Below are positions 1 to 64,000 of a stretch of 64,000 bases of DNA, piece after piece. Where the stretch lies: contig CAVYRH010000004.1 of the NCBI GenBank assembly GCA_963770835.1, positions 352,001 to 416,000 of the forward strand, read 5' to 3'. This DNA comes from an uncultured Pseudomonadota bacterium. GTDB taxonomy: Bacteria > Oederibacteriota > Muellerivitia > Muellerivitales > Muellerivitaceae. The position numbers and the translations under genes were made by a program. Numbering within the stretch: the stretch's first letter is position 1; each line of letters begins with the position of its first letter. Under the pieces are notes generated by a model. It saw only the letters and a program-made list of their open reading frames with translations. It did no database searches and was not told where the DNA came from.

Positions 1-378
1 TCCCTCACCCTGGGCCTTCCCCTGGCTGGCCAGGCCGTGCCACTACTGTTGGGTTGGCTTGTTGTCATGGTTTGGGTCTCCCGCCGGGCTATGTTTAAAA
101 GACTGGTGAAGTAATTCCCCATCAGATTTTCCTCCAAACTTTTTCAGAAAAACCGCCGCGTTCCCCCAAAAATGCATCCTGGAATTATTCAACGAAACGA
201 AAGGGGTTATACCTTTTGTTTCACCGCTAAAACGCATGTAAAAATTTCCGGCTACCCTAAACCGTTGGTTTAGGGTTTTCCCCAAATTGTGGTTCCACCG
301 GCTATAGGTTACTGCTCCTCTCGCCTAAAATAATTTCCGTCGTCCCTGTTTAATTCATTCCCGCGTGAGACGGAAGCC

Positions 379-3267
379 ATGAAACGCAAAATTGCGGTCC
401 AAGTCCTCTTGCTGGCGGCCTTGGCGCTCCTGTGGTTCTTTGGGTTAGGGGCGGGTTCAGCCAAGCCAGGGCCTTCCTTCCCCGCAAACCGGAAAACCCA
501 CTCCCTCGCCTGGGACCGGCCCGCTCAACGGCGGATCAATTTCGGCCAACTGCCCTTGGCCTTTGAGCCGAATCAGGGCCAGACCGATTCCCAAGTCCAA
601 TACCTGGCCCGTGGAAGGGGATACTCCCTTTTTATCGCCTCAGGTGAAGCCGTCCTGACCCTGGAAAAGTCATCCATTCCTTCCGCCCCTTCCCGCGGGC
701 CTCAGCGGCGGTTCCCCGCGTTTTGGAACAGGCCCCATCCCCTTCCTGGAGCCCGATCCGTCCTGCGGCTTCGGTTGCAAGAGTCGGTGACGGAAGGAAT
801 TTTCGAGGGCCGGAATCCTCTTCCTGGTTTCAGTAATTATTTCCTGGGAAAGAACCCCTCGCGCTGGCGAAGTCATATCCCCCAATATGGAGAGGTCCTG
901 GCCTCTGGGGTTTATCCGGGCGTGGACATGGACTATCACGGGACCCAGGGAAAACTGGAGTACGACTTCGTTGTCCGGCCCGGGGGCGATCCGGCTTCCA
1001 TTCACCTTCAATATGAAGGGGTCCAGAACGCTCAGGTGAACCCAGGAGGGGATTTAGAGTTGGGGACCGCCCAAGGCACCGTTCGTTTTCTCGCCCCCCG
1101 GGTTTACCAGGAAAGCCAGGGCCAAAAGACGGCCGTGGAGGGCCGCTACCGCCTGGAAGAGGGGGGGCGGATAGGCTTTGAGCTGGGGAATTACGACCGG
1201 ACCCTGCCCGTGGTGATCGACCCGGTGCTGGATTATTCCACTTATTGGGGGGGAAGCGGCGGGGACGTGGGGATGGGCATCGCCCTGGACTCCAACGGGA
1301 ACGCCTATGGGACGGGTTACACCACCTCCGCCGATTTTCCCGTGACCAACGCGGCCCAAACGGTCCTTGGGGGGGCTCAAAACGCCTTTGTAGACGAAAT
1401 CGACGCGACCGGAACCGTCCTGCTTTATTCCACCTACCTGGGCGGCAGCGGAACGGACCAGGCCAACGGCATCGAAGTAGACGCGGGAGGCGCCGCTTAT
1501 ATCGTGGGCACCACCAACTCCGCGGATTTCCCCGTGACCAACGCACTGCGGGCTACCCTTTCCAACGGTTATGACAACGCTTTCGCCGCCGAGCTGGCAT
1601 CGGGCGGAGGGGCCCTGGTTTTTTCCACCTACCTGGGTGGAAGCGGCAGCGCGGCCAACACTTCCGGCGACTACGGGCAGGCCTTGGCCCTGGATTCGGC
1701 CGGGGCCGTTTACTTGGGCGGCTACACTTATTCCGCTGATTTTCCCATGACCAACGCCTTCCAGACCGGCTTGAACGGCATCATCAATGGTTTCATCACG
1801 AAGCTCAATCCCCAAGGCGTGGGCATGGCTTATTCCACTTACCTGGGTGGCTCGAACCAGGACGGATGTTTCGGAATCGCGGTGGACGCTTCGGGCAACG
1901 CCTATATCACGGGTGTGGCCACTTCCGCCAATTTTCCCGTGACCAATGCCGCCGGCTTGGACGCCGCCTTCGGCGGAAACCAAAACGCCTTCGCGGCGGA
2001 AATCAACGCCGGGGACACGGCCCTCGTTTATTCCACCTACTTGGGGGGGAGCGGGACCGACCTGGGTAACGGCATCGCCGTGGATCCGCAATCCAACGCC
2101 TATGTGGCGGGATACACCAGCTCGGCCAATTTTCCCGTCACCAACGCGGTGCAATCCTCCCTGTCCAACACTAGCGCCAACGCCTTCCTGACCGAGGTGG
2201 CGGCGGGAGGAGCCAGCTTCGTTTATTCCACCTACCTGGGCGGCAGCGGCAACGCCAACGGTTACGGCGACTACGCGCTGGCCGTGGCCGTGAACAGCCA
2301 GGGCGACGCCTACGTGGCGGGTTACACGGGCTCGCTGAATTTTCCGAACCTCAACGCCGTCCAAACGGCCAACAACAGCCCCGACGCAAACTGCTTTATC
2401 ACCCAAATGGCGGCGGGAGGGACGGGGCTGGTTTATTCCACCTTCCTGGGCGGGAGCGTTTTCGACGAAGCCAACGGCCTGGCGGTAGACAACAACGGGG
2501 ACGCCTACGTGACCGGCACGACCTATTCCACGGATTTTCCCGTGACCGCCATCCCTCCGCAGGCCGGCCTGTTGGGGACCAACAACTCCTTCCTCGCGGA
2601 AATTTCCCAACCCCTTCCGCCTACGGCCACGCCGACCCCCACGAATACGGCGACAGCAACATCCACCTGCACCCCCACGGCCACCCTTACGAACAGTCCG
2701 ACCCTCACCTCGAGCCCGACTTCCACGGATACTCCCACGATCACTGCCACCTTTACGCCGACCAACACGGGCACCCTGGAGCCGACCCCCACTCCCTCGC
2801 CTAGCGACACGCCGACGATGACTCCCACCCCCACGCCCACCGGTACGCCGACGACAACCTCCACTTCCACGGCAACCTTCACCGTGACGTCCACGGTGAC
2901 TTGGACTTCCACCAAGACGCCGACCGCCAGCCCCACCGTCTCGGCCACGCCCACTCCCAGCGCCACCGCCATGGTTTCAACCGTGACTATTGGGAACCCT
3001 TACCCCAACCCCGTTTCTGGGACGGCAACCGTTTCGATTCCAGTTCTGGCTCCCACGGGTTCAATGGCCAAGTGGACGGTTTATACCACCGCCTTCCGGA
3101 AAATTTTTGATCAGACCCGGGCTATTCCCGGAAACAACGGCGTTTTATCTTGGGACCTGCGGGATACCTGGGGCAATCCCGTGGCCAACGGACTTTACTA
3201 TGTTCAAGTCGAAGTGAAGGGCTTGATCCATGGAACTAAAATTTTGAAGGTTTTAGTGCTTCGTTGA
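379..3267 (+). CDS. Secreted SBBP (beta-propeller) repeat protein with Thr/Pro linker and C-terminal FlgD-Ig/T9SS-like sorting domain
   Basis: Signal peptide; FEPNQGQ N-terminal domain; repeated YSTYLGGSG.D...IAVD..GNAY.TG.T.S..FP units; TPT linker; PYPNP...ANGLYY...KVLVLR tail. Confidence 0.9.
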   Translation: MKRKIAVQVLLLAALALLWFFGLGAGSAKPGPSFPANRKTHSLAWDRPAQRRINFGQLPLAFEPNQGQTDSQVQYLARGRGYSLFIASGEAVLTLEKSSIPSAPSRGPQRRFPAFWNRPHPLPGARSVLRLRLQESVTEGIFEGRNPLPGFSNYFLGKNPSRWRSHIPQYGEVLASGVYPGVDMDYHGTQGKLEYDFVVRPGGDPASIHLQYEGVQNAQVNPGGDLELGTAQGTVRFLAPRVYQESQGQKTAVEGRYRLEEGGRIGFELGNYDRTLPVVIDPVLDYSTYWGGSGGDVGMGIALDSNGNAYGTGYTTSADFPVTNAAQTVLGGAQNAFVDEIDATGTVLLYSTYLGGSGTDQANGIEVDAGGAAYIVGTTNSADFPVTNALRATLSNGYDNAFAAELASGGGALVFSTYLGGSGSAANTSGDYGQALALDSAGAVYLGGYTYSADFPMTNAFQTGLNGIINGFITKLNPQGVGMAYSTYLGGSNQDGCFGIAVDASGNAYITGVATSANFPVTNAAGLDAAFGGNQNAFAAEINAGDTALVYSTYLGGSGTDLGNGIAVDPQSNAYVAGYTSSANFPVTNAVQSSLSNTSANAFLTEVAAGGASFVYSTYLGGSGNANGYGDYALAVAVNSQGDAYVAGYTGSLNFPNLNAVQTANNSPDANCFITQMAAGGTGLVYSTFLGGSVFDEANGLAVDNNGDAYVTGTTYSTDFPVTAIPPQAGLLGTNNSFLAEISQPLPPTATPTPTNTATATSTCTPTATLTNSPTLTSSPTSTDTPTITATFTPTNTGTLEPTPTPSPSDTPTMTPTPTPTGTPTTTSTSTATFTVTSTVTWTSTKTPTASPTVSATPTPSATAMVSTVTIGNPYPNPVSGTATVSIPVLAPTGSMAKWTVYTTAFRKIFDQTRAIPGNNGVLSWDLRDTWGNPVANGLYYVQVEVKGLIHGTKILKVLVLR

Positions 3268-3380
3268 TTTTCCCAAAGAAAGAAGTGCTTTTCTTTCCAA
3301 GAGGAACATCGCTTTTGGCGAACGAACACCGCCATTTTCCGGCCTTCTATTGGTATAATCTTCTCCTGTTTAGATAAATT

Positions 3381-4551
3381 GTAACCTCTGAAAAACTCCC
3401 TGTTTTGGTTTGAAACTCTTCTCACCAGGGTTTTCAACCCCGCTTGGAGATGTTTTTGTTTCTCCAAAGGTGTTGCACTTACTCCTAGAACTCCTTTTTC
3501 GACCCTTCTTGCGTCATCTGCCTCTGAAAAAACTCCCCTTAGCTCAGGCCGCCGCCAACTTTACGGCTCTTTTCCCATTAAATGCGATGCCACAGATCAA
3601 CACCCAAATCTTGTTTCGGGCCATCCCGTAGTACCTCATTCGTCCCATCGAACACCACCGCTTCAAGGTACTCATTGTCGCCTCGATCCCGCACCTCACA
3701 CGGCCCCAAACCTTGTTTTGCTTTAATTGCCTCTGGGTCAGCTTCTGTCCCCGCCAAACACGATGTAACACTCGATTCCGAATCCCTCGTTCCTCCAAAT
3801 ATTCATCGTGTTGCGCCGACCGGTAAGCCTTGTCAGCAAATGCCTGTTCTACCCCGCGAGGAACCATGTCTTTGAAATGTTCGTGATCGTGTTCCTCAAT
3901 ATGACTTAGATCCATCTTTCGAATCAGGCCGCTTTTCTCGTCCTGACCCACATGAACCTTCATCCCATCCACGGCTTTTCCTTGCCGGGAGGTGTAATGA
4001 ACATCTTCATCCACCGGCTTTCCCTCTTGATCCTTGGATTCCGGTTTACAGGCTCCTTCCACCAGGGTGGAGTCCACAATGGCCCCTTTCTTGACCAAAA
4101 GTCCTTTGCGATCTAAACCCTGTTGCACGGCCCCCCAAACCCGGTCTATCAAACCGGCTTCCCGGAGTCTTTCCCGAAACTTCACCAAAGTGGTGTCGTC
4201 GACGTGGTACTCTCGCACCCCTTCACCCACGAACCGCTCAAAACTGCGCCGGTCGTGGATTTCTTGGACTACTTCCACATCCGACAGGCCGTACCAGGAT
4301 TCCAGCAAAAGGCATTTAAACAAGATCAAAGGCGGGATGGGAGGTCTCCCCGTGTTGCCCCGGTACATTTCCATCAGCAATTTCTCGATCTTCGGAAAGT
4401 CCAGAACCTTATCCACTTCCTCTAGCATGGTCTTTTTGAGTCGCCGGTTCTTGTCCTCGTACATCCCGAAGCTGATTTGCATGGAATCCCTCCGTCTGGA
4501 ATGCTGCTATTATATTTCAGCATTTAGACGAAGGAGTTTTTCAGAGGTTAC
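3381..4551 (-). mobile_element. IS5-family insertion sequence, 1171 bp
   Basis: Perfect 19-bp terminal inverted repeats GTAACCTCTGAAAAACTCC (3381-3399 / 4533-4551), flanked by direct repeat AAATT (3376-3380 / 4552-4556); encloses the transposase. Confidence 0.92.
3544..4482 (-). CDS. IS5-family DDE transposase
   Basis: N-terminal GRPP..LSD..D..SF..F domain; IVDST, GxKxH, ADKAY, RxxIE motifs. Confidence 0.93.
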   Translation of the reverse strand: MQISFGMYEDKNRRLKKTMLEEVDKVLDFPKIEKLLMEMYRGNTGRPPIPPLILFKCLLLESWYGLSDVEVVQEIHDRRSFERFVGEGVREYHVDDTTLVKFRERLREAGLIDRVWGAVQQGLDRKGLLVKKGAIVDSTLVEGACKPESKDQEGKPVDEDVHYTSRQGKAVDGMKVHVGQDEKSGLIRKMDLSHIEEHDHEHFKDMVPRGVEQAFADKAYRSAQHDEYLEERGIRNRVLHRVWRGQKLTQRQLKQNKVWGRVRCGIEATMSTLKRWCSMGRMRYYGMARNKIWVLICGIAFNGKRAVKLAAA

Positions 4552-4594
4552 AAATTGATTTATTGAATTAAGTCCGCATTATGGAGCGCAACCT

Positions 4595-5518
4595 ATGAAA
4601 AATTTCGTGCGTTTTAAAACATTAGTCCCGTTGACTCTTCTCGTTCTATTGCCTTTGGCTTGCACCCAAACCTATTCCGTGAATCCCGTGTCGCCTTCTG
4701 CCGGGGCGAATGCCACGAACACCCCAGGCGGCCCCGGGCCCAGCCCCACATTCACCTATACTCCGGGGGGGCCTGTGCCAACCGCTACTTTTACACCTGT
4801 GGTTCCGACGGCCACCCACACTCCCAATCCCACTTCCACCTTCACCCCTTCCAGGGGGACTCCCACCTACTCCCCTACGCCCAGCGGCACCTTCACTCCG
4901 CCCATGGGCCTTTGGGTGGTAGGAGCCTACGTGGACGCCTTGGAAAACCTCTCGATCAGCGGTATCTCCTATTCCGTCACCCTGAACGGCGTGACGGTCG
5001 ATATCTCGGTCAATCACAACGCGGAAACCACAGATGGGGTCACCTTCATCACTCCCTTGAACGGATCCATCCCTGTTACCTACACTGCTACAGCCAACAT
5101 GGGCACCTATTCCTACGCCGAGTACACCACGGCCGTCTCCTGGGTGTATGTGGTTAATGATAGTTACTCCCTTGCCGTTTCCAGCTCACTGGGCACGGCC
5201 ACGGCCAGCGTCAACGCCCCGGGTGATATCACGATTGCCTCCAACGGTTCCACCGCCAGCGCTGTTTATCCCGGCACTTACCAAGCTGCGGTAGTGGAAA
5301 GCGCCTCCACCGGCGTCACCACCTATGTTTCCCCCACGGGAACAAGCGTCGGGTCGCCCTATACCTATCCCTCTTCGGCTTATCCTTATTCCTCGCCCGC
5401 CACTTATTACACGGCCTATAGCGCGGGCGTGACGGACTTTAGCGTCACGGGCCCCAATGTGGCCGCGGGTTCAGCCTGGGTGGGAGACCAGGTAGTGGTC
5501 GACACTACCAACCGATGA
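4595..5518 (+). CDS. Lipoprotein with Thr/Pro linker and uncharacterised beta-rich domain
   Basis: Lipobox LPLAC; TPT linker; C-terminal domain resembles the 7113-7889 and 62923 products. Confidence 0.8.
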   Translation: MKNFVRFKTLVPLTLLVLLPLACTQTYSVNPVSPSAGANATNTPGGPGPSPTFTYTPGGPVPTATFTPVVPTATHTPNPTSTFTPSRGTPTYSPTPSGTFTPPMGLWVVGAYVDALENLSISGISYSVTLNGVTVDISVNHNAETTDGVTFITPLNGSIPVTYTATANMGTYSYAEYTTAVSWVYVVNDSYSLAVSSSLGTATASVNAPGDITIASNGSTASAVYPGTYQAAVVESASTGVTTYVSPTGTSVGSPYTYPSSAYPYSSPATYYTAYSAGVTDFSVTGPNVAAGSAWVGDQVVVDTTNR

Positions 5519-5632
5519 GCGACACCTCCACTGCGGGGGCCGGTGGTTGGTAAATGGTTTCCTTTGAGCCGCTTCAACCTTTTTGATAGACTAACGGCGT
5601 CTGTTCGATCCCCCTAATGTAGGAAACGTTAT

Positions 5633-7048
5633 ATGCGCCCCATTTGCTTTGCCGCCGTCGTCTTATTCGGTACGCTTATTATTCTTAGTTCCTCCACAGC
5701 TTCAGCTTTTACCTCTTCTGATTACTACAACGCCGGGCTCCAGCTTTATAACGCCCAAAACTACGGCCAGGCCATCCAGTATTTCAGCGCGGCCATCCAA
5801 ATGGATCCCAACAACACCGCGGCCCTGCAGGGGCGAGCCAATTGCTATTACACCCAGGGCCAGTACCAGCAGGCGCTCGATGATTACCAAAAAGTGCAGG
5901 CCCTCCAGCCCAATCCCCAATTGGCTTCCATGATCCAAGCCCTGCAGGCCAAGGTGGGGGCCGGAACTTCCGCCGCGCCGCCGCCGGTTCCCGGCGCAAC
6001 CACCAGTGATTCCTTCGCCCAGGGAACGGCCCTGTACCAACAAAGGCAATATGCGCAAGCCATTCCCATGTTCCAAAAAGCCACACAGGAAAACCCCAAG
6101 AACTCGAACGCTTACTATTACTTGGGGGTTTGCCAGATGCAATTAGGGGATATGAAGGACGCGGCCGTGGCCCTAGGGATTTCCAACAGGATCAACCCGA
6201 ACCCATCCGTGGAAAACTACGTGAACGCGCTCAAGGCCAGGTTGTCGCCGGATGACCAGCAATGGGTGGACGGCCAGATTACGGCTTCCGCCACCGCCTC
6301 AGCGGCTGGTATTTCGGCCCCCGCCTCCTCCAAGAATTTCGGAATCCGATTCGAGCCGGCTATCGTGTTGCCCGGTTTGGGGGATTTCAACGCCGAAGCC
6401 CAGTCCGAGCAGGCCGCCGCCAAGGCCCAGCAAAGCTCCGACCCGAGCCTCACCTATTCGGCATCCGTGCCGGCCGGATATCCCAATATCGCCATCGAGC
6501 CCGTCTATAAGATCAGCCCCCAATTCGAGCTGGGCCTGCCTATCGCATTGGGCATGGTCGGAACTTTCACGGAAAGCAGCGGGGACGGTTCTTCGCAAGG
6601 AACGACGTTCACCTTCACGACGAGCGCCTTTTCCCTGGGGATCAACGGAAGATACCTTCTTTCGTTGGGCAGGGACATGGACCTGTTCGTGGCCGGGGGC
6701 CCCTTGCTGGTCCCGGTCAGCATGAACGTAACGTCCACGGATACGGGCGCCAACATCAATTTATCGGCCGTCGGATTCGGGGGGCAGCTGCAATTGGGGA
6801 TGGACTACCAGCTGGCGGACGGCTTCACGGTGGGGCCCTTCGCCGGGTTCCAGTTCGTCAGCGCCAGCGGCTTCACCGGAACCTACCAGGGACAGAACGC
6901 CGAGCTTTATTTTTATTCAAACCCACCGACAGGCCAAGCCCGGCTTGTCACGTCCGGGCCGCCCGGTTCGCCGCCTCAGGGGGCAAGGCCGCTGGTCGTG
7001 GACCTTAGCGGACCCTTCGCGGGCCTCCAGATAGCGGCTTTTTTCTAA
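5633..7048 (+). CDS. Secreted TPR protein with C-terminal outer-membrane beta-barrel-like domain
   Basis: Signal peptide; two TPR clusters; amphipathic beta strands and terminal Phe. Confidence 0.8.
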   Translation: MRPICFAAVVLFGTLIILSSSTASAFTSSDYYNAGLQLYNAQNYGQAIQYFSAAIQMDPNNTAALQGRANCYYTQGQYQQALDDYQKVQALQPNPQLASMIQALQAKVGAGTSAAPPPVPGATTSDSFAQGTALYQQRQYAQAIPMFQKATQENPKNSNAYYYLGVCQMQLGDMKDAAVALGISNRINPNPSVENYVNALKARLSPDDQQWVDGQITASATASAAGISAPASSKNFGIRFEPAIVLPGLGDFNAEAQSEQAAAKAQQSSDPSLTYSASVPAGYPNIAIEPVYKISPQFELGLPIALGMVGTFTESSGDGSSQGTTFTFTTSAFSLGINGRYLLSLGRDMDLFVAGGPLLVPVSMNVTSTDTGANINLSAVGFGGQLQLGMDYQLADGFTVGPFAGFQFVSASGFTGTYQGQNAELYFYSNPPTGQARLVTSGPPGSPPQGARPLVVDLSGPFAGLQIAAFF

Positions 7049-7112
7049 ATCGTTCTTAAACCTACTGGCTTTGCCCGTTTTTCCAAAAATCCCCGCTTAT
7101 TTCAAGGACCCT

Positions 7113-7889
7113 CTATTTTGTGACGTAGATTTGATTCAGATTGTAAAACTCACAAAGGCCCGCGCCTCCCGTGATATTGGTGGTGTAGTTTGCCCGTTCC
7201 AGGGCGAAAAGGTAACTACCTGACGTAGGATAGGCGGAATTGGGCACGAGAAAAGGCGAAGAAATTTGGCCACAGTTACCGGATAAATAGGTCAGGCTAA
7301 AAGAGCTGTTGTACACCTGGACCGAAGTGTTCATGGTGGGCCCTGTGAAAGTGGCGGCCGATCCGTCGGCAGCGAGGCTGCCGAGGTCCGGCATGGTCAA
7401 GCTGGCGTAAGCGGTTCCGGCGGAAGTCGTTGAGGTCAGGGTATAGGTGACCCCCGATGCCAGAACACCGGGCAATTGGTTTGACAGGTAATCAGAGTAA
7501 ACCGCCCCACTCTGGGTAACGGGTCCGTTATAGACAAGGGGAAGGGGCGACATGCCGTTTCCCGTGAGGGTTATACCCGCATTGGTAACTGCAACGCCGT
7601 TTACCGCCAAGTAAAGTTCCCCATAGAAATAAGGAGCACCACCGTAGTTCGATCCCTCGGCCACTCCGCCGACGGACCAGCAAATACCTGTCGTGCAAGG
7701 AACGGAATTGTAAAACGGACTGCAAGTGGGAGTGGAGGTAGGGGTACTACCCGAACCGGAGCCGGACGCAGTCAAAGGCGCCACCGAATAGGTCTTTTGG
7801 CAGGCTTGGGGAATGGCCAAGAGAAGGCTAACGGTCAGGAGAAGAAATAAACCCAGTGTTTTGCGCAAGGGCGACCTCGATAGAAACAC
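7113..7889 (-). CDS. Lipoprotein with uncharacterised beta-rich domain
   Basis: Lipobox-like PQAC; short TPT linker; paralogous domain. Confidence 0.75.
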   Translation of the reverse strand: MFLSRSPLRKTLGLFLLLTVSLLLAIPQACQKTYSVAPLTASGSGSGSTPTSTPTCSPFYNSVPCTTGICWSVGGVAEGSNYGGAPYFYGELYLAVNGVAVTNAGITLTGNGMSPLPLVYNGPVTQSGAVYSDYLSNQLPGVLASGVTYTLTSTTSAGTAYASLTMPDLGSLAADGSAATFTGPTMNTSVQVYNSSFSLTYLSGNCGQISSPFLVPNSAYPTSGSYLFALERANYTTNITGGAGLCEFYNLNQIYVTK

Positions 7890-8055
7890 TTTAAATACCG
7901 GTTTAATGAACCCCTGAATTATACCAGCCTACTACTTCTATCCGGGTCCATGAAAATCAATTGAACCCGCATGGATTAAGCTGGTTTTGAAGGGAAGATT
8001 TCATTTCCCTGTAATGAAATAGATGAAGTAACGGGTGAAAAGGGGGACGGGAAGT

Positions 8056-8847
8056 TTAAACGCCCACCGCCGCTTTCTTTTCCGTCAGGACGGACTCGAT
8101 GGCTTCCACGACCTGGGAAGCCGTGGCGGGTTTTGAGAGAAAATGAAGGTAGGGGTCGCTCCGAAAGGCCTCCCGCAGATCCCTCCGGGCGAAAGGAATC
8201 AACGCCAAGACCGGTTTGTACCTCATCATGGGGTATTTTTCCCGCATGACGTTCACGAAAACGGGGCCATCCATCCCCGGTATTTCCAAGTCCAGGACCA
8301 CCAGGTCCACGGTTTTGCGGGCCGTTTCCAACAACGCTTCCATCGCGTTGACCGCCTCCGAAACCGCCCAATCCGGATTTTTCTCCCCGATGGCCCGCTT
8401 GATGAAATGCCGCAGGGTGGGCGAATCTTCCACCAACAAAACGCGCCTTCCGAAGAAAGTGGCCTTCATGGAGGCCATGGACTCGGACACGGGATTCCGC
8501 ATCCTCGTCAAAAGCTCGATGAGGTCGGACCGTTTTTTTTTGGAAATGACCGCTTTGAGCCCCGAGTGGCCGGGGGCGTGGGGCAGGGTGTAAGGCTCCC
8601 GGTCGGTAAAAAGGATGACGGGCCTTTCAGCGGGGTTCAGGGTCTGCACCGGCATTTCGAGGCCCCAGCCCGGCAACAACCATTCGGTGACGGCGATGTC
8701 CACTTTCTCATGCCGCAGCACAGTTTGAACCTGGACGAGGCTTTCCGCCTCCAGGACCTTGAACCCAAGGCCCTCCAGGCGGATGGCCAGCAAGCGGCGG
8801 GCATCACGGGCTTCGTCTACGAGAAGTATGGTTTTGAGGATTTCCAT
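8056..8847 (-). CDS. Tandem-receiver response regulator (two REC domains)
   Basis: ILLVDE...DIAVTEWLLPG and VLLVED...DLVVLDLEIPGMDG...SKP. Confidence 0.85.
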   Translation of the reverse strand: MEILKTILLVDEARDARRLLAIRLEGLGFKVLEAESLVQVQTVLRHEKVDIAVTEWLLPGWGLEMPVQTLNPAERPVILFTDREPYTLPHAPGHSGLKAVISKKKRSDLIELLTRMRNPVSESMASMKATFFGRRVLLVEDSPTLRHFIKRAIGEKNPDWAVSEAVNAMEALLETARKTVDLVVLDLEIPGMDGPVFVNVMREKYPMMRYKPVLALIPFARRDLREAFRSDPYLHFLSKPATASQVVEAIESVLTEKKAAVGV

Positions 8848-9023
8848 GGGCGCCTTCCGAAAGGGAAATCAAACCCCTACTTGAAAGGTACATCCGGATT
8901 TTTTGCGAAGCAATCTTGAAAGCGGTGTTGAAAGCGGATTTCTTCAAACCGTGAAATTTCTACCCAGAAAATCAGCCGGCTTTTAGGCAAAAGAAAGGAG
9001 AATGACTGATAAGCGGCAGTGCT

Positions 9024-9797
9024 TTAATTTCCCGAAGGAGAACCCGGAGAAGGACCGGACGAAGTGCCGCTTTGGCCGGAAGAGGGATTGCCGCCCTGGG
9101 GAGAACCTTGGGAAGGCTGGCCGCCGTTGTGTCCCCCGTGGCCGCCCTGATGGCCTCCGTGCCCCCCATGAGAATCCCCTTGATAGCGCCCGGGGGCGCT
9201 GACGATGCTGCCGCTTCCATCCTGGCCCATGTCCTGGAGCACATTTCCTTGGGCGTCGCAGGCGTAGTATTCACCATCGACACAGGCCTGGATCAAATTT
9301 TTCTTCTGCCCGTCAGCCCGCCACCAAGAGCCCTGGTAATAGTAAAGCCAAAGCCCGGCAAAAGAGTCCTTCCACCAATAGCGGTGGCCCCGCCAGAGAA
9401 TCCAGTTGAAATTCTCCGTCCCGCCGCCCCAGCCGTACCAGTGGTTCCCCTCCGGATCCTTGAAATGGCAATAGTCGAGGCCTCCGCGATTGTGCCAATA
9501 GAAACGTCCGATCGAGGTCTCGGAAAGCTTAGCCCGTTGGACTTCCTCGAAAATGCCGGGGCTGGAAAAATGGTCCATCACAACCGGATCGGGTGGTTTG
9601 ATATTGATATCGAGGTCCAGGGTCTTTCCGTCAGACCCCTGGATGGGGCCGTCCGGGCAGGTCAAATCCCCCAGGGGAATCTTATCTTGGACGCGAAGGA
9701 AATAGGGCTGGTGGAGTTTGCGGGGCACAGGCGAGGTGTCCGCCCAAGAAACGCAGGCTGTGCCCAAAACAAGGCCGAGAATCCATAACTTTTTCAT
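9024..9797 (-). CDS. Secreted hypothetical protein, Trp/Tyr-rich core with Gly/His/Ser-rich tail
   Basis: Signal peptide MKKLWILGLVLGTACVSWA; low-complexity C-terminus; start uncertain (9812 possible). Confidence 0.7.
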   Translation of the reverse strand: MKKLWILGLVLGTACVSWADTSPVPRKLHQPYFLRVQDKIPLGDLTCPDGPIQGSDGKTLDLDINIKPPDPVVMDHFSSPGIFEEVQRAKLSETSIGRFYWHNRGGLDYCHFKDPEGNHWYGWGGGTENFNWILWRGHRYWWKDSFAGLWLYYYQGSWWRADGQKKNLIQACVDGEYYACDAQGNVLQDMGQDGSGSIVSAPGRYQGDSHGGHGGHQGGHGGHNGGQPSQGSPQGGNPSSGQSGTSSGPSPGSPSGN

Positions 9798-9892
9798 AAG
9801 AAGAACCTTCATAAACCCATTTTAACAGGTGTTTTCAAAACCCATTAGATTTTAGACGCGCGGTCCCTAAAGTTCACCCTCGGATTTGGTTT

Positions 9893-11818
9893 TCAAATCC
9901 CCGACAGTTTTCGTTGGGCAGGGGAATACCTGGGATTCAATTCCAAAGCCCTTTGATAACAAAGCCGGGCCAGGTCCATGCGGCCCAACCTCTCGTAAGT
10001 CGCGCCCAGATTGAAGCAGACTTCAAAATAACGGCCCCCGGTGCGGCGGAGCATTTCCAAAAAAAAGGACCGGGCCACGTCAAAACGCCCATTCTCGTAA
10101 GCGAAGGCGCCCAGCCGGAAAAGGGGCATGGGGTAATCCTGCGGGATGACAAAGCCCGAAAGCCAGTCTGAAACGGGAGTGAGGGGTTTCGCGGCAAGGT
10201 CCGTGAGGATGTAATCGGGCGGAGGGGTTTGTAATCCCCATTGGCCCAGGAGACTCTCCCAAGACGTCGGCCCCAGATCGGGGCGGTAATCCGCCCGGGT
10301 ATAAAGCGCGTCCTCGGCGTCGAAGTAAAGAAGCCGCCATTGGGGCATGGCCCGCAATTGGGTGGTCCAAGGCGTATCCATCATGTGGTTGGCGAGGACC
10401 AGTTGAACCCCGTCGGCTGAAAGAAGACCCCCGAGTTCTCCCGGATAAAAACTGTCGCGGTATTGCGCAAAAAGGGGCTCGCCCATGGTTTCCAGCCGCC
10501 CGTCGATGAAAACCGGCGCGGGCCTCTTCCAGACGAGCCATCCCCCGTAGCTCAGGTCGTTGAGAACCCGGCCATCCAAATGGTTTTGGACCATGTATTC
10601 GGCGGCCTTGACGGGAAACCGTTCCGGGTCCATACCCAGCCCGGCATGGAGCATCCGACGGTCGGAAATGTAATAGGCCCGGGTCAAAACCCTCGCCCCC
10701 GTCAACAGGATGAAAAGCGCCAGGAGGAAAGCCAAAGCCTTGTTCGATTCCAGACGCTCGCTCCCGGCGCGGGACCAGGGCCGGCTCGAAACCCATTCGG
10801 TGAGCGAGGCCGCCGCCACGGGCAGCGTGACCCAGAAGAAAAGCGGAATATTCCGGATGGCCGCCAGGGACAAGCCGAAAAAAGCCCCCACCAGCAGAAG
10901 CTCATGGATTTTCCTCCGGCGGAAAGAAAGCCAAACCACCCCCAAAAGGACTAGGCTGATTATCCGGTAAGTGTCGATGGGAAGGGCCGGCAAGAATGAC
11001 GCGGAAGGGTCCTGCAGAATGGACCAAGGCGGTTGCAATTCGGAGATGTATTGCTTGAAGACATTGGAGCTTGTGATCGTGGCAAAAAGCCGGAAAGGGA
11101 AGACGACCCCTTTCCAAAAATAAGGGTTCAGGAAACCCGCCGCGCAGGCCAAGAGGCTATACCACAGCAGGGTCCGGTCCAAGCGCCGCTCGTGGAACCA
11201 TCCGCTGAAAAGATAGGCGCCCATGACAATCCAGCCCAATATAAAAAGGCCCTCGATATTGACCCAAAGAAGCTGGAGCAGGGGAAGCAGGTAAAGAAAA
11301 TTCCGGTTATGGTTCCAGCGAAGGTCGAGGACAAGGAGGGTGAGCCCGAGTAGCACCCAGGAAACAATTTCCGGCCGGTCCAAGAAGCGGATTTCCACGG
11401 CGATGACGGCGGGTAAAAGCAAAAGGACGCAAATCCAAAGGGGTGCTTGGGCCAACCGCATCCGAAAGAAAGTAAGGCCAAAGGTTACCAGGATGAGCAG
11501 AAGATGGACCAGGCCGATGGCCTGGTAACTCCCAGCCCGGTAAAGCAGGTAACAGGCGACCTGGTAAAGCCAATGGGGGTCCTGGTAGTCGTTTTGGCTG
11601 GCGGTAAAAGTAAAATTATCCTTTTGGGGAAAAGCATGGTTTTGGAGGATCCATTGGCCCGCCCTTAGGTGAAAGCCCATGTCGTAATCGATGTTTTGCC
11701 GGAAAGCGAAGAGGAACACGAGGATGAAACAAGCGGCGATGGGACATATCCAAGGATTAGATAAAATTTTAAATTTGGAATTCTGAATTTTAAATTGGGA
11801 GAAGCTTGTCGCTGTCAT
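9893..11818 (-). CDS. Multi-pass membrane protein (GT-C glycosyltransferase-like) with C-terminal TPR
   Basis: DMGFHLRAGQWI, RPE, WVN.EG, FIDGR motifs; many TM helices; terminal TPR. Confidence 0.7.
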   Translation of the reverse strand: MTATSFSQFKIQNSKFKILSNPWICPIAACFILVFLFAFRQNIDYDMGFHLRAGQWILQNHAFPQKDNFTFTASQNDYQDPHWLYQVACYLLYRAGSYQAIGLVHLLLILVTFGLTFFRMRLAQAPLWICVLLLLPAVIAVEIRFLDRPEIVSWVLLGLTLLVLDLRWNHNRNFLYLLPLLQLLWVNIEGLFILGWIVMGAYLFSGWFHERRLDRTLLWYSLLACAAGFLNPYFWKGVVFPFRLFATITSSNVFKQYISELQPPWSILQDPSASFLPALPIDTYRIISLVLLGVVWLSFRRRKIHELLLVGAFFGLSLAAIRNIPLFFWVTLPVAAASLTEWVSSRPWSRAGSERLESNKALAFLLALFILLTGARVLTRAYYISDRRMLHAGLGMDPERFPVKAAEYMVQNHLDGRVLNDLSYGGWLVWKRPAPVFIDGRLETMGEPLFAQYRDSFYPGELGGLLSADGVQLVLANHMMDTPWTTQLRAMPQWRLLYFDAEDALYTRADYRPDLGPTSWESLLGQWGLQTPPPDYILTDLAAKPLTPVSDWLSGFVIPQDYPMPLFRLGAFAYENGRFDVARSFFLEMLRRTGGRYFEVCFNLGATYERLGRMDLARLCYQRALELNPRYSPAQRKLSGI

Positions 11819-11879
11819 GAAGGAATTTTGCTGGGCAAGATTTCGCTGTGGACTGTCGACTGTGAACTGCCAACTGGTT

Positions 11880-12107
11880 TTAGGATTGGGCTTGGGCGAG
11901 GACTTCCTTGAAATCCTGGAAGACGGCGGGCTGGACCACGGGAGCCGCGTCGGAGCCTTGATAATAGGTTTCGGCTTCCCCGAAACCCTTCAGCTGATAT
12001 TCCACCGCGCCCTCCACGTTGGCGTATTCGGTCGCCTGACCTTCCGGTTTAGGGAATTCCTGGAACTCGTAAGGGAAGGCTTCCTCAGGGCTGGCAAAGG
12101 CGTTCAT
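11880..12107 (-). CDS. Small acidic hypothetical protein (75 aa)
   Basis: ATG with upstream GGAGAGG; GC3-biased codons. Confidence 0.6.
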   Translation of the reverse strand: MNAFASPEEAFPYEFQEFPKPEGQATEYANVEGAVEYQLKGFGEAETYYQGSDAAPVVQPAVFQDFKEVLAQAQS

Positions 12108-12285
12108 GGGGCTATAGTAACCTCTCCGCTGAACCTTGAAAACACTTCTTTTAACCCTTTTGTAACGGAAACAAGGGGGAGTAAAACCAAAAACCCAAAA
12201 AGACCCCGGACTTGCTTGCGGCTTTTAGGAGGCGGCAGGTAGAATTTCCCATCTTTTTATCCATATCCAACTTCGAGGGGGAGAA

Positions 12286-12840
12286 ATGAAAAAGGCCATC
12301 CTGTTTTTTTTAATTTTGAGCTTGGGAGTTTCATCCGCTTTCGCCAAAAGTCACAAGGCCGATTCCAGTGATACGGATACCGCAACGAATAGCGACCCCC
12401 TTTATTTCGGCATCGGCACGGGCGCCGATTTTCCGGGTTCCAATTGGGATTCAACTTATTACGTGGGCGGCGGGGCCAATCTCTTCGGCGGTTATGAGTT
12501 GGACAAGAACCTTGCCGTCCAGCTGGACGTGGAGGAGTGGTTCTTCACGGGCGGCGGTACCTCCCTTTACAACCTGCGGACGATGATCGAGGGCAAGTAC
12601 AGCTTCGACGGCCAGGGCTGGCAGCCTTATGTGCTCCTGGGCCCGGGCCTGGTGTTCCAGAACCTGTCCCCGGCGGGTGATTCGACTTCCAACTTCGACG
12701 CGCTTGGCGGCCTTGGGGTTCAGTTTGATTTGGCCCCCAAGACCCATCTGTTCCTGGAAGCCAAATACAACTTCATCATGAGCCAGACAACGACTTTCTC
12801 GGATATTCCCATTAGCGCCGGGTTGTGGGTGGGACTGTAA
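12286..12840 (+). CDS. Outer-membrane beta-barrel (OmpA/OmpW-like transmembrane domain) protein
   Basis: Signal peptide; about 8 amphipathic strands; PYVLLGPG, GLGVQF, LFLEAKY. Confidence 0.82.
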   Translation: MKKAILFFLILSLGVSSAFAKSHKADSSDTDTATNSDPLYFGIGTGADFPGSNWDSTYYVGGGANLFGGYELDKNLAVQLDVEEWFFTGGGTSLYNLRTMIEGKYSFDGQGWQPYVLLGPGLVFQNLSPAGDSTSNFDALGGLGVQFDLAPKTHLFLEAKYNFIMSQTTTFSDIPISAGLWVGL

Positions 12841-12910
12841 AATCAGGTAACGGTTGGCAGTTCACAGTCGACAGGAACGGCGCCAGGATAAATCGATCAA
12901 GGAAGAAACC

Positions 12911-13819
12911 ATGAAAAAGGCATTGGCGGTCATCCTGCTTTCGGCGGCAGTCCTTTCGCTCCCGGCCGGTTGCGGGAAAAACCTGACTCCTGCCTCTCCC
13001 GCTCCTCCCTCTCAAGTCCTGTCCTACAGCCTGGATCACTTTTTCGGCCAGTCCGGCTCTATCACCATGGACGGGCCCATCGGGGTCGGGATCTCCGGAA
13101 ACACCCTGTGGGTCGCCAACTTTTTCGGCCAAAACCTGGAAGCCTGGACCCTCTCCGGCGTTGGTTCCCTGCAGTTCAGCTCTTTCAACAGTGGTGTAAC
13201 CTTTGATGATCCCTACGGAGTGACGGTCGGCCCAGACGGATTCATTTACGTGACCGAGGAACTTCATTACCTGGTCGATGAATTCTCCCCGGACGGGGCC
13301 TATGTGACCAATATCCCCCAGCCTGGCACCAGCACCTCGGATGGCGTGGCGGTCAACGGCTCCAACCTTTATGTGTCGGATTTTGGGGACGCCCGCGTCT
13401 ACAGGTATTCCATCAGCGGAACGGAGTATTCCAAAACCTTTTCCATGGCCGCCACCTTCGGCACCAGCGGGGCCGGGGCCTTGCTGGAGAATGTTGGAAT
13501 GTGCCTGGACGCCTCGGGCAAGCTCTACGTGGCCGATTACGGCCACGGCCGCGTGGCGGAATACGACGCCGGGGGCAACTACCTCGGCCAGATCACGGCC
13601 GGGCTTTCAGTCCCCCGGGCCGTGGTGGTGGATCCGGCAGGAAACTTGTTCGTGTCGGACAGCGGCAACTCGAACATCCAGGTTTTCAACTCGGCGGGGA
13701 GCCCTGTCACCCAGTGGTCCTCCTCCGTCCATCCCGACGGTCTGGCCATGGATAGCGCCGGCAATCTCTACGTCAGCGACGGCCTCCAGAGTGAAGTCGT
13801 TGTTTATAAGAAGAATTAA
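12911..13819 (+). CDS. NHL-repeat lipoprotein
   Basis: Lipobox LPAGC; P.GV.V..DG.IYV.D repeats. Confidence 0.85.
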   Translation: MKKALAVILLSAAVLSLPAGCGKNLTPASPAPPSQVLSYSLDHFFGQSGSITMDGPIGVGISGNTLWVANFFGQNLEAWTLSGVGSLQFSSFNSGVTFDDPYGVTVGPDGFIYVTEELHYLVDEFSPDGAYVTNIPQPGTSTSDGVAVNGSNLYVSDFGDARVYRYSISGTEYSKTFSMAATFGTSGAGALLENVGMCLDASGKLYVADYGHGRVAEYDAGGNYLGQITAGLSVPRAVVVDPAGNLFVSDSGNSNIQVFNSAGSPVTQWSSSVHPDGLAMDSAGNLYVSDGLQSEVVVYKKN

Positions 13820-13883
13820 GGCCTTCGCCCGTACCGAACACCATTATTACAACCAAACGAATTTTTAGGACCGTGGGAAATCC

Positions 13884-14714
13884 ATGAAAAAGGCATTGGC
13901 GGTCATCCTGCTTTCGGTGGTGGCCCTATTGCCGCTGGCCTGCGGGAAAAACCTTTCGCCAACGACAACACAAACCATCGTGGTGGTTATTCCCACCAGC
14001 ACTCCATCCCTTCCCGGCCTGGATATTGCGGGCCCGACGACGATTACCACCGGCCTCTACAATTACAGCTACGTCCATGTCCACCCCGGTGGGGTGCTCC
14101 AACTGGAAGGCCCGGCAGGCGGTGAAAACGCGTCGGTGGTCTTGAACCATTCCGGATATTTTGCCGTGGATTCGGGGGCAACCGTTATCGGAGACGGGGT
14201 GGGCTATCCATCCTGCCAGGGGCCGGGGGCTCCGGTGAGTTGCGCGGTATCCCACGCGGGCGGGGGTCACGGCGGGACCAGTGGAACAGATGCCGGAAAC
14301 GATACCCGCGGGGCCGTCAATGACAACCCGCTTTCCCCGTCGTTGATGGGAAGCGGTGGCGGTGATAACGGGCCAGGTTACGGCGGAGCCTTTTTCGAGG
14401 TGTATGCGCCCAATGGGGCCGCCACCCTGAACGGTTTTATCAGCGTGAACGGCGCACAAGGATCCGCGGGCGGGTCGGGTGGCGGAGCGGGTGGAGCCCT
14501 TTTCATCCAGGCGGATGACATCGCCGGTACCGGCACTTGTGAAGCCAACGGGGGCAATAATCAAGAAGCCAACGGGGCCGGAGGAGGAGGCATCGTCCTT
14601 TTCAAGGTCCACAACGGATACTTCTTCACGGGGCCGGTTTCGGTTTCAGGCGGCTACAGCGGCTTTTCACAGGGCCTCGGTGAGGCGGGAGCCTTCAACG
14701 TCGTTAATTTTTAA
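13884..14714 (+). CDS. Glycine-rich lipoprotein
   Basis: Lipobox LPLAC; GGGHGG, GSGGG, GGGAGG motifs alternating with beta strands. Confidence 0.78.
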   Translation: MKKALAVILLSVVALLPLACGKNLSPTTTQTIVVVIPTSTPSLPGLDIAGPTTITTGLYNYSYVHVHPGGVLQLEGPAGGENASVVLNHSGYFAVDSGATVIGDGVGYPSCQGPGAPVSCAVSHAGGGHGGTSGTDAGNDTRGAVNDNPLSPSLMGSGGGDNGPGYGGAFFEVYAPNGAATLNGFISVNGAQGSAGGSGGGAGGALFIQADDIAGTGTCEANGGNNQEANGAGGGGIVLFKVHNGYFFTGPVSVSGGYSGFSQGLGEAGAFNVVNF

Positions 14715-14853
14715 AGGGATGCTCGAAAAAAGTAGGGACCGCTGATCCCGGACGGCGCTCCCGTAATGCCTTCCCCCAAAATGTTTCCCGCCTCAAGGCG
14801 GCCCGAAGGCCGACTTTTTTATTGCCCGGCGGGCGCCAGCCCTGCGACCTTCC

Positions 14854-16313
14854 TTACTTCAAATCCTTCGAGCGGTCGGAATGGATCTTGAACGCGTCCA
14901 TGACCTCCTCGGTGGCCTGGTCCGCCTTCGAGGCGTCCAGGATGATCGTGGAACCCGACCAGTCGAAATCGTCGACCTCAATCACGTGGTAAGCCCCCAC
15001 CGGATTTTTGAAAGCCTCCACCAAGTCCCGCATGTCCGAAATGGGGCGCCCGTTGACCTTGGTGACGATGCAATTGGCCATATATTCATAGCCCTTGTTG
15101 ATTTCATGGGGGAGGACATGGCTCATCAGGACCACCTGCTCGCGGTCCGGTGAGGGCAGCCCATGGAAGAAAAGGTCCTGTAACTCGGGCTTGAAGGCGT
15201 CCCAACCGGCCGTGGAATAATAGTTGACCGTGAGGGGGACGAAAACGAACCCCGCCATGAGGAAATAGGTTGGTTGCCGCTTGTCCATCCGGTAATCCAG
15301 GAGGCGGGAAACGGGCTTCAAGGGCATCTTCACCTTCAAAGCCTCGCCGCCCCGCAGGATGTCCAGGTCCATGGATTGGCCGATGGAATAAAAGGTGGCC
15401 AGGTAGACCTCGGGCACCCGCCCCACCTTGTCCAGGTTGATGTAGCCCTTGTCGTCCACCGGATGCCCGTCGATGGCGGTCAGCACGTCCCCCACCTTCA
15501 AAACGCCGTCCGCCGAGCCCCCGTAAAAAATCGTGCTGATGATTTCCCCGGTTTGCTTGCGGGAAATCTTGTAATAGTCCCTCATGGAAGGGTTGTCCAG
15601 GTCCTGGGTGTAAAAGCCCAAATCGGGGAAGCCGCCGTAGGTTCCGCCGCCCTGGAGTTCCCCCAGGAACTTCTGCACCACGTTCACCGGGATGAGGGAG
15701 CCGGACTTATCGGGCTTGCCGCCCGAATCAAAGGGGATGCCGACGAATTTGCCTTCCTTAAAAACCGGGCATCCGTTGCTGGCGCCGTCGACCGTGGAAT
15801 TGGTCAAAAGGGCGGGCACCAGGCGGCCGCCCTCGCTGCCCCAAACCATGTCCATGCCCGAGAGGGTGTCTTCCTTGGTCGAGAGTTCGCTCCCGCCCTG
15901 AATTACCAGCTTGTCGCCCCTTTGGGGAAGGCCTCCGAACTCCACGGGCTGGGTGTCCTCGAAAAAGTCCGGGTCGTCCACGCTCAAGACGGCCAGGTCC
16001 AGGTCGTAACCCACTTGTTCCACCTTGGCCACGTAGCGGCGGGTTTGCTCGAATTTCTGCACTTCAATGTAGTTGGACCGGTTGACCAGGTGGGCGGTGG
16101 TGAGGATGCGGTGCCCCGGCAGGATAGTGCCGCAGCCCTGCAGCTGGGTTTCGGCGCCCGGCTTCCAGGGCTCGTAATAATCGGGGGTTTGCGTGGTGCT
16201 GTAGACGGTGACCACGCATTTCCTCAAGGATTCGTCGCGGCCAAAGGCCTGGGAGCAAAGGGCCCAAGCCGCCAATCCGCAGGCCCCCAGGACCGCTTTA
16301 TAAGAAGGCGCCC

Positions 16314-16317
<4 letters not shown>
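14854..16317 (-). CDS. Deg/HtrA-like (Deg2/Deg9-type) trypsin-PDZ protein, probably catalytically dead
   Basis: Paralog of the adjacent gene; TTAH and DLA present, but the GNSGG motif is replaced by GASNGC. Confidence 0.85.
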
Positions 16318-17843
<1,526 letters not shown>

Positions 17844-18018
17844 GGAATGGTTGCTTTCAATAATAAGGTTGGGAGTTCGCCAGCGAATGGGCCCCACGCT
17901 ATCCATCCCGCCGGGGTTTTTCAAGCCTAAACCAAGCCGGGTGGCGAGCCAGTTTGAATAAGGTAGCCATACCGTTAAGACAAGTAGTTACTTAAAGCCA
18001 TTAGGCAAAGGCGTTGAA

Positions 18019-18089
18019 ACCGCCGAAGGACGCCGAAACACGCCGATAAAATCTGGTTTTTCTGCGTCGGTCGGCGTCAATCGGCGGCT
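18019..18089. repeat. Palindromic short-period (10-nt) repeat element
   Basis: cgccgaagga-cgccgaaaca-cgccgat ... tcggcgtcaa-tcggcgg inverted arms. Confidence 0.7.
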
Positions 18090-18153
18090 CCAAATCTTAT
18101 TGGCCTAGCCGTCCCCGCCTGTTATTTGTTTCCCAAGGGATATTCGCCATTTT

Positions 18154-19908
18154 TTACCCGGAATGTTTTCCGCCGTTGCGTCCCAAGAATGTTTCCAACA
18201 GTTCCTGCAGGCGGTCCGGATCAACGGGTTTGAAAAGGATGGGAAACCCCAGGTCCTGCGCCTCGCGAAGCCTCTCCGGGGAAGTGTCCCCCGTCACCAG
18301 GGCCGAGGGAAGTTCCCGGTCCAGGACTATGCGGATCCTGCGGATAACATCGATCCCCGTTTCCCCCTCGCCCAGCCGGTAGTCGCACAGGAGGGCTTTC
18401 AGGTCATGGGAGGGCCCCAGGTATTCCAGGGCCCCGGCCATGGAGGAAGCCGCCAGGGGTTTCAGGTTCCAGGATTTTAAAAGCCCCGCGAGCCCTTCCC
18501 GGATGGTGCCGTCGTCGTCCACCACCAGCACGGCTTCTCCCTGGAAACGGGGAACGCGGTTTTTCCTTTTTCCCGGAAGGGTCTCCGGCGCGGCGGCCAC
18601 CGGAACCCGGATGGTAAAGAGACAGCCTTGACCGCGTTCGGGCGTTGAAACCACGGCCACGGGGTGGCCCAAGGCCTCCCCCAGGCTTTTCACAATGGAT
18701 AAGCCCAACCCCAGGCCCTGGGCCCGGTCCCGGCCCGGGTTCTGGATCTGGTAAAACTCCTTGAAAATATTCTCCCTTTCCCCCGGCGGTATCCCCGGCC
18801 CGGTATCGGAAACTTCCAACGAATAAACCCCGTCCTCTTCCCGGCAGTCCAGGCCCACCTTGCCGGCCATGGTGTAACGCACGGCATTGGACAAAAGATT
18901 GCGCAGCATGCGCGCCAAAAGGTCGGGGTCGCTCAGGGTCCATCCTTCGGGCAGGGAAGCGGAAAAGGCCAGGCCCTTGCGGCGGGCCAGCGGCACGAAC
19001 TCGGTTTTCAGTTTGGAAAAAAGCGGCCTAAAGGGGAAGGCCTGCAGCCGGGGCTTGAGCGTGCCGGACCCGGCCAGGGAAAGGTCCAGAAGGCCGTCCA
19101 GGAGGGAACTCAAGGCTTTGTGGGTGGCTTCCAACTTTTCAAAGGCCTGACTCCGGCGGGAGCCCTTTTTGCGTTCCCCCTTGAGCGCGTGCAGGAAAAG
19201 ACCCTGGGCGTGCAGGGGCTGGCGCAGGTCGTGGCTGGCCACGGCCAGGAACCGGGTCTTGGCCGCCAGGGCCTCCTCCACCTTGGCCTTTTCATCCCTC
19301 AAATTTTCCACCAGGTCCAGGTTCTCGGAACGCAAACGGTAGGTTTCCCTCAAGTTCCGGTTCCACAGGTGGGCGAAGGCCGCCAGCAAAAGAAAAAAGG
19401 GAATCCCACCCAAGCCCAGGGGCCGGCCCGGCAGGGGACTGCTGAAAAAAACGAAAGCGTAAGCGGCGGTCAGGGGAAGGCAAAAGGCGTAAAAGGCCGG
19501 AAGGTAGGGCGAAAAGATGATCAAGGCCCCGCAGCTGAGGATGGTCCCTTCCACGGCCAAGATCCCGAGGGCCAGGCTATGCCAGGCCAGCATCCAGGCC
19601 GCCCAAAGCAGGCCGCCGAAAAAAGCGCCGCCCCAAGCGTGCCGGGCCCAAACCTTGGGCGGGGTCTTGAAGCGCGAGGCCTCATCCTTAAAAAAGGCCG
19701 ACAAAGTCCAAACCCGCTGGGCGGTAAAGGCGGCTTGGACCGAAAGCCAAGTGACAAGGATCCAGGGCTCCACAAGGCCTCTATATAGAAGGGCCACCAA
19801 AAGGGCGTTCAGGACGTTAATGGGGACCAGGATGCGGCCATAACGGAAAACCGCCGACAATTGGGCGCCGAGGATCTTGGAATGCGAATCGGGAGGAAAG
19901 GAAGCCAC
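18154..19908 (-). CDS. Membrane hybrid sensor histidine kinase / receiver
   Basis: TM N-terminus; SHDLRQP H-box; NLLSNA, DTGPGI, GLGLGL; C-terminal REC (VVDDD, DYRL, KP). Confidence 0.93.
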   Translation of the reverse strand: MASFPPDSHSKILGAQLSAVFRYGRILVPINVLNALLVALLYRGLVEPWILVTWLSVQAAFTAQRVWTLSAFFKDEASRFKTPPKVWARHAWGGAFFGGLLWAAWMLAWHSLALGILAVEGTILSCGALIIFSPYLPAFYAFCLPLTAAYAFVFFSSPLPGRPLGLGGIPFFLLLAAFAHLWNRNLRETYRLRSENLDLVENLRDEKAKVEEALAAKTRFLAVASHDLRQPLHAQGLFLHALKGERKKGSRRSQAFEKLEATHKALSSLLDGLLDLSLAGSGTLKPRLQAFPFRPLFSKLKTEFVPLARRKGLAFSASLPEGWTLSDPDLLARMLRNLLSNAVRYTMAGKVGLDCREEDGVYSLEVSDTGPGIPPGERENIFKEFYQIQNPGRDRAQGLGLGLSIVKSLGEALGHPVAVVSTPERGQGCLFTIRVPVAAAPETLPGKRKNRVPRFQGEAVLVVDDDGTIREGLAGLLKSWNLKPLAASSMAGALEYLGPSHDLKALLCDYRLGEGETGIDVIRRIRIVLDRELPSALVTGDTSPERLREAQDLGFPILFKPVDPDRLQELLETFLGRNGGKHSG

Positions 19909-19947
19909 GCTAAACTCCTAATCGGGCTGAAAAGGTTCCCAGGCTCC

Positions 19948-20046
19948 AATTTTTAATTTTGAATTATGAATTTTGGTCATTATTGGATTCACTTGCGAAT
20001 CCAATAATTTCATTAATTTAAAATTTAACATTTAGAATTCACAATT
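19948..20046. repeat. Heptamer-period AT-rich inverted repeat with central 12-bp hairpin
   Basis: aattttt/aattttg/aattatg arms; ATTATTGGATTC-6nt-GAATCCAATAAT at 19979-20008. Confidence 0.7.
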
Positions 20047-20055
20047 AAGGTTTTC

Positions 20056-20670
20056 TTAGGCATTTCGCACCAGGCCCAGTTTGACGGCTTTAATGGAGGC
20101 CTCAGTGCGGCTGCGCGCGCCCAGGGCCTTGAGGATGGTGGCCATGTGGGCCCGCACGGTGTTCAAGGTGAGCCCCAGGGCGTCGGCGATTTCCTTATTG
20201 GCCTTGCCCAAAACCGCCTGGGCCAGGACTTCCCTCTGGCGCGCCGTCAGGACCGGGTTCATCCGGGGCCCAGGGGCCGGGGTTCCGGCCTTGGCCAGGT
20301 TCTTCGGCGGCCTCAGGAATTTTTTTAAGGACCCCAGCATTTCCTTGGCGGGGGAAGCTTTGGAAAGAAAGGCCGAGGCGCCGTGGTTCAAGCCTTCCTG
20401 CACCACTTCCGGGGAAGCCCAGGCCGAAACCAGGACCACGGGAAGGTCCGGGCGGGCCGCCTTCAGCCGCTTCAACCCCTCGAAGCCATGCAGGTCGGGC
20501 AATTGGAGGTCCAGCAGGACCAGGTCCAGCCCTTTGGCTTTTTCGGCCAAGGCCAGGCCCTCCCCGCAGCTCAAGGCCTGGGTCAGCCGGCAGTCCGGAT
20601 ATTGTTTCTTTAATAGAAGGGCCAGGCCGTCGCCGAAAAGCGCGTGGTCGTCGATGAGCAGGATTTTCAT
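20056..20670 (-). CDS. NarL/LuxR-family response regulator
   Basis: ILLIDDH, LLDLQLP receiver; LTARQREVL...NKEIA..L...TVRAH HTH. Confidence 0.95.
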   Translation of the reverse strand: MKILLIDDHALFGDGLALLLKKQYPDCRLTQALSCGEGLALAEKAKGLDLVLLDLQLPDLHGFEGLKRLKAARPDLPVVLVSAWASPEVVQEGLNHGASAFLSKASPAKEMLGSLKKFLRPPKNLAKAGTPAPGPRMNPVLTARQREVLAQAVLGKANKEIADALGLTLNTVRAHMATILKALGARSRTEASIKAVKLGLVRNA

Positions 20671-20716
20671 TCAAACCTCGAAACAGGATTAAAGCCCAAA
20701 ATCTAAAAGACTATTA

Positions 20717-20853
20717 GCCACAGATGAATGGGATACATGGGATAAACCAAAATCAGGATGGAAAAAAACTTTTAAAAAGGCATCCATCGGTTGAGCCGTC
20801 TTTTAAATTTTTTTGGGTTTGTGTCCATCCCATTCATCCCATTTATCTGTGGC
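20717..20853. repeat. Palindromic 9-nt-period repeat element (gccacagat family)
   Basis: gccacagatgaatgggatacatgggat ... atcccattcatcccatttatctgtggc; first 18 bp identical to the 50255 copy. Confidence 0.8.
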
Positions 20854-20914
20854 AAATTGCTTTTTCGGTTTGATTTTACGTTTGTCCGCGGCAGCTTGCA
20901 ACGCCAGGGGACTC

Positions 20915-20940
20915 GTCCTAAAGGACTAGTCCTAAAAGAC
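20915..20940. promoter_or_regulatory. Candidate tandem response-regulator binding site
   Basis: GTCCTAAAGGAC-ta-GTCCTAAAAGAC between the divergent NarL-type regulator and the NHL gene. Confidence 0.5.
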
Positions 20941-21012
20941 GAAAGACAGGGGAAAAAAGCCAGGCCTATACTCCGCGCGTTGGTTGAAAAAAGCCGGATG
21001 GGGAGGGTTCTC

Positions 21013-22230
21013 ATGAAAAAAAATCACTTGCGCCTGGTCTTCCTGCTCTCCGCCCTGGCGGCAGTCCTCGACGGCTGTCCCGGCAAGAACAGCCCGGCCT
21101 CCCCTGGAAACGCGAATTTTTCGGCTCCCCCGCCAACGGCAAGCCCAAGCCCCACTCCCACGGCCTGCCTTTCCTGCAGTCCAACTTCCACCGCGACCTC
21201 CACGGCCACCTTCAGCCCCATCCGGACCGGCACCGCCTCCCCAACGGCCACGACCACGCCCACCGCCACCGGCACTTTAAATATCACCTCGACACCCACG
21301 CCGACGTTTACGCAGACAAGCACGACCACCTCGTCGGCTACGTCGACGGCCACTGCGACTTCAACCGCCACCGGCACGGCCACCTCCACCTTCCCACCGA
21401 CCGCCACCGGCACCCCGCCCCTGGCCTACCAGGGCCCCATCACCCTCATCATTGGACCCGCCGGGGTGGCGGTGGACGACGCGGGATACGTGTACGTGGT
21501 CGACAACGTGGAAAACCGCATCGACAAGTTCACCTCCTCCGGCGCCCCGGTCACCCAGTGGGGGCCGCCCGCCGTCGTTATCGCGGGTGCCGACGGCATC
21601 GCGGTGGACAACCAGGGCTATTTTTACGTGGCGGATACGGGCGACAACCGGGTGCAAAAATTCACCACCATCGGGGGCGCGGTGACCCAGTGGAGCGGGC
21701 CGGCCACGGCCGCCCTCTCGGGCCCCGAAGGCATCGCCGTGGACAGCCTGGGCTTCGTCTATGTGTCGGACACGGGCAACAACCGCGTCGAGGTCTTTAA
21801 TTCCTCCGGGGGCTACGAGAACCAATGGGGCGGTTTGGGGACGGGAAGCGGGACGTTCCATTTCCCCTCCGGCCTGGTGGCGGACGGCTCCAACCATATC
21901 TACGTGGCGGATCAGGGCAACAACCTGGTGCAAAAGCTCACCTCCACCGGCGGGTTCTTAAGCCAGTTGGGGGCGGGCGCCAGCGGCGTGTCCTTTTCCC
22001 AGCCCTGGGGTGTGGCGCTGGACGCCTCCGGAAACCTTTACGTCTCGGACAGCGGCAACAACCGGTGCCTGAAGTTTAATTCGGGGGGGAACCTGCTGGG
22101 CCAATGGGGAAGCTCCGGCACCGGGCCAGGCCAGTTTGAGAGCCCCCTAGGGATCGCGCTCAACAGCACGGGCTATGCCTATGTGGCCGACTACAGCAAT
22201 GAACGGGTTGAGATATTCGCGCCGCAATAA
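21013..22230 (+). CDS. NHL-repeat lipoprotein with Thr-rich linker
   Basis: Lipobox LDGC; TAT/TPT linker; six NHL repeats. Confidence 0.88.
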   Translation: MKKNHLRLVFLLSALAAVLDGCPGKNSPASPGNANFSAPPPTASPSPTPTACLSCSPTSTATSTATFSPIRTGTASPTATTTPTATGTLNITSTPTPTFTQTSTTTSSATSTATATSTATGTATSTFPPTATGTPPLAYQGPITLIIGPAGVAVDDAGYVYVVDNVENRIDKFTSSGAPVTQWGPPAVVIAGADGIAVDNQGYFYVADTGDNRVQKFTTIGGAVTQWSGPATAALSGPEGIAVDSLGFVYVSDTGNNRVEVFNSSGGYENQWGGLGTGSGTFHFPSGLVADGSNHIYVADQGNNLVQKLTSTGGFLSQLGAGASGVSFSQPWGVALDASGNLYVSDSGNNRCLKFNSGGNLLGQWGSSGTGPGQFESPLGIALNSTGYAYVADYSNERVEIFAPQ

Positions 22231-22268
22231 AGCCGAGAGGCCCTAATTAGTTCAAGAGGAGAGACGAC

Positions 22269-23330
22269 ATGAAAAAGAAAATCCCGGGGCTGCTATTAAT
22301 CCTTTGCGCCTGCTGGCCCCTGGCCTGCGGGAAGAACCTCGCCCCGCCGGCCACCCCGGCCTCCCCCTCTTCCCCCGCCGCGGGAACCCCGACCCCCACC
22401 GCCACCCTGCCAGCCGTTGTCGGCGCCGGCTGGTTCAAGGTCACCGGGTCGGCGGCCTTCCCGGCGCGCGGAGGCCAGACCGCCTGCGCCTTCAACAACC
22501 GCATGTGGGTCATCGGCGGGGGTTCCAACGTCACCTCGGGCCTGCTGAACGACAGCTGGTCCTCGCTGGACGGGGTGGATTGGAGCTCGGCCACCACCAA
22601 CGCGGCCTTCAGCCCCCGGATCTTCCACGCCTCGGCGGTCTTCGACACCCGGCTCTGGGTCAGCGGGGGATCGACCGCCGGACTCAACGACCCCGGGGTC
22701 GACCCACCCCTGGCGGACCTCTGGTATTCCTATGACGGCGCCGCCTGGATCCAGGCCGCGGTGACCGCCGCTTTCGGCGCCCGGGAAGGGCACAGCCTGG
22801 TGGCCTTCAACAACCTGCTTTGGATGATCGCGGGGAGCGCGGACGACTTGTCAGGCGACAGCGACGTCTGGTCCTCCCCCGACGGGGTCACCTGGACCCG
22901 GGTGACCGCGGCCGCGCCCTTTCTCGGAAGGACGGCCCAAACCGCTTTCGTTTACAACGGCAAGATATGGGTGATCGGCGGGAACGACACCCGGCCCCGG
23001 GACGGCGGCGGGCTGAACGACGTCTGGTATTCCTCCGACGGGGCCAATTGGACCGAGGCCACGGCCCACGCGGCCTTCAGCGCCCGGGCGGGCCAGGCCT
23101 CCCCCGTTTACGACGGCCAGATGTGGGTCATCGGCGGGGTCAACCTATCCGGAAACTCCTTAAGCGACGCCTGGTATTCCTCCGACGGGGTCACCTGGAC
23201 CCAAGCCACCCCTTCGGCGGGCTTCGGCACCAGGGGATTTCTTTCTTCCTTGGTTTTCAACGGAGAAATGTGGGTCTTGTGCGGGAAGAGCGGAAGTTCG
23301 GTCCTGAACGATCTCTGGCAATCGCCGTGA
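22269..23330 (+). CDS. Kelch-like repeat lipoprotein
   Basis: Lipobox PLAC; F..R.GQ...F...MWVIGG...NDVW.S.DG..W repeats. Confidence 0.88.
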   Translation: MKKKIPGLLLILCACWPLACGKNLAPPATPASPSSPAAGTPTPTATLPAVVGAGWFKVTGSAAFPARGGQTACAFNNRMWVIGGGSNVTSGLLNDSWSSLDGVDWSSATTNAAFSPRIFHASAVFDTRLWVSGGSTAGLNDPGVDPPLADLWYSYDGAAWIQAAVTAAFGAREGHSLVAFNNLLWMIAGSADDLSGDSDVWSSPDGVTWTRVTAAAPFLGRTAQTAFVYNGKIWVIGGNDTRPRDGGGLNDVWYSSDGANWTEATAHAAFSARAGQASPVYDGQMWVIGGVNLSGNSLSDAWYSSDGVTWTQATPSAGFGTRGFLSSLVFNGEMWVLCGKSGSSVLNDLWQSP

Positions 23331-23399
23331 ATCCGCCGAATCCCGGGCGGAGAGCGGTGAACAAAAAAGGCTTTCCCGCACCGGGCAGGCGGGGCTCCG

Positions 23400-23837
23400 T
23401 CAGGCGCGTTTTTTGGAAATTTTCGTGGGCTTCTTTTTGGCGGACTTTGTAACCTTGATTTTGGTTCCCTTCGGGGCTTTGGCCATGTTGAGCAGCACCG
23501 CGGCCTGGACCAGGGCCTTTATGGCGGGCCCATCCACCTTGTCGCCCTCCACAAACTTGACCGCGCGCCAAACCTTGCCGTCGAGGAACGAGTTGAAAAG
23601 TTTTTTGGGGTCCGGAAGGCTCGCTCCCTTGGAGAAAACCAAATTGACCCACTGCTTGTGGGCATTCGCCAAACAGAGGTTGCCATTGCGGCACCAAACC
23701 GGAGTCCCCATCCATTTCCATTCCTCCACCACCCCGGGGTCGGCCTCGTGGATGGTTTTCCGGATGTCGGCCATAATCCGGCCGCGCCAATCCGGGAGGC
23801 TCGCGATCAGTTCATCGATTTGTTTTGAAGGATTCAT
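23400..23837 (-). CDS. DUF1801 (YdhG-like) domain protein
   Basis: DWRG...IR..I..ADP.V.EEWKWMGTPVW, F.KGA.L.DP..LFN. Confidence 0.88.
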   Translation of the reverse strand: MNPSKQIDELIASLPDWRGRIMADIRKTIHEADPGVVEEWKWMGTPVWCRNGNLCLANAHKQWVNLVFSKGASLPDPKKLFNSFLDGKVWRAVKFVEGDKVDGPAIKALVQAAVLLNMAKAPKGTKIKVTKSAKKKPTKISKKRA

Positions 23838-23867
23838 TTTCAGCTCCTTAATAAAGTTGGGGTGAGG

Positions 23868-24227
23868 TCAGAACGGGTGCAGTACAAACCGCCCATAGGC
23901 CACGAAGAGGGACAAGAGGGCGGGCGCCAAAACCCAGATGAAGGTTTTAAATTTGATGCCCTTGAAGGTCAGCGCATGGATCAACAGCGTTAATACGGGA
24001 AGGCCGACCGCCGAGATGGGGGTGAGTTGGGTCATTACCCCTATCGCGCCGGGCAGGACCAAACCCAAGGCCAACAGGACCTGGAGCGCGCCGATGGCGA
24101 TCCAGGCGGGCTTGGGGAAAATTTTCAACCAGGCCGGGGGGAGTTTTCCGACATTAAGCTGGTAGAGCCCGCCCATCGCATAGTACAAAGCCAACAGGAT
24201 TTGAAGAAACCACAAGAGAATGTTCAT
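23868..24227 (-). CDS. DoxX-family membrane protein
   Basis: MNILLWFLQILLA, LGLVLPG, LTP..A.GL, FVAYGR. Confidence 0.82.
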   Translation of the reverse strand: MNILLWFLQILLALYYAMGGLYQLNVGKLPPAWLKIFPKPAWIAIGALQVLLALGLVLPGAIGVMTQLTPISAVGLPVLTLLIHALTFKGIKFKTFIWVLAPALLSLFVAYGRFVLHPF

Positions 24228-24252
24228 TTGCTTCCTCCTAAAGTTTAATAGT

Positions 24253-24660
24253 TTAATGAGCCGGCGCGGCCTGCAGGCGGCGCCAGAAGAAATACGAGAA
24301 GCCCCAGAGCACAGCGGTGCCCGCGGCCCAGCCCCAACTTTGCGGGCCGTCGCCTACCGACAGGTGGGCGAGGACCGCCGAGCCGAGGGTGATGGCGAAG
24401 CCGGCGTAAGCCCACTCCTTGAGCCGCGCCCCCACCGGCGCCAGCAGCAGCACTATGCCGAAGAACTTGGCCCAGGAGAGCTCCACCCGGAAGTAGCTTG
24501 GAAAGCCCAGGTGGGTGAAAGCCGCGGCCACCTGCGGCAGCTGCAGCTGCGCGTAGGCGGTGAAGCCTATCTGCAGGCAGAAAAGCGCGGTGGCGATCCA
24601 AAAGCCCCAGCGAGCCAAATTCGAGCCCTTTGAACCACCCTTCGACCTTGAATCATCCAT
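24253..24660 (-). CDS. DoxX-like family membrane protein
   Basis: HLGFPSYF, RLKEWAYAGF, AHLSVGD motifs. Confidence 0.87.
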   Translation of the reverse strand: MDDSRSKGGSKGSNLARWGFWIATALFCLQIGFTAYAQLQLPQVAAAFTHLGFPSYFRVELSWAKFFGIVLLLAPVGARLKEWAYAGFAITLGSAVLAHLSVGDGPQSWGWAAGTAVLWGFSYFFWRRLQAAPAH

Positions 24661-24794
24661 TTTCTTCGCCCCCTTAATTTGACTGCATTATTCCTGGTTT
24701 TTGACGGGAATCAACCAGGACTTAAACCCTAAAAAACCCGTGGAACAGCGCTAAAAGCTGGTGAAATACACCTTAAATCCCTTGGTTTCATTCC

Positions 24795-24821
24795 TGTCAC
24801 AATCCCCGGCTTTTATCCGTC
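24795..24821 (+). promoter_or_regulatory. ECF41-type promoter facing the sigma-factor gene
   Basis: TGTCACA-N16-CGTC, exact match to the known ECF41 promoter consensus. Confidence 0.75.
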
Positions 24822-24829
24822 ATTACAGT

Positions 24830-24856
24830 GACGGATGAAACTCAATAAATGTGACG
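24830..24856 (-). promoter_or_regulatory. ECF41-type promoter facing the DoxX/DUF1801 operon
   Basis: Minus-strand CGTCACA-N16-CGTC. Confidence 0.7.
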
Positions 24857-24880
24857 GCCTGAAAAAACAAAGGTAATTTG

Positions 24881-25016
24881 AACCACCAAGGTCACCAAGA
24901 ACGACGGAAGACAATCATTCTTAAAATGTCTTAAATCTAATCTTTGTTTAAGCCTTTCTTGGCGCCCTTCGTGCTTCGAAGCTGGTTTGTAGCTTCAGGG
25001 CGCGTGCCTTGGTGGT
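24881..25016. repeat. Palindromic 9-nt-period repeat element (accaccaag family)
   Basis: aaccaccaaggtcaccaag left arm; right arm 24954-25016 is the reverse complement of 53051-53113 (62/63 identical). Confidence 0.82.
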
Positions 25017-25062
25017 GAAAACGGTTTTTGTTCCAAGTAAAATCAGGCCAAAGGACAGGGAA

Positions 25063-25956
25063 ATGACGGAAGAAAATTGGCTGGTCCAGAAATTCCAAGA
25101 CAACCGCGCCCGTTTAAAAGGGGTGGCGGGCCGCATCCTCGGCTCAAACGCGGAGGCGGAGGACGCGGTCCAGGAAGCCTGGCTGCGCCTCAGCCGGTCG
25201 GACGCGGACCGCATTGAGAACCTCGGGGGCTGGCTCACCACCGTAGTGGCCCATGTCTGCCTCGACATGCTCCGCTCCCGCAAGACGAGAAAAGAAGAAC
25301 CTTTCGAGGAACGGCTGGAACAGGTTTCCCCCGTCGCCGACAAAAGGGACCCGGAAAGCGAGCTTTTGTTCGCGGACTCCCTCGGTTCCGCACTGACGAT
25401 CCTGCTTAATCAATTAGCCCCGGCCGAACGGGTGGCCTTCGTGCTGCACGACTTGTTCGATTTGCCTTTCGAGGAAATCGCGCCGATCGTGGGCCGGTCC
25501 GAGGCCGCAGCCAGGCAGCTCGCCAGCCGCGCCCGCCGCCGGGTCCGCGGGGGCCAGGAAAACCGGGAGGACGAAGGAAAGAAACGGGAGATCGTCTCGG
25601 CCTTCCTGGCCGCCTCCCGCGAGGGCAATTTCGACGCCCTGCTTCAATTGCTCGATCCCGAGGTCCTGCTTTGCGCGGATGACGCCGCCGTCAAAATCAC
25701 CGCGGCCAACCAAGGCAAGGGCGCGCCGCCTTTCCAAAGCCGGATGCGGGGCGCTGGAGCAATCGCCGAAGCCTTCAAAGGCCGGGCCGTGGGCGCCCAA
25801 CTGGCCCTCATCAACGGCTCGGTGGGAACCACCTGGATTGGCGGTGGAAAACCCAGGCTGGCTTTCTTGTTCTCGATCGAAAACGGGAAGATCCAGGAGA
25901 TCGACGTCGTCATGGACCCCGAGGATCTTAAGGCATTCTCCGTTGAACTGATTTAG
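25063..25956 (+). CDS. ECF sigma-70 factor, ECF41/SigJ-like, with C-terminal SnoaL-like extension
   Basis: AEDAVQEAWLR, WLTTVV..CLD.LR, ERVAFVLHDLF...RQLASRARRRV; AFLAA..GNF..L..LLDP.V extension. Confidence 0.92.
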   Translation: MTEENWLVQKFQDNRARLKGVAGRILGSNAEAEDAVQEAWLRLSRSDADRIENLGGWLTTVVAHVCLDMLRSRKTRKEEPFEERLEQVSPVADKRDPESELLFADSLGSALTILLNQLAPAERVAFVLHDLFDLPFEEIAPIVGRSEAAARQLASRARRRVRGGQENREDEGKKREIVSAFLAASREGNFDALLQLLDPEVLLCADDAAVKITAANQGKGAPPFQSRMRGAGAIAEAFKGRAVGAQLALINGSVGTTWIGGGKPRLAFLFSIENGKIQEIDVVMDPEDLKAFSVELI

Positions 25957-26037
25957 CGGCGTTTAAGGGAAATGGGGTTTTGTCCCCCCCCCCATTTGGG
26001 TTTCCGAAATTCAGGTCATTCCCCGAAATCAGGCGGT

Positions 26038-26071
26038 GATCACAATGATATGATTTTTAATCATTGTGATC
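26038..26071. promoter_or_regulatory. Perfect 12-bp inverted repeat, candidate operator
   Basis: GATCACAATGAT-N10-ATCATTGTGATC. Confidence 0.4.
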
Positions 26072-26235
26072 GGAGTCCGCGGCTTATAAAAACGGTTGGA
26101 TTTTAAAATCCCCGAAACGGCCCTTTTCGCCCGGGAAAACATGTTTTGGTTCCCCGCCGGCCTTCTTTCCCAAGGCACAATCCTTGCTTTACACCTCATT
26201 AGCTTTTAACGCGCAAGATCCTCAAGGAGGCGGTT

Positions 26236-26295
26236 ATGTATATCGGTATGGGGTTTCTCGTAGTATTTGTAATTGTTATTTTGATCCTTCGTTGA
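26236..26295 (+). CDS. 19-aa hydrophobic small protein MYIGMGFLVVFVIVILILR
   Basis: AAGGAGG (26224-26230) 5 nt before ATG; single TM-length hydrophobic stretch. Confidence 0.6.
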   Translation: MYIGMGFLVVFVIVILILR

Positions 26296-26356
26296 ACGGG
26301 AAGATTCCCTTTCCCTCAAGGTTCCACTTTGGCAAATTCTTGGACGTTCAGTTTTT

Positions 26357-26500
26357 CCCCCTCTGAAAGAGGGGGACCAAGGGGGAGTTAGTTTTTGTCC
26401 AAACTTTAGCAACGGCTAATACCCCCTCCCCAAAGGCTTTCACAGGGAAAAACCCCTGTGTACCCTCAAAACCGAGAGGCCCCTTTTTCAAAGGGGGAAT
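26357..26500. repeat. REP-like CCCCCTyT..AAAGGGGG palindromes
   Basis: ccccctctgaaagagggggaccaaggggg and cccctttttcaaaggggg in an intergenic region. Confidence 0.6.
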
Positions 26501-26560
26501 TCAAACTGAGTCACTACTCGCGGTTTACCGATGCTGCGCCTTTTCCTTCCATTTTCTTCC

Positions 26561-27019
26561 TCAGACCTGCACCTTTTCGACCTTGTTGGGCAGCCCTTTC
26601 CCGGTGGTGATCAAGTTTTTCAAGCTGCCCTTGATATAGGAGCCCCACGCGTCGTTACAGGCATTGAAGCACTCTACCTTGGAGCTTAAACCTTGGTGGG
26701 TAAAGCGGACTTCGGTCTTGCCGTTTTTTCGAGCGATCTCAAAAATCACCTTGGTGCCGTTCCACTCGGTTTTGTCCTCGATAAAGGAAAGGTAGCTGTC
26801 CAAAACCGTCCAAACGACCTTTTTTCCCGGTATGAATTGGGTGATCTTTTGCTTCGAATAATGCATGTCCTTGTAGCGGTAGGTGAACACGCCGCCGCTC
26901 TTATCGGTGACGCCTTCCAGGTTTCCCGACCACCAGCCCCGGACGTTGTTGATGGCGTCGAAGACTTCCTTCGGGGTTTTGTTCACCGTAAAGCTGTGGT
27001 TTAAATCTTGGTTTTTCAT
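26561..27019 (-). CDS. SRPBCC/AHSA1-like domain protein
   Basis: VFDAINNVRGWWS, KKVVW.V, EW.GT.V.F.I, FTH.GL, C...W..Y. Confidence 0.88.
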   Translation of the reverse strand: MKNQDLNHSFTVNKTPKEVFDAINNVRGWWSGNLEGVTDKSGGVFTYRYKDMHYSKQKITQFIPGKKVVWTVLDSYLSFIEDKTEWNGTKVIFEIARKNGKTEVRFTHQGLSSKVECFNACNDAWGSYIKGSLKNLITTGKGLPNKVEKVQV

Positions 27020-27181
27020 GACGATCTCCTTTTTCTTTTTTAAGGTGTATCCATGGGCTGAGTTCACGGAGTTTGTTTTTACGGGAGCGTGGTTAAGGGG
27101 CAACACCGGCGTGAGTGGTTCCTCCACGCTCCCGCCGCCGTCAGCGCGGCGATCCGATGTTGTGCCCGCTTCCTCCTTGGC

Positions 27182-27904
27182 TTATGCCTTGACGGGCTGC
27201 GCCACGAAGCCGGCGAACTGGCGTTCCATGGCCTTGACCGCGCCCAAGCGCCAGGCCTCGGCGATGGACTGGGAGACCGGGTCGGGGAAGATGTCCTCCT
27301 CGCCGTTTTCCAGCCCGTCGAAGATGCCCTGGGCGGCGGCCTGGGTCGTGGCCTTGGGGATATCAAAGCCCCGGTTCATGTCGGTATCGACGGGGCCCAA
27401 GAAGACGCCGTGGACCGTCACCCCCTGTGGGGCCAGGATGGCCCTCATGGACTGGGTCATGTTGGCCAGGGCCGCCTTGGAGACCGAGTAGGAGGGGACA
27501 ACCGGGAGGGCGGCAAGCGCCACGATGGACAGGTTGTTCACCACGGCTCCCCGGGAAATCTTGAGGAGCGGCAGGAAAGCCTGGATCATACGCTGCGGCC
27601 CGAAGACATTGACGGCGAAGTGCTTCTCAAGGACTTGGGGGTCGCCCAGGTCGTCGTAGAGGGCGATGCCGGCGTTGTTGATGAGAAGATCGAGGGATTC
27701 GACTTTCTCCACAGCCGCCTGAACCTGAGCTTCCTGGGTCACGTCCAGGACCAGCGGCGTGACGCGCTTATCGGCGCCCTGCAAAGGGCCCCGGGCGGCC
27801 GCGTAAACCTTCTTCGCGCCCCGGCGGAGCGCCTCCTCGACGAGCGCCTTTCCGATTCCCCGGTTGGCGCCTGTGATTAAGACCGACTTGTTCTCGATAT
27901 TCAT
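27182..27904 (-). CDS. Short-chain dehydrogenase/reductase
   Basis: TGANRGIG, NNAG, YSVSK. Confidence 0.93.
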   Translation of the reverse strand: MNIENKSVLITGANRGIGKALVEEALRRGAKKVYAAARGPLQGADKRVTPLVLDVTQEAQVQAAVEKVESLDLLINNAGIALYDDLGDPQVLEKHFAVNVFGPQRMIQAFLPLLKISRGAVVNNLSIVALAALPVVPSYSVSKAALANMTQSMRAILAPQGVTVHGVFLGPVDTDMNRGFDIPKATTQAAAQGIFDGLENGEEDIFPDPVSQSIAEAWRLGAVKAMERQFAGFVAQPVKA

Positions 27905-28026
27905 GGCTTTTCTCCTTTTTTAGCCGCCGTTCGTATTTTCCCCCCGGCAGCGTTTTTGTTTCAACTTGTGGTAATAATAATCATCGATTGACGAAGGCCG
28001 GGAGTTACAAGTATGGCGGGATTCCG

Positions 28027-29250
28027 ATGGATCCAATCCTAACCACAGCGGCGCGCGCCCTCGCCGCGGGGGACAGCTTTAGCGCGCTCAACCGGGTCGC
28101 CTTAAGGAACGACGCTCCCGCGCTGGCGCTCCGGGGCATCGCCATGGCCCAGCTGGGCGACCTTGCCAAGGCGAAGGCCCTCCTGAAAAAGGCGGCGTCG
28201 GCTTTCGGCCCCCAAGAAGGCGTGGAGCGCGCCCGCTGCGTGGTGGCCGAGGCCGAGATCGCGCTGGCCTCGCGGGACCTGGGCTGGAGCGCCATGGCCC
28301 TCCATTCGGCGAAGATAACGCTCGAAAGGCGGGGGGACCGCGTGAACGCCGCCCAGGCGCGGTACATCGAAATAAGGAAGCTCCTGCTCATCGGGCGCCT
28401 CGGGGACGCCGAAAAAAAGCTGAACGGGCTCGACCCCGAAAACCTCCCGCCCGCCTTGAGGGCGGCCCATTACCTGGTGGCGGCGGGGATCGCGATGCGC
28501 CGCCTGAAGACAAAAGAAGCGCGTTCCGCGCTGGCCCTGGCCGGGAAAGCCGCGCGGGATTCCGGGATTTCCGCGCTGGTTACGGAGGTTGAAAAAGCGG
28601 CACTCCTCCTGGAAACCCCCGCGGGCCGGCTTCTCTCACGGGGCAAGGAAAAGCTCCTGAGGCTCGGCGAGGTCGAGGAACTGCTCCAGTCGGGAAAGCT
28701 TGTCGTGGACGCCTGCCGCTACGCTGTGCGCGGCCCCCAAAAAACCGTCCCGCTCGCGGGGCGCCCGACCCTCTTCGCCATCGCGCGCGCTCTTGCGGAA
28801 GCCTGGCCCGGGGATGTTCCCCGGGATGCCCTGATGGAGAAGGCCTTTGGTGCAAAACTTTCCGACGAGTCGTTCCGCCTGCGGCTGCGGGTCGAGGTGG
28901 TGCGGCTTCGCGGGAAACTGCGGGGCCTGGCGGAAGTGAAAGCCACGAAGCAGGGTTTCGTCATGGCGCCTTTGGGCGCGCGGGAAATCGCCGTGCTGGC
29001 CCGGCCCGTCGAGGAACCCCAGGGGGCGGTGCTCGCTTTTTTGGAAGACGGCGAGCTTTGGTCCAGCTCCGCCTTGGCGCTGGCCCTCGGGTCCAGCCAG
29101 CGCACCGTCCAGAGGTCGCTCGATTCGCTGGAGGAAGCGGGCAAGGCGCAGTCCTATGGTAAAGGGCGGGCGAAACGTTGGGTGACGCCGCCCCTGCCGG
29201 GCATCACGTCGATTTTGCTGTTACCCAACCAACTACCGGTGGAAGGATAG
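28027..29250 (+). CDS. Putative transcriptional regulator with C-terminal HTH
   Basis: AARALAAGD..ALNRVALR N-terminus; WSSSALALALG.SQRTVQR.L HTH; divergent from the SDR. Confidence 0.8.
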   Translation: MDPILTTAARALAAGDSFSALNRVALRNDAPALALRGIAMAQLGDLAKAKALLKKAASAFGPQEGVERARCVVAEAEIALASRDLGWSAMALHSAKITLERRGDRVNAAQARYIEIRKLLLIGRLGDAEKKLNGLDPENLPPALRAAHYLVAAGIAMRRLKTKEARSALALAGKAARDSGISALVTEVEKAALLLETPAGRLLSRGKEKLLRLGEVEELLQSGKLVVDACRYAVRGPQKTVPLAGRPTLFAIARALAEAWPGDVPRDALMEKAFGAKLSDESFRLRLRVEVVRLRGKLRGLAEVKATKQGFVMAPLGAREIAVLARPVEEPQGAVLAFLEDGELWSSSALALALGSSQRTVQRSLDSLEEAGKAQSYGKGRAKRWVTPPLPGITSILLLPNQLPVEG

Positions 29251-29254
29251 AAAC

Positions 29255-29926
29255 ATGAAACAATCCAAAGCGGAAATTCTCCAGGAGTTCGGCCCCTTCC
29301 CGGGCATCGAAAGGGTAACGGGGGTCACGTATGACGGGGAACAAGTATGGTTCGGCTCGGGGAAAAAAATGAACGCCTTGGACCCCGCCGCCGGTAAGGT
29401 CACGCGCTCCTTGGACGTGCCCGCCTACGCGGGGGCGGCCTTCGACGGAAAGCACCTGTACCAAATGTCCGACGGCACCATCCGGAAGATCGACCCCAAA
29501 ACCGGCGAAGTGGTCGGCACCCTCCCGGCCCCCGGCAAGGGGGACGACTCGGGGCTCGCCTGGGCCGAGGGGGCCCTTTGGGTGGGGCAGTATGAGGCCC
29601 GGAAGATCTACCAAATCGATCCCCAAACCGGAGCGGTTCTCCGCACCCTCGAGTCCAACCGTTTCGTCACCGGGGTCAGCTGGGTGGACGGCGAGCTCTG
29701 GCACGGCAACCTGGAAGGGGGCGAAAGCGAATTGCGGCGGGTGGACCCCCAAACGGGGGAGGTTCTGGAAAGCCTGGAGATGCCCCAGGGGGTCTTGGTA
29801 TCCGGGCTGGAATCCGACGGCGGGGACAGGTTCTTCTGCGGGGGAGATAGAACGGGAAAGATCAGGGCCGTCCGGCGGCCCAAGCGAAACCCCGCGAAGG
29901 GCGGGGGCTCCAAAGTCCCCGCTTAA
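29255..29926 (+). CDS. Glutamine cyclotransferase-like / YncE-like beta-propeller protein
   Basis: GVTYDG..VWF, AG.AFDG..LYQ, SGLAWAEG.LWVGQY, IDP.TG repeats. Confidence 0.8.
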   Translation: MKQSKAEILQEFGPFPGIERVTGVTYDGEQVWFGSGKKMNALDPAAGKVTRSLDVPAYAGAAFDGKHLYQMSDGTIRKIDPKTGEVVGTLPAPGKGDDSGLAWAEGALWVGQYEARKIYQIDPQTGAVLRTLESNRFVTGVSWVDGELWHGNLEGGESELRRVDPQTGEVLESLEMPQGVLVSGLESDGGDRFFCGGDRTGKIRAVRRPKRNPAKGGGSKVPA

Positions 29927-30371
29927 TGAGTAACCCGTAAACAAAAGAGGTCAGGCCAAAAGTCGCCCGTGACCCCGCGGGTCCGCAAAGGTGAGAAATA
30001 GCGGATGAGTTTGTTTACGGAGAATCGAACATTCAATGAAACAATTATTTTGTGGGCGACAGGGACGGGAATTTTAAAACGAAGCTATTGGGTTTAACGT
30101 GAGAGCTTTTAGATTTAACGGGTATTGACGAACCCTTTATTTAGGCCCTATTGCTTTGCCAAGGGTAAAAAGTGGTATATTCATTAAAACGATTTAGTGC
30201 CTTTGAAAAGCGGTTTCATGAGAAGCGATGAAACATTTCGAGTTTTGTTGCCAATTGTTCCGCAACCTTTAACCAGTGTATTCGGGTGACACTTTGAACA
30301 GGTCTCCACAAAACTTATTTTTCAAAACGAAAACGTTCTTTGGTTCCCGGCTTAAAACGTCCCGGGGCGAA

Positions 30372-33263
30372 ATGAACTTTTTCTTTCTTTCGCTTTTTGT
30401 GCTTTTGGGTTCCACTTTTTTCGGTCCAACTCCCGCGCAAGCCGCTCCTCCCCTGCTTAAGGTTTCCGGAAACGAAATCGTCACCGCCAGCGGCGGCTGC
30501 ACCGTGCGCTTGACCGGGGTGAATCTAGATTCTTTGGAATGGGACGTACCGCCAGGGGACAATCCGGCCGGCGGCGATGGGGTCCTGACAATGCTGCAGG
30601 AGGCGGTCAAATATTGGAATGTCAATTGCGTCCGCATCCCCCTGGACCAGGACTGGTGGGACGGCAACGCGCAAAGCTCCAGGGGTTCCACCAGCCAATC
30701 GGGATACCAAAGCTTCGTGGACTCCCTCGTGGCCTACTGCAACGCCAACAACATCTATTGCGACCTGGACCTGCAATGGTCCGGCGACGGGCCCACGGGC
30801 TCGGCCACCGGGCAATACTCCATGCCTGATGAGAACAGCCTGGTTTTCTGGGCCAGCGTCGCCGCCCGTTACGCCAACAACCCCTCCGTGCTCTTCGACA
30901 CCTTCAACGAGCCCTACACAACTTCCTGGACCGTCTGGCTGAACGGGGGCACGGCCTCCGAGGGCTTTACCACGCCCGGCCTTCAGTCCATCGTGAACAC
31001 CATCCGGGGCACTACCGCCAGCGCCGGCAGCACCCTGGCCAGCGGCACCAACGCCGAAAACATCTGCATCGTCGGCGGCCAGCAGTATTCCTATTATTAC
31101 GTGGGCATGAGCCCGGTGGTGGATAAGGCCGGGGGCAACGGCATCGTCTACTCGGCCCATATCTACAACAACAAGGGCACCAACACCCCGGCGGGTTGGG
31201 AGTCCAACATCGATACGGCCCTCACCTACGGCCCGGTGTTCATCGAGGAATTCGGGAATTCCGCCAATACCACCGACGGCGGCACTTTCGTGAACAGCGT
31301 GATTACCTTCATGAACGGCACAAACGACAAGAATTACGTCTATGGGGGCATGGCTTGGGACATGGATATCTCGGCGACGCCTCTCCTGCTTTCGGCCTGG
31401 TCCTCAACCCTGTCCGCCCCGGTTTCCACCGGCAGCGGCTGGGTGCTGACGTCTTATGAAGGCCAACAGGTCTATGGCTGGCTGAAGGGACTTACCCATC
31501 CAGGTTGCTCCTCCAGCGGCGCCACGGCGACCCCCACCGCCACGGCGTCCTTCACCAAAACATCCACGCCGACCGCGACCGCGACGGCGACCGCCACAAA
31601 AACCGCCACGGCCACGGTTACCCCCACGAAAACCAGCACTCCCACCAGTACGGCGACCAGCACCGCCTCCAGCACCCCCACCTTTAGCCGGACCAACACT
31701 CCCACGAATACCCCCACCGCCACACCCAGCCATACGGCCACCCCCACGGCCACGAATACCGCCACACCCACCGTGACCAATACGCCCACCAAGACCGCAA
31801 CGAACAGCCCCACGAATACATCGACTTCGACCCCCACTCCAACGTCCACGAATACCCCGATGAACAGCCCAACGAATACGGCTGCCAGCACCGCGACGAA
31901 TACATTGACGGCTACGCCATCAAGTACTCCTACGGGCACGGCCACCAAAACGGCCACGAACACACCCAGCAACAGCCCTACTTCCACCTTCTCCCCAACC
32001 CTTAGCCCTACGCCCACGACTACCCTGCCCAATACGGCGACTTTAACCGCGACATCCACCGCAACCCGTACCGCCACGGCAACCACCACGAATACCGCCA
32101 GCAACAGCCCAACTGCCACCTCCCCATTGACCCCGACCGGGACAGCCACCAACAGCCCCACCGGCACCTCGACGGCAACGGCCACCCATACGCCGACGGT
32201 TACGCCGGCCAATACATTGACGGCTACGCCGTCAAGTACTCCTACGGGCACGGCTACCGCGACGCTGGTCAACACCGGAACCCCGACCAGGACCAGTACC
32301 TTGACCCCCACTTCCACCGCCACGGCTTCGACTACGGCGACCCCTACCCTCACGCGGACGCTAACGCCGGCAAACACAGCTACCGCCACGGCTACGCCTT
32401 CGGCTTCGCCAACTCAAACCGCCACTTCAACGGCGTCGGTGACTCCCACTTTCAGCCCCACGCCGGTGACGGTTTCGGCCTCGCAAGGGTTGAGCCCGCC
32501 GGGTAACTCCATCCAAATTCCGGGGGCTTCCGGGGTACCCATCCAACAGATCCAGGTGAACAATCCCAGCGGCAATCCGGTGACGCTCACCAGTATCACC
32601 CTCTCCGAGACGGGAACCCCTCCCACCGGGATCACATCGATCAATTTATCAGTCAATGGAACGCTTATCGCCACCGCCGCCTTCAGCGGGCCGGACGCCA
32701 CCCTCAGCTTCAACAGCGCCATTCCGGGGGCCAATGGAGCAGTGACCTACGAAGTCACCGCGAACTTCTCCTCCTCTTCACCGGCGGGGAACTATTCCTT
32801 CAGCGCCACGGACGCCACGGGAAGCAACGGCCAGGCCCTTCTCTTTACCGGATTGCCCGTTCCAGGCGCCACGGTCACCATCGCCGCCGCCACGCCGACT
32901 TATACCCCCAGTGCGTCGGCCACCCCAACGACCACTAAAACTTTAACGCCACCGCCGACGGCCACGGCTACCCGGACCCCGGCCCCTCCGGCCAAACCAG
33001 TGCTTTATCCCAACCCCGTTTCCACGGGGGGAGTGGCTCAGCTCAATCCGGGGTTGACGTTTGAATCGAACGTGAGCATCGAGATCTTCACGACCGCCTT
33101 CCGGAAGGTAGCGGATTTAACTTATTACAATGTCCAACCGGGGGTCAGCGTGCCCATTCCTTTGGCCGATGAGTGGGGAACGCCCTTGGCCAACGGCCTT
33201 TACTATGTGGTGGTGCAAACCAACCGGGGCCGGAATATCCTCAAATTGCTGGTCCTGCGGTAA
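30372..33263 (+). CDS. Secreted GH5 glycoside hydrolase with very long Thr/Pro linker, Ig-like domain and C-terminal sorting-like domain
   Basis: Signal peptide; L.GVN, VRIP, FDTFNEP acid/base, HIY, FIEEFG nucleophile; YPNP...TTAFRK...ANGLYY...KLLVLR tail. Confidence 0.9.
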
Positions 33264-33519
33264 TTACCACTCCGCTTTGAACCGCGACCCGCGGGTTTAA
33301 TAATCCATCCCCGCAATTCCGGGAAATTCCGGTCCCAAGTCAAAAAAGAACCTGCCGGGGGCAGGGATTCGTCAAATTTGCGCCGGGCTTCCGCCAAGGG
33401 GCTTCCTTCTTTCCGGGCTTTTCCCTTACAAAACCACAATAAAACCACGCCTTTTTCTGGAATCAAAATTGCTTTATTCAATCCATATTTCGAATTCAGT
33501 ATTGAGGAGGGGATGATCT

Positions 33520-34590
33520 ATGAAATTATGGACCCTGGTTTTTTTGGCCGCTGTTCTTTTGGGCATACCGCTGGCTTGTACCAAACCTTTTAGCACCCCC
33601 CTATCGCCTTCCTCGGCGCCCCCGGTGGCTTCCGCCACCGCCACTTCAACCCCCACCTCCACCACCACGAACCAGGCCACCGGAACCCCCACCTCAACCG
33701 TCACCTGTTCGCCCACTCCAACCCCCCTGGCCGGGTCGTCCTGGACCTTTCAGACCCTCCCTGGTCTCCAGAGCTGGTGCTCGGTGACCTATGGGAAAGG
33801 AATTTTTGTGGCGATTTCAAAGGCGAGCGCGGTGGCCGCGACATCGCCCGACGGGGTCAATTGGACGGCCCAAAACCTGCCCAGTTCTCAACAATGGGTT
33901 TCGGTGACCTTTGGGAACGGTGTCTTTGTGGCGGTCGCGCAAAACAGCGCGGTGGCGGCAACCTCGCCGGATGGAATCAATTGGACGACCCAAACCCTTC
34001 CTAGTTCCGAAGCCTGGTCTTCGGTGACCTACGGCAACGGGGTCTTTACCGTGGTGAGTTGGTCGGCGGCGGCGGCGACCTCGCCGGACGGGGCCACTTG
34101 GACGGCCCAAACCCTTCCCAGTTCGCAGACCTGGATGTCCGTGGCCTATGGGAATGGGGTCTTTGTGGCGGTTTCTTATGGCGGTCCGGCAGGGGGCGGA
34201 AGCACCGTGGCGGCGACCTCGCCAGACGGGGCTACCTGGGCGGCCCAAACCCTTTCCAGCTCGCAAAGCTGGCAGGGCGTGACCTATGGGAATGGATTGT
34301 TCGTGGCGGTTTCGGGTGTGAGCAGCACGGTGGCTGCGACATCGCCGGACGGGGTCAATTGGACGAACCAAACACTTCCCAGCGCACAGGACTGGTATGC
34401 GGTGGGCTATGGGAACGGGACGTTCAAGGTGGTGACTTACGGCGGTTCGGCGGCGGCCACTTCGCCCGATGGAGTTCATTGGACGGCCGAGATCCTTCCC
34501 CTTTACCAGGATTGGATGTCCGTGGCCTACGGGAGCGGGGTCTTCCTGACGGTTGGGGAAAGAGGTACGGTGGCAGCAACGATGCCTTGA
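33520..34590 (+). CDS. Lipoprotein with about 7 tandem ~39-aa AATSPDG.W..QTLP..W..V.YGNG repeats (beta-propeller)
   Basis: Lipobox PLAC; near-identical protein and DNA repeats. Confidence 0.87.
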   Translation: MKLWTLVFLAAVLLGIPLACTKPFSTPLSPSSAPPVASATATSTPTSTTTNQATGTPTSTVTCSPTPTPLAGSSWTFQTLPGLQSWCSVTYGKGIFVAISKASAVAATSPDGVNWTAQNLPSSQQWVSVTFGNGVFVAVAQNSAVAATSPDGINWTTQTLPSSEAWSSVTYGNGVFTVVSWSAAAATSPDGATWTAQTLPSSQTWMSVAYGNGVFVAVSYGGPAGGGSTVAATSPDGATWAAQTLSSSQSWQGVTYGNGLFVAVSGVSSTVAATSPDGVNWTNQTLPSAQDWYAVGYGNGTFKVVTYGGSAAATSPDGVHWTAEILPLYQDWMSVAYGSGVFLTVGERGTVAATMP

Positions 34591-34776
34591 GGGCGTTGCG
34601 CTTAGGATTACTATTTTTACGGCTCGGTGTTCCGCCGCGGAACATCCCTGCCGCTTTCCCGGGGTTTGAAGGGGTATCGTAGGGGGCTTTTCCCCTACGA
34701 GTGCGAAGCACGGGGGGAATGGTATAATTCCTCCGTTGATCTTTTGTAGGAAGAAGAGCCGGTTATACGGGGCCCT

Positions 34777-35178
34777 ATGAAAAATCCATCCTTCCTCGAC
34801 AATTGCCGGTCCAATGGGTTATCGCTCATCGGGGCGGCCCTGATCATGGCCACGATCCTGGGCTCGGCAGCCTGGTACGACCATACCCATCCCCATTATT
34901 GGACCTATGAAACCCATTCCCCGGTGGATGTCAGCCGGCAGGCCATGAAGGATTACCAGGTGGGCCGGTACCAGGAGGCGGAGATGGGCTTCCGGGCCGC
35001 CACCGTTTTGGAACCCACCCGCATGGAGCATTGGTACAACCTGGGGAACGCCTGCTTCAAGCAGGGCAAATACCAGGATGCCATCGTGGCCTACCTGAAG
35101 GCCTATGACCTGGCCCCTTCCGACCCCGATATCCGCTACAACCTGAACCTCGCCTGGCGGCGGATGGCGGGGGGCTAA
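34777..35178 (+). CDS. Membrane-anchored TPR protein
   Basis: N-terminal TM; WYNLGNA.FKQG.Y..AI.AY..A..L.P.D.D..YNL. Confidence 0.82.
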   Translation: MKNPSFLDNCRSNGLSLIGAALIMATILGSAAWYDHTHPHYWTYETHSPVDVSRQAMKDYQVGRYQEAEMGFRAATVLEPTRMEHWYNLGNACFKQGKYQDAIVAYLKAYDLAPSDPDIRYNLNLAWRRMAGG

Positions 35179-35341
35179 AGGTTTTGAGCCCCCCATTTCC
35201 GGCCTGATTGCTTTGGCCATGCCCACCTATTTGGTTTTGATCCCCGCCGCCGTGAGCCTCATGGTTCCCGCAATCTTTAACATATCGATGCCCTTCAAAT
35301 TGAGACTACATTTGTGGTAACATTTTCCTGGAGGTGATTCC

Positions 35342-35575
35342 ATGAAAGTCGCATCAGTCCGTGATTTCAAAACCAAAGCCACCCAATTCCTGAACAGCGA
35401 GGAAGAAGTGGTCGTGACGCGCCACGGCAAGCCCATCGCCGTTTTGACCCACGTTAAATCCAATTCCGTGGATTCACTCCTGTTGGAACTTCGGGCCGTC
35501 CTTAAAAGCGCGGGGATTTCCAAAAAAGAAGCCCTTGCCGCCCTGGAGGAAGCCCGCCAAGAGGTCTACCGTTAA
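35342..35575 (+). CDS. Phd/YefM-family antitoxin
   Basis: SVRDFK, VVVTRHGKPIAVL; GGAGG RBS. Confidence 0.88.
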   Translation: MKVASVRDFKTKATQFLNSEEEVVVTRHGKPIAVLTHVKSNSVDSLLLELRAVLKSAGISKKEALAALEEARQEVYR

Positions 35576-35993
35576 GGTCATCCTGGACGCCAACATATTG
35601 GTTTCGGCGGCTTTCGGCGGGGTGCCGGCGCGGGCAACCGCGAGGGCTTTCCGGGAGGAAGTCTGGACCTGCCCTGAGATCAACCAGGAGCTCCTGGCCC
35701 TCGGGCGCCACCTGCCCAAGCGCCTTTCGCAACAACAGCTTTCCATTTGGAATTCCGCCCTGCTCCCGCTCATTTCGAGGATGAAAATAGGCCAGGCCGG
35801 CCGCCGCCTTTCCTTATCCCGTGACCCGAAGGATGATATCTACCTGTCTTTGGCCCGGGCTGTCCCCGCCGATTTCCTTGTAACGGGCGACAAGGACCTT
35901 CTTTCGATCCGCAAGGAAAAATTGGAGCCGGTTGGTTTGGGAAACTTGGGGGTCGTCACACCCAGGGAATTCCTATCACGGGTTGAGCCGTGA
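35535..35993 (+). CDS. PIN-domain toxin (TIGR00305/PIN_3-like)
   Basis: VILDANILVSA, RDPKDD, ADFLVTGDKDLL, VTPREFL; start codon uncertain. Confidence 0.88.
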   Translation: MPPWRKPAKRSTVKVILDANILVSAAFGGVPARATARAFREEVWTCPEINQELLALGRHLPKRLSQQQLSIWNSALLPLISRMKIGQAGRRLSLSRDPKDDIYLSLARAVPADFLVTGDKDLLSIRKEKLEPVGLGNLGVVTPREFLSRVEP

Positions 35994-36096
35994 AGTGAGA
36001 GCCGCGACTTGTGGTAGTGTCCTAATTTGACCCAGCAAAGCCTGTTTCGGGCTTGATTTTTAGTTCCTTTGGAATGTCAACGAGATAAAATTTCAA

Positions 36097-36278
36097 CGGA
36101 ACTATGTACTTGGCACAGCAACCCAATAAACCCTCGCCCCTTGGGGGAGAGGGTAGGGTGAGGGGTGCTTTTAATTAGCTACATCACCCTCACCCCGGCC
36201 CTCTCCCCTCAAGGGAGAGGGAGTAACCACGGCTAAAAGGCCAGTCTTAAAACGTGCTTTGCCAAGTGCATAGTTCCG
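36097..36278. mobile_element. MITE (182 bp) carrying REP-like palindromes
   Basis: 24-bp TIRs CGGAACTATGYACTTGGCAMAGCA (22/24 match); 8-bp TSD AATTTCAA (36089-36096 / 36279-36286); internal CCCTCTCCC..GGGAGAGGG hairpins. Confidence 0.85.
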
Positions 36279-36495
36279 AATTTCAATATGGATTTTCCTA
36301 CAGGTTTTGGAATTTTTCTTGCTGCCTTGGGTGCCGCTTTGACCATTTATCCCATACATAAATGGTCAGAAAAAAGGAGAAAAGCTGTTTCCCTTTGTAT
36401 TCTTGTTGTCTCTATTTTTTTTATTTTGTTATTCCCTGTGATAAAAAATTTTAGGGATTTATATACTTAAATCCCGAAAACAAAAAAAGTTTATT

Positions 36496-36580
36496 AACCG
36501 CCGATGGACGCCGATGAAGCAAAAAAATTCACCCATGGTTTAAGCCGTTATCGGCGTCCATCGGTTGTTGATCGGCGGTT
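36496..36580. repeat. Palindromic 10-nt-period repeat element (accgccgat family)
   Basis: aaccgccgatggacgccgat ... atcggcgtccatcgg...atcggcggtt. Confidence 0.75.
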
Positions 36581-36707
36581 CATAAGTCTTTTAGGGAGCT
36601 AAATAAATAATTCCCCAAAATCCCCTTAATGGCACCTTCTGAAACTCCCAGGTCTAAAATCCGGCTTTGGCCTATAATTCAGTATTCCATCCGCTAAAGG
36701 TGCGTTT

Positions 36708-37638
36708 GTGCGCTTAAAGTATTTCCGTTTCCTATTGGCCGTTCCCTTGGTTTTGACAGGGATGGCAGGCAAGGCGGTTTCAAAACCCGTGTCGAAAACC
36801 TTCCAAAATCCCATCCTCACCGGCTTCCATCCCGACCCCAGCGTTTGCCGGGTGGGGGAGGATTTTTACCTCACGAACTCCACCTTCGAGTTCTTCCCGG
36901 GCCTTCCCATCTACCACAGCCGCGACCTGGTCCATTGGGATCAGGTCGGCAACGCCTTGGACCGGCCCAGCCAGCTTCCCCTTAAGGGGGCGACGGACTC
37001 CGGCGGCCTCTACGCGCCGACGCTGCGCTATTGGAAGGGGACCTTCTACCTGGTCTGCGATAACGTCAGCGGGGGAGGGAATTTCATCGTCACCGCCAAG
37101 GACCCGGCGGGCCCCTGGTCCGAACCGGTCTGGGTGAACGACTACGGGATCGACGGCTCCCTATTCTTCGACGATGACGGGAAGATCTATTACCACCGGG
37201 CGGGCGCCGACAACGGGAACGGCATTTCCCAGGGGGAATTGGACCCTTCCACCCTGAAGCTCAAGGCACCCTTGAGGAAGATCTGGGAATATCCGGGCGA
37301 ATGGAACGAAGGCCCCCATCTCTATAAGGTCAACGGGACCTACTATCTGATTTCCGCGACCGGCGGCACCGAAAGCCACCACCAGGAAGTCGTGGCCCGA
37401 TCCAAAAGCCCTTGGGGCCCCTTCGAATCCAGCCCCCACAACCCGATGCTGACCGAGCGTGACGACCTGAAAAGCCCCATCCAATGCGCCGGCCACGCAG
37501 ACCTGTTCAACGCCCCCGATGGAACCTGGTGGGCGGTTTTCCTGGGGACTAGGCCCCAAGACGGAATGTCCGTGCTGGGCCGGGAGACCTTCCTGGCGCC
37601 GGTGGAGTGGACGAAGGATGGCTGGCCCATCGTGGGCA
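36708..37638 (+). CDS. GH43 beta-xylosidase/arabinofuranosidase, exon 1 (catalytic propeller)
   Basis: NPIL.GFHPDPS, YAPTLRY, IDGSLFFD, EGPHLYK, GHADL, GRETFLAPVEW; interrupted by a group II intron. Confidence 0.9.
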
Positions 37639-38439
37639 TCGTGCCAGAGGAGGGTTTGCAGAGCCAGCAGGTGAGGGAGTAGGCCGATGAGGGTCAACCC
37701 AAGTCCTGACCAGGTAATCACCAGAGAGCCTGGAAGTCAGCCCCCGGCGTAGGATCGAGAGGTCCTGCCCGAAACGGGGTCATAAACCTCATTTAGTGAG
37801 GGAACAATCCAGCAGTCCGCAACATCAAGTGAATCCTGCCGCTTCGTGAATGGGACACCGAAAGGTGCAAGGGGATGCCGAGCCGCGTGTCTACTGGCGA
37901 AGGCCACGATCCCGCTGAAGAATCTGGTAGCAAGCGGGGCAAGTCCTCCGGAGTATGGGGAACGGAATGTTGGAAAGGCTATGCAAGCAAGCTGGGAGAT
38001 CCTACCCGCCAAAAGACTTGCCGCTATAAGGCTAAAACCGAAAAGAGGCAAGGGTGGGAGGAAGTCGGAGGGGGTCACAGTACCGATGAAGGGGTGGACA
38101 ACAAAACCACCCTGAGGGAAGGACCCCTGCTTCAACCATGTGTCTCAAAGAAGGTAGGCGCTGGAGCATGCCCCAAAAAGGGCCAACAACTCTGTAGTAC
38201 CAAAGCGCGAGGCCTTTGACAACAGGCACTATGCCGAGCGGCCAAGGGGGAAGTCGAACCTGTAAAGCCGCCGGAGGAGAGGTTGTCGGAAAGCCGTATG
38301 ATCGAAAAGGTCACGTACGGTTTGACGAGGGGGCGCTGGAAACGAAGTGATGAGGGAACCTCGTTGGGGCACGGAACCGGAAACGGGGAAACAGATCAAG
38401 GAACCCTCTGCACACCATCGCGCCAGTGCTCTACTCTGC
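37639..38439 (+). mobile_element. ORF-less group II intron (IIB-like), 801 nt
   Basis: DV AAGCCGTATGATCGAAAAGGTCACGTACGGTTT (38291-38323); DVI stem with bulged A38433; EBS1 TGTCTAC (37888-94) pairs with exon GTGGGCA; EBS2 ATGGG (37850-54) pairs with CCCAT; removal restores the frame. Confidence 0.92.
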
Positions 38440-39611
38440 AGGACCATCACGTGGCTTTGGAAATGGAAGCGCCCAAGCTCCCACCACCCCCTCGTATGCC
38501 GAAGCCCGGCGACCGTGAGAACTTCAGCGCAAGGGGGTTGGGGCCCAGGTGGCTCCATATCCGCAATTTCGACCCGAAGAATTTCTCGTTTGAGGAGCGC
38601 GAAGGCTACCTGCGTATTCGGGCCGCGAAGGATAGCCTCGACAACCGTTGGGAAGGACCGGCTTTCGTGGGCCAACGCCAACCCGCTTTCCGTTTCACCG
38701 CCCGCACCGAAATGGAATTCGCTCCCCAACAAGACGGGGAAGAAGCGGGTCTTTGCGTGAGGGCCAACGAGGGCAACCATTACGAGATCGGCATAAGGAA
38801 GTTCGAAGGGAAGACCCAGCTATTCGTGCGCAACCGGATTATGAACCGGGAATATCTGATGGCCCAAGAGCCGGTGGCCTTAGGCCCGGTCCAATTGGAG
38901 ATATCGGGGTCCGAGGAGAAGTACCAGTTCGCCTGGTCCGCCGACGGCAAAACCTGGTCCACCCTCGCGGTTTGCCCCACCGCCGACCTTTCCCGGGAAA
39001 AAGCCGGGGGCTTTACCGGTACCACCCTCGGCCTCTACGCCACCGCCAACGGTAGGGATTCCCAGGCCTACGCGGATTTCGAGTGGTTTGAACTGCGTCC
39101 CGGTGTTGCCCCCCAACAAGGCCCGCTTACGCGCCGCCCCTCACCGACCCCATTAACCCCCTCGGACCATTGGCGAATCCTCACGAACCGGGAGGACTAC
39201 CGGGACAAGGCGGGTCTGGATTGGTCCTGGGATGTGGGTTATTCGGGAGGTGAGACCAACCGGAGCTGGGGGGGTATCGGGGGGGCCACGGACCAGGAGC
39301 TTTTCCAGCACGAGCGCTTCGGCAAGGATTTCAGCTATACCCTTCCCGTCTTGCCGGGCAAGTACCAGGTCCGCCTCAAATTCGTGGAGACGGCCGTGAA
39401 GAACAAGGGGGAAAGGGTCTTCGACGTCCTCATCAACGGGAAAAAGGCCCTGACTGGTTTTGACATCCTCCAAGAGGCGGGTGGCCCCGATAAGGCCCTC
39501 GAGAAGACATTCCGGGACGTCGCCCCCGACGCCCAGGGACAGATCACCCTTCGGTTCATCGCGTCCGCCGGGGACGCCAAGGTCTGCGCCATCGAGATCG
39601 AGCGCCAATAA
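38440..39611 (+). CDS. GH43 exon 2: C-terminal concanavalin-like beta-sandwich plus malectin domain
   Basis: FVGQRQ, EEAGL, GGFTG.T.GLYA; LFQHERFG.DFSY.LPV.PG.Y.VRL.F.E...R.FDV.ING; spliced product 700 aa. Confidence 0.88.
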
Positions 39612-39637
39612 AAAAGGATATTTTTAGGAGGCCTTCC

Positions 39638-39844
39638 GTGGGCACAATTAGTTTGAGACTACCCGAAAACCTTCACCGTTCGGTACGGGCTTTGGCGGGA
39701 AAAGAGCATGTTTCGATCAATCAAATGATAACGTTGGCCCTCGCGGAAAAAATTTCGGCTTTGATGGCCGACGAATATTTGGGCGGCCGGGCCAAGCGCG
39801 GAGTTGGGCCTAAAGGCGGCCAGTGGATCAGTGAAGTATGTTGA
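39638..39844 (+). pseudogene. RHH/HicB-like antitoxin, probably truncated at the C-terminus
   Basis: TISLRLPENLH......E.VSINQ.I..ALAEK; sequence degenerates after RAKRG; no partner toxin. Confidence 0.6.
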
Positions 39845-40040
39845 TGTGGAGACATACCACGGGGACATAAGTGAGGTGGGCTACACCAAATTGAAAGAGC
39901 CGTTCCATTATCAAAAGGAATTCCGGTTGTCCCTAACATTCAATGACACCGCACCAGACGAATATATCCTTGATATTGGTTCTATTAGAGACATTGCCGA
40001 AACACAACTCCTGATCCAACCAAAAGCGGTGGTGGATTGA
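39804..40040 (+). pseudogene. C-terminal fragment of an unrelated hypothetical protein
   Basis: Lower GC; K...F.YQKEFR and LDIGSIRDIA motifs; no credible start. Confidence 0.45.
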
Positions 40041-40165
40041 TGCAGGAGAACAATCGTAAACAAAGGATCAGGACTGTAGTTTGCACTTTTCCCACTACCC
40101 GCAATGTTTTGTTTGAACAAACCGATATTTTGACCCAACTATTTTGACCCAACGCCGACATCCGA

Positions 40166-40750
40166 ATGGGAGACCCCATGACCCCGTCTTTTGAAACGGC
40201 CCTCGCGTCCTGGCACGATTTCTACCTGCTCGTGGGAACAGGCGCCTTCACATTGATCGGCCTCATGTTCGTTGCCGTGACCTTCGGCGCACACCTCATG
40301 ACTCAAAAGAACTTGGTGATTGCGCGCGCTTTCCTCGATCCCACCGTCATCCATTTCGTCCAGGTGCTCGTCATCTCGGGGATAGCGCTCGTGCCCGGGA
40401 TGGGGCATGAGCTTTTCGGCGGCTTGTTGGTGGCTGTCGGGGTGTTGAGCCTGTTGGTGCTCGTCCAAGTCCACGAGGGCTTGCGGACCGCCCAAGACCA
40501 GTACAACGACATGGAACTGGCGGATTGGGTGACCGGGTTCATCATCCCGTTGGTGGTCTATATCGGGTTCGTGGGCTGTGGCATTGCTTTTTGGATGGGA
40601 CAGATGGCCTTCAGCCTGCTCGCGGTTTTGACCATCATCATCCTGCTCATCAGCATTTATAGCGCCTGGGAACTCATCCTGTGGTTCGCGGTCATGCGCA
40701 AGCCCAACGTTCCTCGAAAGAACCGGGTTAGGAAAAGCTCAAGGGCCTAA
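40166..40750 (+). CDS. Conserved hypothetical membrane protein
   Basis: WHDFY..VG.GA..LIGL.FVA motif; about 5 TM helices; AWEL. Confidence 0.78.
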   Translation: MGDPMTPSFETALASWHDFYLLVGTGAFTLIGLMFVAVTFGAHLMTQKNLVIARAFLDPTVIHFVQVLVISGIALVPGMGHELFGGLLVAVGVLSLLVLVQVHEGLRTAQDQYNDMELADWVTGFIIPLVVYIGFVGCGIAFWMGQMAFSLLAVLTIIILLISIYSAWELILWFAVMRKPNVPRKNRVRKSSRA

Positions 40751-40818
40751 CCGGCCCGGTCCTTATTCTGCTGATAAACCCCAGAACAAATGAGTCAGGC
40801 CCATAGTTTATATATAAG

Positions 40819-41027
40819 GGCACCTCTAAAAATAACTTCAACGGCACCCCTCACCCTAATCTTCTCCCGCAAGGGGCGAGGGGAATGGGGAATTTGCAGG
40901 TCTTTTACACCTTCTCCCTTGAGGGGAGAAGGCCGGGATGAGGGTGGTTTTGGTAAGCAAAGGCACCCTCACCCTACCCTCTCCCCTTGAGGGAGAGGGT
41001 TTCTTATGCCAAGTGCACAGTTCCAAT
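40819..41027. repeat. Second, inverted relative of the 36097 MITE/REP element
   Basis: Ends TGCCAAGTGCACAGTTCC; same REP doublet in reverse orientation; flanked by 12-bp direct repeat TTTATATATAAG. Confidence 0.75.
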
Positions 41028-41375
41028 TTTATATATAAGCTGTTCATCCAAATCCTTGCTCGCGTCCCCAAATCCCTAAATACCCCGAATCTTTTACGCC
41101 CCTTTAAAAAAACAGCTTCCCGGCGAATCAGGTTAAACATTCGTAGGATTAGGCAAATGTTTTGCCTTCGGGGAAGCGCCAACCCAAGACATCGCGAAAC
41201 TGCGCGAGCAAATGGTGGGGGCCCGCGAGCAATTGGCAGGGGTTGGCGAGGCTTAATTGAAACAGCGGTTTCGAATGATATTCGTCATAGAGGCGGCCCC
41301 GGGCTGCCTTTACTATTTTATGGGGACGATTTTGAAAGGCCGGGGAGGTAAAATAGTCCTGATTCGAAGAAATCA

Positions 41376-41478
41376 AGTTTTAAGTTCGCAATGTTAAGTT
41401 CTAAGTTTCGGAAGTTTTTGAAACGGAGTTTCAAAAACACACCTTAACTTAAAACTAAGAACTCAAAACTGAAAACTG
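41376..41478. repeat. Heptamer-period inverted repeat
   Basis: aagtttt/aagttcg/aagttct ... aacttaa/aactaag/aactcaa/aactgaa. Confidence 0.72.
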
Positions 41479-41496
41479 ATTTTAAGGAAGCCCGCC

Positions 41497-43392
41497 ATGA
41501 GCGTCACGGATACCGCCAAACACCTCAACGAAAAAGAAAAAGAATCCCTGGACGTGGCCGAGGGGGCCCGGGAAACGGAATGGACCCAGCCTTCCTTCGT
41601 GGCCGAGCTGTTCATGGGCCGGTTTAGGACCGGCCTGATTTCCCCCTATCCCCTGCAATCCGCGGAGGACAAAGCCGTCGGCGACGAGTTCATGAGGCGC
41701 CTGGAGACCTTCCTCACGGACAACCTGGACCCGGACGAGGTGGACAAGACCGGGGACCTTCCGAAGAAAGTCATCGAGGGGCTGGCCCAACTGGGCTGCT
41801 GGGGCATGAAGATTCCCAAGGAATACGGCGGCCTGGGGCTTTCCCAGATCAACTACAACCGCGCGGTGGCCCTGGTGGCCTCCTATTGCGGCTCGACGGC
41901 CGTGTGGCTTTCGGCCCACCAGTCCATCGGGGTGCCACAGCCCCTGAAGCTTTTCGGAACCGAGGCGCAAAAGAAAAAGTATTTCCCCCAATTCGCCAAG
42001 GGCGCGGTCTCGGCTTTCGCCCTGACCGAGGCCGACGCGGGCAGCGATCCCGCCCACATGGCCACCACCGCCGAACCCTCCACGGACGGCAAAACCTGGA
42101 CGATCAACGGCTCCAAACTCTGGTGCACCAACGGCCTGGTGGCCGACGTGATGGCGGTCATGGCCCGCACGCCCCCCAAAACGGTGAACGGCAAGGAGAA
42201 AAAGCAAATCACGGCCTTCATCGTGGAAAAGGGAACGCCGGGCATCGAATACGTGAGCCGCTGCGACTTCATGGGCATCCGCGCCATCCAAAACGGCGTC
42301 ATCCGATTCAACAACGTGAAGGTGCCCTCCGAAAACATCCTTTGGGGCGAGGGCCAAGGCCTGAAGCTGGCCTTGATCACACTCAACACCGGGCGCCTCA
42401 CCCTTCCCGCCGCCTCGGCGGGCATGAGCAAGCAGGCCCTGCAGATCGCCCGCAACTGGGGCAAGGAGCGCGTGCAGTGGGGCCAGCCCGTGGGCAAGCA
42501 TGAGGCCGGGGCGGTCAAGATCGCCGCCATGGCCGCCTCCACCTTCGCGCAGGAAGCCATGACCTATTACACTTCCGCCCTCGTGGACAAGGGCGGTGCG
42601 GACATCCGCCTGGAAGCCGCCATGGCCAAGCTTTTCTGCAGCGAGGCCTCCTGGAAGATCGTGGACGACCTGATGCAGTTGCGCGGCGGGCGCGGCTATG
42701 AGACGGCCCAATCCCTGCGGACCCGGGGCGAGAAGGGCTACGCGGTGGAGCGCATGATGCGCGATTCCCGAATCAACCGCATCATCGAGGGCACCACCGA
42801 GATACAGCACCTCTTCATCGCGCGCGAAGCGCTCGACAAGCACATGCGTCTGGCCATGGACCTGTTGAACCCCAAGGCCCCGATGGGCCGGAAGATGAAC
42901 GCCCTGGTCAAATGCCTCCTGTTCTATCCCTTCTGGTACCTGAGGATGTGGCTGCCGACGGGGCTCTGGCCCCGCTTCGCGGGCTACGGTTCCCTGGCCA
43001 AGCACATGCGTTTCGTGGAATGCCGGTCCCGCAAACTGGCCCGCACCTTGTTCCACCAGATGGTCAAGTTCGGCCCCAAGCTGGAGCGGCGCCAGAATAT
43101 CCTGGCCCGGCTGGTGGAGGTGGGCACGGAACTTTTCGCCATGGCCACTTCCTGCACCAAGGCCGTGGAACTGGAGAAACAAAACCCCGGCGAAAAGGGC
43201 CCCCGGGAACTGGCCGACCTCTTCTGCCGCCAGGCCCGCCTGCGCATCAAAAATTATTTCAAGGCCGTCTGCCACAACACCGACGTGAGGGATTCCAAAG
43301 CCGCGGTGAAGGCCATGGACGGCGGCTATGAGTGGCTGGAAAAGGGAATCATCGTGGACGACGGACAAGGCTTTAAAGGAAAGAAAGGCTAA
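41497..43392 (+). CDS. Acyl-CoA dehydrogenase (VLCAD/ACAD9-like, long C-terminus)
   Basis: IPKEYGGLG, FALTEADAGSD, NGSKLWCTNG, RVQWG, GGRGY, RIIEGT.EI. Confidence 0.94.
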   Translation: MSVTDTAKHLNEKEKESLDVAEGARETEWTQPSFVAELFMGRFRTGLISPYPLQSAEDKAVGDEFMRRLETFLTDNLDPDEVDKTGDLPKKVIEGLAQLGCWGMKIPKEYGGLGLSQINYNRAVALVASYCGSTAVWLSAHQSIGVPQPLKLFGTEAQKKKYFPQFAKGAVSAFALTEADAGSDPAHMATTAEPSTDGKTWTINGSKLWCTNGLVADVMAVMARTPPKTVNGKEKKQITAFIVEKGTPGIEYVSRCDFMGIRAIQNGVIRFNNVKVPSENILWGEGQGLKLALITLNTGRLTLPAASAGMSKQALQIARNWGKERVQWGQPVGKHEAGAVKIAAMAASTFAQEAMTYYTSALVDKGGADIRLEAAMAKLFCSEASWKIVDDLMQLRGGRGYETAQSLRTRGEKGYAVERMMRDSRINRIIEGTTEIQHLFIAREALDKHMRLAMDLLNPKAPMGRKMNALVKCLLFYPFWYLRMWLPTGLWPRFAGYGSLAKHMRFVECRSRKLARTLFHQMVKFGPKLERRQNILARLVEVGTELFAMATSCTKAVELEKQNPGEKGPRELADLFCRQARLRIKNYFKAVCHNTDVRDSKAAVKAMDGGYEWLEKGIIVDDGQGFKGKKG

Positions 43393-43398
43393 TCTTTC

Positions 43399-43490
43399 AC
43401 CACAGAGTACACAGAGGTCACAGAGTTTAAATTCGGAATGATTTCACAAAAGATTTTTTTTAACTCTGTGTACTCCGTGAACTCTGTGGT
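43399..43490. repeat. Palindromic 9-nt-period repeat element (accacagag family)
   Basis: accacagagtacacagaggtcacagag ... ctctgtgtactccgtgaactctgtggt. Confidence 0.82.
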
Positions 43491-43505
43491 TCAAGGGGTT
43501 TTTAT

Positions 43506-44024
43506 TTGAGAATACGTCCCGGAACAACCGACGATATTGAGGAAGTCTCCCGCGTTTACGCGCAGGCATGGCGGGAAACCTACCAGGGCCTGGCCCCGGA
43601 CCCCTTCGTCAACGGCATGACGGCGGGCGCCGCCGCGCAGATTTTCCGGGACAGCCTTCCCTCCGACACCCATTCCTACTTTTTCCACGTGGCCGAGGCG
43701 CCCCAGCGGCGCCTGGTGGGTTTCGCGGACGGCGGCAAGGAGAGAACCCACCCCGAGAGCGGCCTGGGCGAGCTTTACGCCATTTACATGCTGAAGGAAT
43801 TCCAAATGAAGGGGACGGGCCGCCTGCTTTTCGAGGCGGCGGTGGAAAGCCTGATCCTGTCGGGCATGAATTCCATGGTCGTTTGGGTCCTGGAAATTAG
43901 CCCTTACCGGAAGTTTTACGAATCCCTCCATGGAACCCTGCAGCCCGGCTTCAAGCAATTGAACGTGGCGGGTGAAACCCTTCGGCTGGTGTCCTACCTT
44001 TGGAGCGATTTAAACAGCCTGTAA
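43506..44024 (+). CDS. GNAT-family acetyltransferase
   Basis: AWRETYQG, VGFA, GELYAIY....Q.KGTG, VWVL, FYE. Confidence 0.88.
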   Translation: MRIRPGTTDDIEEVSRVYAQAWRETYQGLAPDPFVNGMTAGAAAQIFRDSLPSDTHSYFFHVAEAPQRRLVGFADGGKERTHPESGLGELYAIYMLKEFQMKGTGRLLFEAAVESLILSGMNSMVVWVLEISPYRKFYESLHGTLQPGFKQLNVAGETLRLVSYLWSDLNSL

Positions 44025-44152
44025 ACCCGATCCATCACCAAGTTAAATGGTTTCCGATTTTTAACAGGGGATTCATAGCTTCTCCACCTCCCAGGCGGGT
44101 AAAATCCTCCCCGTTCCATCATTTTGAGGATTCGTTTTGAGGGAGGCTTCTT

Positions 44153-45094
44153 ATGTTGAACCGCAACGGATTTGTTTTTTTACTAGTCCTCGGGGTTTTC
44201 ACTTGGACTGGTTGTGGAAAGAACCTCGCTCCTTCCAGCCCCAGTAGCGGTTCCAACTCTCCTTCTTTTGCCTTCCAGTTCAATTACGGCGACGAGGGCT
44301 TTTCCGGCACTGGGAACGGCCAGTTTGAAAATCCTTACGGCGTGGCCGTCTATAACAACTGGCTTTTTGTCAGTGATTTCGGCGGCCGCGTCCAAAAATT
44401 CGACTTGAACGGGAATTTTTTGGCGGCCTACACCGGCAACCCCAGCAAGCATTTTTTCGCCCCGCAAGGACTTGCCATCGACAAAAACGGAATCCTCTAT
44501 GTCAGCGATACGGGAAACAACCAAATCCAAGAAATCGACGCCAACGGCAATTACCTGGCGACGCTCGGGAGCGGGACCGCGGACGCGGTCCTGGGCGATT
44601 TTTCGTTTCCCTTGGGCATCGCCGTCGACAGCCAGTCCAATATTTACGTCGCGGACCATACCAATGAAAGGCTGGAAAAATGCAGCCAGACCGGATCAGG
44701 CTGCGTGACCGTGGGTTCCTATAGCTACGTGGCCGGAGTGGCAGTGGACCGATCGAACAACGTCTGGGTGACCGATGAGACCGCCAGTAAAATCTACGAA
44801 TACAGCTCCTCCCTTTCGCTTTTGAATACCTACGGGACCGTCGGATCGGCGGCGGGTGACATCTACTACCCCCGGGGCATCGCGTTGGGGACCGACGGGA
44901 ATTTGTTGGTAGCGGATTACGGTAATTACCGGGTGGACAGGTTCAGCACCAGTTGGAGCTACCTGGGGACGGTCGGGACCCAAGGCCCGGGCAGCGCCCC
45001 GGGCCAGTTTGCTCTTCCAAACTTCATTGCCATGGACGCGGGCGGAAACGTCTATGTCAGCGACTTTACGAACCAAGTCGTTATGAAGTTTTAA
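44153..45094 (+). CDS. NHL-repeat lipoprotein
   Basis: Lipobox WTGC; GQF..P.G.A.D..G..YV.D repeats. Confidence 0.88.
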   Translation: MLNRNGFVFLLVLGVFTWTGCGKNLAPSSPSSGSNSPSFAFQFNYGDEGFSGTGNGQFENPYGVAVYNNWLFVSDFGGRVQKFDLNGNFLAAYTGNPSKHFFAPQGLAIDKNGILYVSDTGNNQIQEIDANGNYLATLGSGTADAVLGDFSFPLGIAVDSQSNIYVADHTNERLEKCSQTGSGCVTVGSYSYVAGVAVDRSNNVWVTDETASKIYEYSSSLSLLNTYGTVGSAAGDIYYPRGIALGTDGNLLVADYGNYRVDRFSTSWSYLGTVGTQGPGSAPGQFALPNFIAMDAGGNVYVSDFTNQVVMKF

Positions 45095-45111
45095 AAGGCC
45101 GCTTCCTTTCA

Positions 45112-45152
45112 AAAGCCACCCCGACCTATGATGGGGTGGCTTTTTTATTTTT
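45112..45152 (+). terminator. Intrinsic terminator
   Basis: AAAGCCACCCC-loop-GGGGTGGCTTT followed by a T-run. Confidence 0.7.
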
Positions 45153-45163
45153 AAGGAGAGCCC

Positions 45164-46279
45164 ATGTCCCACGCCACGCCGGAAGGAACGAAGAAATACG
45201 CCGCGCGGTTTCCGGAGTTCGAAAAGGCCGGGCATTACCGGGACTTCATGGGGCTCACCGTTTCCTCCCTCGGCCTGGGGACCTACCTGGGCCGCCCGGA
45301 CGAGATTGACGATAAGCTTTACGTCGAAGCGGCCAAAACCGCGCTGACTTCCGGCATCAACCTGATCGATTCCGCCATCAACTACCGCTGCATGCGAAGC
45401 GAAAGAAACATCGGGCAGGCCCTTCGGGAGCTGATCGCCGAAGGACGGATCACGCGCGAAGAGGTGGTCATCTGCACCAAGGGCGGGTTCATCCCCTTCG
45501 ACGGGACGCCCGCCGCCGATTTTTCCCAATATTTGCAGGATACCTACGTCAAAACCAAGATTTGCAAGCCCGACGACGTGGTGGCGGGCTGCCACTGCAT
45601 GACCCCCTCCTACCTCAACAGCCAAGTGGAAAAGTCCCTGCAAAACCTGGGGCTGGACTGTATCGACCTTTATTACTTGCACAACCCGGAGATGCAACTG
45701 GACGAGGTTCCCCGGACGGATTTCCTCTACCGCTTGGACCAAGCCTTCGAGGAATTGGAAAGACTGGCGCAAATGGGGAAAATACAGGCTTACGGCACCG
45801 CCACCTGGAACGGTTACCGCGTTCCTTCCAACAGCCAGGATTACCTGTCACTCCACGATGTTTTGAAAACCGCCGAAAAGGCGGGCCGGGGGTCTTCCCA
45901 TTTCAAGGCGATCCAGCTTCCGTATAATTTGGGCATGGCCGAGGCCTACGGGATGCCCAACCAGGTGTTGGGTTCCCAAACCGTTTCCCTTTTGGAGGCC
46001 GCGAAGGCCAACGGTATCGCGGTCTTCACCAGCGCCTCCATCCTCCAGTCCCGCCTTACCCGGAACCTGCCGCCGGTGGTGGCCGAGATTTTTACGGGCC
46101 TTGAAACCGACGCCCAAAGGGCCATCCAGTTTGTGCGCTCCACGCCGGGGGTTACCGCCGCGCTGGTGGGTATGAAGCGCAAGGAACACGTGGAGGAAAA
46201 CATAAAGGTGGCCAATGTGGCCCCTGCATCGGGTGAAAAAGTCGCGGAACTATTTAATGAAGAGGGTTCGCGTTCCTAA
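45164..46279 (+). CDS. Aldo/keto reductase
   Basis: LGLGT, IDSAINY, TKGG, IDLYYLHNP, QLPYN. Confidence 0.92.
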   Translation: MSHATPEGTKKYAARFPEFEKAGHYRDFMGLTVSSLGLGTYLGRPDEIDDKLYVEAAKTALTSGINLIDSAINYRCMRSERNIGQALRELIAEGRITREEVVICTKGGFIPFDGTPAADFSQYLQDTYVKTKICKPDDVVAGCHCMTPSYLNSQVEKSLQNLGLDCIDLYYLHNPEMQLDEVPRTDFLYRLDQAFEELERLAQMGKIQAYGTATWNGYRVPSNSQDYLSLHDVLKTAEKAGRGSSHFKAIQLPYNLGMAEAYGMPNQVLGSQTVSLLEAAKANGIAVFTSASILQSRLTRNLPPVVAEIFTGLETDAQRAIQFVRSTPGVTAALVGMKRKEHVEENIKVANVAPASGEKVAELFNEEGSRS

Positions 46280-46315
46280 GTTTGCCTAGTTCCGAATCTC
46301 CCCCAGGATTTTCCC

Positions 46316-46840
46316 ATGGACAACCGGATTGAAATCCTCAAGGCCGACATCACCACTTTAAAAGTGGACGCCATCGTCAACGCGGCCAACCGGGGACTCC
46401 TGGGCGGCGGCGGGGTGGACGGGGCCATCCACCGGGCGGCCGGGCCCGGGCTTTTGGAGGAGTGCCGCAAACTGGGCGGCTGTGAAACGGGCCAATGTAA
46501 GGTGACGAAGGGCTACGGCCTGCCCGCCCCATGGGTGATCCACGCGGTGGGCCCGGTTTGGACCGGCGGGGGAAAGGGGGAGGAAGGGCTTTTGGCCTCC
46601 TGCTACCGCAATGCCCTGGACCTCGCGGGGAAAATGTCCCTCAAGACCATCGCCTTCCCGGCCATCAGCTGCGGCGTTTACGGCTTTCCCATACCCCGGG
46701 CCTGCGCCATCGCCTGGGAGGAAATCCAGGAAGGCTTATCGCGCCATCCATCCCTGGAAAAAGTCACCCTGGCTTGTTTTGGGGACGAAGTTTATGAGGC
46801 TTATCGGCGCCTGGCTTCTGCGTTTGCACAGGAACCTTAA
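46316..46840 (+). CDS. Macro-domain protein (O-acetyl-ADP-ribose deacetylase, YmdB-like)
   Basis: [45 protein letters not shown]. Confidence 0.94.
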
Positions 46841-47418
46841 GGGCAGGTGTTGACCACCATTTCAAGAGTAAAGCTTGAAGTGGTCGAGGCGGGAAAAGCC
46901 GGCGGGAAGGCCGCCCAAGTATAGGCGACATACCGGAGGTTCCCCGAGCCGACAGCGGGGCAGGTATTGGTGTTGCCGGTTTGCTCCAGGGCCAGCCAAT
47001 AAGTGGTGGCCGAAGGCGCGGGAAGCGAGAGGTTGGTCACATCGAGGGTGTTCCAACCCGTGACTGCGTTTTGAGGGACGGAGGCCACGATCAAGTTGCC
47101 CGGGGCGCTGGAGCCGTTGTCATTGTAGACCGCCAGCCAAACCTGTCCGCTGATGGAAAAGCTGCTCACCGGGGTCAAATAAGCCCCCACGCTGATGGCG
47201 GTGGCGGTGGAGGCCAGCGTGACGGGCTGGGCGTAAAGGGTGTTGGCGGACATAAAAAGGTTTGCGGTGAAGCCGGTCGTGACGCCCTGCTGGCTGGGAG
47301 ACGCGCAAAGGGGCGCCGGGGAAGAGGGGGAGGAAGGCGCCGGGGTGGTTTTACTGCCGCAACCCGCGGCGAAAAGCGCCGCGCCGCATAAGGCCAATGC
47401 CCAATTTGAGTTTTTCAT
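46837..47418 (-). CDS. Lipoprotein with small beta-sandwich domain
   Basis: Lipobox AAGC; AVY.D.G..PG.L, GWN, YWLA. Confidence 0.78.
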
Positions 47419-47550
47419 GGTCCTCTCCCAGTGGCGACTTTGACAACGGCGTCACTTTAAACTGAAAAAGGAAAGGACTTCAATGCCCCCGGCAAATCTT
47501 TCTTTGAGGGGAATCGAGAAACAAAGAATAAATCCCACCCGGAAAGGTTT

Positions 47551-48600
47551 TTAACCCTTCAGCGAGGCCATGTCGATGACGAAGCGGTAGCGCACGTCGT
47601 TTTTCAGCATGCGCTCGAAGGAATCGTTGATTTTTTGCATCGGGATGACTTCCACATCGGCCCCCAGGCCATGCTCGGCGCAGAAGTCCAGCATCTCCTG
47701 CGTTTCCTTGATGCTTCCCACCTGCGAGCCCGCCACGGCCCGGCGCTTGGCCGTCAGGGCGAAGGGCAGGATAGCCGGGGACTTCGGCGGAAGCCCCACT
47801 AGGACCAGCGTTCCATCCCGTTTCAAAAGCTCCATATACTTGGTGAAGTCGTGGTCGGCGGAAACGGCATCAATGATCAGGTTGAAATAACCGGCGTACT
47901 CCGTGAAGCTTTTGGGGTCGGACATGTCGACGAAACGCTTGGCTCCCAACCGAAAGGCGTCGTCCTTCTTCTTGGCGGAGGAGCTTAGCACCGTCACTTC
48001 CGCACCCATGGCCGCTGCCAGCTTCACGCCCATGTGCCCCAAGCCCCCCAGCCCCAGAATGGCCACCTTTTTGCCAGGTCCGGCGTTCCAATGCCGTAAG
48101 GGTGAATAGGTCGTGATGCCCGCGCATAGCAAGGGCGCGGCCTCGTGGAGCTTCAGTTTTGGAGAAACCTTGAGGACGTAGTTCTCGTCCGCCACAATTT
48201 TCGTGGAATAACCGCCGTAAGTGGGCTTGCCCGTCTCCTTTTCCACGCCGCCGTAGGTCCAAACGATGGTCCCCTCGCAATACTGTTCCAGTCCTTCCTT
48301 GCAGGACTCGCAGGTTCGGCAGGTGTCCACCAAAACGCCGATCCCCGCCATATCACCCTTCTTGAACTTGGAAACGGAGGATCCCACGGCCTCCACCCGG
48401 CCCACGATTTCGTGGCCCGGCACCATGGGGTAACCGCCGAAGCCCCATTCGTTCTTGACCTGATGCAGGTCCGAGTGGCAGACGCCGCAGAAAAGGATGT
48501 CGATCAAAACGTCGTGGGGCCCAGGTTCCCGGCGCTGCAGGTCGAATGGCTTCAAAGTTTCCTTGGCTTGGTGGGCGGCATAGGCTTTTGCGGATGGCAT
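47551..48600 (-). CDS. NADP-dependent zinc alcohol dehydrogenase (cinnamyl-ADH/YahK-like)
   Basis: CGVCHSD, PGHE, CRTCESC..C, APLLCAG.T, GLGGLGHM, RYRFVID. Confidence 0.95.
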   Translation of the reverse strand: MPSAKAYAAHQAKETLKPFDLQRREPGPHDVLIDILFCGVCHSDLHQVKNEWGFGGYPMVPGHEIVGRVEAVGSSVSKFKKGDMAGIGVLVDTCRTCESCKEGLEQYCEGTIVWTYGGVEKETGKPTYGGYSTKIVADENYVLKVSPKLKLHEAAPLLCAGITTYSPLRHWNAGPGKKVAILGLGGLGHMGVKLAAAMGAEVTVLSSSAKKKDDAFRLGAKRFVDMSDPKSFTEYAGYFNLIIDAVSADHDFTKYMELLKRDGTLVLVGLPPKSPAILPFALTAKRRAVAGSQVGSIKETQEMLDFCAEHGLGADVEVIPMQKINDSFERMLKNDVRYRFVIDMASLKG

Positions 48601-48618
48601 ACTTCCCCCTATAAAAAT

Positions 48619-48711
48619 AGTTTTGAGTTCTAAGTTTTAAGTTCTGAGTTGTGGTGTGTTTTTGTTTGCTTTTCCCAAACAAAAACATTCCAAAACTTCA
48701 CACTTCAAACT
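48619..48711. repeat. Heptamer-period inverted repeat
   Basis: agttttg/agttcta/agtttta/agttctg ... aaacttc/acacttc/aaactc. Confidence 0.68.
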
Positions 48712-48833
48712 CATCACGTCGAACAGCCTTTAGGGGGATGCTAGTGGATAAAAATGGTAATAGACAAGGGCAGAACCGCGGAAGGATCAAATATTTTCGA
48801 AGGAAGCGCTTTCGGCGGGCGGGGGTTCACTCC

Positions 48834-49481
48834 CTAAGAGGTGTAAGCTTTTTTGGATGGCCTGAGGAAGGGAAACAACAGGATTCCCGTGAGGAAGCCA
48901 CCCACGTGGGCCCAAAAGGCCACCCCGCCCATGTGCGGGTCGGACAGGGTGGCCATGAAATATTGCTCCAGGAACCAGAATCCCACCACGAAAAAGGCGC
49001 GGGCCGGTATGGAAAAGATGGGGAAGATCAGGAAGAAGAACTGCAGCCGCATTTTCTGCCAGGGGAAGATCACCATATAAAGGGCGCAGATGCCCGAGAT
49101 GGCGCCGGAGGCGCCCACCAAGGGAAGGGTGGAATGGGGGTCCACCATGTATTGCAGGTAACAGGCTCCCAGGCCCGAGAGGAAATAAGCCAGGAGGTAG
49201 TTGAAGCGCCCCAGGCGGTCCTCCACGTTGTCGCCGAAGACGTAGAGGAAGTACATGTTGCCGATCAGGTGCAGGAGGTTGGCGTGCAGGAACATGGAGG
49301 AAAAAACGTCCTTGAAATGCGGGTGGGCGGGGGTGAAGCCGTAGTGCCAGATGATCTTCTCGAAGGATGGCCGCATGGCGGTTTTGAAGAAGATATAGCA
49401 GTTCAACATGATGAGGAGGACATTGACCAAGGGGAACTTCTTGGGCGGGTTACCCTCCTGGACGGGCAGAAAGAAAAACAA
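48834..49481 (-). CDS. Rhomboid intramembrane serine protease
   Basis: SMFLH...HLIGNM, VE.RLG, GASG, AH.GG. Confidence 0.92.
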   Translation of the reverse strand: MFFFLPVQEGNPPKKFPLVNVLLIMLNCYIFFKTAMRPSFEKIIWHYGFTPAHPHFKDVFSSMFLHANLLHLIGNMYFLYVFGDNVEDRLGRFNYLLAYFLSGLGACYLQYMVDPHSTLPLVGASGAISGICALYMVIFPWQKMRLQFFFLIFPIFSIPARAFFVVGFWFLEQYFMATLSDPHMGGVAFWAHVGGFLTGILLFPFLRPSKKAYTS

Positions 49482-49484
49482 AGC

Positions 49485-50183
49485 TCAGGCCTTTGATTTC
49501 TTTTGCGGCATGAGGAAGTGAAGCGCTACCCCCGCCACGAGGGCCCCCAAATGGGCACTCAAGGCGATTCCCGCCGTGGGAATGATGGTAAAGAGAGAAA
49601 TACCGAAGGAGTTCAAGAAGCGTATCAGGAAGGCCAGCTTTGCCCAGGGTGTAAAAGCGATGGCGGCTTGCACCCCCGCCCACAAGACCATCACCCAGAG
49701 GGTGCGGGAAGGGATCTCGAACAAGGGGGCCCCGAAGAAGGAAAAGATCCATTTCATCTTCCCCCAGGGGTACATCAGCAGGTAGATGACGCCCAGGCCG
49801 GTGACGACCCGGGAGGAACCCACCAGGGGGACCACGCCCTGGCGGTGGAAATACCAGTGGGCCAGCTCGCTGGAAAGGGCGATCACCGCATAGGCGATCA
49901 GGTAGTTTATTTTCCCCAGGCGCTGTTCCACGCCTTTTCCGAACATATAAAGGAAGGTCATATTGGTCAAAAGCTGGGCCCAACTGCTGTGAACGAATGG
50001 CCCGGTGAGGATGCCGATGGTGAGGCCGCGCACGGGGATGAAGCCGTAATGGCCCAGGACTTCCAGGAAACCCGGAAGATTGATGGTTTTCAAGGCCACG
50101 ACCACGTTTAAAACGATGATGGCCATGTTGGTCCAGGCGATGTGCTTGGACGCCGGGGTGTCTTCGACGAAGGTGATGAACAA
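49485..50183 (-). CDS. Rhomboid-like protein with degenerate active-site motifs
   Basis: Paralog of the adjacent gene; QLLTN for HxxxN, GSSR for GxSG, AHLGA. Confidence 0.83.
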   Translation of the reverse strand: MFITFVEDTPASKHIAWTNMAIIVLNVVVALKTINLPGFLEVLGHYGFIPVRGLTIGILTGPFVHSSWAQLLTNMTFLYMFGKGVEQRLGKINYLIAYAVIALSSELAHWYFHRQGVVPLVGSSRVVTGLGVIYLLMYPWGKMKWIFSFFGAPLFEIPSRTLWVMVLWAGVQAAIAFTPWAKLAFLIRFLNSFGISLFTIIPTAGIALSAHLGALVAGVALHFLMPQKKSKA

Positions 50184-50254
50184 GATGGAACCTCGGATGA
50201 AACTGGGATGAGAAGGGATTTTAAAGGTTATAAACCAAAAGCCAAGGAATTTTT

Positions 50255-50358
50255 GCCACAGATGAATGGGATGAATTGGATAAAACCTAAAGCCGACGGA
50301 CGAATTTTTAGATTCTTTTTTAATTTATTTCATCCCAATTATCCCATTCATCTGTGGC
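50255..50358. repeat. Palindromic 9-nt-period repeat element (gccacagat family)
   Basis: Perfect 18-bp outer arms gccacagatgaatgggat / atcccattcatctgtggc. Confidence 0.82.
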
Positions 50359-51539
50359 TAAATTGATTTTTCCGTGGTTGTCCCCCCGATTGCGGCGGCT
50401 TCGACTATGGCCTTTTCGGCCAAGGAGGTTTGTTCCACCGGCAGGACGGCGTTGGGGCTGCGATTGGGCACCTTCCAGACACCCGGAATGGGGGTTTTGC
50501 ATTTCGGGCAGAGGCCGTTGGGCCCCAATTTGTTTTGATAAACCCGAAAACCATAGCGTTCAATGAGCAGTTCGTCGCAGGAGGGGCAATAGGTGTTTTC
50601 GGTAGTTCCCACCTCGCCGGGGCGGTTGCCGGAATACACGTAACGCAAGCCCGCTTCCTTTCCGATTTGATATCCCCGGTTCAATTGTTCCGGACGGGTA
50701 TCGGGGGTGTCCATCATCTTGTAATCGGAATGGAAGGCCGTGATGTGCCAGGGGATGTCGCGATCGACCGAGGCGATGAACTTGGCGATGCCCTTGAGCT
50801 CCGCCTCGCTGTCGTTAAAACCGGGGATCAACAAGGTGACGATTTCCAGCCAGAAGCCCATGGCCTTCAACCGCTCGATGGATTCCAGCACCGGCTTCAA
50901 GGTTCCGCCCATGGTGGAGCGGTAATGCTTGTCGTTGAAGCCCTTCAAATCCACCTTGTACAGGTCCACCCAAGGCCTAATAAATTCCAACACTTCCTTG
51001 GTGGCATTGCCATTGGAAACATAGGAAGTCAGGAGGCCCTTCTTCCGGGCTTCCCGGAAGACTTCGACGGACCATTCACTGGTGATCAAGGGTTCGTTAT
51101 AGGTCGAGGTGACGGTGGGGCATTTATATTGGAGGGCCAATTGCACGATACCCGCCGCGGTCATGTCCTGCGGATAGGCCCCCGCTTCCTCCGAAGCCGG
51201 GTCGTGGAGCGCCTGGCTGGTGATCCAGTTCTGGCAATAGTGGCAATGGTAGTCGCAACCCAGCATTCCATAGGAAAAAGCCTGGGTACCGGGCAGGGCG
51301 TGGAAGAAGGGCTTCTTCTCGATGGGGTCCACCTGAAGGGCCCCCACGTAGTTGCGGGGAACCCTCAAAAACCCGCCCTCGTTGTAACGGACCTTGCAGA
51401 TGCCCTTTTTGCCTTCCGGTATGCGGCAGCGATGGGCGCAGGCGTAGCAGTGCACCCGGTTGTCCGGCAGTTTTTCGTAAAGTTTTCCCCCGGTGGTCCG
51501 CTCCGAGAGCAGTTGTTCGAGCGTCAATACTTCGGTCAT
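50358..51539 (-). CDS. amrS: AmmeMemoRadiSam system radical SAM enzyme
   Basis: N-terminal C..C...C.I..G..G.C.VR; DPIEKKP.FH; CDYHCHYCQNW; TYNEP; C-terminal CPSC/CPKC. Confidence 0.92.
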   Translation of the reverse strand: MTEVLTLEQLLSERTTGGKLYEKLPDNRVHCYACAHRCRIPEGKKGICKVRYNEGGFLRVPRNYVGALQVDPIEKKPFFHALPGTQAFSYGMLGCDYHCHYCQNWITSQALHDPASEEAGAYPQDMTAAGIVQLALQYKCPTVTSTYNEPLITSEWSVEVFREARKKGLLTSYVSNGNATKEVLEFIRPWVDLYKVDLKGFNDKHYRSTMGGTLKPVLESIERLKAMGFWLEIVTLLIPGFNDSEAELKGIAKFIASVDRDIPWHITAFHSDYKMMDTPDTRPEQLNRGYQIGKEAGLRYVYSGNRPGEVGTTENTYCPSCDELLIERYGFRVYQNKLGPNGLCPKCKTPIPGVWKVPNRSPNAVLPVEQTSLAEKAIVEAAAIGGTTTEKSI

Positions 51540-51643
51540 AACGATCCTTTCATCTCCATCTTAAGACGGGTTTCAGGGCAAAAACAGGTTCGCCGCGGTT
51601 TAAAAAAAGGTAAAATGACGTTCCTTTCCATGAAGGAGCCCAA

Positions 51644-53050
51644 ATGGCACACCCTGAACCTTCCAAATTCAAATCTTCAAAAGAAAATCTCCCCCCAAAA
51701 GCTTCCTTAGCCGCGAAGCGGGCGCTGGAATCCATGGACTCCCTCTTTCTCCTGGCGGAGGTTTTCCGGGACGAGGCGGGCCTGCGGTTCGTCCGGCTCC
51801 TCAAATGGCTGGCGAAAAAAGACGCGGAAACGCCGAAGGGGATCAAACGCTACGGCGCGTTCTGGCGGTCGCTGGTGGAACAACAGGAATTCGCCCCGCA
51901 TCCCCGGGTGGGGACCATCCTGCAGGATTATTTCCTGGAGCGCCTTTTGGAGGACGGCAACCCCCTCCACCGCAAGGCCGAATTGGCGTCCCTTTCCGAA
52001 ATCAGCCCTTCCCTCCATCAAAGCTATATGAGGGAATTGGACGCCGTCCAAAAGATCCTGAAGGTGGATTGGGAGGCTGAATTCCTGAAAAAATCCGGTT
52101 TGCTGGGCAAGGGGGAAGCCCCCTCCCTGGAAGGCGTTGTGTTACCCAAGCGGGGGAAAGTGATTTCCCCCGCCGCAGAAGCCCGCCGGAAGATCAAGGC
52201 GGAGATTCTTTCCTCAAACCGGGGGAACCCCCTCCTGGCCAACTTGGCGGAGTATTTTCATCGGAACGGTTGGGGCTTGTTTGGCCGTTACCGTGCCTTT
52301 CGTTGGCAGGTGGACGAGAAGGGGAAAGGCCGCTTAGTAGGAGTGGAGGCGGTGGACCCCATCCGCCTGGAGAACCTCATCGGGTACGACGAACAACGCC
52401 AGCCCTTGATCGAGAATATTAAAGCTTTCGTGGCCGGCAAGGGGGCCAACAACGCCCTTCTTTATGGGGAAAGGGGAACCGGAAAATCCTCCACCGTAAA
52501 AGCCCTTTTGAACGCCTACCAGGGCAGGGGTTTGAGGCTGGTGGAAGTGCACCCTTCCCATTTGAACGAGTACCAGGAAATCCTGCCCTTCCTCCGGGGC
52601 CGCCCGGAGAAGTTCATCCTCTTCGTGGACGACCTCTCCTTCGAGGAGAACGAGACTTCCTATAAAGGGCTGAAGGCCCTTTTGGAAGGCGCGGTGGAGG
52701 CCACCCCCAAGAACGTCATCCTCATCGCCACCTCCAACCGGCGGCACTTGATACGGGAGTTTTTCGACGACCGGAAGGGAGGAGTCCAGCAGGGAGGGGA
52801 AATCCACGGGGCGGACACGGTGGAGGAAAAACTATCCCTTTCCGATCGATTCGGCCTGGTCATTTCCTTTTACGCGCCTTCCCAGGAAACTTACCTCAAG
52901 ATGGTGGAAAGCTGGGCCAAGGCCGAAGGGATTAAGATGCCGCCCGTCGAATTGCACGCCCGGGCCCTGCAATGGGAGAAGGCTAACAATGTCCGCTCGG
53001 GCCGCACGGCAAGACAGTTTATAAATGATTTAAAAGGCAAAGTCGATTGA
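51644..53050 (+). CDS. DUF815-family AAA+ ATPase
   Basis: LLYGERGTGKSS, FVDDLSFE, ATSNRRHL, EEKLSLSDRFGL, RSGRTARQF. Confidence 0.92.
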   Translation: MAHPEPSKFKSSKENLPPKASLAAKRALESMDSLFLLAEVFRDEAGLRFVRLLKWLAKKDAETPKGIKRYGAFWRSLVEQQEFAPHPRVGTILQDYFLERLLEDGNPLHRKAELASLSEISPSLHQSYMRELDAVQKILKVDWEAEFLKKSGLLGKGEAPSLEGVVLPKRGKVISPAAEARRKIKAEILSSNRGNPLLANLAEYFHRNGWGLFGRYRAFRWQVDEKGKGRLVGVEAVDPIRLENLIGYDEQRQPLIENIKAFVAGKGANNALLYGERGTGKSSTVKALLNAYQGRGLRLVEVHPSHLNEYQEILPFLRGRPEKFILFVDDLSFEENETSYKGLKALLEGAVEATPKNVILIATSNRRHLIREFFDDRKGGVQQGGEIHGADTVEEKLSLSDRFGLVISFYAPSQETYLKMVESWAKAEGIKMPPVELHARALQWEKANNVRSGRTARQFINDLKGKVD

Positions 53051-53113
53051 ACCACCAAGGCACGCGCCCTGAAGCTACAAACCAGCTTCGAAGCACGAAG
53101 GGCACCAAGAAAG
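53051..53113. repeat. accaccaag-family repeat arm
   Basis: 62/63 identical to the reverse complement of 24954-25016. Confidence 0.82.
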
Positions 53114-53121
53114 ACGAAAGC

Positions 53122-53196
53122 ATGAGTTTTGAGGACGTCGATAAGGAACTGGATGAAACTGCAAGCCAAGTCGTGGATGCGGTTTTTAAAATCCTT
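53122..53196 (+). pseudogene. N-terminal remnant resembling a GxxExxY protein
   Basis: MSFEDVDKELDETASQVVDAVFKI resembles the helix preceding H..LGPGLLE..Y; breaks off at the RBS of the next gene. Confidence 0.5.
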
Positions 53197-53207
53197 TGGA
53201 GGTTTGA

Positions 53208-53684
53208 ATGCCGGTTGACCTTTCTGTTTTCAAAGATGCCGCGCCTTACCGGGGCCTGAAGGAGCCGGATTGGAAGGCCCTTTCGGAACTCCTCAAGGAA
53301 GTCCCCCTGAAAACCGGCATACCGGTCTTCAAAGAGAACGACCCGGGGGACGGGTTCTATTGGGTGAGATCGGGAAAGGTCCGCATCAGCCGCCAGGTGA
53401 CGCCGGAAGGGCGCCGGGCAAAACAGGAACAATTGTTGACGGTCCTCACCGCCGGGCAGATCTTCGGCGAAATGGCCCTGGTGGACGGCGAACCCCGTTC
53501 GGCGGACGCCCTGGCGGACAGCGATACCGTTCTTTTTTTCCTTTCCCACGCGGATTACGAGAAACTCAAGCTGAACCAGCCGGCCACCGCCCTGCGCATC
53601 CAGGACATGGTGGTAGTGACCCTTTGTTCCCGCATCCGGGAAGCCAACCGGGCCTTCGAGACCATCCGGTTTTGGTGCACATGA
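53208..53684 (+). CDS. Stand-alone cyclic-nucleotide-binding domain protein
   Basis: VFKENDPGD.FY.V.SG.V, FGEMAL....PRSA. Confidence 0.9.
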   Translation: MPVDLSVFKDAAPYRGLKEPDWKALSELLKEVPLKTGIPVFKENDPGDGFYWVRSGKVRISRQVTPEGRRAKQEQLLTVLTAGQIFGEMALVDGEPRSADALADSDTVLFFLSHADYEKLKLNQPATALRIQDMVVVTLCSRIREANRAFETIRFWCT

Positions 53685-54688
53685 AAGGCAGCCGACAGTT
53701 GACAGCTCACAGTTCACAGCTTCGGTTTACGCGGCTATCCGCCCTTTTATGGGGTTTGGCGGCGTTTATTCTCAATGGCGGGGTGGATTCACAAACAACA
53801 CCACTTCCCACCAAGGAAACGGCTCCTAAATCCTCCTTTCCCACCGTGATTCTTTGCGGGAAAAAGCACAATACCCTCTTCTGTGTCCGACATAACAAGG
53901 CCTATTGGGACTACGATTTCGACGGCCCCCTCCTGGACATCGAAACCCTCCCCAATGACTACCTCGTCACCGGAGGGTCCCAACAGGTTTCCCTTTTGAA
54001 AAAGGAGTGGAAAGGCTGTGACCCGGTTTGGGATTGGAGCGAAATTTCAGGCGTTTCGGTGGTCAGCGCGGTCGTGGAGGACTGGGACGAGAATGAAAAC
54101 CCCTCCCTTATCCTTGCCGCCGATTCGCTCAATCAGCGCCTTTTTCTGGCGGACGCCAAATCCCGCAACCAAAAGATCCGGTGGGAATTCAAACTGGCTG
54201 CCCCGCCGTTACGGGTCCACCTTTGCACGGATAGCGGCAATTTCCTGGTTATCCTCAAGGATTCCACGGTCGAGGAAGTTTTCTTCCAAGAAGACAAGAT
54301 CATCTGGCAGTTGGGCAAGGAGGAGGGACTCACGGACGTCCGGGACGCCGTGCGCGACCCCTGGGCCAACACTTACGTGGCCGATGCCGCCACGGGGGAT
54401 GTGATCTGCCTTGGCCCCCAAAAACAGTTGAACTGGAAGACCCACCTCCCCTTCGCGCCCGGCGCTTTCGAGGAGATGTCCCTGGCCCTTTTCCAGGAGA
54501 ACCACAAGCGCATGGTGATGGCGGCGGTGCATTTTTCCGGGACCGGCCCCGAATCCAGGAATGTGATCTATCTATTGAACGCGGAAACGGGCAAGGTGAC
54601 CGCTTGGAATGACCATGACGACAAAGGAGGATATCCGGCTTTCCTGAAGGCAGTGCCGGACAAAGCGGAGTATTACAAGAAACAATGA
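53681..54688 (+). CDS. Exported hypothetical protein, probable beta-propeller
   Basis: ATGA overlap with the previous gene; hydrophobic N-terminal segment; repeated W-terminated strands. Confidence 0.68.
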   Translation: MKGSRQLTAHSSQLRFTRLSALLWGLAAFILNGGVDSQTTPLPTKETAPKSSFPTVILCGKKHNTLFCVRHNKAYWDYDFDGPLLDIETLPNDYLVTGGSQQVSLLKKEWKGCDPVWDWSEISGVSVVSAVVEDWDENENPSLILAADSLNQRLFLADAKSRNQKIRWEFKLAAPPLRVHLCTDSGNFLVILKDSTVEEVFFQEDKIIWQLGKEEGLTDVRDAVRDPWANTYVADAATGDVICLGPQKQLNWKTHLPFAPGAFEEMSLALFQENHKRMVMAAVHFSGTGPESRNVIYLLNAETGKVTAWNDHDDKGGYPAFLKAVPDKAEYYKKQ

Positions 54689-54696
54689 ATCATTTA

Positions 54697-54807
54697 AACC
54701 ACCAAGGTCACCAAGCTCACCAAGAAAGGCCAAAGAGAATTCTTATGAAAAAGTTTAAAGATGTTTGGTTCAATTTTTTCTTGGTGACCTTGGTGGTCTT
54801 GGTGGTT
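54697..54807. repeat. Palindromic accaccaag-family element overlapping the 5' end of the lyase gene
   Basis: aaccaccaaggtcaccaagctcaccaag ... cttggtgaccttggtggtcttggtggtt. Confidence 0.82.
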
Positions 54808-55875
54808 CAAAGGGCTTTCGCAGGCGTTGTCTCCTTGACGGATGCGGAAATCCCCAAGCTCCGGGCCTTGGTAAAGTCATACCCCGAGGCGGGAATATGG
54901 GCGGAAACCATCGAAGGGCAGGCGAAGGAAGCCCTGGGGCAATCCCCCAAACCCATCGTCCAAATTCAAACCGCAGGCAAGCTGAAGGGAAGCGCCGAAA
55001 AAACGGAAACCGAGGAAACCTTGAAGGACATGCCCCGGATGAAGGCGCTGGGCTTGGCCTATGCCCTGACCGGGGAAGAGGCTTACCGGCAAAAGGCGGA
55101 GGCTTTCGTCCTGGCCTGGGCCAAGACCTGCCAGCCGCCGGAAAACCCCATCGACGGCACAAACCTGGAGCCTCTTTTAGAAACCTATGACTTGATCCGC
55201 CCTTCCATGCCGGCCGCCGACCAAAAAACAGTGGACGATTGGGTGAGGTCCCTGGCCCAAACCTTGCTGGCCTCCGATGAGACTTCCAAAAAAACCTATT
55301 GGAACAATTGGAAATCCCACCGGTTGAAAATCGTGGCCATGGCCGCTTTCCTGTTGAATGACGCGGGGTTGGAGAAGCAGGCGTTGGACACCCTGAAAAC
55401 CCTGCTCGGGAAAAACCTCAATCCCGATGGGACCACCCTGGATTTCCTGGAGAGAGACGCCCTTCATTACCAGGTTTATGATTTGGAACCCCTTCTCTGC
55501 ACGGCCATGCTTTACCAAAGGGCGGGGATGTACAACCTTTATGATTGGAAGACGGACCAAGGTGCCTCCATCCGCGAATGCGTTGCTTTCGTCATTCCTT
55601 TCGCTAAGGGTGAAAAGACCCACGCCGAATACGTCCACACCACCGTGAAATTCGACCTCCAGCGCGCCGAGAACAACGAAAAGGGGCATGCTATCGGGGC
55701 TAATTTTGAGCCGAAAGCGGCCGTTCACTGCCTGGAACTCGCGCAATTCTTCAAGCCGGACCTCAAAGAGCTGGTGGGGAGCCTGGAGAATAAACCAGAC
55801 GCGGCTTATCCCACCCTGCAGATTCTCATGAATGAAGTCACCCGCCCGGCCGTGCCTGTTTCTGGAGCTAAATAA
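54745..55875 (+). CDS. Alginate-lyase-family (alpha/alpha toroid) secreted protein
   Basis: Signal peptide; LAY.LTG...Y...A..F..AW, NNW.SH, RD..HY..Y.L.PL; alternative start at 54685. Confidence 0.75.
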   Translation: MKKFKDVWFNFFLVTLVVLVVQRAFAGVVSLTDAEIPKLRALVKSYPEAGIWAETIEGQAKEALGQSPKPIVQIQTAGKLKGSAEKTETEETLKDMPRMKALGLAYALTGEEAYRQKAEAFVLAWAKTCQPPENPIDGTNLEPLLETYDLIRPSMPAADQKTVDDWVRSLAQTLLASDETSKKTYWNNWKSHRLKIVAMAAFLLNDAGLEKQALDTLKTLLGKNLNPDGTTLDFLERDALHYQVYDLEPLLCTAMLYQRAGMYNLYDWKTDQGASIRECVAFVIPFAKGEKTHAEYVHTTVKFDLQRAENNEKGHAIGANFEPKAAVHCLELAQFFKPDLKELVGSLENKPDAAYPTLQILMNEVTRPAVPVSGAK

Positions 55876-55946
55876 GGTAATTCATTCGATTTTCTTTAAC
55901 GGATTTTAAACAGGATCAAACTGCGAAAGTTGATACAATCCCGGCC

Positions 55947-58004
55947 ATGTATATCCAAAGCCGGTTCCCTTTTCTCCAACGCAGCGCCCTCGTCATCCTT
56001 TTTTTAGGTCTGCACGCTTTTTCGGCCAGGGCCCAAAACACCATGATCCTTTCCCATAATGACATTTCCCGCACCGGATGGAATCCCAACGAAACCTACC
56101 TGGCTCCCTCCAACGTCAACACCGCCGCGGATTTCGGCAAGCTTTTTAGCCAGCCCGTCGATGGGCAGGTTTTTACCCAGCCCCTCTACGTGCCCAACCT
56201 GTCCATCGCGGGCGGTACCCACAACGTGGTTTTCATCGCCACGGAACATGAAAGCGTCTATGCCTTCGACGCCGATGCCAGCCAGGCGCCTTTGTGGCAG
56301 GTGAATTTCGGGGGCGTGGTGGGAGGCACCACCGTCTCCAGCGTGCCTTACGCCGAAACCGCCTCCTGCAACGACATCGGCACGGAATTCGGCATCACGG
56401 GAACACCCGCCATCGATCTTTCGACCAACACCCTTTATGTGACCGCCGAAACCAAGGAAGTCGCCGCCGGGCCCGTCACCAACTACGTGCACCGCCTGCA
56501 TGCCCTGAACCTTTCGACGGGGGCCGAGAAATTCGGGGGCCCGGTCACCATCCAGGCGGCGGTGACGGTCAACGGGTCCATCGCCACCTTCAACGCCCCT
56601 CAGCAGCTCAACCGACCGGGGCTGGTTTTGTCCAACGGGATTGTTTACAGCTTTTGGGGTTCCCATTGCGACGACGGGCTCTATTACGGCTGGGTCCTGG
56701 GCTACAGCGCCTCCAACCTGTCCCTCCAGAAGGTCTTCAACGCCGCGCCCGTTTCCCAAAGCGGCGCCATTTGGGCCTGCGGGGAGGCCCCGCCGATCGA
56801 CTCGAACGGGAACTTCTACCTGACCACCGCCAACGGGTCCTTTGACGTCAACACGGGCGGGGTGGATTACTGCGACAGCGTGATCAAGCTCTCATCCTCC
56901 TCCATGGCCGTGGGGGATTATTTCACCCCCGCCGACCAGGCCTTCCTGGACGACAACGACGAGGATTTCGGCGCGGTGGGCGCCGTGCTCCTGCCCGGTT
57001 CCTTCGGCAGTGCGGCCCATCCGCGACTTTTGACCTGCGGCGACAAGACCGGCGTCATCTACCTGCTGGACATGAACAACCTGGGCGGCTACCTCAACGG
57101 CGCCGGGGGAACCGATGCGGTGGTGCAGGAATTCCAGGGCGCATCCACCACCATCACCTCGGGCTACACCATACCCTCCTGCTATAACGGCACCGTTTAC
57201 TGGGGATTCGTAGGCGACCCCATCCGGGCCTATAACTTCGTGAACGGCCAATATCCCGCCACGGCCAACTCCCTCACCCCCGAAAGCTATGATTTCCCGG
57301 GCGCAATGCCCAGCGTTTCCTCCAACGGCAACACCAACGGCATCCTCTGGGCCATCCAGCCGGGGACCACGGCCACGCTTATCGCCTATGACGCCACCAA
57401 CCTGGCCAATGAACTATACAATTCCAACAATGTGGCGGCGGACGGTATTACCTTCGCCAACAATAAATTCACCCCGCCAACCATCATCAACGGCAAGGTC
57501 TACGTGGCCACCTCGGGGAGCATGGAGGTATTCGGCCTGAAGATCACCGTCACGCCTTTCCCCACGCCTTCCGGGACCCAGACCCCCACGAAGACCCCGA
57601 CTTCTACCCCTTCTCCTACGGTGACTTCAACGGCGACCTCCACGGCTACTTTTACGCCGGCGATCACTTTCACACCCACCCTTACGGGCACCGCAACCAT
57701 CAGTCCCACTCCAACCGCTACGCTCCCACCCGGGTCCGGGCCGGTGATTGCCGTACCTAATATCTTGAAGGATGGACAAACGGTTGCTACCTTCAGGGTG
57801 CCCGAATCCGGGGCCAGTTTGGAAGTCTCCATCTATGATATTGACGGTGAAAAACTGGTGGAGGGCCAGGGGGCGCCGGGCTCCAGCCTTTGTTACTGGA
57901 ACTCCGCGGGTTCAGCCAGCGGGCTTTACCTTGCCCGGGTGAAGGTGACCGACGCGGATGGAAACACCCGCTCGCAGAGCCTCAAGCTGGTTGTTCTCCA
58001 TTAA
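55947..58004 (+). CDS. Secreted PQQ-like beta-propeller protein with Thr/Pro linker and C-terminal sorting-like domain
   Basis: HND..RTG.N..E..L.P.NV, VDG....QPL, GI.GTP.ID, NRPGL, F.PP.I.NGKVYV; SGLY.ARV...KLVVLH tail. Confidence 0.85.
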   Translation: MYIQSRFPFLQRSALVILFLGLHAFSARAQNTMILSHNDISRTGWNPNETYLAPSNVNTAADFGKLFSQPVDGQVFTQPLYVPNLSIAGGTHNVVFIATEHESVYAFDADASQAPLWQVNFGGVVGGTTVSSVPYAETASCNDIGTEFGITGTPAIDLSTNTLYVTAETKEVAAGPVTNYVHRLHALNLSTGAEKFGGPVTIQAAVTVNGSIATFNAPQQLNRPGLVLSNGIVYSFWGSHCDDGLYYGWVLGYSASNLSLQKVFNAAPVSQSGAIWACGEAPPIDSNGNFYLTTANGSFDVNTGGVDYCDSVIKLSSSSMAVGDYFTPADQAFLDDNDEDFGAVGAVLLPGSFGSAAHPRLLTCGDKTGVIYLLDMNNLGGYLNGAGGTDAVVQEFQGASTTITSGYTIPSCYNGTVYWGFVGDPIRAYNFVNGQYPATANSLTPESYDFPGAMPSVSSNGNTNGILWAIQPGTTATLIAYDATNLANELYNSNNVAADGITFANNKFTPPTIINGKVYVATSGSMEVFGLKITVTPFPTPSGTQTPTKTPTSTPSPTVTSTATSTATFTPAITFTPTLTGTATISPTPTATLPPGSGPVIAVPNILKDGQTVATFRVPESGASLEVSIYDIDGEKLVEGQGAPGSSLCYWNSAGSASGLYLARVKVTDADGNTRSQSLKLVVLH

Positions 58005-58027
58005 ACGCCGAGGAAAGCCGGTATTTC

Positions 58028-58783
58028 TTGTTCCCGTTGAAAATCATCGAACAACTTTTGAAGACCCGCAAAGTGGCCGTCCTGACCGGCGCGGGCATCT
58101 CCGCTGAATCAGGCATTTCCACCTTCCGGGGCACGGATGGCCTCTGGGACAAGATGGATCCCATGAAAGTCGCCACCCCGCAGGGGTTCGCAGGGGACCC
58201 CAAGGGGGTTTGGGAATGGTACGAAGCCCGGCGGCGCCAGATCGCCGCAGCGGAACCCAACCGGGGCCACGAAGTGATCGCCTGGATGGAGGATTTTTTC
58301 CCCCAAGTCACCCTGGTCACCCAAAACATCGATCGGCTGCACCAAAAGGCGGGGAGCCGCAATCCTATTGAACTTCACGGAAGCTTGTGGATGGTGCGTT
58401 GCACCGGGCAGCCTTCCTGCGGCGAGTGGGAGGAACGGCATGAGCTGGTGAACCTGCCCCCGAAGTGTCCCCAGTGCGGCGCTTTGCTGAGGCCCGCAGT
58501 GGTCTGGTTCGGGGAGCCCCTGCCCTTCCTGCCTTGGGACCAGGCCGAGAAAGCCGCCAAGGAATGCGACGCCTTTTTCATCATCGGCACCTCGGCCCTG
58601 GTTTATCCCGCCGCCATGCTTCCGGAGTACCCCCTGGACCAAGGGAAACTGGTCATTGAGATCAACCCGGAGGAAACGCCCCTTTCCGGACGGGCCACCC
58701 TTTCCCTGCGTTCCAAGGCCGGGGAGGCGTTAGAATCGTTGCGGGAGGCTTTGATTGATGAAAGGCCGGAATCCAACCTGTAA
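58028..58783 (+). CDS. cobB: NAD-dependent protein deacylase (Sir2/CobB)
   Basis: TGAGISAESGI.TFRG, WY..RR, TQNID.LH..AG, LHG, RP.VVWFGE, GTS..VYPAA; TTG start inferred. Confidence 0.92.
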   Translation: MFPLKIIEQLLKTRKVAVLTGAGISAESGISTFRGTDGLWDKMDPMKVATPQGFAGDPKGVWEWYEARRRQIAAAEPNRGHEVIAWMEDFFPQVTLVTQNIDRLHQKAGSRNPIELHGSLWMVRCTGQPSCGEWEERHELVNLPPKCPQCGALLRPAVVWFGEPLPFLPWDQAEKAAKECDAFFIIGTSALVYPAAMLPEYPLDQGKLVIEINPEETPLSGRATLSLRSKAGEALESLREALIDERPESNL

Positions 58784-59480
58784 AAATCATCCGGGACGGA
58801 AGATCCTGGGTTCCTGTCATGCCTGCCGGGATTGGTTTTGCCACGAGTGTCTCTTGGAAGGTCCTGAATATTATTATTGTAAAAAAGAAAAATGCCATCG
58901 TGCCTTTCAAAAAGAGACGAAGTTCACTATTAAACCTCAAACACTCAACTGCCCCTCTTGCCTTAAAAGCGCCAAAAGAAATCCCAGGTTTTGTCCCAGC
59001 TGTGGCTACCGGTTAAAGCCGGTTGCGGAAGACGAAATGGACGATTTAGTCACTATCGCCCGTTATGGAACAGCGCTCGAAGCCCATCTTGCCAGGACCA
59101 AATTGGAATCAGAAAATATAGAATCCTATGTGGCTGATGAACACATCATTTCATTGTTCCCGACCCGGGATATCGGCTGGGGCGGAGTGAAGTTAAAAAC
59201 GAAAAAATCGGAAGCTGAGCTCGCGCTTCGGATTTTTCACAATCCGAAAGAAGGTTCCGTTTGGGTGATGCATCCTATAGCCGCGGCTGTTTACGGATTT
59301 CCTGACTTCTTCGGCTTCCTATTGCTGATCGTCTTAACGCCTTTTGCATTTTTGCTTCAATTGATTTTGAAATTTGGTTGGAAGTTTATAAAACTTGCCA
59401 GAAAACCCCAGGCTTTTAAGCCTGGGGATGAATGGCTGCCCGGAGGCCCGACAGGTTTTTTGTCGGGCCGCAGGCCATAA
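58755..59480 (+). CDS. B-box/zinc-ribbon plus DUF2007-like membrane protein; C-terminus altered by IS insertion
   Basis: CKNHP......C..C...FC.EC, CPSC..FCPSCG, EAHLA..KLESE.I; last ~30 codons lie within the IS left end. Confidence 0.75.
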   Translation: MMKGRNPTCKNHPGRKILGSCHACRDWFCHECLLEGPEYYYCKKEKCHRAFQKETKFTIKPQTLNCPSCLKSAKRNPRFCPSCGYRLKPVAEDEMDDLVTIARYGTALEAHLARTKLESENIESYVADEHIISLFPTRDIGWGGVKLKTKKSEAELALRIFHNPKEGSVWVMHPIAAAVYGFPDFFGFLLLIVLTPFAFLLQLILKFGWKFIKLARKPQAFKPGDEWLPGGPTGFLSGRRP

Positions 59481-59952
59481 AATATGGCATGCTTTGGTCA
59501 TGTCAAAATACTGGGTAGGGGCACACACCAAGCACCGTCTGCAATTTCATCTCGTTTGGATACCGAAGTACCGGAAGCGAGTCTTGGATAGCAAAATAGC
59601 CGTCCGCCTGCAGGAGCTGTTTAAAGAGGCGGCCCAAGTAAACCGATGGGAAATCCACGAGTTAAATATTCAACGAGATCACGTGCATATGCTGATCCAG
59701 GTTGAGCCAAGGGTGAGTGTAGCCAAAGTAGTACAGATTCTAAAAGGTGGGACAAGTATCAAGATAAGGGAAGAATTTCCAGCTTTGCAGGAGTTCCTTT
59801 GGGGCGATAGTTTTTGGGCGGACGGGTATTTTGCGGAAAGTATAGGTACGGTGCAGGAAGAAATGATTCGCAAGTATATCCGGGAGCAACAGCATGACCA
59901 AAGTATGCTGAAAGGCTGAAACCCCGGGCTTTAGCCCGGGGAGTAGCTTCAT
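59390..59952 (+). mobile_element. IS200/IS605-family element, TnpA only
   Basis: Subterminal hairpins CCCCAGGCTT-tt-AAGCCTGGGG (59406-27) and CCCCGGGCT-tt-AGCCCGGGG (59922-41); ends inferred (after TTTAT; ...TTCAT). Confidence 0.8.
59500..59919 (+). CDS. tnpA: IS200/IS605 Y1 (HUH) transposase
   Basis: H.VWIPKYR, DHVH, LKG.TS, FW..GYF, YI.EQ. Confidence 0.95.
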   Translation: MSKYWVGAHTKHRLQFHLVWIPKYRKRVLDSKIAVRLQELFKEAAQVNRWEIHELNIQRDHVHMLIQVEPRVSVAKVVQILKGGTSIKIREEFPALQEFLWGDSFWADGYFAESIGTVQEEMIRKYIREQQHDQSMLKG

Positions 59953-60013
59953 TTTGTAATGTTTGGAAGGGGCTCTGGGTAAAAAACGGAGAATTATTGA
60001 GAGGATACCATTG

Positions 60014-61108
60014 ATGAAAGTGTTTTCAAGTTGGGTTCTAATTTTGACTTTTCTTAATGTTGGCTTCCTAGAAGCCACCGAAAGCGCAGGATTTTCCGGG
60101 GACTTGAGCCTGGAAGGCGGCGGCATCCAAGGCCCTTCCAGCCTGGTCCAGAGCTATTCTTATTACCGGCTTTTCCTCCAGGACCAGGGCGACCTGGACC
60201 AGGAATTCTCCTATTGCCTCTCCGGCGAAGCCAATTGGCAGACCTTCACCCCCACCATCTCCATCGCCTGGCCCCTTTACCCCCAGAACAACCTTCTGCG
60301 GCTGGAAAGCAACAACATCGCCACGAGCCGCAACAATGATTATTATGGAGTCGAAATGGACCGGGCCTACCTGCGGTGGGCTTCCGGGCCCCTGGACCTC
60401 TCGACCGGCCTGATCAAGCCCCAGTGGGGAAGTTCCTTTTTCTACCGGCCCACCGATTATTTCTTTCCCCTTTCCCCCCTGCAATGGCAGGGAACCGAAC
60501 CCCTCGGCAGCGAGGGCTTGGACGCCTCCCTATTCCTCTTCGACGACTTGAGCCTGGAAGGAGCGGTGAGGGTTTTGGAGGGGGGGGATACGGAAGGGGT
60601 CGTGCGGCTGGTGGACAAGGGAATTGGCATCACCGTCACTCCCAGCGCCGCCTGGATGACCGGCCGCAACGCCTTCGGCCTGGAATTGGTGGGTACCTTT
60701 CCGACGGTGCAGGTCCGGCTGGAAGGAACCGATTGGCTCTACGCCGACCAGCGTACCGCGGCGAATTGGATCATCGGTTTTTCGACCTCCCATGAGGGCA
60801 TCAAGTACACCGCTGAGATTTTGCGAGATGAAACTGGGGAAATCCTGGGGGCCTATTCCGATATGGTGGGCCAAGCGACTTACGTTTATATGTCGGCGGA
60901 GGGGGCCTTTTTTAAACAGTGGAAGGCTTCCCCGGCGCTGGTGGTTCCTTTGGAAGGGGGCCCTTTCCTTTTCTGGCCCAAGATCAGCTGGGACTTCGCG
61001 CCCCAATGGAGCCTGGGCTTCCAAGGTCAGATTCTGCTGGGGAACTGGAAGGGGCCGTTGGACCTCTACCCTGGTCGCGTCGGGGGATCGCTTTCTTATT
61101 CCCTCTGA
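60014..61108 (+). CDS. Probable outer-membrane beta-barrel hypothetical protein
   Basis: Signal peptide; DRAYL, WG..F.Y.PTD.F.P, G.D motifs; terminal SLSYSL strand. Confidence 0.72.
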   Translation: MKVFSSWVLILTFLNVGFLEATESAGFSGDLSLEGGGIQGPSSLVQSYSYYRLFLQDQGDLDQEFSYCLSGEANWQTFTPTISIAWPLYPQNNLLRLESNNIATSRNNDYYGVEMDRAYLRWASGPLDLSTGLIKPQWGSSFFYRPTDYFFPLSPLQWQGTEPLGSEGLDASLFLFDDLSLEGAVRVLEGGDTEGVVRLVDKGIGITVTPSAAWMTGRNAFGLELVGTFPTVQVRLEGTDWLYADQRTAANWIIGFSTSHEGIKYTAEILRDETGEILGAYSDMVGQATYVYMSAEGAFFKQWKASPALVVPLEGGPFLFWPKISWDFAPQWSLGFQGQILLGNWKGPLDLYPGRVGGSLSYSL

Positions 61109-61111
61109 AAT

Positions 61112-61145
61112 AAAAAAGCCCGTCCCTGTAAGGGAACGGGCTTTT
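61112..61145. terminator. Bidirectional intrinsic terminator
   Basis: AAAAAAGCCCGTCCCT-gta-AGGGAACGGGCTTTT between convergent genes. Confidence 0.75.
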
Positions 61146-61157
61146 ACTTGATTGGAT

Positions 61158-62923
61158 TTAAGGTGCGAAAACCTTGATATAGCCGTTCCCGTTGTCATTG
61201 ACGTAGATGTTTCCATTGGAAGCGGTCGCGATCCCTGTGGGTCCGCCGGACCCGAACTGGCTGTTACCCGAGCCCAATCCGCCCCAACCTGTGATGTAAG
61301 TTCCGATATTACTGAAGACCTGAACGTTATTGTTGGTGGAGTCGCAAACGTAAATGTCGGATCCATCGGGATTCGCGGCTACCTGGATGGGGCCTTCAAA
61401 TTGACCCGCCCCGGTGCCGATGCTTCCGATCGTATAAAGAACCGTAGCGGCAGTATTGATTTCCAGCACATTCTTCCCCCCGGTGTTGGCGATGTAGAGG
61501 ACGTTGTAATAGGGGTCATAGGTGATTCCCTGGGGATAACTCATGCCCGTAATCTTGGCCGAGGTGTAGGTCGCCGACCAAGCGCCGCTGGAATTAATGA
61601 CCTGGATGCGGTCATTAAGATAGTCGCACACCCAGACATTACCGCTTCCATCCACGGCCAATCCCTGCGGGCCGTTGAATTGGCCGTTTCCGCTGCCTGA
61701 CGCCGTCACACCACCGGAAGGCAGTTCCCAGGCGAAGGTGCCGTTCGCGTTGAATTTCGTAACCCGGTTGCCGTTGTCGTCGCTCACGTAAACGTTCCCC
61801 GAAGAATCCGCGGCCACGCCGTAAACCGCGTTGAAATCCCCGTTGGCGGTCCCCCCGCTTCCGGTTCCAACGGTCGAAACGGAGGCGCCGGCCAAGTTGG
61901 TCACATAGGCGTAGCGAGCACCAGGCCCCACGTTGTAAATCATTCCCCCGCCTGAGGTGGAAAAAGCCAGCTGGCCATTCATAACGTTAGAGGAAGTGAG
62001 GGTGGAAAGGTAGGAATAGGGGACCGGGGTTAGGGTGATAGTGGGGGTGTTGGTAATGGTGGCGCTGGGGGTTGAGGTGGGGCTTTTGGTCGGCGTCGAG
62101 GTGGCGCTGTTGGTGGAGGTCGGGGTGGAGGTAGGCGTTGTGGTGGGGGTCGAGGTGGGAGCGCAGGTGCCCCCGCAAGATGTCGAAGTGGGAGTTGGTG
62201 TTGGGGTGCCAATAACGATCCCTTGGTTATCCAAATCGTAAACGTTAAGAATACCCGATCCGTTGGCGATGGTATTTGCGGTATTGTCGGCGTCGACGGC
62301 CACCAAATAACCCCCCGGCGAGGGATAGGCGGTGACGGGAATGGAAAAAGGAGAAACCGCGTTGGTCGTATAGGTCGTACTGCCATAGGTTGAAACCAAG
62401 GCCGCAGTTTCGACGTTAATGGAGTTTTCGTTGCCGGATACCGTCCAACTGACCTGGGAACCGCTGGCGGCGACCGTGATGTTGCCCGGTGCCGTCAGGG
62501 TGGCGGAGGCTGTCCCGGCCGAGGTGATGCTGGTGAGGCTGTAGGTTTGGCCGGGCTGATAGGTGAAGGAGCCGGTTGAGGTGTAATAACCGTAGTTTTT
62601 CCCGGAAATATTTACGGTGCTCGAGTAAGGAATTGTTACAGGAGCGGAAACACCGGTCCCCCGAGGATGACGGTGGCGCTGGAATTGGCCGCGCCATTAA
62701 CCTCAAGGTCCAAGTCGACCTCTGAAGAACCCGGGACCCCATTGTTGTCGGACCTTAAAACATCGGCCAGGCCCCAATAAATATTGGGGTTCGGGGTTGG
62801 AGTGATGGTGGGTGTAAAGGTGGCCGTGGGCGCGGCAGGGGCGGAGGGGCTATTTTTTGAGGGGCATCCGGATAAAGCAACCGCAATAACGAATATAAGG
62901 GCTAAGCCCATTCCATAACGCAT
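61158..62923 (-). pseudogene. Lipoprotein (beta-rich domain, Thr linker, NHL repeats) split by a 1-nt frameshift
   Basis: Lipobox LSGC at the 62923 start; frame switch at the C5 run 62658-62662; the second frame is open from 62657 to 61158; may be a sequencing error. Confidence 0.8.
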
Positions 62924-63184
62924 AGTCAGTCTCCATGAAAAATTTTTTGGAAAATTTGAAAGAAGGCTGGAGTCTACACGCATTACTTCAAAGGTTCTAT
63001 CTTTAATGAATAAAAAAGCCGTAAGTTTATTTTAATTTTGTTGCCCATAATAGGGCGGACCGGGTGGACAGATTTCGGGTTGCTGCTGATATCGGAACCG
63101 GGGTTTGAAGGTTGTTGGTCTGACCTTCCCCGGCCGGGTTTCAAAGGTATAATGCTCCCGCTTTATTTTTTTGAGAGGTTCGCA

Positions 63185-63718
63185 ATGAAAACCCCCGTTC
63201 TCCGTCCCAAGGAATTCCCCGAAAACCTCTTGCTCATCGGCATGTTTGGCAGCGGCAAGAGCACGGTGGGGCGCCTGCTGGCGCAAAAGCTCCGGTACCA
63301 TTTCGTGGACGTGGACCATTTGATCGAGGCCAAGTTCCGCCTGCCCCTTCAAAAGGTATTGGACAAGCTGGGGATGAAGGGCTTCATGAAAATAGAGGAT
63401 GAAACCCTCCAGGCCCTGCGTTACCGGCACTGCGTGATCGCTCCTGGTGGGAGCGCGGTGTATTACCCGAAGGGAATGCGACACTTGAAAAGCCTGGGGC
63501 CCTGCGTTTTCCTGAAGGCCGAACTGGAGGAACTTCAAAAACGCCTGCCCGACTGGTCCAACCGGGGCGTTGTTCGCAGGGGAGGGGAAACCCTACCAGC
63601 CCTTTATAAGGAAAGAGCCCCGCTTTTCAAGAAATACGCCGACCTCACTGTGGAAACGAAAGGCAAATCCACCTCCAAAATAGTCTTGGAAGTTTTAAAG
63701 AATCTTCAAAGCGAATGA
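63185..63718 (+). CDS. aroK: Shikimate kinase
   Basis: LIGMFGSGKSTVG..LA..L...F.D.D, VIAPGGS, ER..L...YAD. Confidence 0.88.
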   Translation: MKTPVLRPKEFPENLLLIGMFGSGKSTVGRLLAQKLRYHFVDVDHLIEAKFRLPLQKVLDKLGMKGFMKIEDETLQALRYRHCVIAPGGSAVYYPKGMRHLKSLGPCVFLKAELEELQKRLPDWSNRGVVRRGGETLPALYKERAPLFKKYADLTVETKGKSTSKIVLEVLKNLQSE

Positions 63719-64000
63719 CTCTCCGGTCTCCTTTTTCCAGGTTCGTGCATATTTCCTTCGAAGTCGGGATCGTGATGAAGGGAATCGATGGCGTACTCGA
63801 AGCGCTGGGGGCGTTGTTGTTGTCCTTTCTCTCCCCGGAACAAATAAACCGTGTGATTACTCTCCTGACTCAGCACGAACTCAGCCGGGACCCCAACGAT
63901 TTCATCGCCGGACATCTTTTGTCCGCGGCCCAAGGTTTTTCCGGGGGCACGAAAACATTCGCCATCCTTTACCTCTTTTCCCACGGAGTATTGAAGATCG
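63715..64000 (+). CDS. DUF2127-family membrane protein (partial, runs off the window)
   Basis: MTLRSPFSRFVHISFEVGIVMKGIDGVLE...ELSRDPNDFIA...YLFSHGVLKI; ATGA overlap with aroK. Confidence 0.8.
   Translation, partial: MTLRSPFSRFVHISFEVGIVMKGIDGVLEALGALLLSFLSPEQINRVITLLTQHELSRDPNDFIAGHLLSAAQGFSGGTKTFAILYLFSHGVLKI

Follow-up and report, generated by a model that had tools for sequence, protein, structure and literature searches.

Where does the group II intron that splits a GH43 gene in this DNA begin and end, and do its unusual first and penultimate bases change together among related introns? The intron is an ORF-less group IIB element of 801 nt (positions 37639–38439, plus strand, of the 64,000-nt stretch analysed, hereafter the window). 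It carries no RT gene and lies within the GH43 gene, with PF04616 encoded upstream and PF17851 and malectin downstream. Its 5′ junction reads ...GUGGGCA/UCGUGCCAG at 37639 and its 3′ junction ...CUCUACUCUGC/AGGAC at 38439; the ends are thus UCGUG...GC (U1, penultimate G) and do not conform to the GUGYG...AY consensus, which is not universal. The earlier note on this DNA had seen U as the first nucleotide and G as the penultimate one (n−1), and had read them as a natural compensatory pair that may define an unusual intron lineage. Both bases are as described; position 2 is altered too (U2→C), a change that the note had missed and that many G1 sisters share (GCGUG). Our reading, held with considerable confidence, is that a known end contact occurs here in U·G form, in a mobile intron lodged at a palindrome mimic and with ends that have partly been recombined. 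The parts of gene and intron are:

36708–37638, plus strand: 5′ exon, GH43 glycoside hydrolase catalytic domain (ORF; PF04616, E 3.9e-92)
37626–37630, plus strand: putative IBS2, CCCAU (CCC(A/G)U upstream of most copies; complementary to 37850–54)
37632–37638, plus strand: IBS1, GUGGGCA, an off-target mimic of the palindrome arm GUGGACA (EBS1 pairing 7/7; target consensus)
37639–38439, plus strand: ORF-less group IIB intron, 801 nt (nine other copies: 800) (Rfam matches, host frame, copy comparison)
37639–37643, plus strand: 5′ end UCGUG, with U1, C2 and canonical G3-U4-G5 (register from GCGUG/GUGUG sisters)
37644–37647, plus strand: putative 5′ strand of the domain I closing stem, CCAG, pairing with CUGG at 37992–37995 (complementarity)
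37850–37854, plus strand: putative EBS2, AUGGG (5-bp match to IBS2)
37888–37894, plus strand: EBS1, UGUCUAC, in the loop of stem 37882–85/37895–98 (7/7 pairing; loop varies with the exon in relatives)
37996–38066, plus strand: domain II (fold)
38067–38069, plus strand: J2/3, GGA, with γ = G38067 (γ/last-base covariation in relatives)
38070–38128, plus strand: domain III (fold)
38130–38289, plus strand: shrunken domain IV with an RT-start remnant, ATG at 38168 (resembles the RT ORF start of sister C11:107425)
38290–38323, plus strand: domain V, AGC triad, intact (RF00029; fold)
38327–38436, plus strand: long domain VI with bulged branch A38433 at −7 (fold)
38438–38439, plus strand: 3′ end GC, penultimate G (partner of U1) and last C (γ′) (host frame, γ covariation, copies)
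38440–39611, plus strand: 3′ exon, GH43_C2 and malectin domains, with A38440 as putative IBS3 (PF17851, PF11721; orthologs)

The Rfam model RF02003 (D1–D4) matches 37695–37827 with 57.8 bits, in agreement with the D2 and D3 folds, and RF00029 (D5/D6) matches 38289–38439 with 41 bits (gathering 40). The EBS2–IBS2 pairing is a putative one of 5 bp.

The boundaries at 37639 and 38439, which the earlier note had proposed, are fixed by four independent lines. The first is the host frame. All 96 in-frame junctions were enumerated and compared with intron-less orthologs, which read GWP(V/I)VGKDHHVALEM or near it; the GWP motif is present in 13 of 14 such loci, 10 of them reading G-x-x-HH and three NGDHH. 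The junction 37639/38439 alone restores PIVGKDHH, which matches L207, L208 and L213. The second line comes from target sites. After 72 empty palindromes the next base is A in 40 rows, G in 29, C in three and never T, so UC must be encoded by the intron. The third line concerns the other end: the base 3′ of ...CUCUGC in 35 GC-ending copies is A in 29 and G in five, with one missing at a contig end; because A and G alternate there, A38440 is exonic. The +1 exon base is hence a purine in 34 of 35 GC-ending copies, and inspection by eye gave no EBS3 base that co-varies with it. Fourth, EBS1 (37888–94) pairs 7/7 with 37632–38, right up to A37638. Such 7/7 matches number 73 in the 64-kb window, one of which ends at 37613; EBS1 and EBS2 are jointly matched in register twice, and one of the two is the intron junction. 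The fourth line also includes the branch A38433, bulged from D6 at −7 in the fold, and the behaviour of γ described next.

Two expectations about the ends were borne out. The last C keeps the γ–γ′ pair, as G38067 fits C38439, and γ tracks the last base in relatives through compensatory changes: G goes with C, A with U (L061) and C with G (L224). Likewise, positions 3–5 (GUG) fit GUGYG. The five columns before a gap-free CCAG are occupied by GCGUG, GUGUG or GCGCG in the sisters, which makes UCGUG a GUGYG with two substitutions and no extension. A literal GUGYG search of 37401–37900 returned nothing, in line with the warning that callers based on this motif would miss the boundary. No exact pair of filled and empty alleles was found in the genome among 16 copies checked, and ortholog frames were used instead. 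Contigs of four of 20 sequencing runs yielded no exon joint; the RNA contigs represent relatives or are partial, and are uninformative either way.

Some local features deserve mention. At 38175–38179 the window has five A, against four in the nine other short copies, and contigs of runs X2, X3 and X14 carry the shorter, four-A form; the fifth A is either a private variant or an assembly slip. A cryptic 7/7 IBS1-like site without IBS2 is found at 37607–37613, 25 nt upstream of the true junction, and is a possible mis-splicing site. An empty site that fits EBS1 and EBS2 and is followed by C lies at 28699–28711. A large secreted protein is encoded at 30276–33263; by eye, it has a glycoside-hydrolase-like head, a long T/P linker and a short C-terminal tail.

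The source genome (G000) contains 28 matches to the intron, and both ends are present in 18: 14 are U·G, four are G·A and none is mixed. Ten are ORF-less U·G copies of 800/801 nt that differ by no more than one base, located in an A run; two beyond those ten carry an insertion, and the remaining both-ended copies encode an RT with RVT_1 and GIIM and no endonuclease match. ORF-bearing U·G sisters retain RVT_1 and GIIM intact, also with no endonuclease match, and one is found in 10 copies in genome G073. Since near-identical copies are found at many sites, recent mobility is implied. Most copies are inserted at the right edge of a 28-bp palindrome; G000 has 82 palindrome rows, 72 empty and 10 filled by the intron family. 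The GH43 coding sequence mimics the right arm of this palindrome, which makes the window copy an off-target insertion.

The palindromes occur in co-oriented arrays, about 0.7–2 kb apart (G000 contigs C3, C11, C12, C15, C16, C17 and others), and no integron integrase scored over the cut-off in G000. Five copies (C11:93912, C26:878013, C2:200661, C26:616734 and C3:39444) carry in domain IV some 1.5 kb of inserted DNA with a reading frame in common, probably an IS. A second group II intron family, with the 3′ end ...CUCGACCCUAC, has 12 copies in G000 at the palindrome centre (C3:3661, C11:1951, C20, C24:24237 and eight more places). It inserts 17 nt upstream of the site used by the GH43-intron family, and both families share one palindrome in four places. 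A third lineage (GCGCG...AU; L061:960–985, genome G004) occupies yet another position of the same palindrome.

Do the two unusual bases co-vary? A metagenome scan with a single 3′-end pattern in which n−1 was left free supplied at least 122 loci, and together with plasmid relatives these gave a curated set of 50 distinct full-length introns. Among the matches listed, 21 of at least 124 3′-end matches end in GC, two or more of which do not belong to introns. A genome-contig search with one RT returned one locus; viral sequence scans gave eight matches, none of them introns, and nothing with the L128 RT as query. The 5′ ends were set by EBS1 pairing and positions 3–5 only, or by eye against close relatives, a procedure that reproduces the published lengths of Ni.ha.I1 (1911) and Rh.js.I1 (2173) and is one base off for Sr.me.I2. 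Left out before counting were L220 (5′ end lost to IS66), L223 (GC end, 5′ end unresolved) and L229 (3′ end interrupted), as well as L095 (short, ORF-less, uncurated), all one-ended loci, and near-duplicates (L048, L064, L111, L138, L155, nine G073 copies and extra G000 copies). L223 is a Leptospira plasmid intron with a GC end (350–370, 2313–2323), in which no 5′ motif can be recognised ahead of the domain I stem.

The covariation of position 1 with n−1 is real. The 50 introns comprise 33 G·A, 12 U·G, one C·G, two G·U, one U·A and one U·U, and G·G does not occur. All 13 introns with G(n−1) start with U or C, and G(n−1) is found in none of the 35 G1 introns. In the GH43-intron clade, relatives included, 38 of 38 full-length copies are matched (29 U·G, 9 G·A). 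On an RT tree of 41 rows, built without L057 and the ORF-less introns, n−1 changes six times, and the six independent pairs on well-supported branches are all concordant (sign test, median p 0.031). Before L105 (the G·A sister of the C·G intron) was included, a tree of 40 rows had yielded five pairs, with p 0.06.

Introns far from the clade belong to the same pattern. Host frames are restored in L128, L161 and L084, which are distant U·G and C·G introns (two transposase-type motifs and one RT WADD motif), and no recognisable match was found for the L109 host frame. L084 (1676–3720) is a natural CUGCG...GC intron whose insertion point, in the RT gene of another intron, closely follows the WADD codons. 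L105, its G·A sister, has the same insertion position, and the two are joined with support of 100/98.

The coupling is not absolute, as one U·A intron (L233) and one U·U intron (L054) exist; hence, U1 does not require G. L054 and L232 are related introns that end in G with γ = C, after ...CAUG exons, and L054 starts UCGCG. We had considered L054 as U·G or U·A and dropped both readings because γ = C places the end one base further. On sequence grounds, L233 and L054 offer a stepwise path from G·A through U·A to U·G, G·G never having been seen. Among the introns studied, the U·G state has more than a single origin. A cautious count would be three origins in our data (the GH43-intron clade, L109/L128/L161, and L084) plus two published cases.

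The idea of an unusual intron lineage fared differently. Opposite-state sisters, 93–95% identical over D1–D3, coexist in G000 (14 U·G copies against four G·A), and the end pair marks a toggling state, not a lineage. Four of the six n−1 changes fall inside the mosaic clade of the GH43 intron, and four double mutations would be unlikely at about 5% divergence; we therefore think that recombination probably spreads an existing end pair within this clade, and the four changes may amount to a single origin moved in this manner.

This admits an explanation in which selection plays no part: one ancestor gained both changes, and since then intron interiors have been exchanged by gene conversion or RT template switching, leaving the ends with the resident copy. 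If this were so, co-occurrence would say little about pairing. The number of double changes, probably too many for point mutation alone at such divergence, speaks in its favour, as does the shuffling of 5′ and 3′ ribozyme halves among subtypes: either of two 5′ types can be joined to either of two domain VI types, and both end states are seen with each 5′ subtype and with two of the four D6-base haplotypes (the CGAAGG 5′ subtype was counted from direct copy comparison, not from the 5′ pattern). Most genomes, moreover, carry one state only (GC/AC ends: G073 13/0, G010 5/0, G021 3/0, G002 0/5, G012 0/2). Linkage of this kind probably explains part of the toggling inside the family. It leaves unexplained, however, the U·G introns L109, L128 and L161, which form a clade of their own, the pairing of a C·G intron with a G·A sister on the tree, and the published U·G introns TeI4h and UHB.I2; we regard it as improbable as the account of the whole pattern.

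Far less credible is that the intron begins with the GUGCC at 37641, either directly or behind a 2-nt 5′ extension like those of fungal rRNA introns and C.te.I1. GUGCC does resemble GUGYG, and PMC4024640 describes shifted 5′ sites 1–33 nt upstream of GUGYG. Such a junction, however, yields PIVGIDHH and an AG end, and the corresponding motifs of the sisters occupy the same five columns before CCAG. In the same paper, shifted-site introns lose EBS2, the branch A and mobility, all of which the GH43 intron appears to keep. Independent decay of two bases in a dead copy is scarcely tenable either: the window copy is ORF-less and some relatives are damaged (D5 is deleted in L034 and L059, and IS insertions occur), but D5 and D6 are intact and both changes are common to 14 G000 copies and to RT-bearing multi-copy introns in G073.

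Returning to the U·G form of the end contact, the events may be pictured as follows. An ORF-less group IIB intron, mobile until recently and of the endonuclease-less kind (former class F/g-group-like), would have landed in the GH43 gene at a palindrome mimic. It would splice at U37639/C38439 through branching at A38433, probably with help in trans from the RTs of ORF-bearing sisters; this help is suggested by the related RTs in the genome and by the habit of ORF-less introns, which usually use RTs in trans. U1 and G(n−1) would form the known non-Watson-Crick end-to-end contact that places the 3′ splice site for step 2, replacing G·A, and G(n−1) would be tolerated only with U or C at position 1. 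U1·G(n−1) thus appears to be a working substitute for G·A, and spread to many sites, almost unchanged, indirectly suggests that U·G-ended introns branch, splice and reverse-splice well enough. Within the bacterial family, recombination seems to have carried U·G from one ribozyme or RT subtype to another without breaking up matched ends, presumably under selection on the end pair.

At either end, the switch in state lies no more than 8–9 nt from bases that are diagnostic of a subtype; even so, all 38 full-length copies of the clade are matched. One speculation, about which we are rather doubtful, is that the two ends are a heritable unit swapped between co-resident introns independently of the interior. 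RT template switching on reverse-spliced RNA with its ends anchored to the target could bring about the exchange. U1 might be favoured because it removes the +1 purine and blocks re-insertion before a resident copy; head-to-tail tandem junctions, expected if G1 copies re-attract insertion, number zero. If the speculation were true, these introns together with L084 would show the step-2 contact in three natural states (G·A, U·G and C·G), a group II counterpart of the contrast between GU-AG and AU-AC.

These data give natural, replicated support to an end contact that had been established with mutants and a single crystal structure. Near-identical G·A and U·G introns, plus a C·G one, are ready constructs for testing the geometry of the contact. 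On the practical side, programs that locate the boundaries of endonuclease-less IIB introns should allow for UCGYG/CUGCG...GC, and the split GH43 gene is liable to be mis-annotated as two ORFs.

A G1·A(n−1) contact between intron termini was reportedly described by Chanfreau and Jacquier (1993) and Costa et al. (2016). According to PMC4238363, PMC3669008 and PMC8283771 (section 34), the first base contacts the penultimate one once the lariat has formed, and the two are important for step 2. Table 1A of PMC8283771 lists U-G both as the natural pair of TeI4h and as a compensatory mutant, whereas C-G is given there solely in the latter role. The same two positions are involved here, and both listed compensatory pairs are natural among the relatives; our evidence is comparative and consists of repeated switches on a tree, and the C·G pair has no natural example in that table as available. 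TeI4h (Thermosynechococcus elongatus, CL/IIB1) differs from close G·A sisters in its U·G ends (same table), which the accessible text of the TeI4h paper leaves undiscussed. UHB.I2 (IIB) has UUGCG..GU ends, noted merely as off-consensus in the available part of PMC7923331, and sits after an attC site in a cassette array; UUGCG starts are also reported in plant introns (PMC6867995).

We found in the literature no phylogenetic test of position 1/n−1 covariation, no UCGUG and no natural C·G, with most subscription papers outside the search and a consensus figure in PMC4028801 that may show such variants. The pair proposed in the earlier note is natural and co-varying, as claimed; it is not new (TeI4h, UHB.I2 and a laboratory suppressor), nor is its coupling absolute.

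Among other known systems, C.te.I1 and fungal rRNA introns likewise have a splice site off the literal GUGYG, but their spacer is absent in the GH43 intron, in which the substitutions fall within the motif and neither the branch A nor mobility has been lost. The available sections of PMC4424553 state that ORF-less bacterial introns usually depend on related RTs in trans. The former class F/g1–g4 introns of Toro and Martinez-Abarca (2013; PMC3552965) resemble the GH43-intron family in having an RT-maturase of about 430 aa without endonuclease match and full-length sisters of about 2 kb. A domain search of the sister RTs gave RVT_1 and GIIM alone, as expected for a class F/g1–g4 RT-X protein without endonuclease, but the RT clade joins none of Ni.ha.I1, Rh.js.I1 and Sr.me.I2, the three named references on the tree. 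Natural U1·G(n−1) ends are shared with TeI4h and UHB.I2, from whose available descriptions the GH43 intron differs in its UCGUG start, C end, lack of an ORF, endonuclease-less RTs and 28-bp palindrome target. The U·G end pair is already known, and the natural C·G intron L084 is a small addition; what this family adds to TeI4h and UHB.I2 is ten near-identical mobile U·G copies and replicate comparative support.

Follow-up and report, generated by a model that had tools for sequence, protein, structure and literature searches.

ORF-less introns in ordinary bacterial genes have already been published (PMC2882425), and, according to a review, a bacterial genome that carries ORF-less introns will almost always encode a related IEP as well (PMC4424553). 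The ORF-less TeI3 introns of Thermosynechococcus elongatus are served by driver IEPs, and one of them, TeI3j, lies inside a glycosyltransferase gene; another intron from the same report, TeI4h, starts with U, and its mobility dropped to 0.5% when this U was replaced by G (PMC2882425). Integron cassette arrays harbour group IIC-attC introns as well as the IIB intron UHB.I2, the latter just downstream of attC, in the cassette orientation and with the ends UUGCG…GU (PMC7923331). Class C introns are characterised by the lack of an EBS2, a short EBS1 and the boundaries GUNYGCCNRGCAUGG…CCUACYCGAU (PMC4028801). A non-Watson-Crick contact between the first and penultimate intron bases has been described as predicted, with credit to a 1993 proposal, and in RmInt1 a penultimate G alongside G1 impaired the second step (PMC4238363). 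A 2023 structure paper has both G1 and U2 contacting domain VI and describes the demands on their identity as stringent (PMC10733145). First-U ends are nonetheless in print, since fungal SPAM3 has the ends UUGCG…GC (PMC8208691) and there are plant introns starting UUGCG (PMC6867995).

The locus considered here lies in a window of 64,000 nucleotides (the whole stretch of DNA analysed) from an uncultured bacterium, in which a GH43 gene with a malectin domain is split by an ORF-less group II intron. The presence of this intron probably reflects a recent ectopic retrohoming of a non-autonomous mini-intron, which would be tolerated and not regulatory. The features concerned are listed below by position in the window.

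36708 to 37638, + strand: GH43 exon 1, with the whole Glyco_hydro_43 catalytic domain (Pfam PF04616, residues 32-307, model positions 1-288 of 288)
37626 to 37630, + strand: IBS2, CCCAT, pairing 5/5 with EBS2
37632 to 37638, + strand: IBS1, GTGGGCA, one base different from the usual target GTGGACA
37639 to 38439, + strand: ORF-less group II intron, 801 nt (sister copies 800 nt), with an extra A in a run at about 38175
37639 to 37643, + strand: 5' end UCGUG, a variant of GUGYG (G1 to U, U2 to C) in the register given by relatives
37695 to 37827, + strand: part of domain I, Rfam group-II-D1D4-4 (RF02003), 57.8 bits against a cut-off of 49
37850 to 37854, + strand: EBS2, AUGGG, pairing 5/5 with IBS2
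37888 to 37894, + strand: EBS1, UGUCUAC, in a hairpin loop, pairing 7/7 with IBS1 including two G-U pairs
38000 to 38062, + strand: domain II and J2/3 from the fold, with GGA at 38060-62
38063 to 38132, + strand: domain III, from fold and alignment
38168 to 38260, + strand: domain IV with a frameshifted remnant of an RT ORF start, about 1.2 kb being deleted
38291 to 38323, + strand: domain V, AGC triad at 38292-94, from Rfam and fold
38327 to 38436, + strand: long domain VI, in the fold of which A38433, 7 nt from the 3' end, is bulged
38438 to 38439, + strand: 3' end GC, with a penultimate G instead of A
38440 to 39611, + strand: GH43 exon 2, with the GH43_C2 beta-sandwich (Pfam PF17851) and malectin (PF11721) domains; its first base, A, is the IBS3 position

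The Pfam domains in both exons bear out the first-pass annotation, which had proposed a split GH43-malectin gene, an intron from 37639 to 38439 and a continuous product of 700 aa after its removal. Deletion of these positions in silico does yield 700 aa with no internal stop, and the N-terminus encoded by exon 1 is likely to be a signal peptide. An open frame is insufficient to define the junction, because 48 in-frame boundary pairs were tried and 16 of them likewise give 700 aa without a stop. The junction at 37639/38439 is instead fixed by intron-less orthologs, which read VGKDHH without a gap. It was found by pattern in 12 of 14 ortholog loci (13 rows), with no gap in any row, K at the junction in 7/13 and the exact VGKDHH in 3/13; the differing ortholog junction that would have spoken against the annotated boundaries is thus not seen. 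In none of these 13 rows is an intron present at the junction, and in the ortholog L040 the end of exon 1 runs straight into 20 bases identical to exon 2. Insertion was precise, in the sense orientation and without duplication. Exon 1 is 84-91% identical to nine close orthologs and 74-77% identical to three remoter homologs. The dN/dS comparison of the exons with two orthologs gives 0.05-0.14 against 0.55-0.80, the second ortholog covering only to 450 aa; this shows long-term selection on the exons, but with an insertion so recent it cannot date a later loss of function. The best solved match of intron-less L040 is BoGH43B (PDB 5JOZ, E 2e-135), which has the same catalytic domain and beta-sandwich, whereas the host protein has an extra C-terminal malectin domain.

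Misplacement of a repeat copy into GH43 during assembly is extremely improbable. The intron is a multicopy repeat, and its extra A, missing from most sequencing-run contigs, is possibly a homopolymer error. Against an artefact, one DNA run (X2) has a contig spanning exon 1 and 28 intron bases and another (X1) a contig with 26 intron bases and exon 2, both falling below the 31-base bridging rule; X1 is possibly the source sample itself. No joint skipping the intron is seen in these two runs, and the boundaries exactly fit both the EBS1/EBS2 pairing and the ortholog junction.

The surroundings of the gene offer several separate observations. A PIN-domain gene lies beside it at 35227-35993, with a small ORF upstream, and the flanking short ORF at 39638-39850 presumably resembles a ribbon-helix-helix antitoxin; together, these genes suggest a variable region. 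Purine/pyrimidine-rich inverted repeats can be read at 36120-36240, upstream of the GH43 gene, and at about 40860-41180, further downstream. Promoter and terminator scanning gave no more signals than in shuffles. An open frame through domains V and VI continues into exon 2, forming a 442-aa ORF (38283-39611) from TTG 38283 with GGAGG just 5' of it. Exon 2 could on this reading be translated unspliced from that codon, minus the signal peptide, although the arrangement is probably due to chance.

By its anatomy, the insert is a group II intron whose exon recognition is IIB-like; it is neither class C nor of the shifted-site type. Both Rfam group II models, a check that had been proposed earlier, match above cut-off, the second being Intron_gpII at 38289-38439 (41 bits, cut-off 40). 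The AGC triad, the single bulged A38433, the two exon pairings and the absence of an RT/maturase ORF, all claimed in the first-pass annotation, are likewise upheld, with a remnant of only about 30 codons inside the intron. Thus, the domain V triad, the bulged-A domain VI, the domain I core and an EBS1-IBS1 pairing next to the 5' splice site are all present, as is the EBS2-IBS2 pairing expected of IIB-like introns, which shows compensatory changes in four relatives with other targets. No column could be assigned to EBS3 in the coordination loop from fold and alignment; the base directly after the intron is A in 33 of the 35 complete family members with flank in the genome loci. By established group II anatomy, G38060 would be the gamma partner of the last C. 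Folding of the whole intron (z = -2.5, 20 shuffles) missed stem I, and domain limits were taken from sub-folds and alignments. The long domain VI presumably resembles bacterial class F or unclassified En-minus lineages. Membership of class C (IIC, IIC-attC, HYER-type ORF-less) was rejected, the boundary consensus being absent and EBS2 present.

What the first-pass annotation missed is that the element is multicopy and that its ends are non-canonical, UCGUG…GC in place of the 5' GUGYG and 3' AY of group II introns; relatives keep G…AC. These ends mark a variant and not an exclusion from group II, as first-U exceptions are already in print. It is quite improbable that the intron instead starts at GUGCC (37641) behind a 2-nt 5' extension, as in C.te.I1 and some fungal rRNA introns. 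GTGCC is indeed found at 37641; the preceding TC belongs to the element, because empty insertion sites lack it. This placement was dropped once relatives revealed the GUGYG register, since they start GTGTG, GCGTG or GCGCG in the same register, that is, as ordinary GUGYG in which positions 3 and 5 are G, and the first base covaries with the penultimate base. In addition, known introns with a shifted site are described as lacking branch A and EBS2 (PMC4024640), both of which are present here; with no spacer in the relatives' register, membership of the C.te.I1 type was rejected as well.

Searching the genome for sister copies, as had been advised, revealed 14 ORF-less intron 5' ends, comprising ten uninterrupted copies, two complete copies with an inner IS and two cut by contig ends. 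The ten uninterrupted copies are identical except for one column, the extra A of the window copy. Twelve of the 14 are placed at a 28-bp palindrome or its right half, one at a degenerate site and one in GH43; among the twelve, eight occupy the whole site and four lie behind a second intron family that splits it. The palindrome occurs at 85 sites (at most 6 mismatches), mostly in rows of like orientation in which a gene separates one site from the next, and the ORF-less family sits at the right edge of this palindrome separating single genes in arrays. In most array copies, a same-strand ORF ends shortly upstream. Of the 12 complete copies, excision restores a long ORF at GH43 only (320 + 389 codons), the next best being 78 + 72 codons on the opposite strand, and none of 36 other complete family members in genome loci splits a long ORF. 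Empty alleles of the other filled sites were not found among the sequences compared, the GH43 ortholog excepted, and the domain V pattern had no match in viral contigs. The description of a special intron in an ordinary metabolic gene is not supported, as this is one of 14 near-identical copies and no ortholog row has one.

The arrays themselves carry further elements. A second group II family (458-aa RT frame, 12 copies, GUGCG…AC) enters the same 28-bp site after the left arm, on C2, C3, C4, C5, C11, C16, C20, C23, C24 and C26 (e.g. L028), and both families stand in tandem at four sites. A gene judged from sequence to encode another IS110-like transposase, besides the IS110 described below, directly abuts the site at C3:45300 and C3:81893, which may make the site a target for three kinds of element. 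Different arrays repeat identical site spacings and flanks, as with 891 nt on C3, C12, C15 and C25. A 287-aa serine recombinase (C17:12042-12902), the sole Resolvase match in the genome, ends 18 bases from a 28-bp site. Tyrosine recombinases, with 12 matches in the genome, were considered as partners of the array and rejected, none being an obvious one.

Both EBS2 and EBS1 match the right arm of the palindrome, and the coding strand of GH43 reads CCCATCGTGGGCA and then A, which is one base different from the array arm. The GH43 site is in effect a 13-base mimic of that arm, followed by A. Sites outside the arrays that satisfy IBS2, IBS1 and A number three in 4.58 Mb, GH43 among them; the scan returned five rows, two of which are array halves at contig ends. 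EBS1 and EBS2 shift in step with the target in relatives, EBS2 doing so in G004, G035, G010 and the genome's own C2 relative, and the EBS1/IBS1 combination of GH43 is also occupied by an RT-encoding relative, L177, in G010. The rarity of such sites, the EBS covariation and the same IBS1 in L177 suggest that GH43 was hit as a chance mimic. Two G-U pairs in EBS1-IBS1 at GH43, against one at the usual site, and an EBS3 that could not be located count against the retrohoming explanation. Separately, a sub-lineage with altered EBS1 and EBS2 targets another intergenic motif ending TATGACA (L200, L201, L205, L210); in this genome it is found at C2:232157-234144 and C19:425475-427462, both downstream of a tRNA-like gene.

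The genome contains 18 RT matches in two families, and six RT-encoding introns are closely related to the ORF-less intron, in agreement with the earlier proposal of a non-autonomous group II intron with a plausible maturase in trans. Both RTs tested (from two of the six introns) exceed the NCBIfam cut-off for group II RT/maturase and, as read from the alignment, have YADD and end without an endonuclease domain. Three RT introns are nearest in domains I-III (93%), and all three carry an identical IS110 just past the RT start, which separates it from the rest; the other three are free of the IS and 77-78% alike in domain I. This 1523-bp IS110 is present in six identical copies (C3:39990-41512, C26:617280, C26:878563, C2:200115, C11:94463, C20:1523), all at one domain IV position of this intron family. 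The closest helper may thus be disabled by IS110, a point against the preferred explanation. The domain IV remnant is frameshifted and, over 99 nt, matches the start of the ORF in a full-length G073 relative at 81% identity. Seven distinct ORF-less relatives, 74-95% identical and found in five genomes and two metagenome contigs, share the same short domain IV, and for this reason the ORF-less form is read here as a non-autonomous lineage of long standing. Among named relatives, those nearest to the RT belong to candidate phylum FCPU426, and the nearest RTs outside the phylum are 44-56% identical. Among these, in the Actinomycetota (L086-L106), most introns end right at the ATG or GTG with which the next gene starts. 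A 2672-nt family member (L185, G021) has domain III interrupted by other sequence, possibly a nested intron.

Taken together, recent ectopic retrohoming would have proceeded as follows. A deletion in domain IV removed the RT ORF, and the resulting non-autonomous family is present in identical copies. Array copies are presumably transcribed together with the cassette genes and their RNA spliced with a maturase supplied in trans, after which the RNA-protein particle would reverse-splice into matching DNA, and one stray event of this kind would have struck GH43. The altered ends are envisaged as functional, with U1 matched by the penultimate G in place of the G1·A contact. By its anatomy, the GH43 intron is likely to be still spliceable, and it is fairly likely that the GH43 transcript is spliced by the same route, restoring the 700-aa enzyme, because the RNA is the same as that of the copies that spread. 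Two metatranscriptome runs, X13 and X14, each with 0.10 of the words, contain intron relatives only and no exon cover, and are uninformative on splicing; an X13 RNA contig stops four bases before branch A, comes from one study only and was disregarded.

The same origin could also have left a GH43 copy that is not usefully spliced, with an insertional knock-out or truncation tolerated thanks to a paralog. This is unlikely, if worth weighing. No spliced RNA is seen, though X13 and X14 have no exon cover; the nearest maturases are broken by IS110; and the insertion is too recent for exon decay to be telling. Moreover, the paralog, 69% identical, with the same domain order and on a different contig, could mask a dead GH43 allele, which counts against the retrohomed intron being spliced to useful effect. 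The catalytic and pairing motifs, however, all show no difference from those of copies that spread, G010 has the same EBS1/IBS1 pairing in use, and IS-free RT introns are present in the genome.

It is very improbable that the intron is regulatory, with maturase-limited splicing toggling between a short catalytic product and the complete enzyme, which also has the beta-sandwich and malectin domains. The position of the insertion, three codons past the end of the Pfam catalytic domain, would allow it, as the unspliced mRNA is predicted to code for 324 aa, made up of the entire catalytic domain and 14 intron-coded residues; in addition, junction contigs in two DNA runs from different studies fit the intron, and no empty allele is seen. 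On the other side, the intron is in none of the ortholog rows, the copy-specific change amounts to one A in a run and nothing else, the site is accounted for by mimicry of the array arm, and a long ORF is interrupted by none of the 36 other complete members from genome loci. Gating of CAZyme expression, which the first-pass annotation had raised, is unsupported, because it needs conservation among orthologs or copy-specific change, and neither is present beyond that A. The two grounds for interest given there, rarity and possible regulation, both fall, and what stands as a real variant is the non-GU ends with a compensating penultimate base.

The 5' ends of the family fall in one register, GTGTG, GCGTG, GCGCG or TCGTG, each followed by CCAG. 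Complete introns in seven genomes (n=37) have U…G in 29 cases and G…A in eight, and complete metagenome copies (n=11) have U…G in four and G…A in seven, so that of all 48 members 33 combine first U with penultimate G, 15 combine G with A, and none is mixed. These reduce to 24 distinct ribozymes, 13 U…G and 11 G…A. The tally leaves out 16 of 53 genome-locus starts and 9 of 20 metagenome loci, in which one end is missing; G063 and G090 among the 16 may be chance matches, and L084 and L085 were excluded as possible duplicates. To control for shared descent, 100 variable columns from the 5' half were each paired with 45 columns of domains V-VI, and in one of the 4500 pairs, that of the first and penultimate base, the association is perfect, the next best reaching 0.48. 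A tree of end types needs three changes, at least two of them forced by well-supported branches, and the result is similar for each intron half. The number of independent switches is uncertain, as tree resolution is poor and the family has a mosaic make-up. Interior exchange between copies could spread a single origin of the ends; even so, no mixed pair survives. One relative (L197) is 95% identical to the window intron and likewise ORF-less, and its first and penultimate bases differ together. Comparison of flanks revealed no clear U-start among the remoter introns L086-L161.

We marginally favour a wider interpretation, in which a retrohoming lariat family without 5'-GU stays active through U1 and the penultimate G, the G·A and U·G states have switched more than once, the contact proposed in 1993 is supported, and GH43 is expressed through a UC…GC intron. 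If this holds, pairing of U1 with the penultimate G predicts why the G1 'repair' of TeI4h cut mobility to 0.5%. Within the literature reached, which took in few subscription papers and neither figures nor the curated intron database, there is no UCGUG-start intron, no covariation of ends within a family and no spreading family with both G1 and U2 lost; the rule may nevertheless be familiar to specialists. What is new here is the UCGUG…GC ends with covarying first and penultimate base, first-U introns as such being known already. Two natural end types in 95%-identical members make four end combinations assayable on one 800-nt ribozyme, and both the contact between intron ends and the strictness of 5'-GU become directly testable, with a parallel in spliceosomal GU-AG. 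For annotation, intron-split genes of this kind will be labelled pseudogenes, and boundary searches built on GUGYG…AY will misplace UCGUG…GC ends.

Among known systems, the present intron family is like TeI3 in having one domain IV deletion, retained ORF remnants and identical spread copies, most of them outside genes (PMC2882425). Splitting of a gene is an expected by-product of such spread, for which TeI3j offers the printed precedent (PMC2882425). TeI3 is mobilised in trans, a route that we infer for the present family (PMC2882425). The two differ in that TeI3 belongs to IIB1/CL with an endonuclease domain, which the RTs of the present family lack, and in that the latter targets a 28-bp cassette site and has U2 changed besides G1 (PMC2882425). 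With IIC-attC introns and UHB.I2 it shares insertion at recombination-site palindromes of gene-cassette arrays, although the 28-bp site is not attC and, unlike IIC-attC introns, the present family pairs both EBS1 and EBS2 with the site arm (PMC7923331). C.te.I1 of Clostridium tetani is also an ORF-less bacterial intron in a protein gene with a non-standard 5' boundary, but it is not mobile, has neither branch A nor EBS2, and has its splice site 8 nt upstream of GUGYG (PMC4024640). SPAM3 shares the first U and penultimate G (PMC8208691) and the plant UUGCG introns share the first U (PMC6867995); in the text of these two reports they are single cases that keep U2, their ends noted but not linked. 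In the present family, by contrast, both end states occur within one family and covary without exception.
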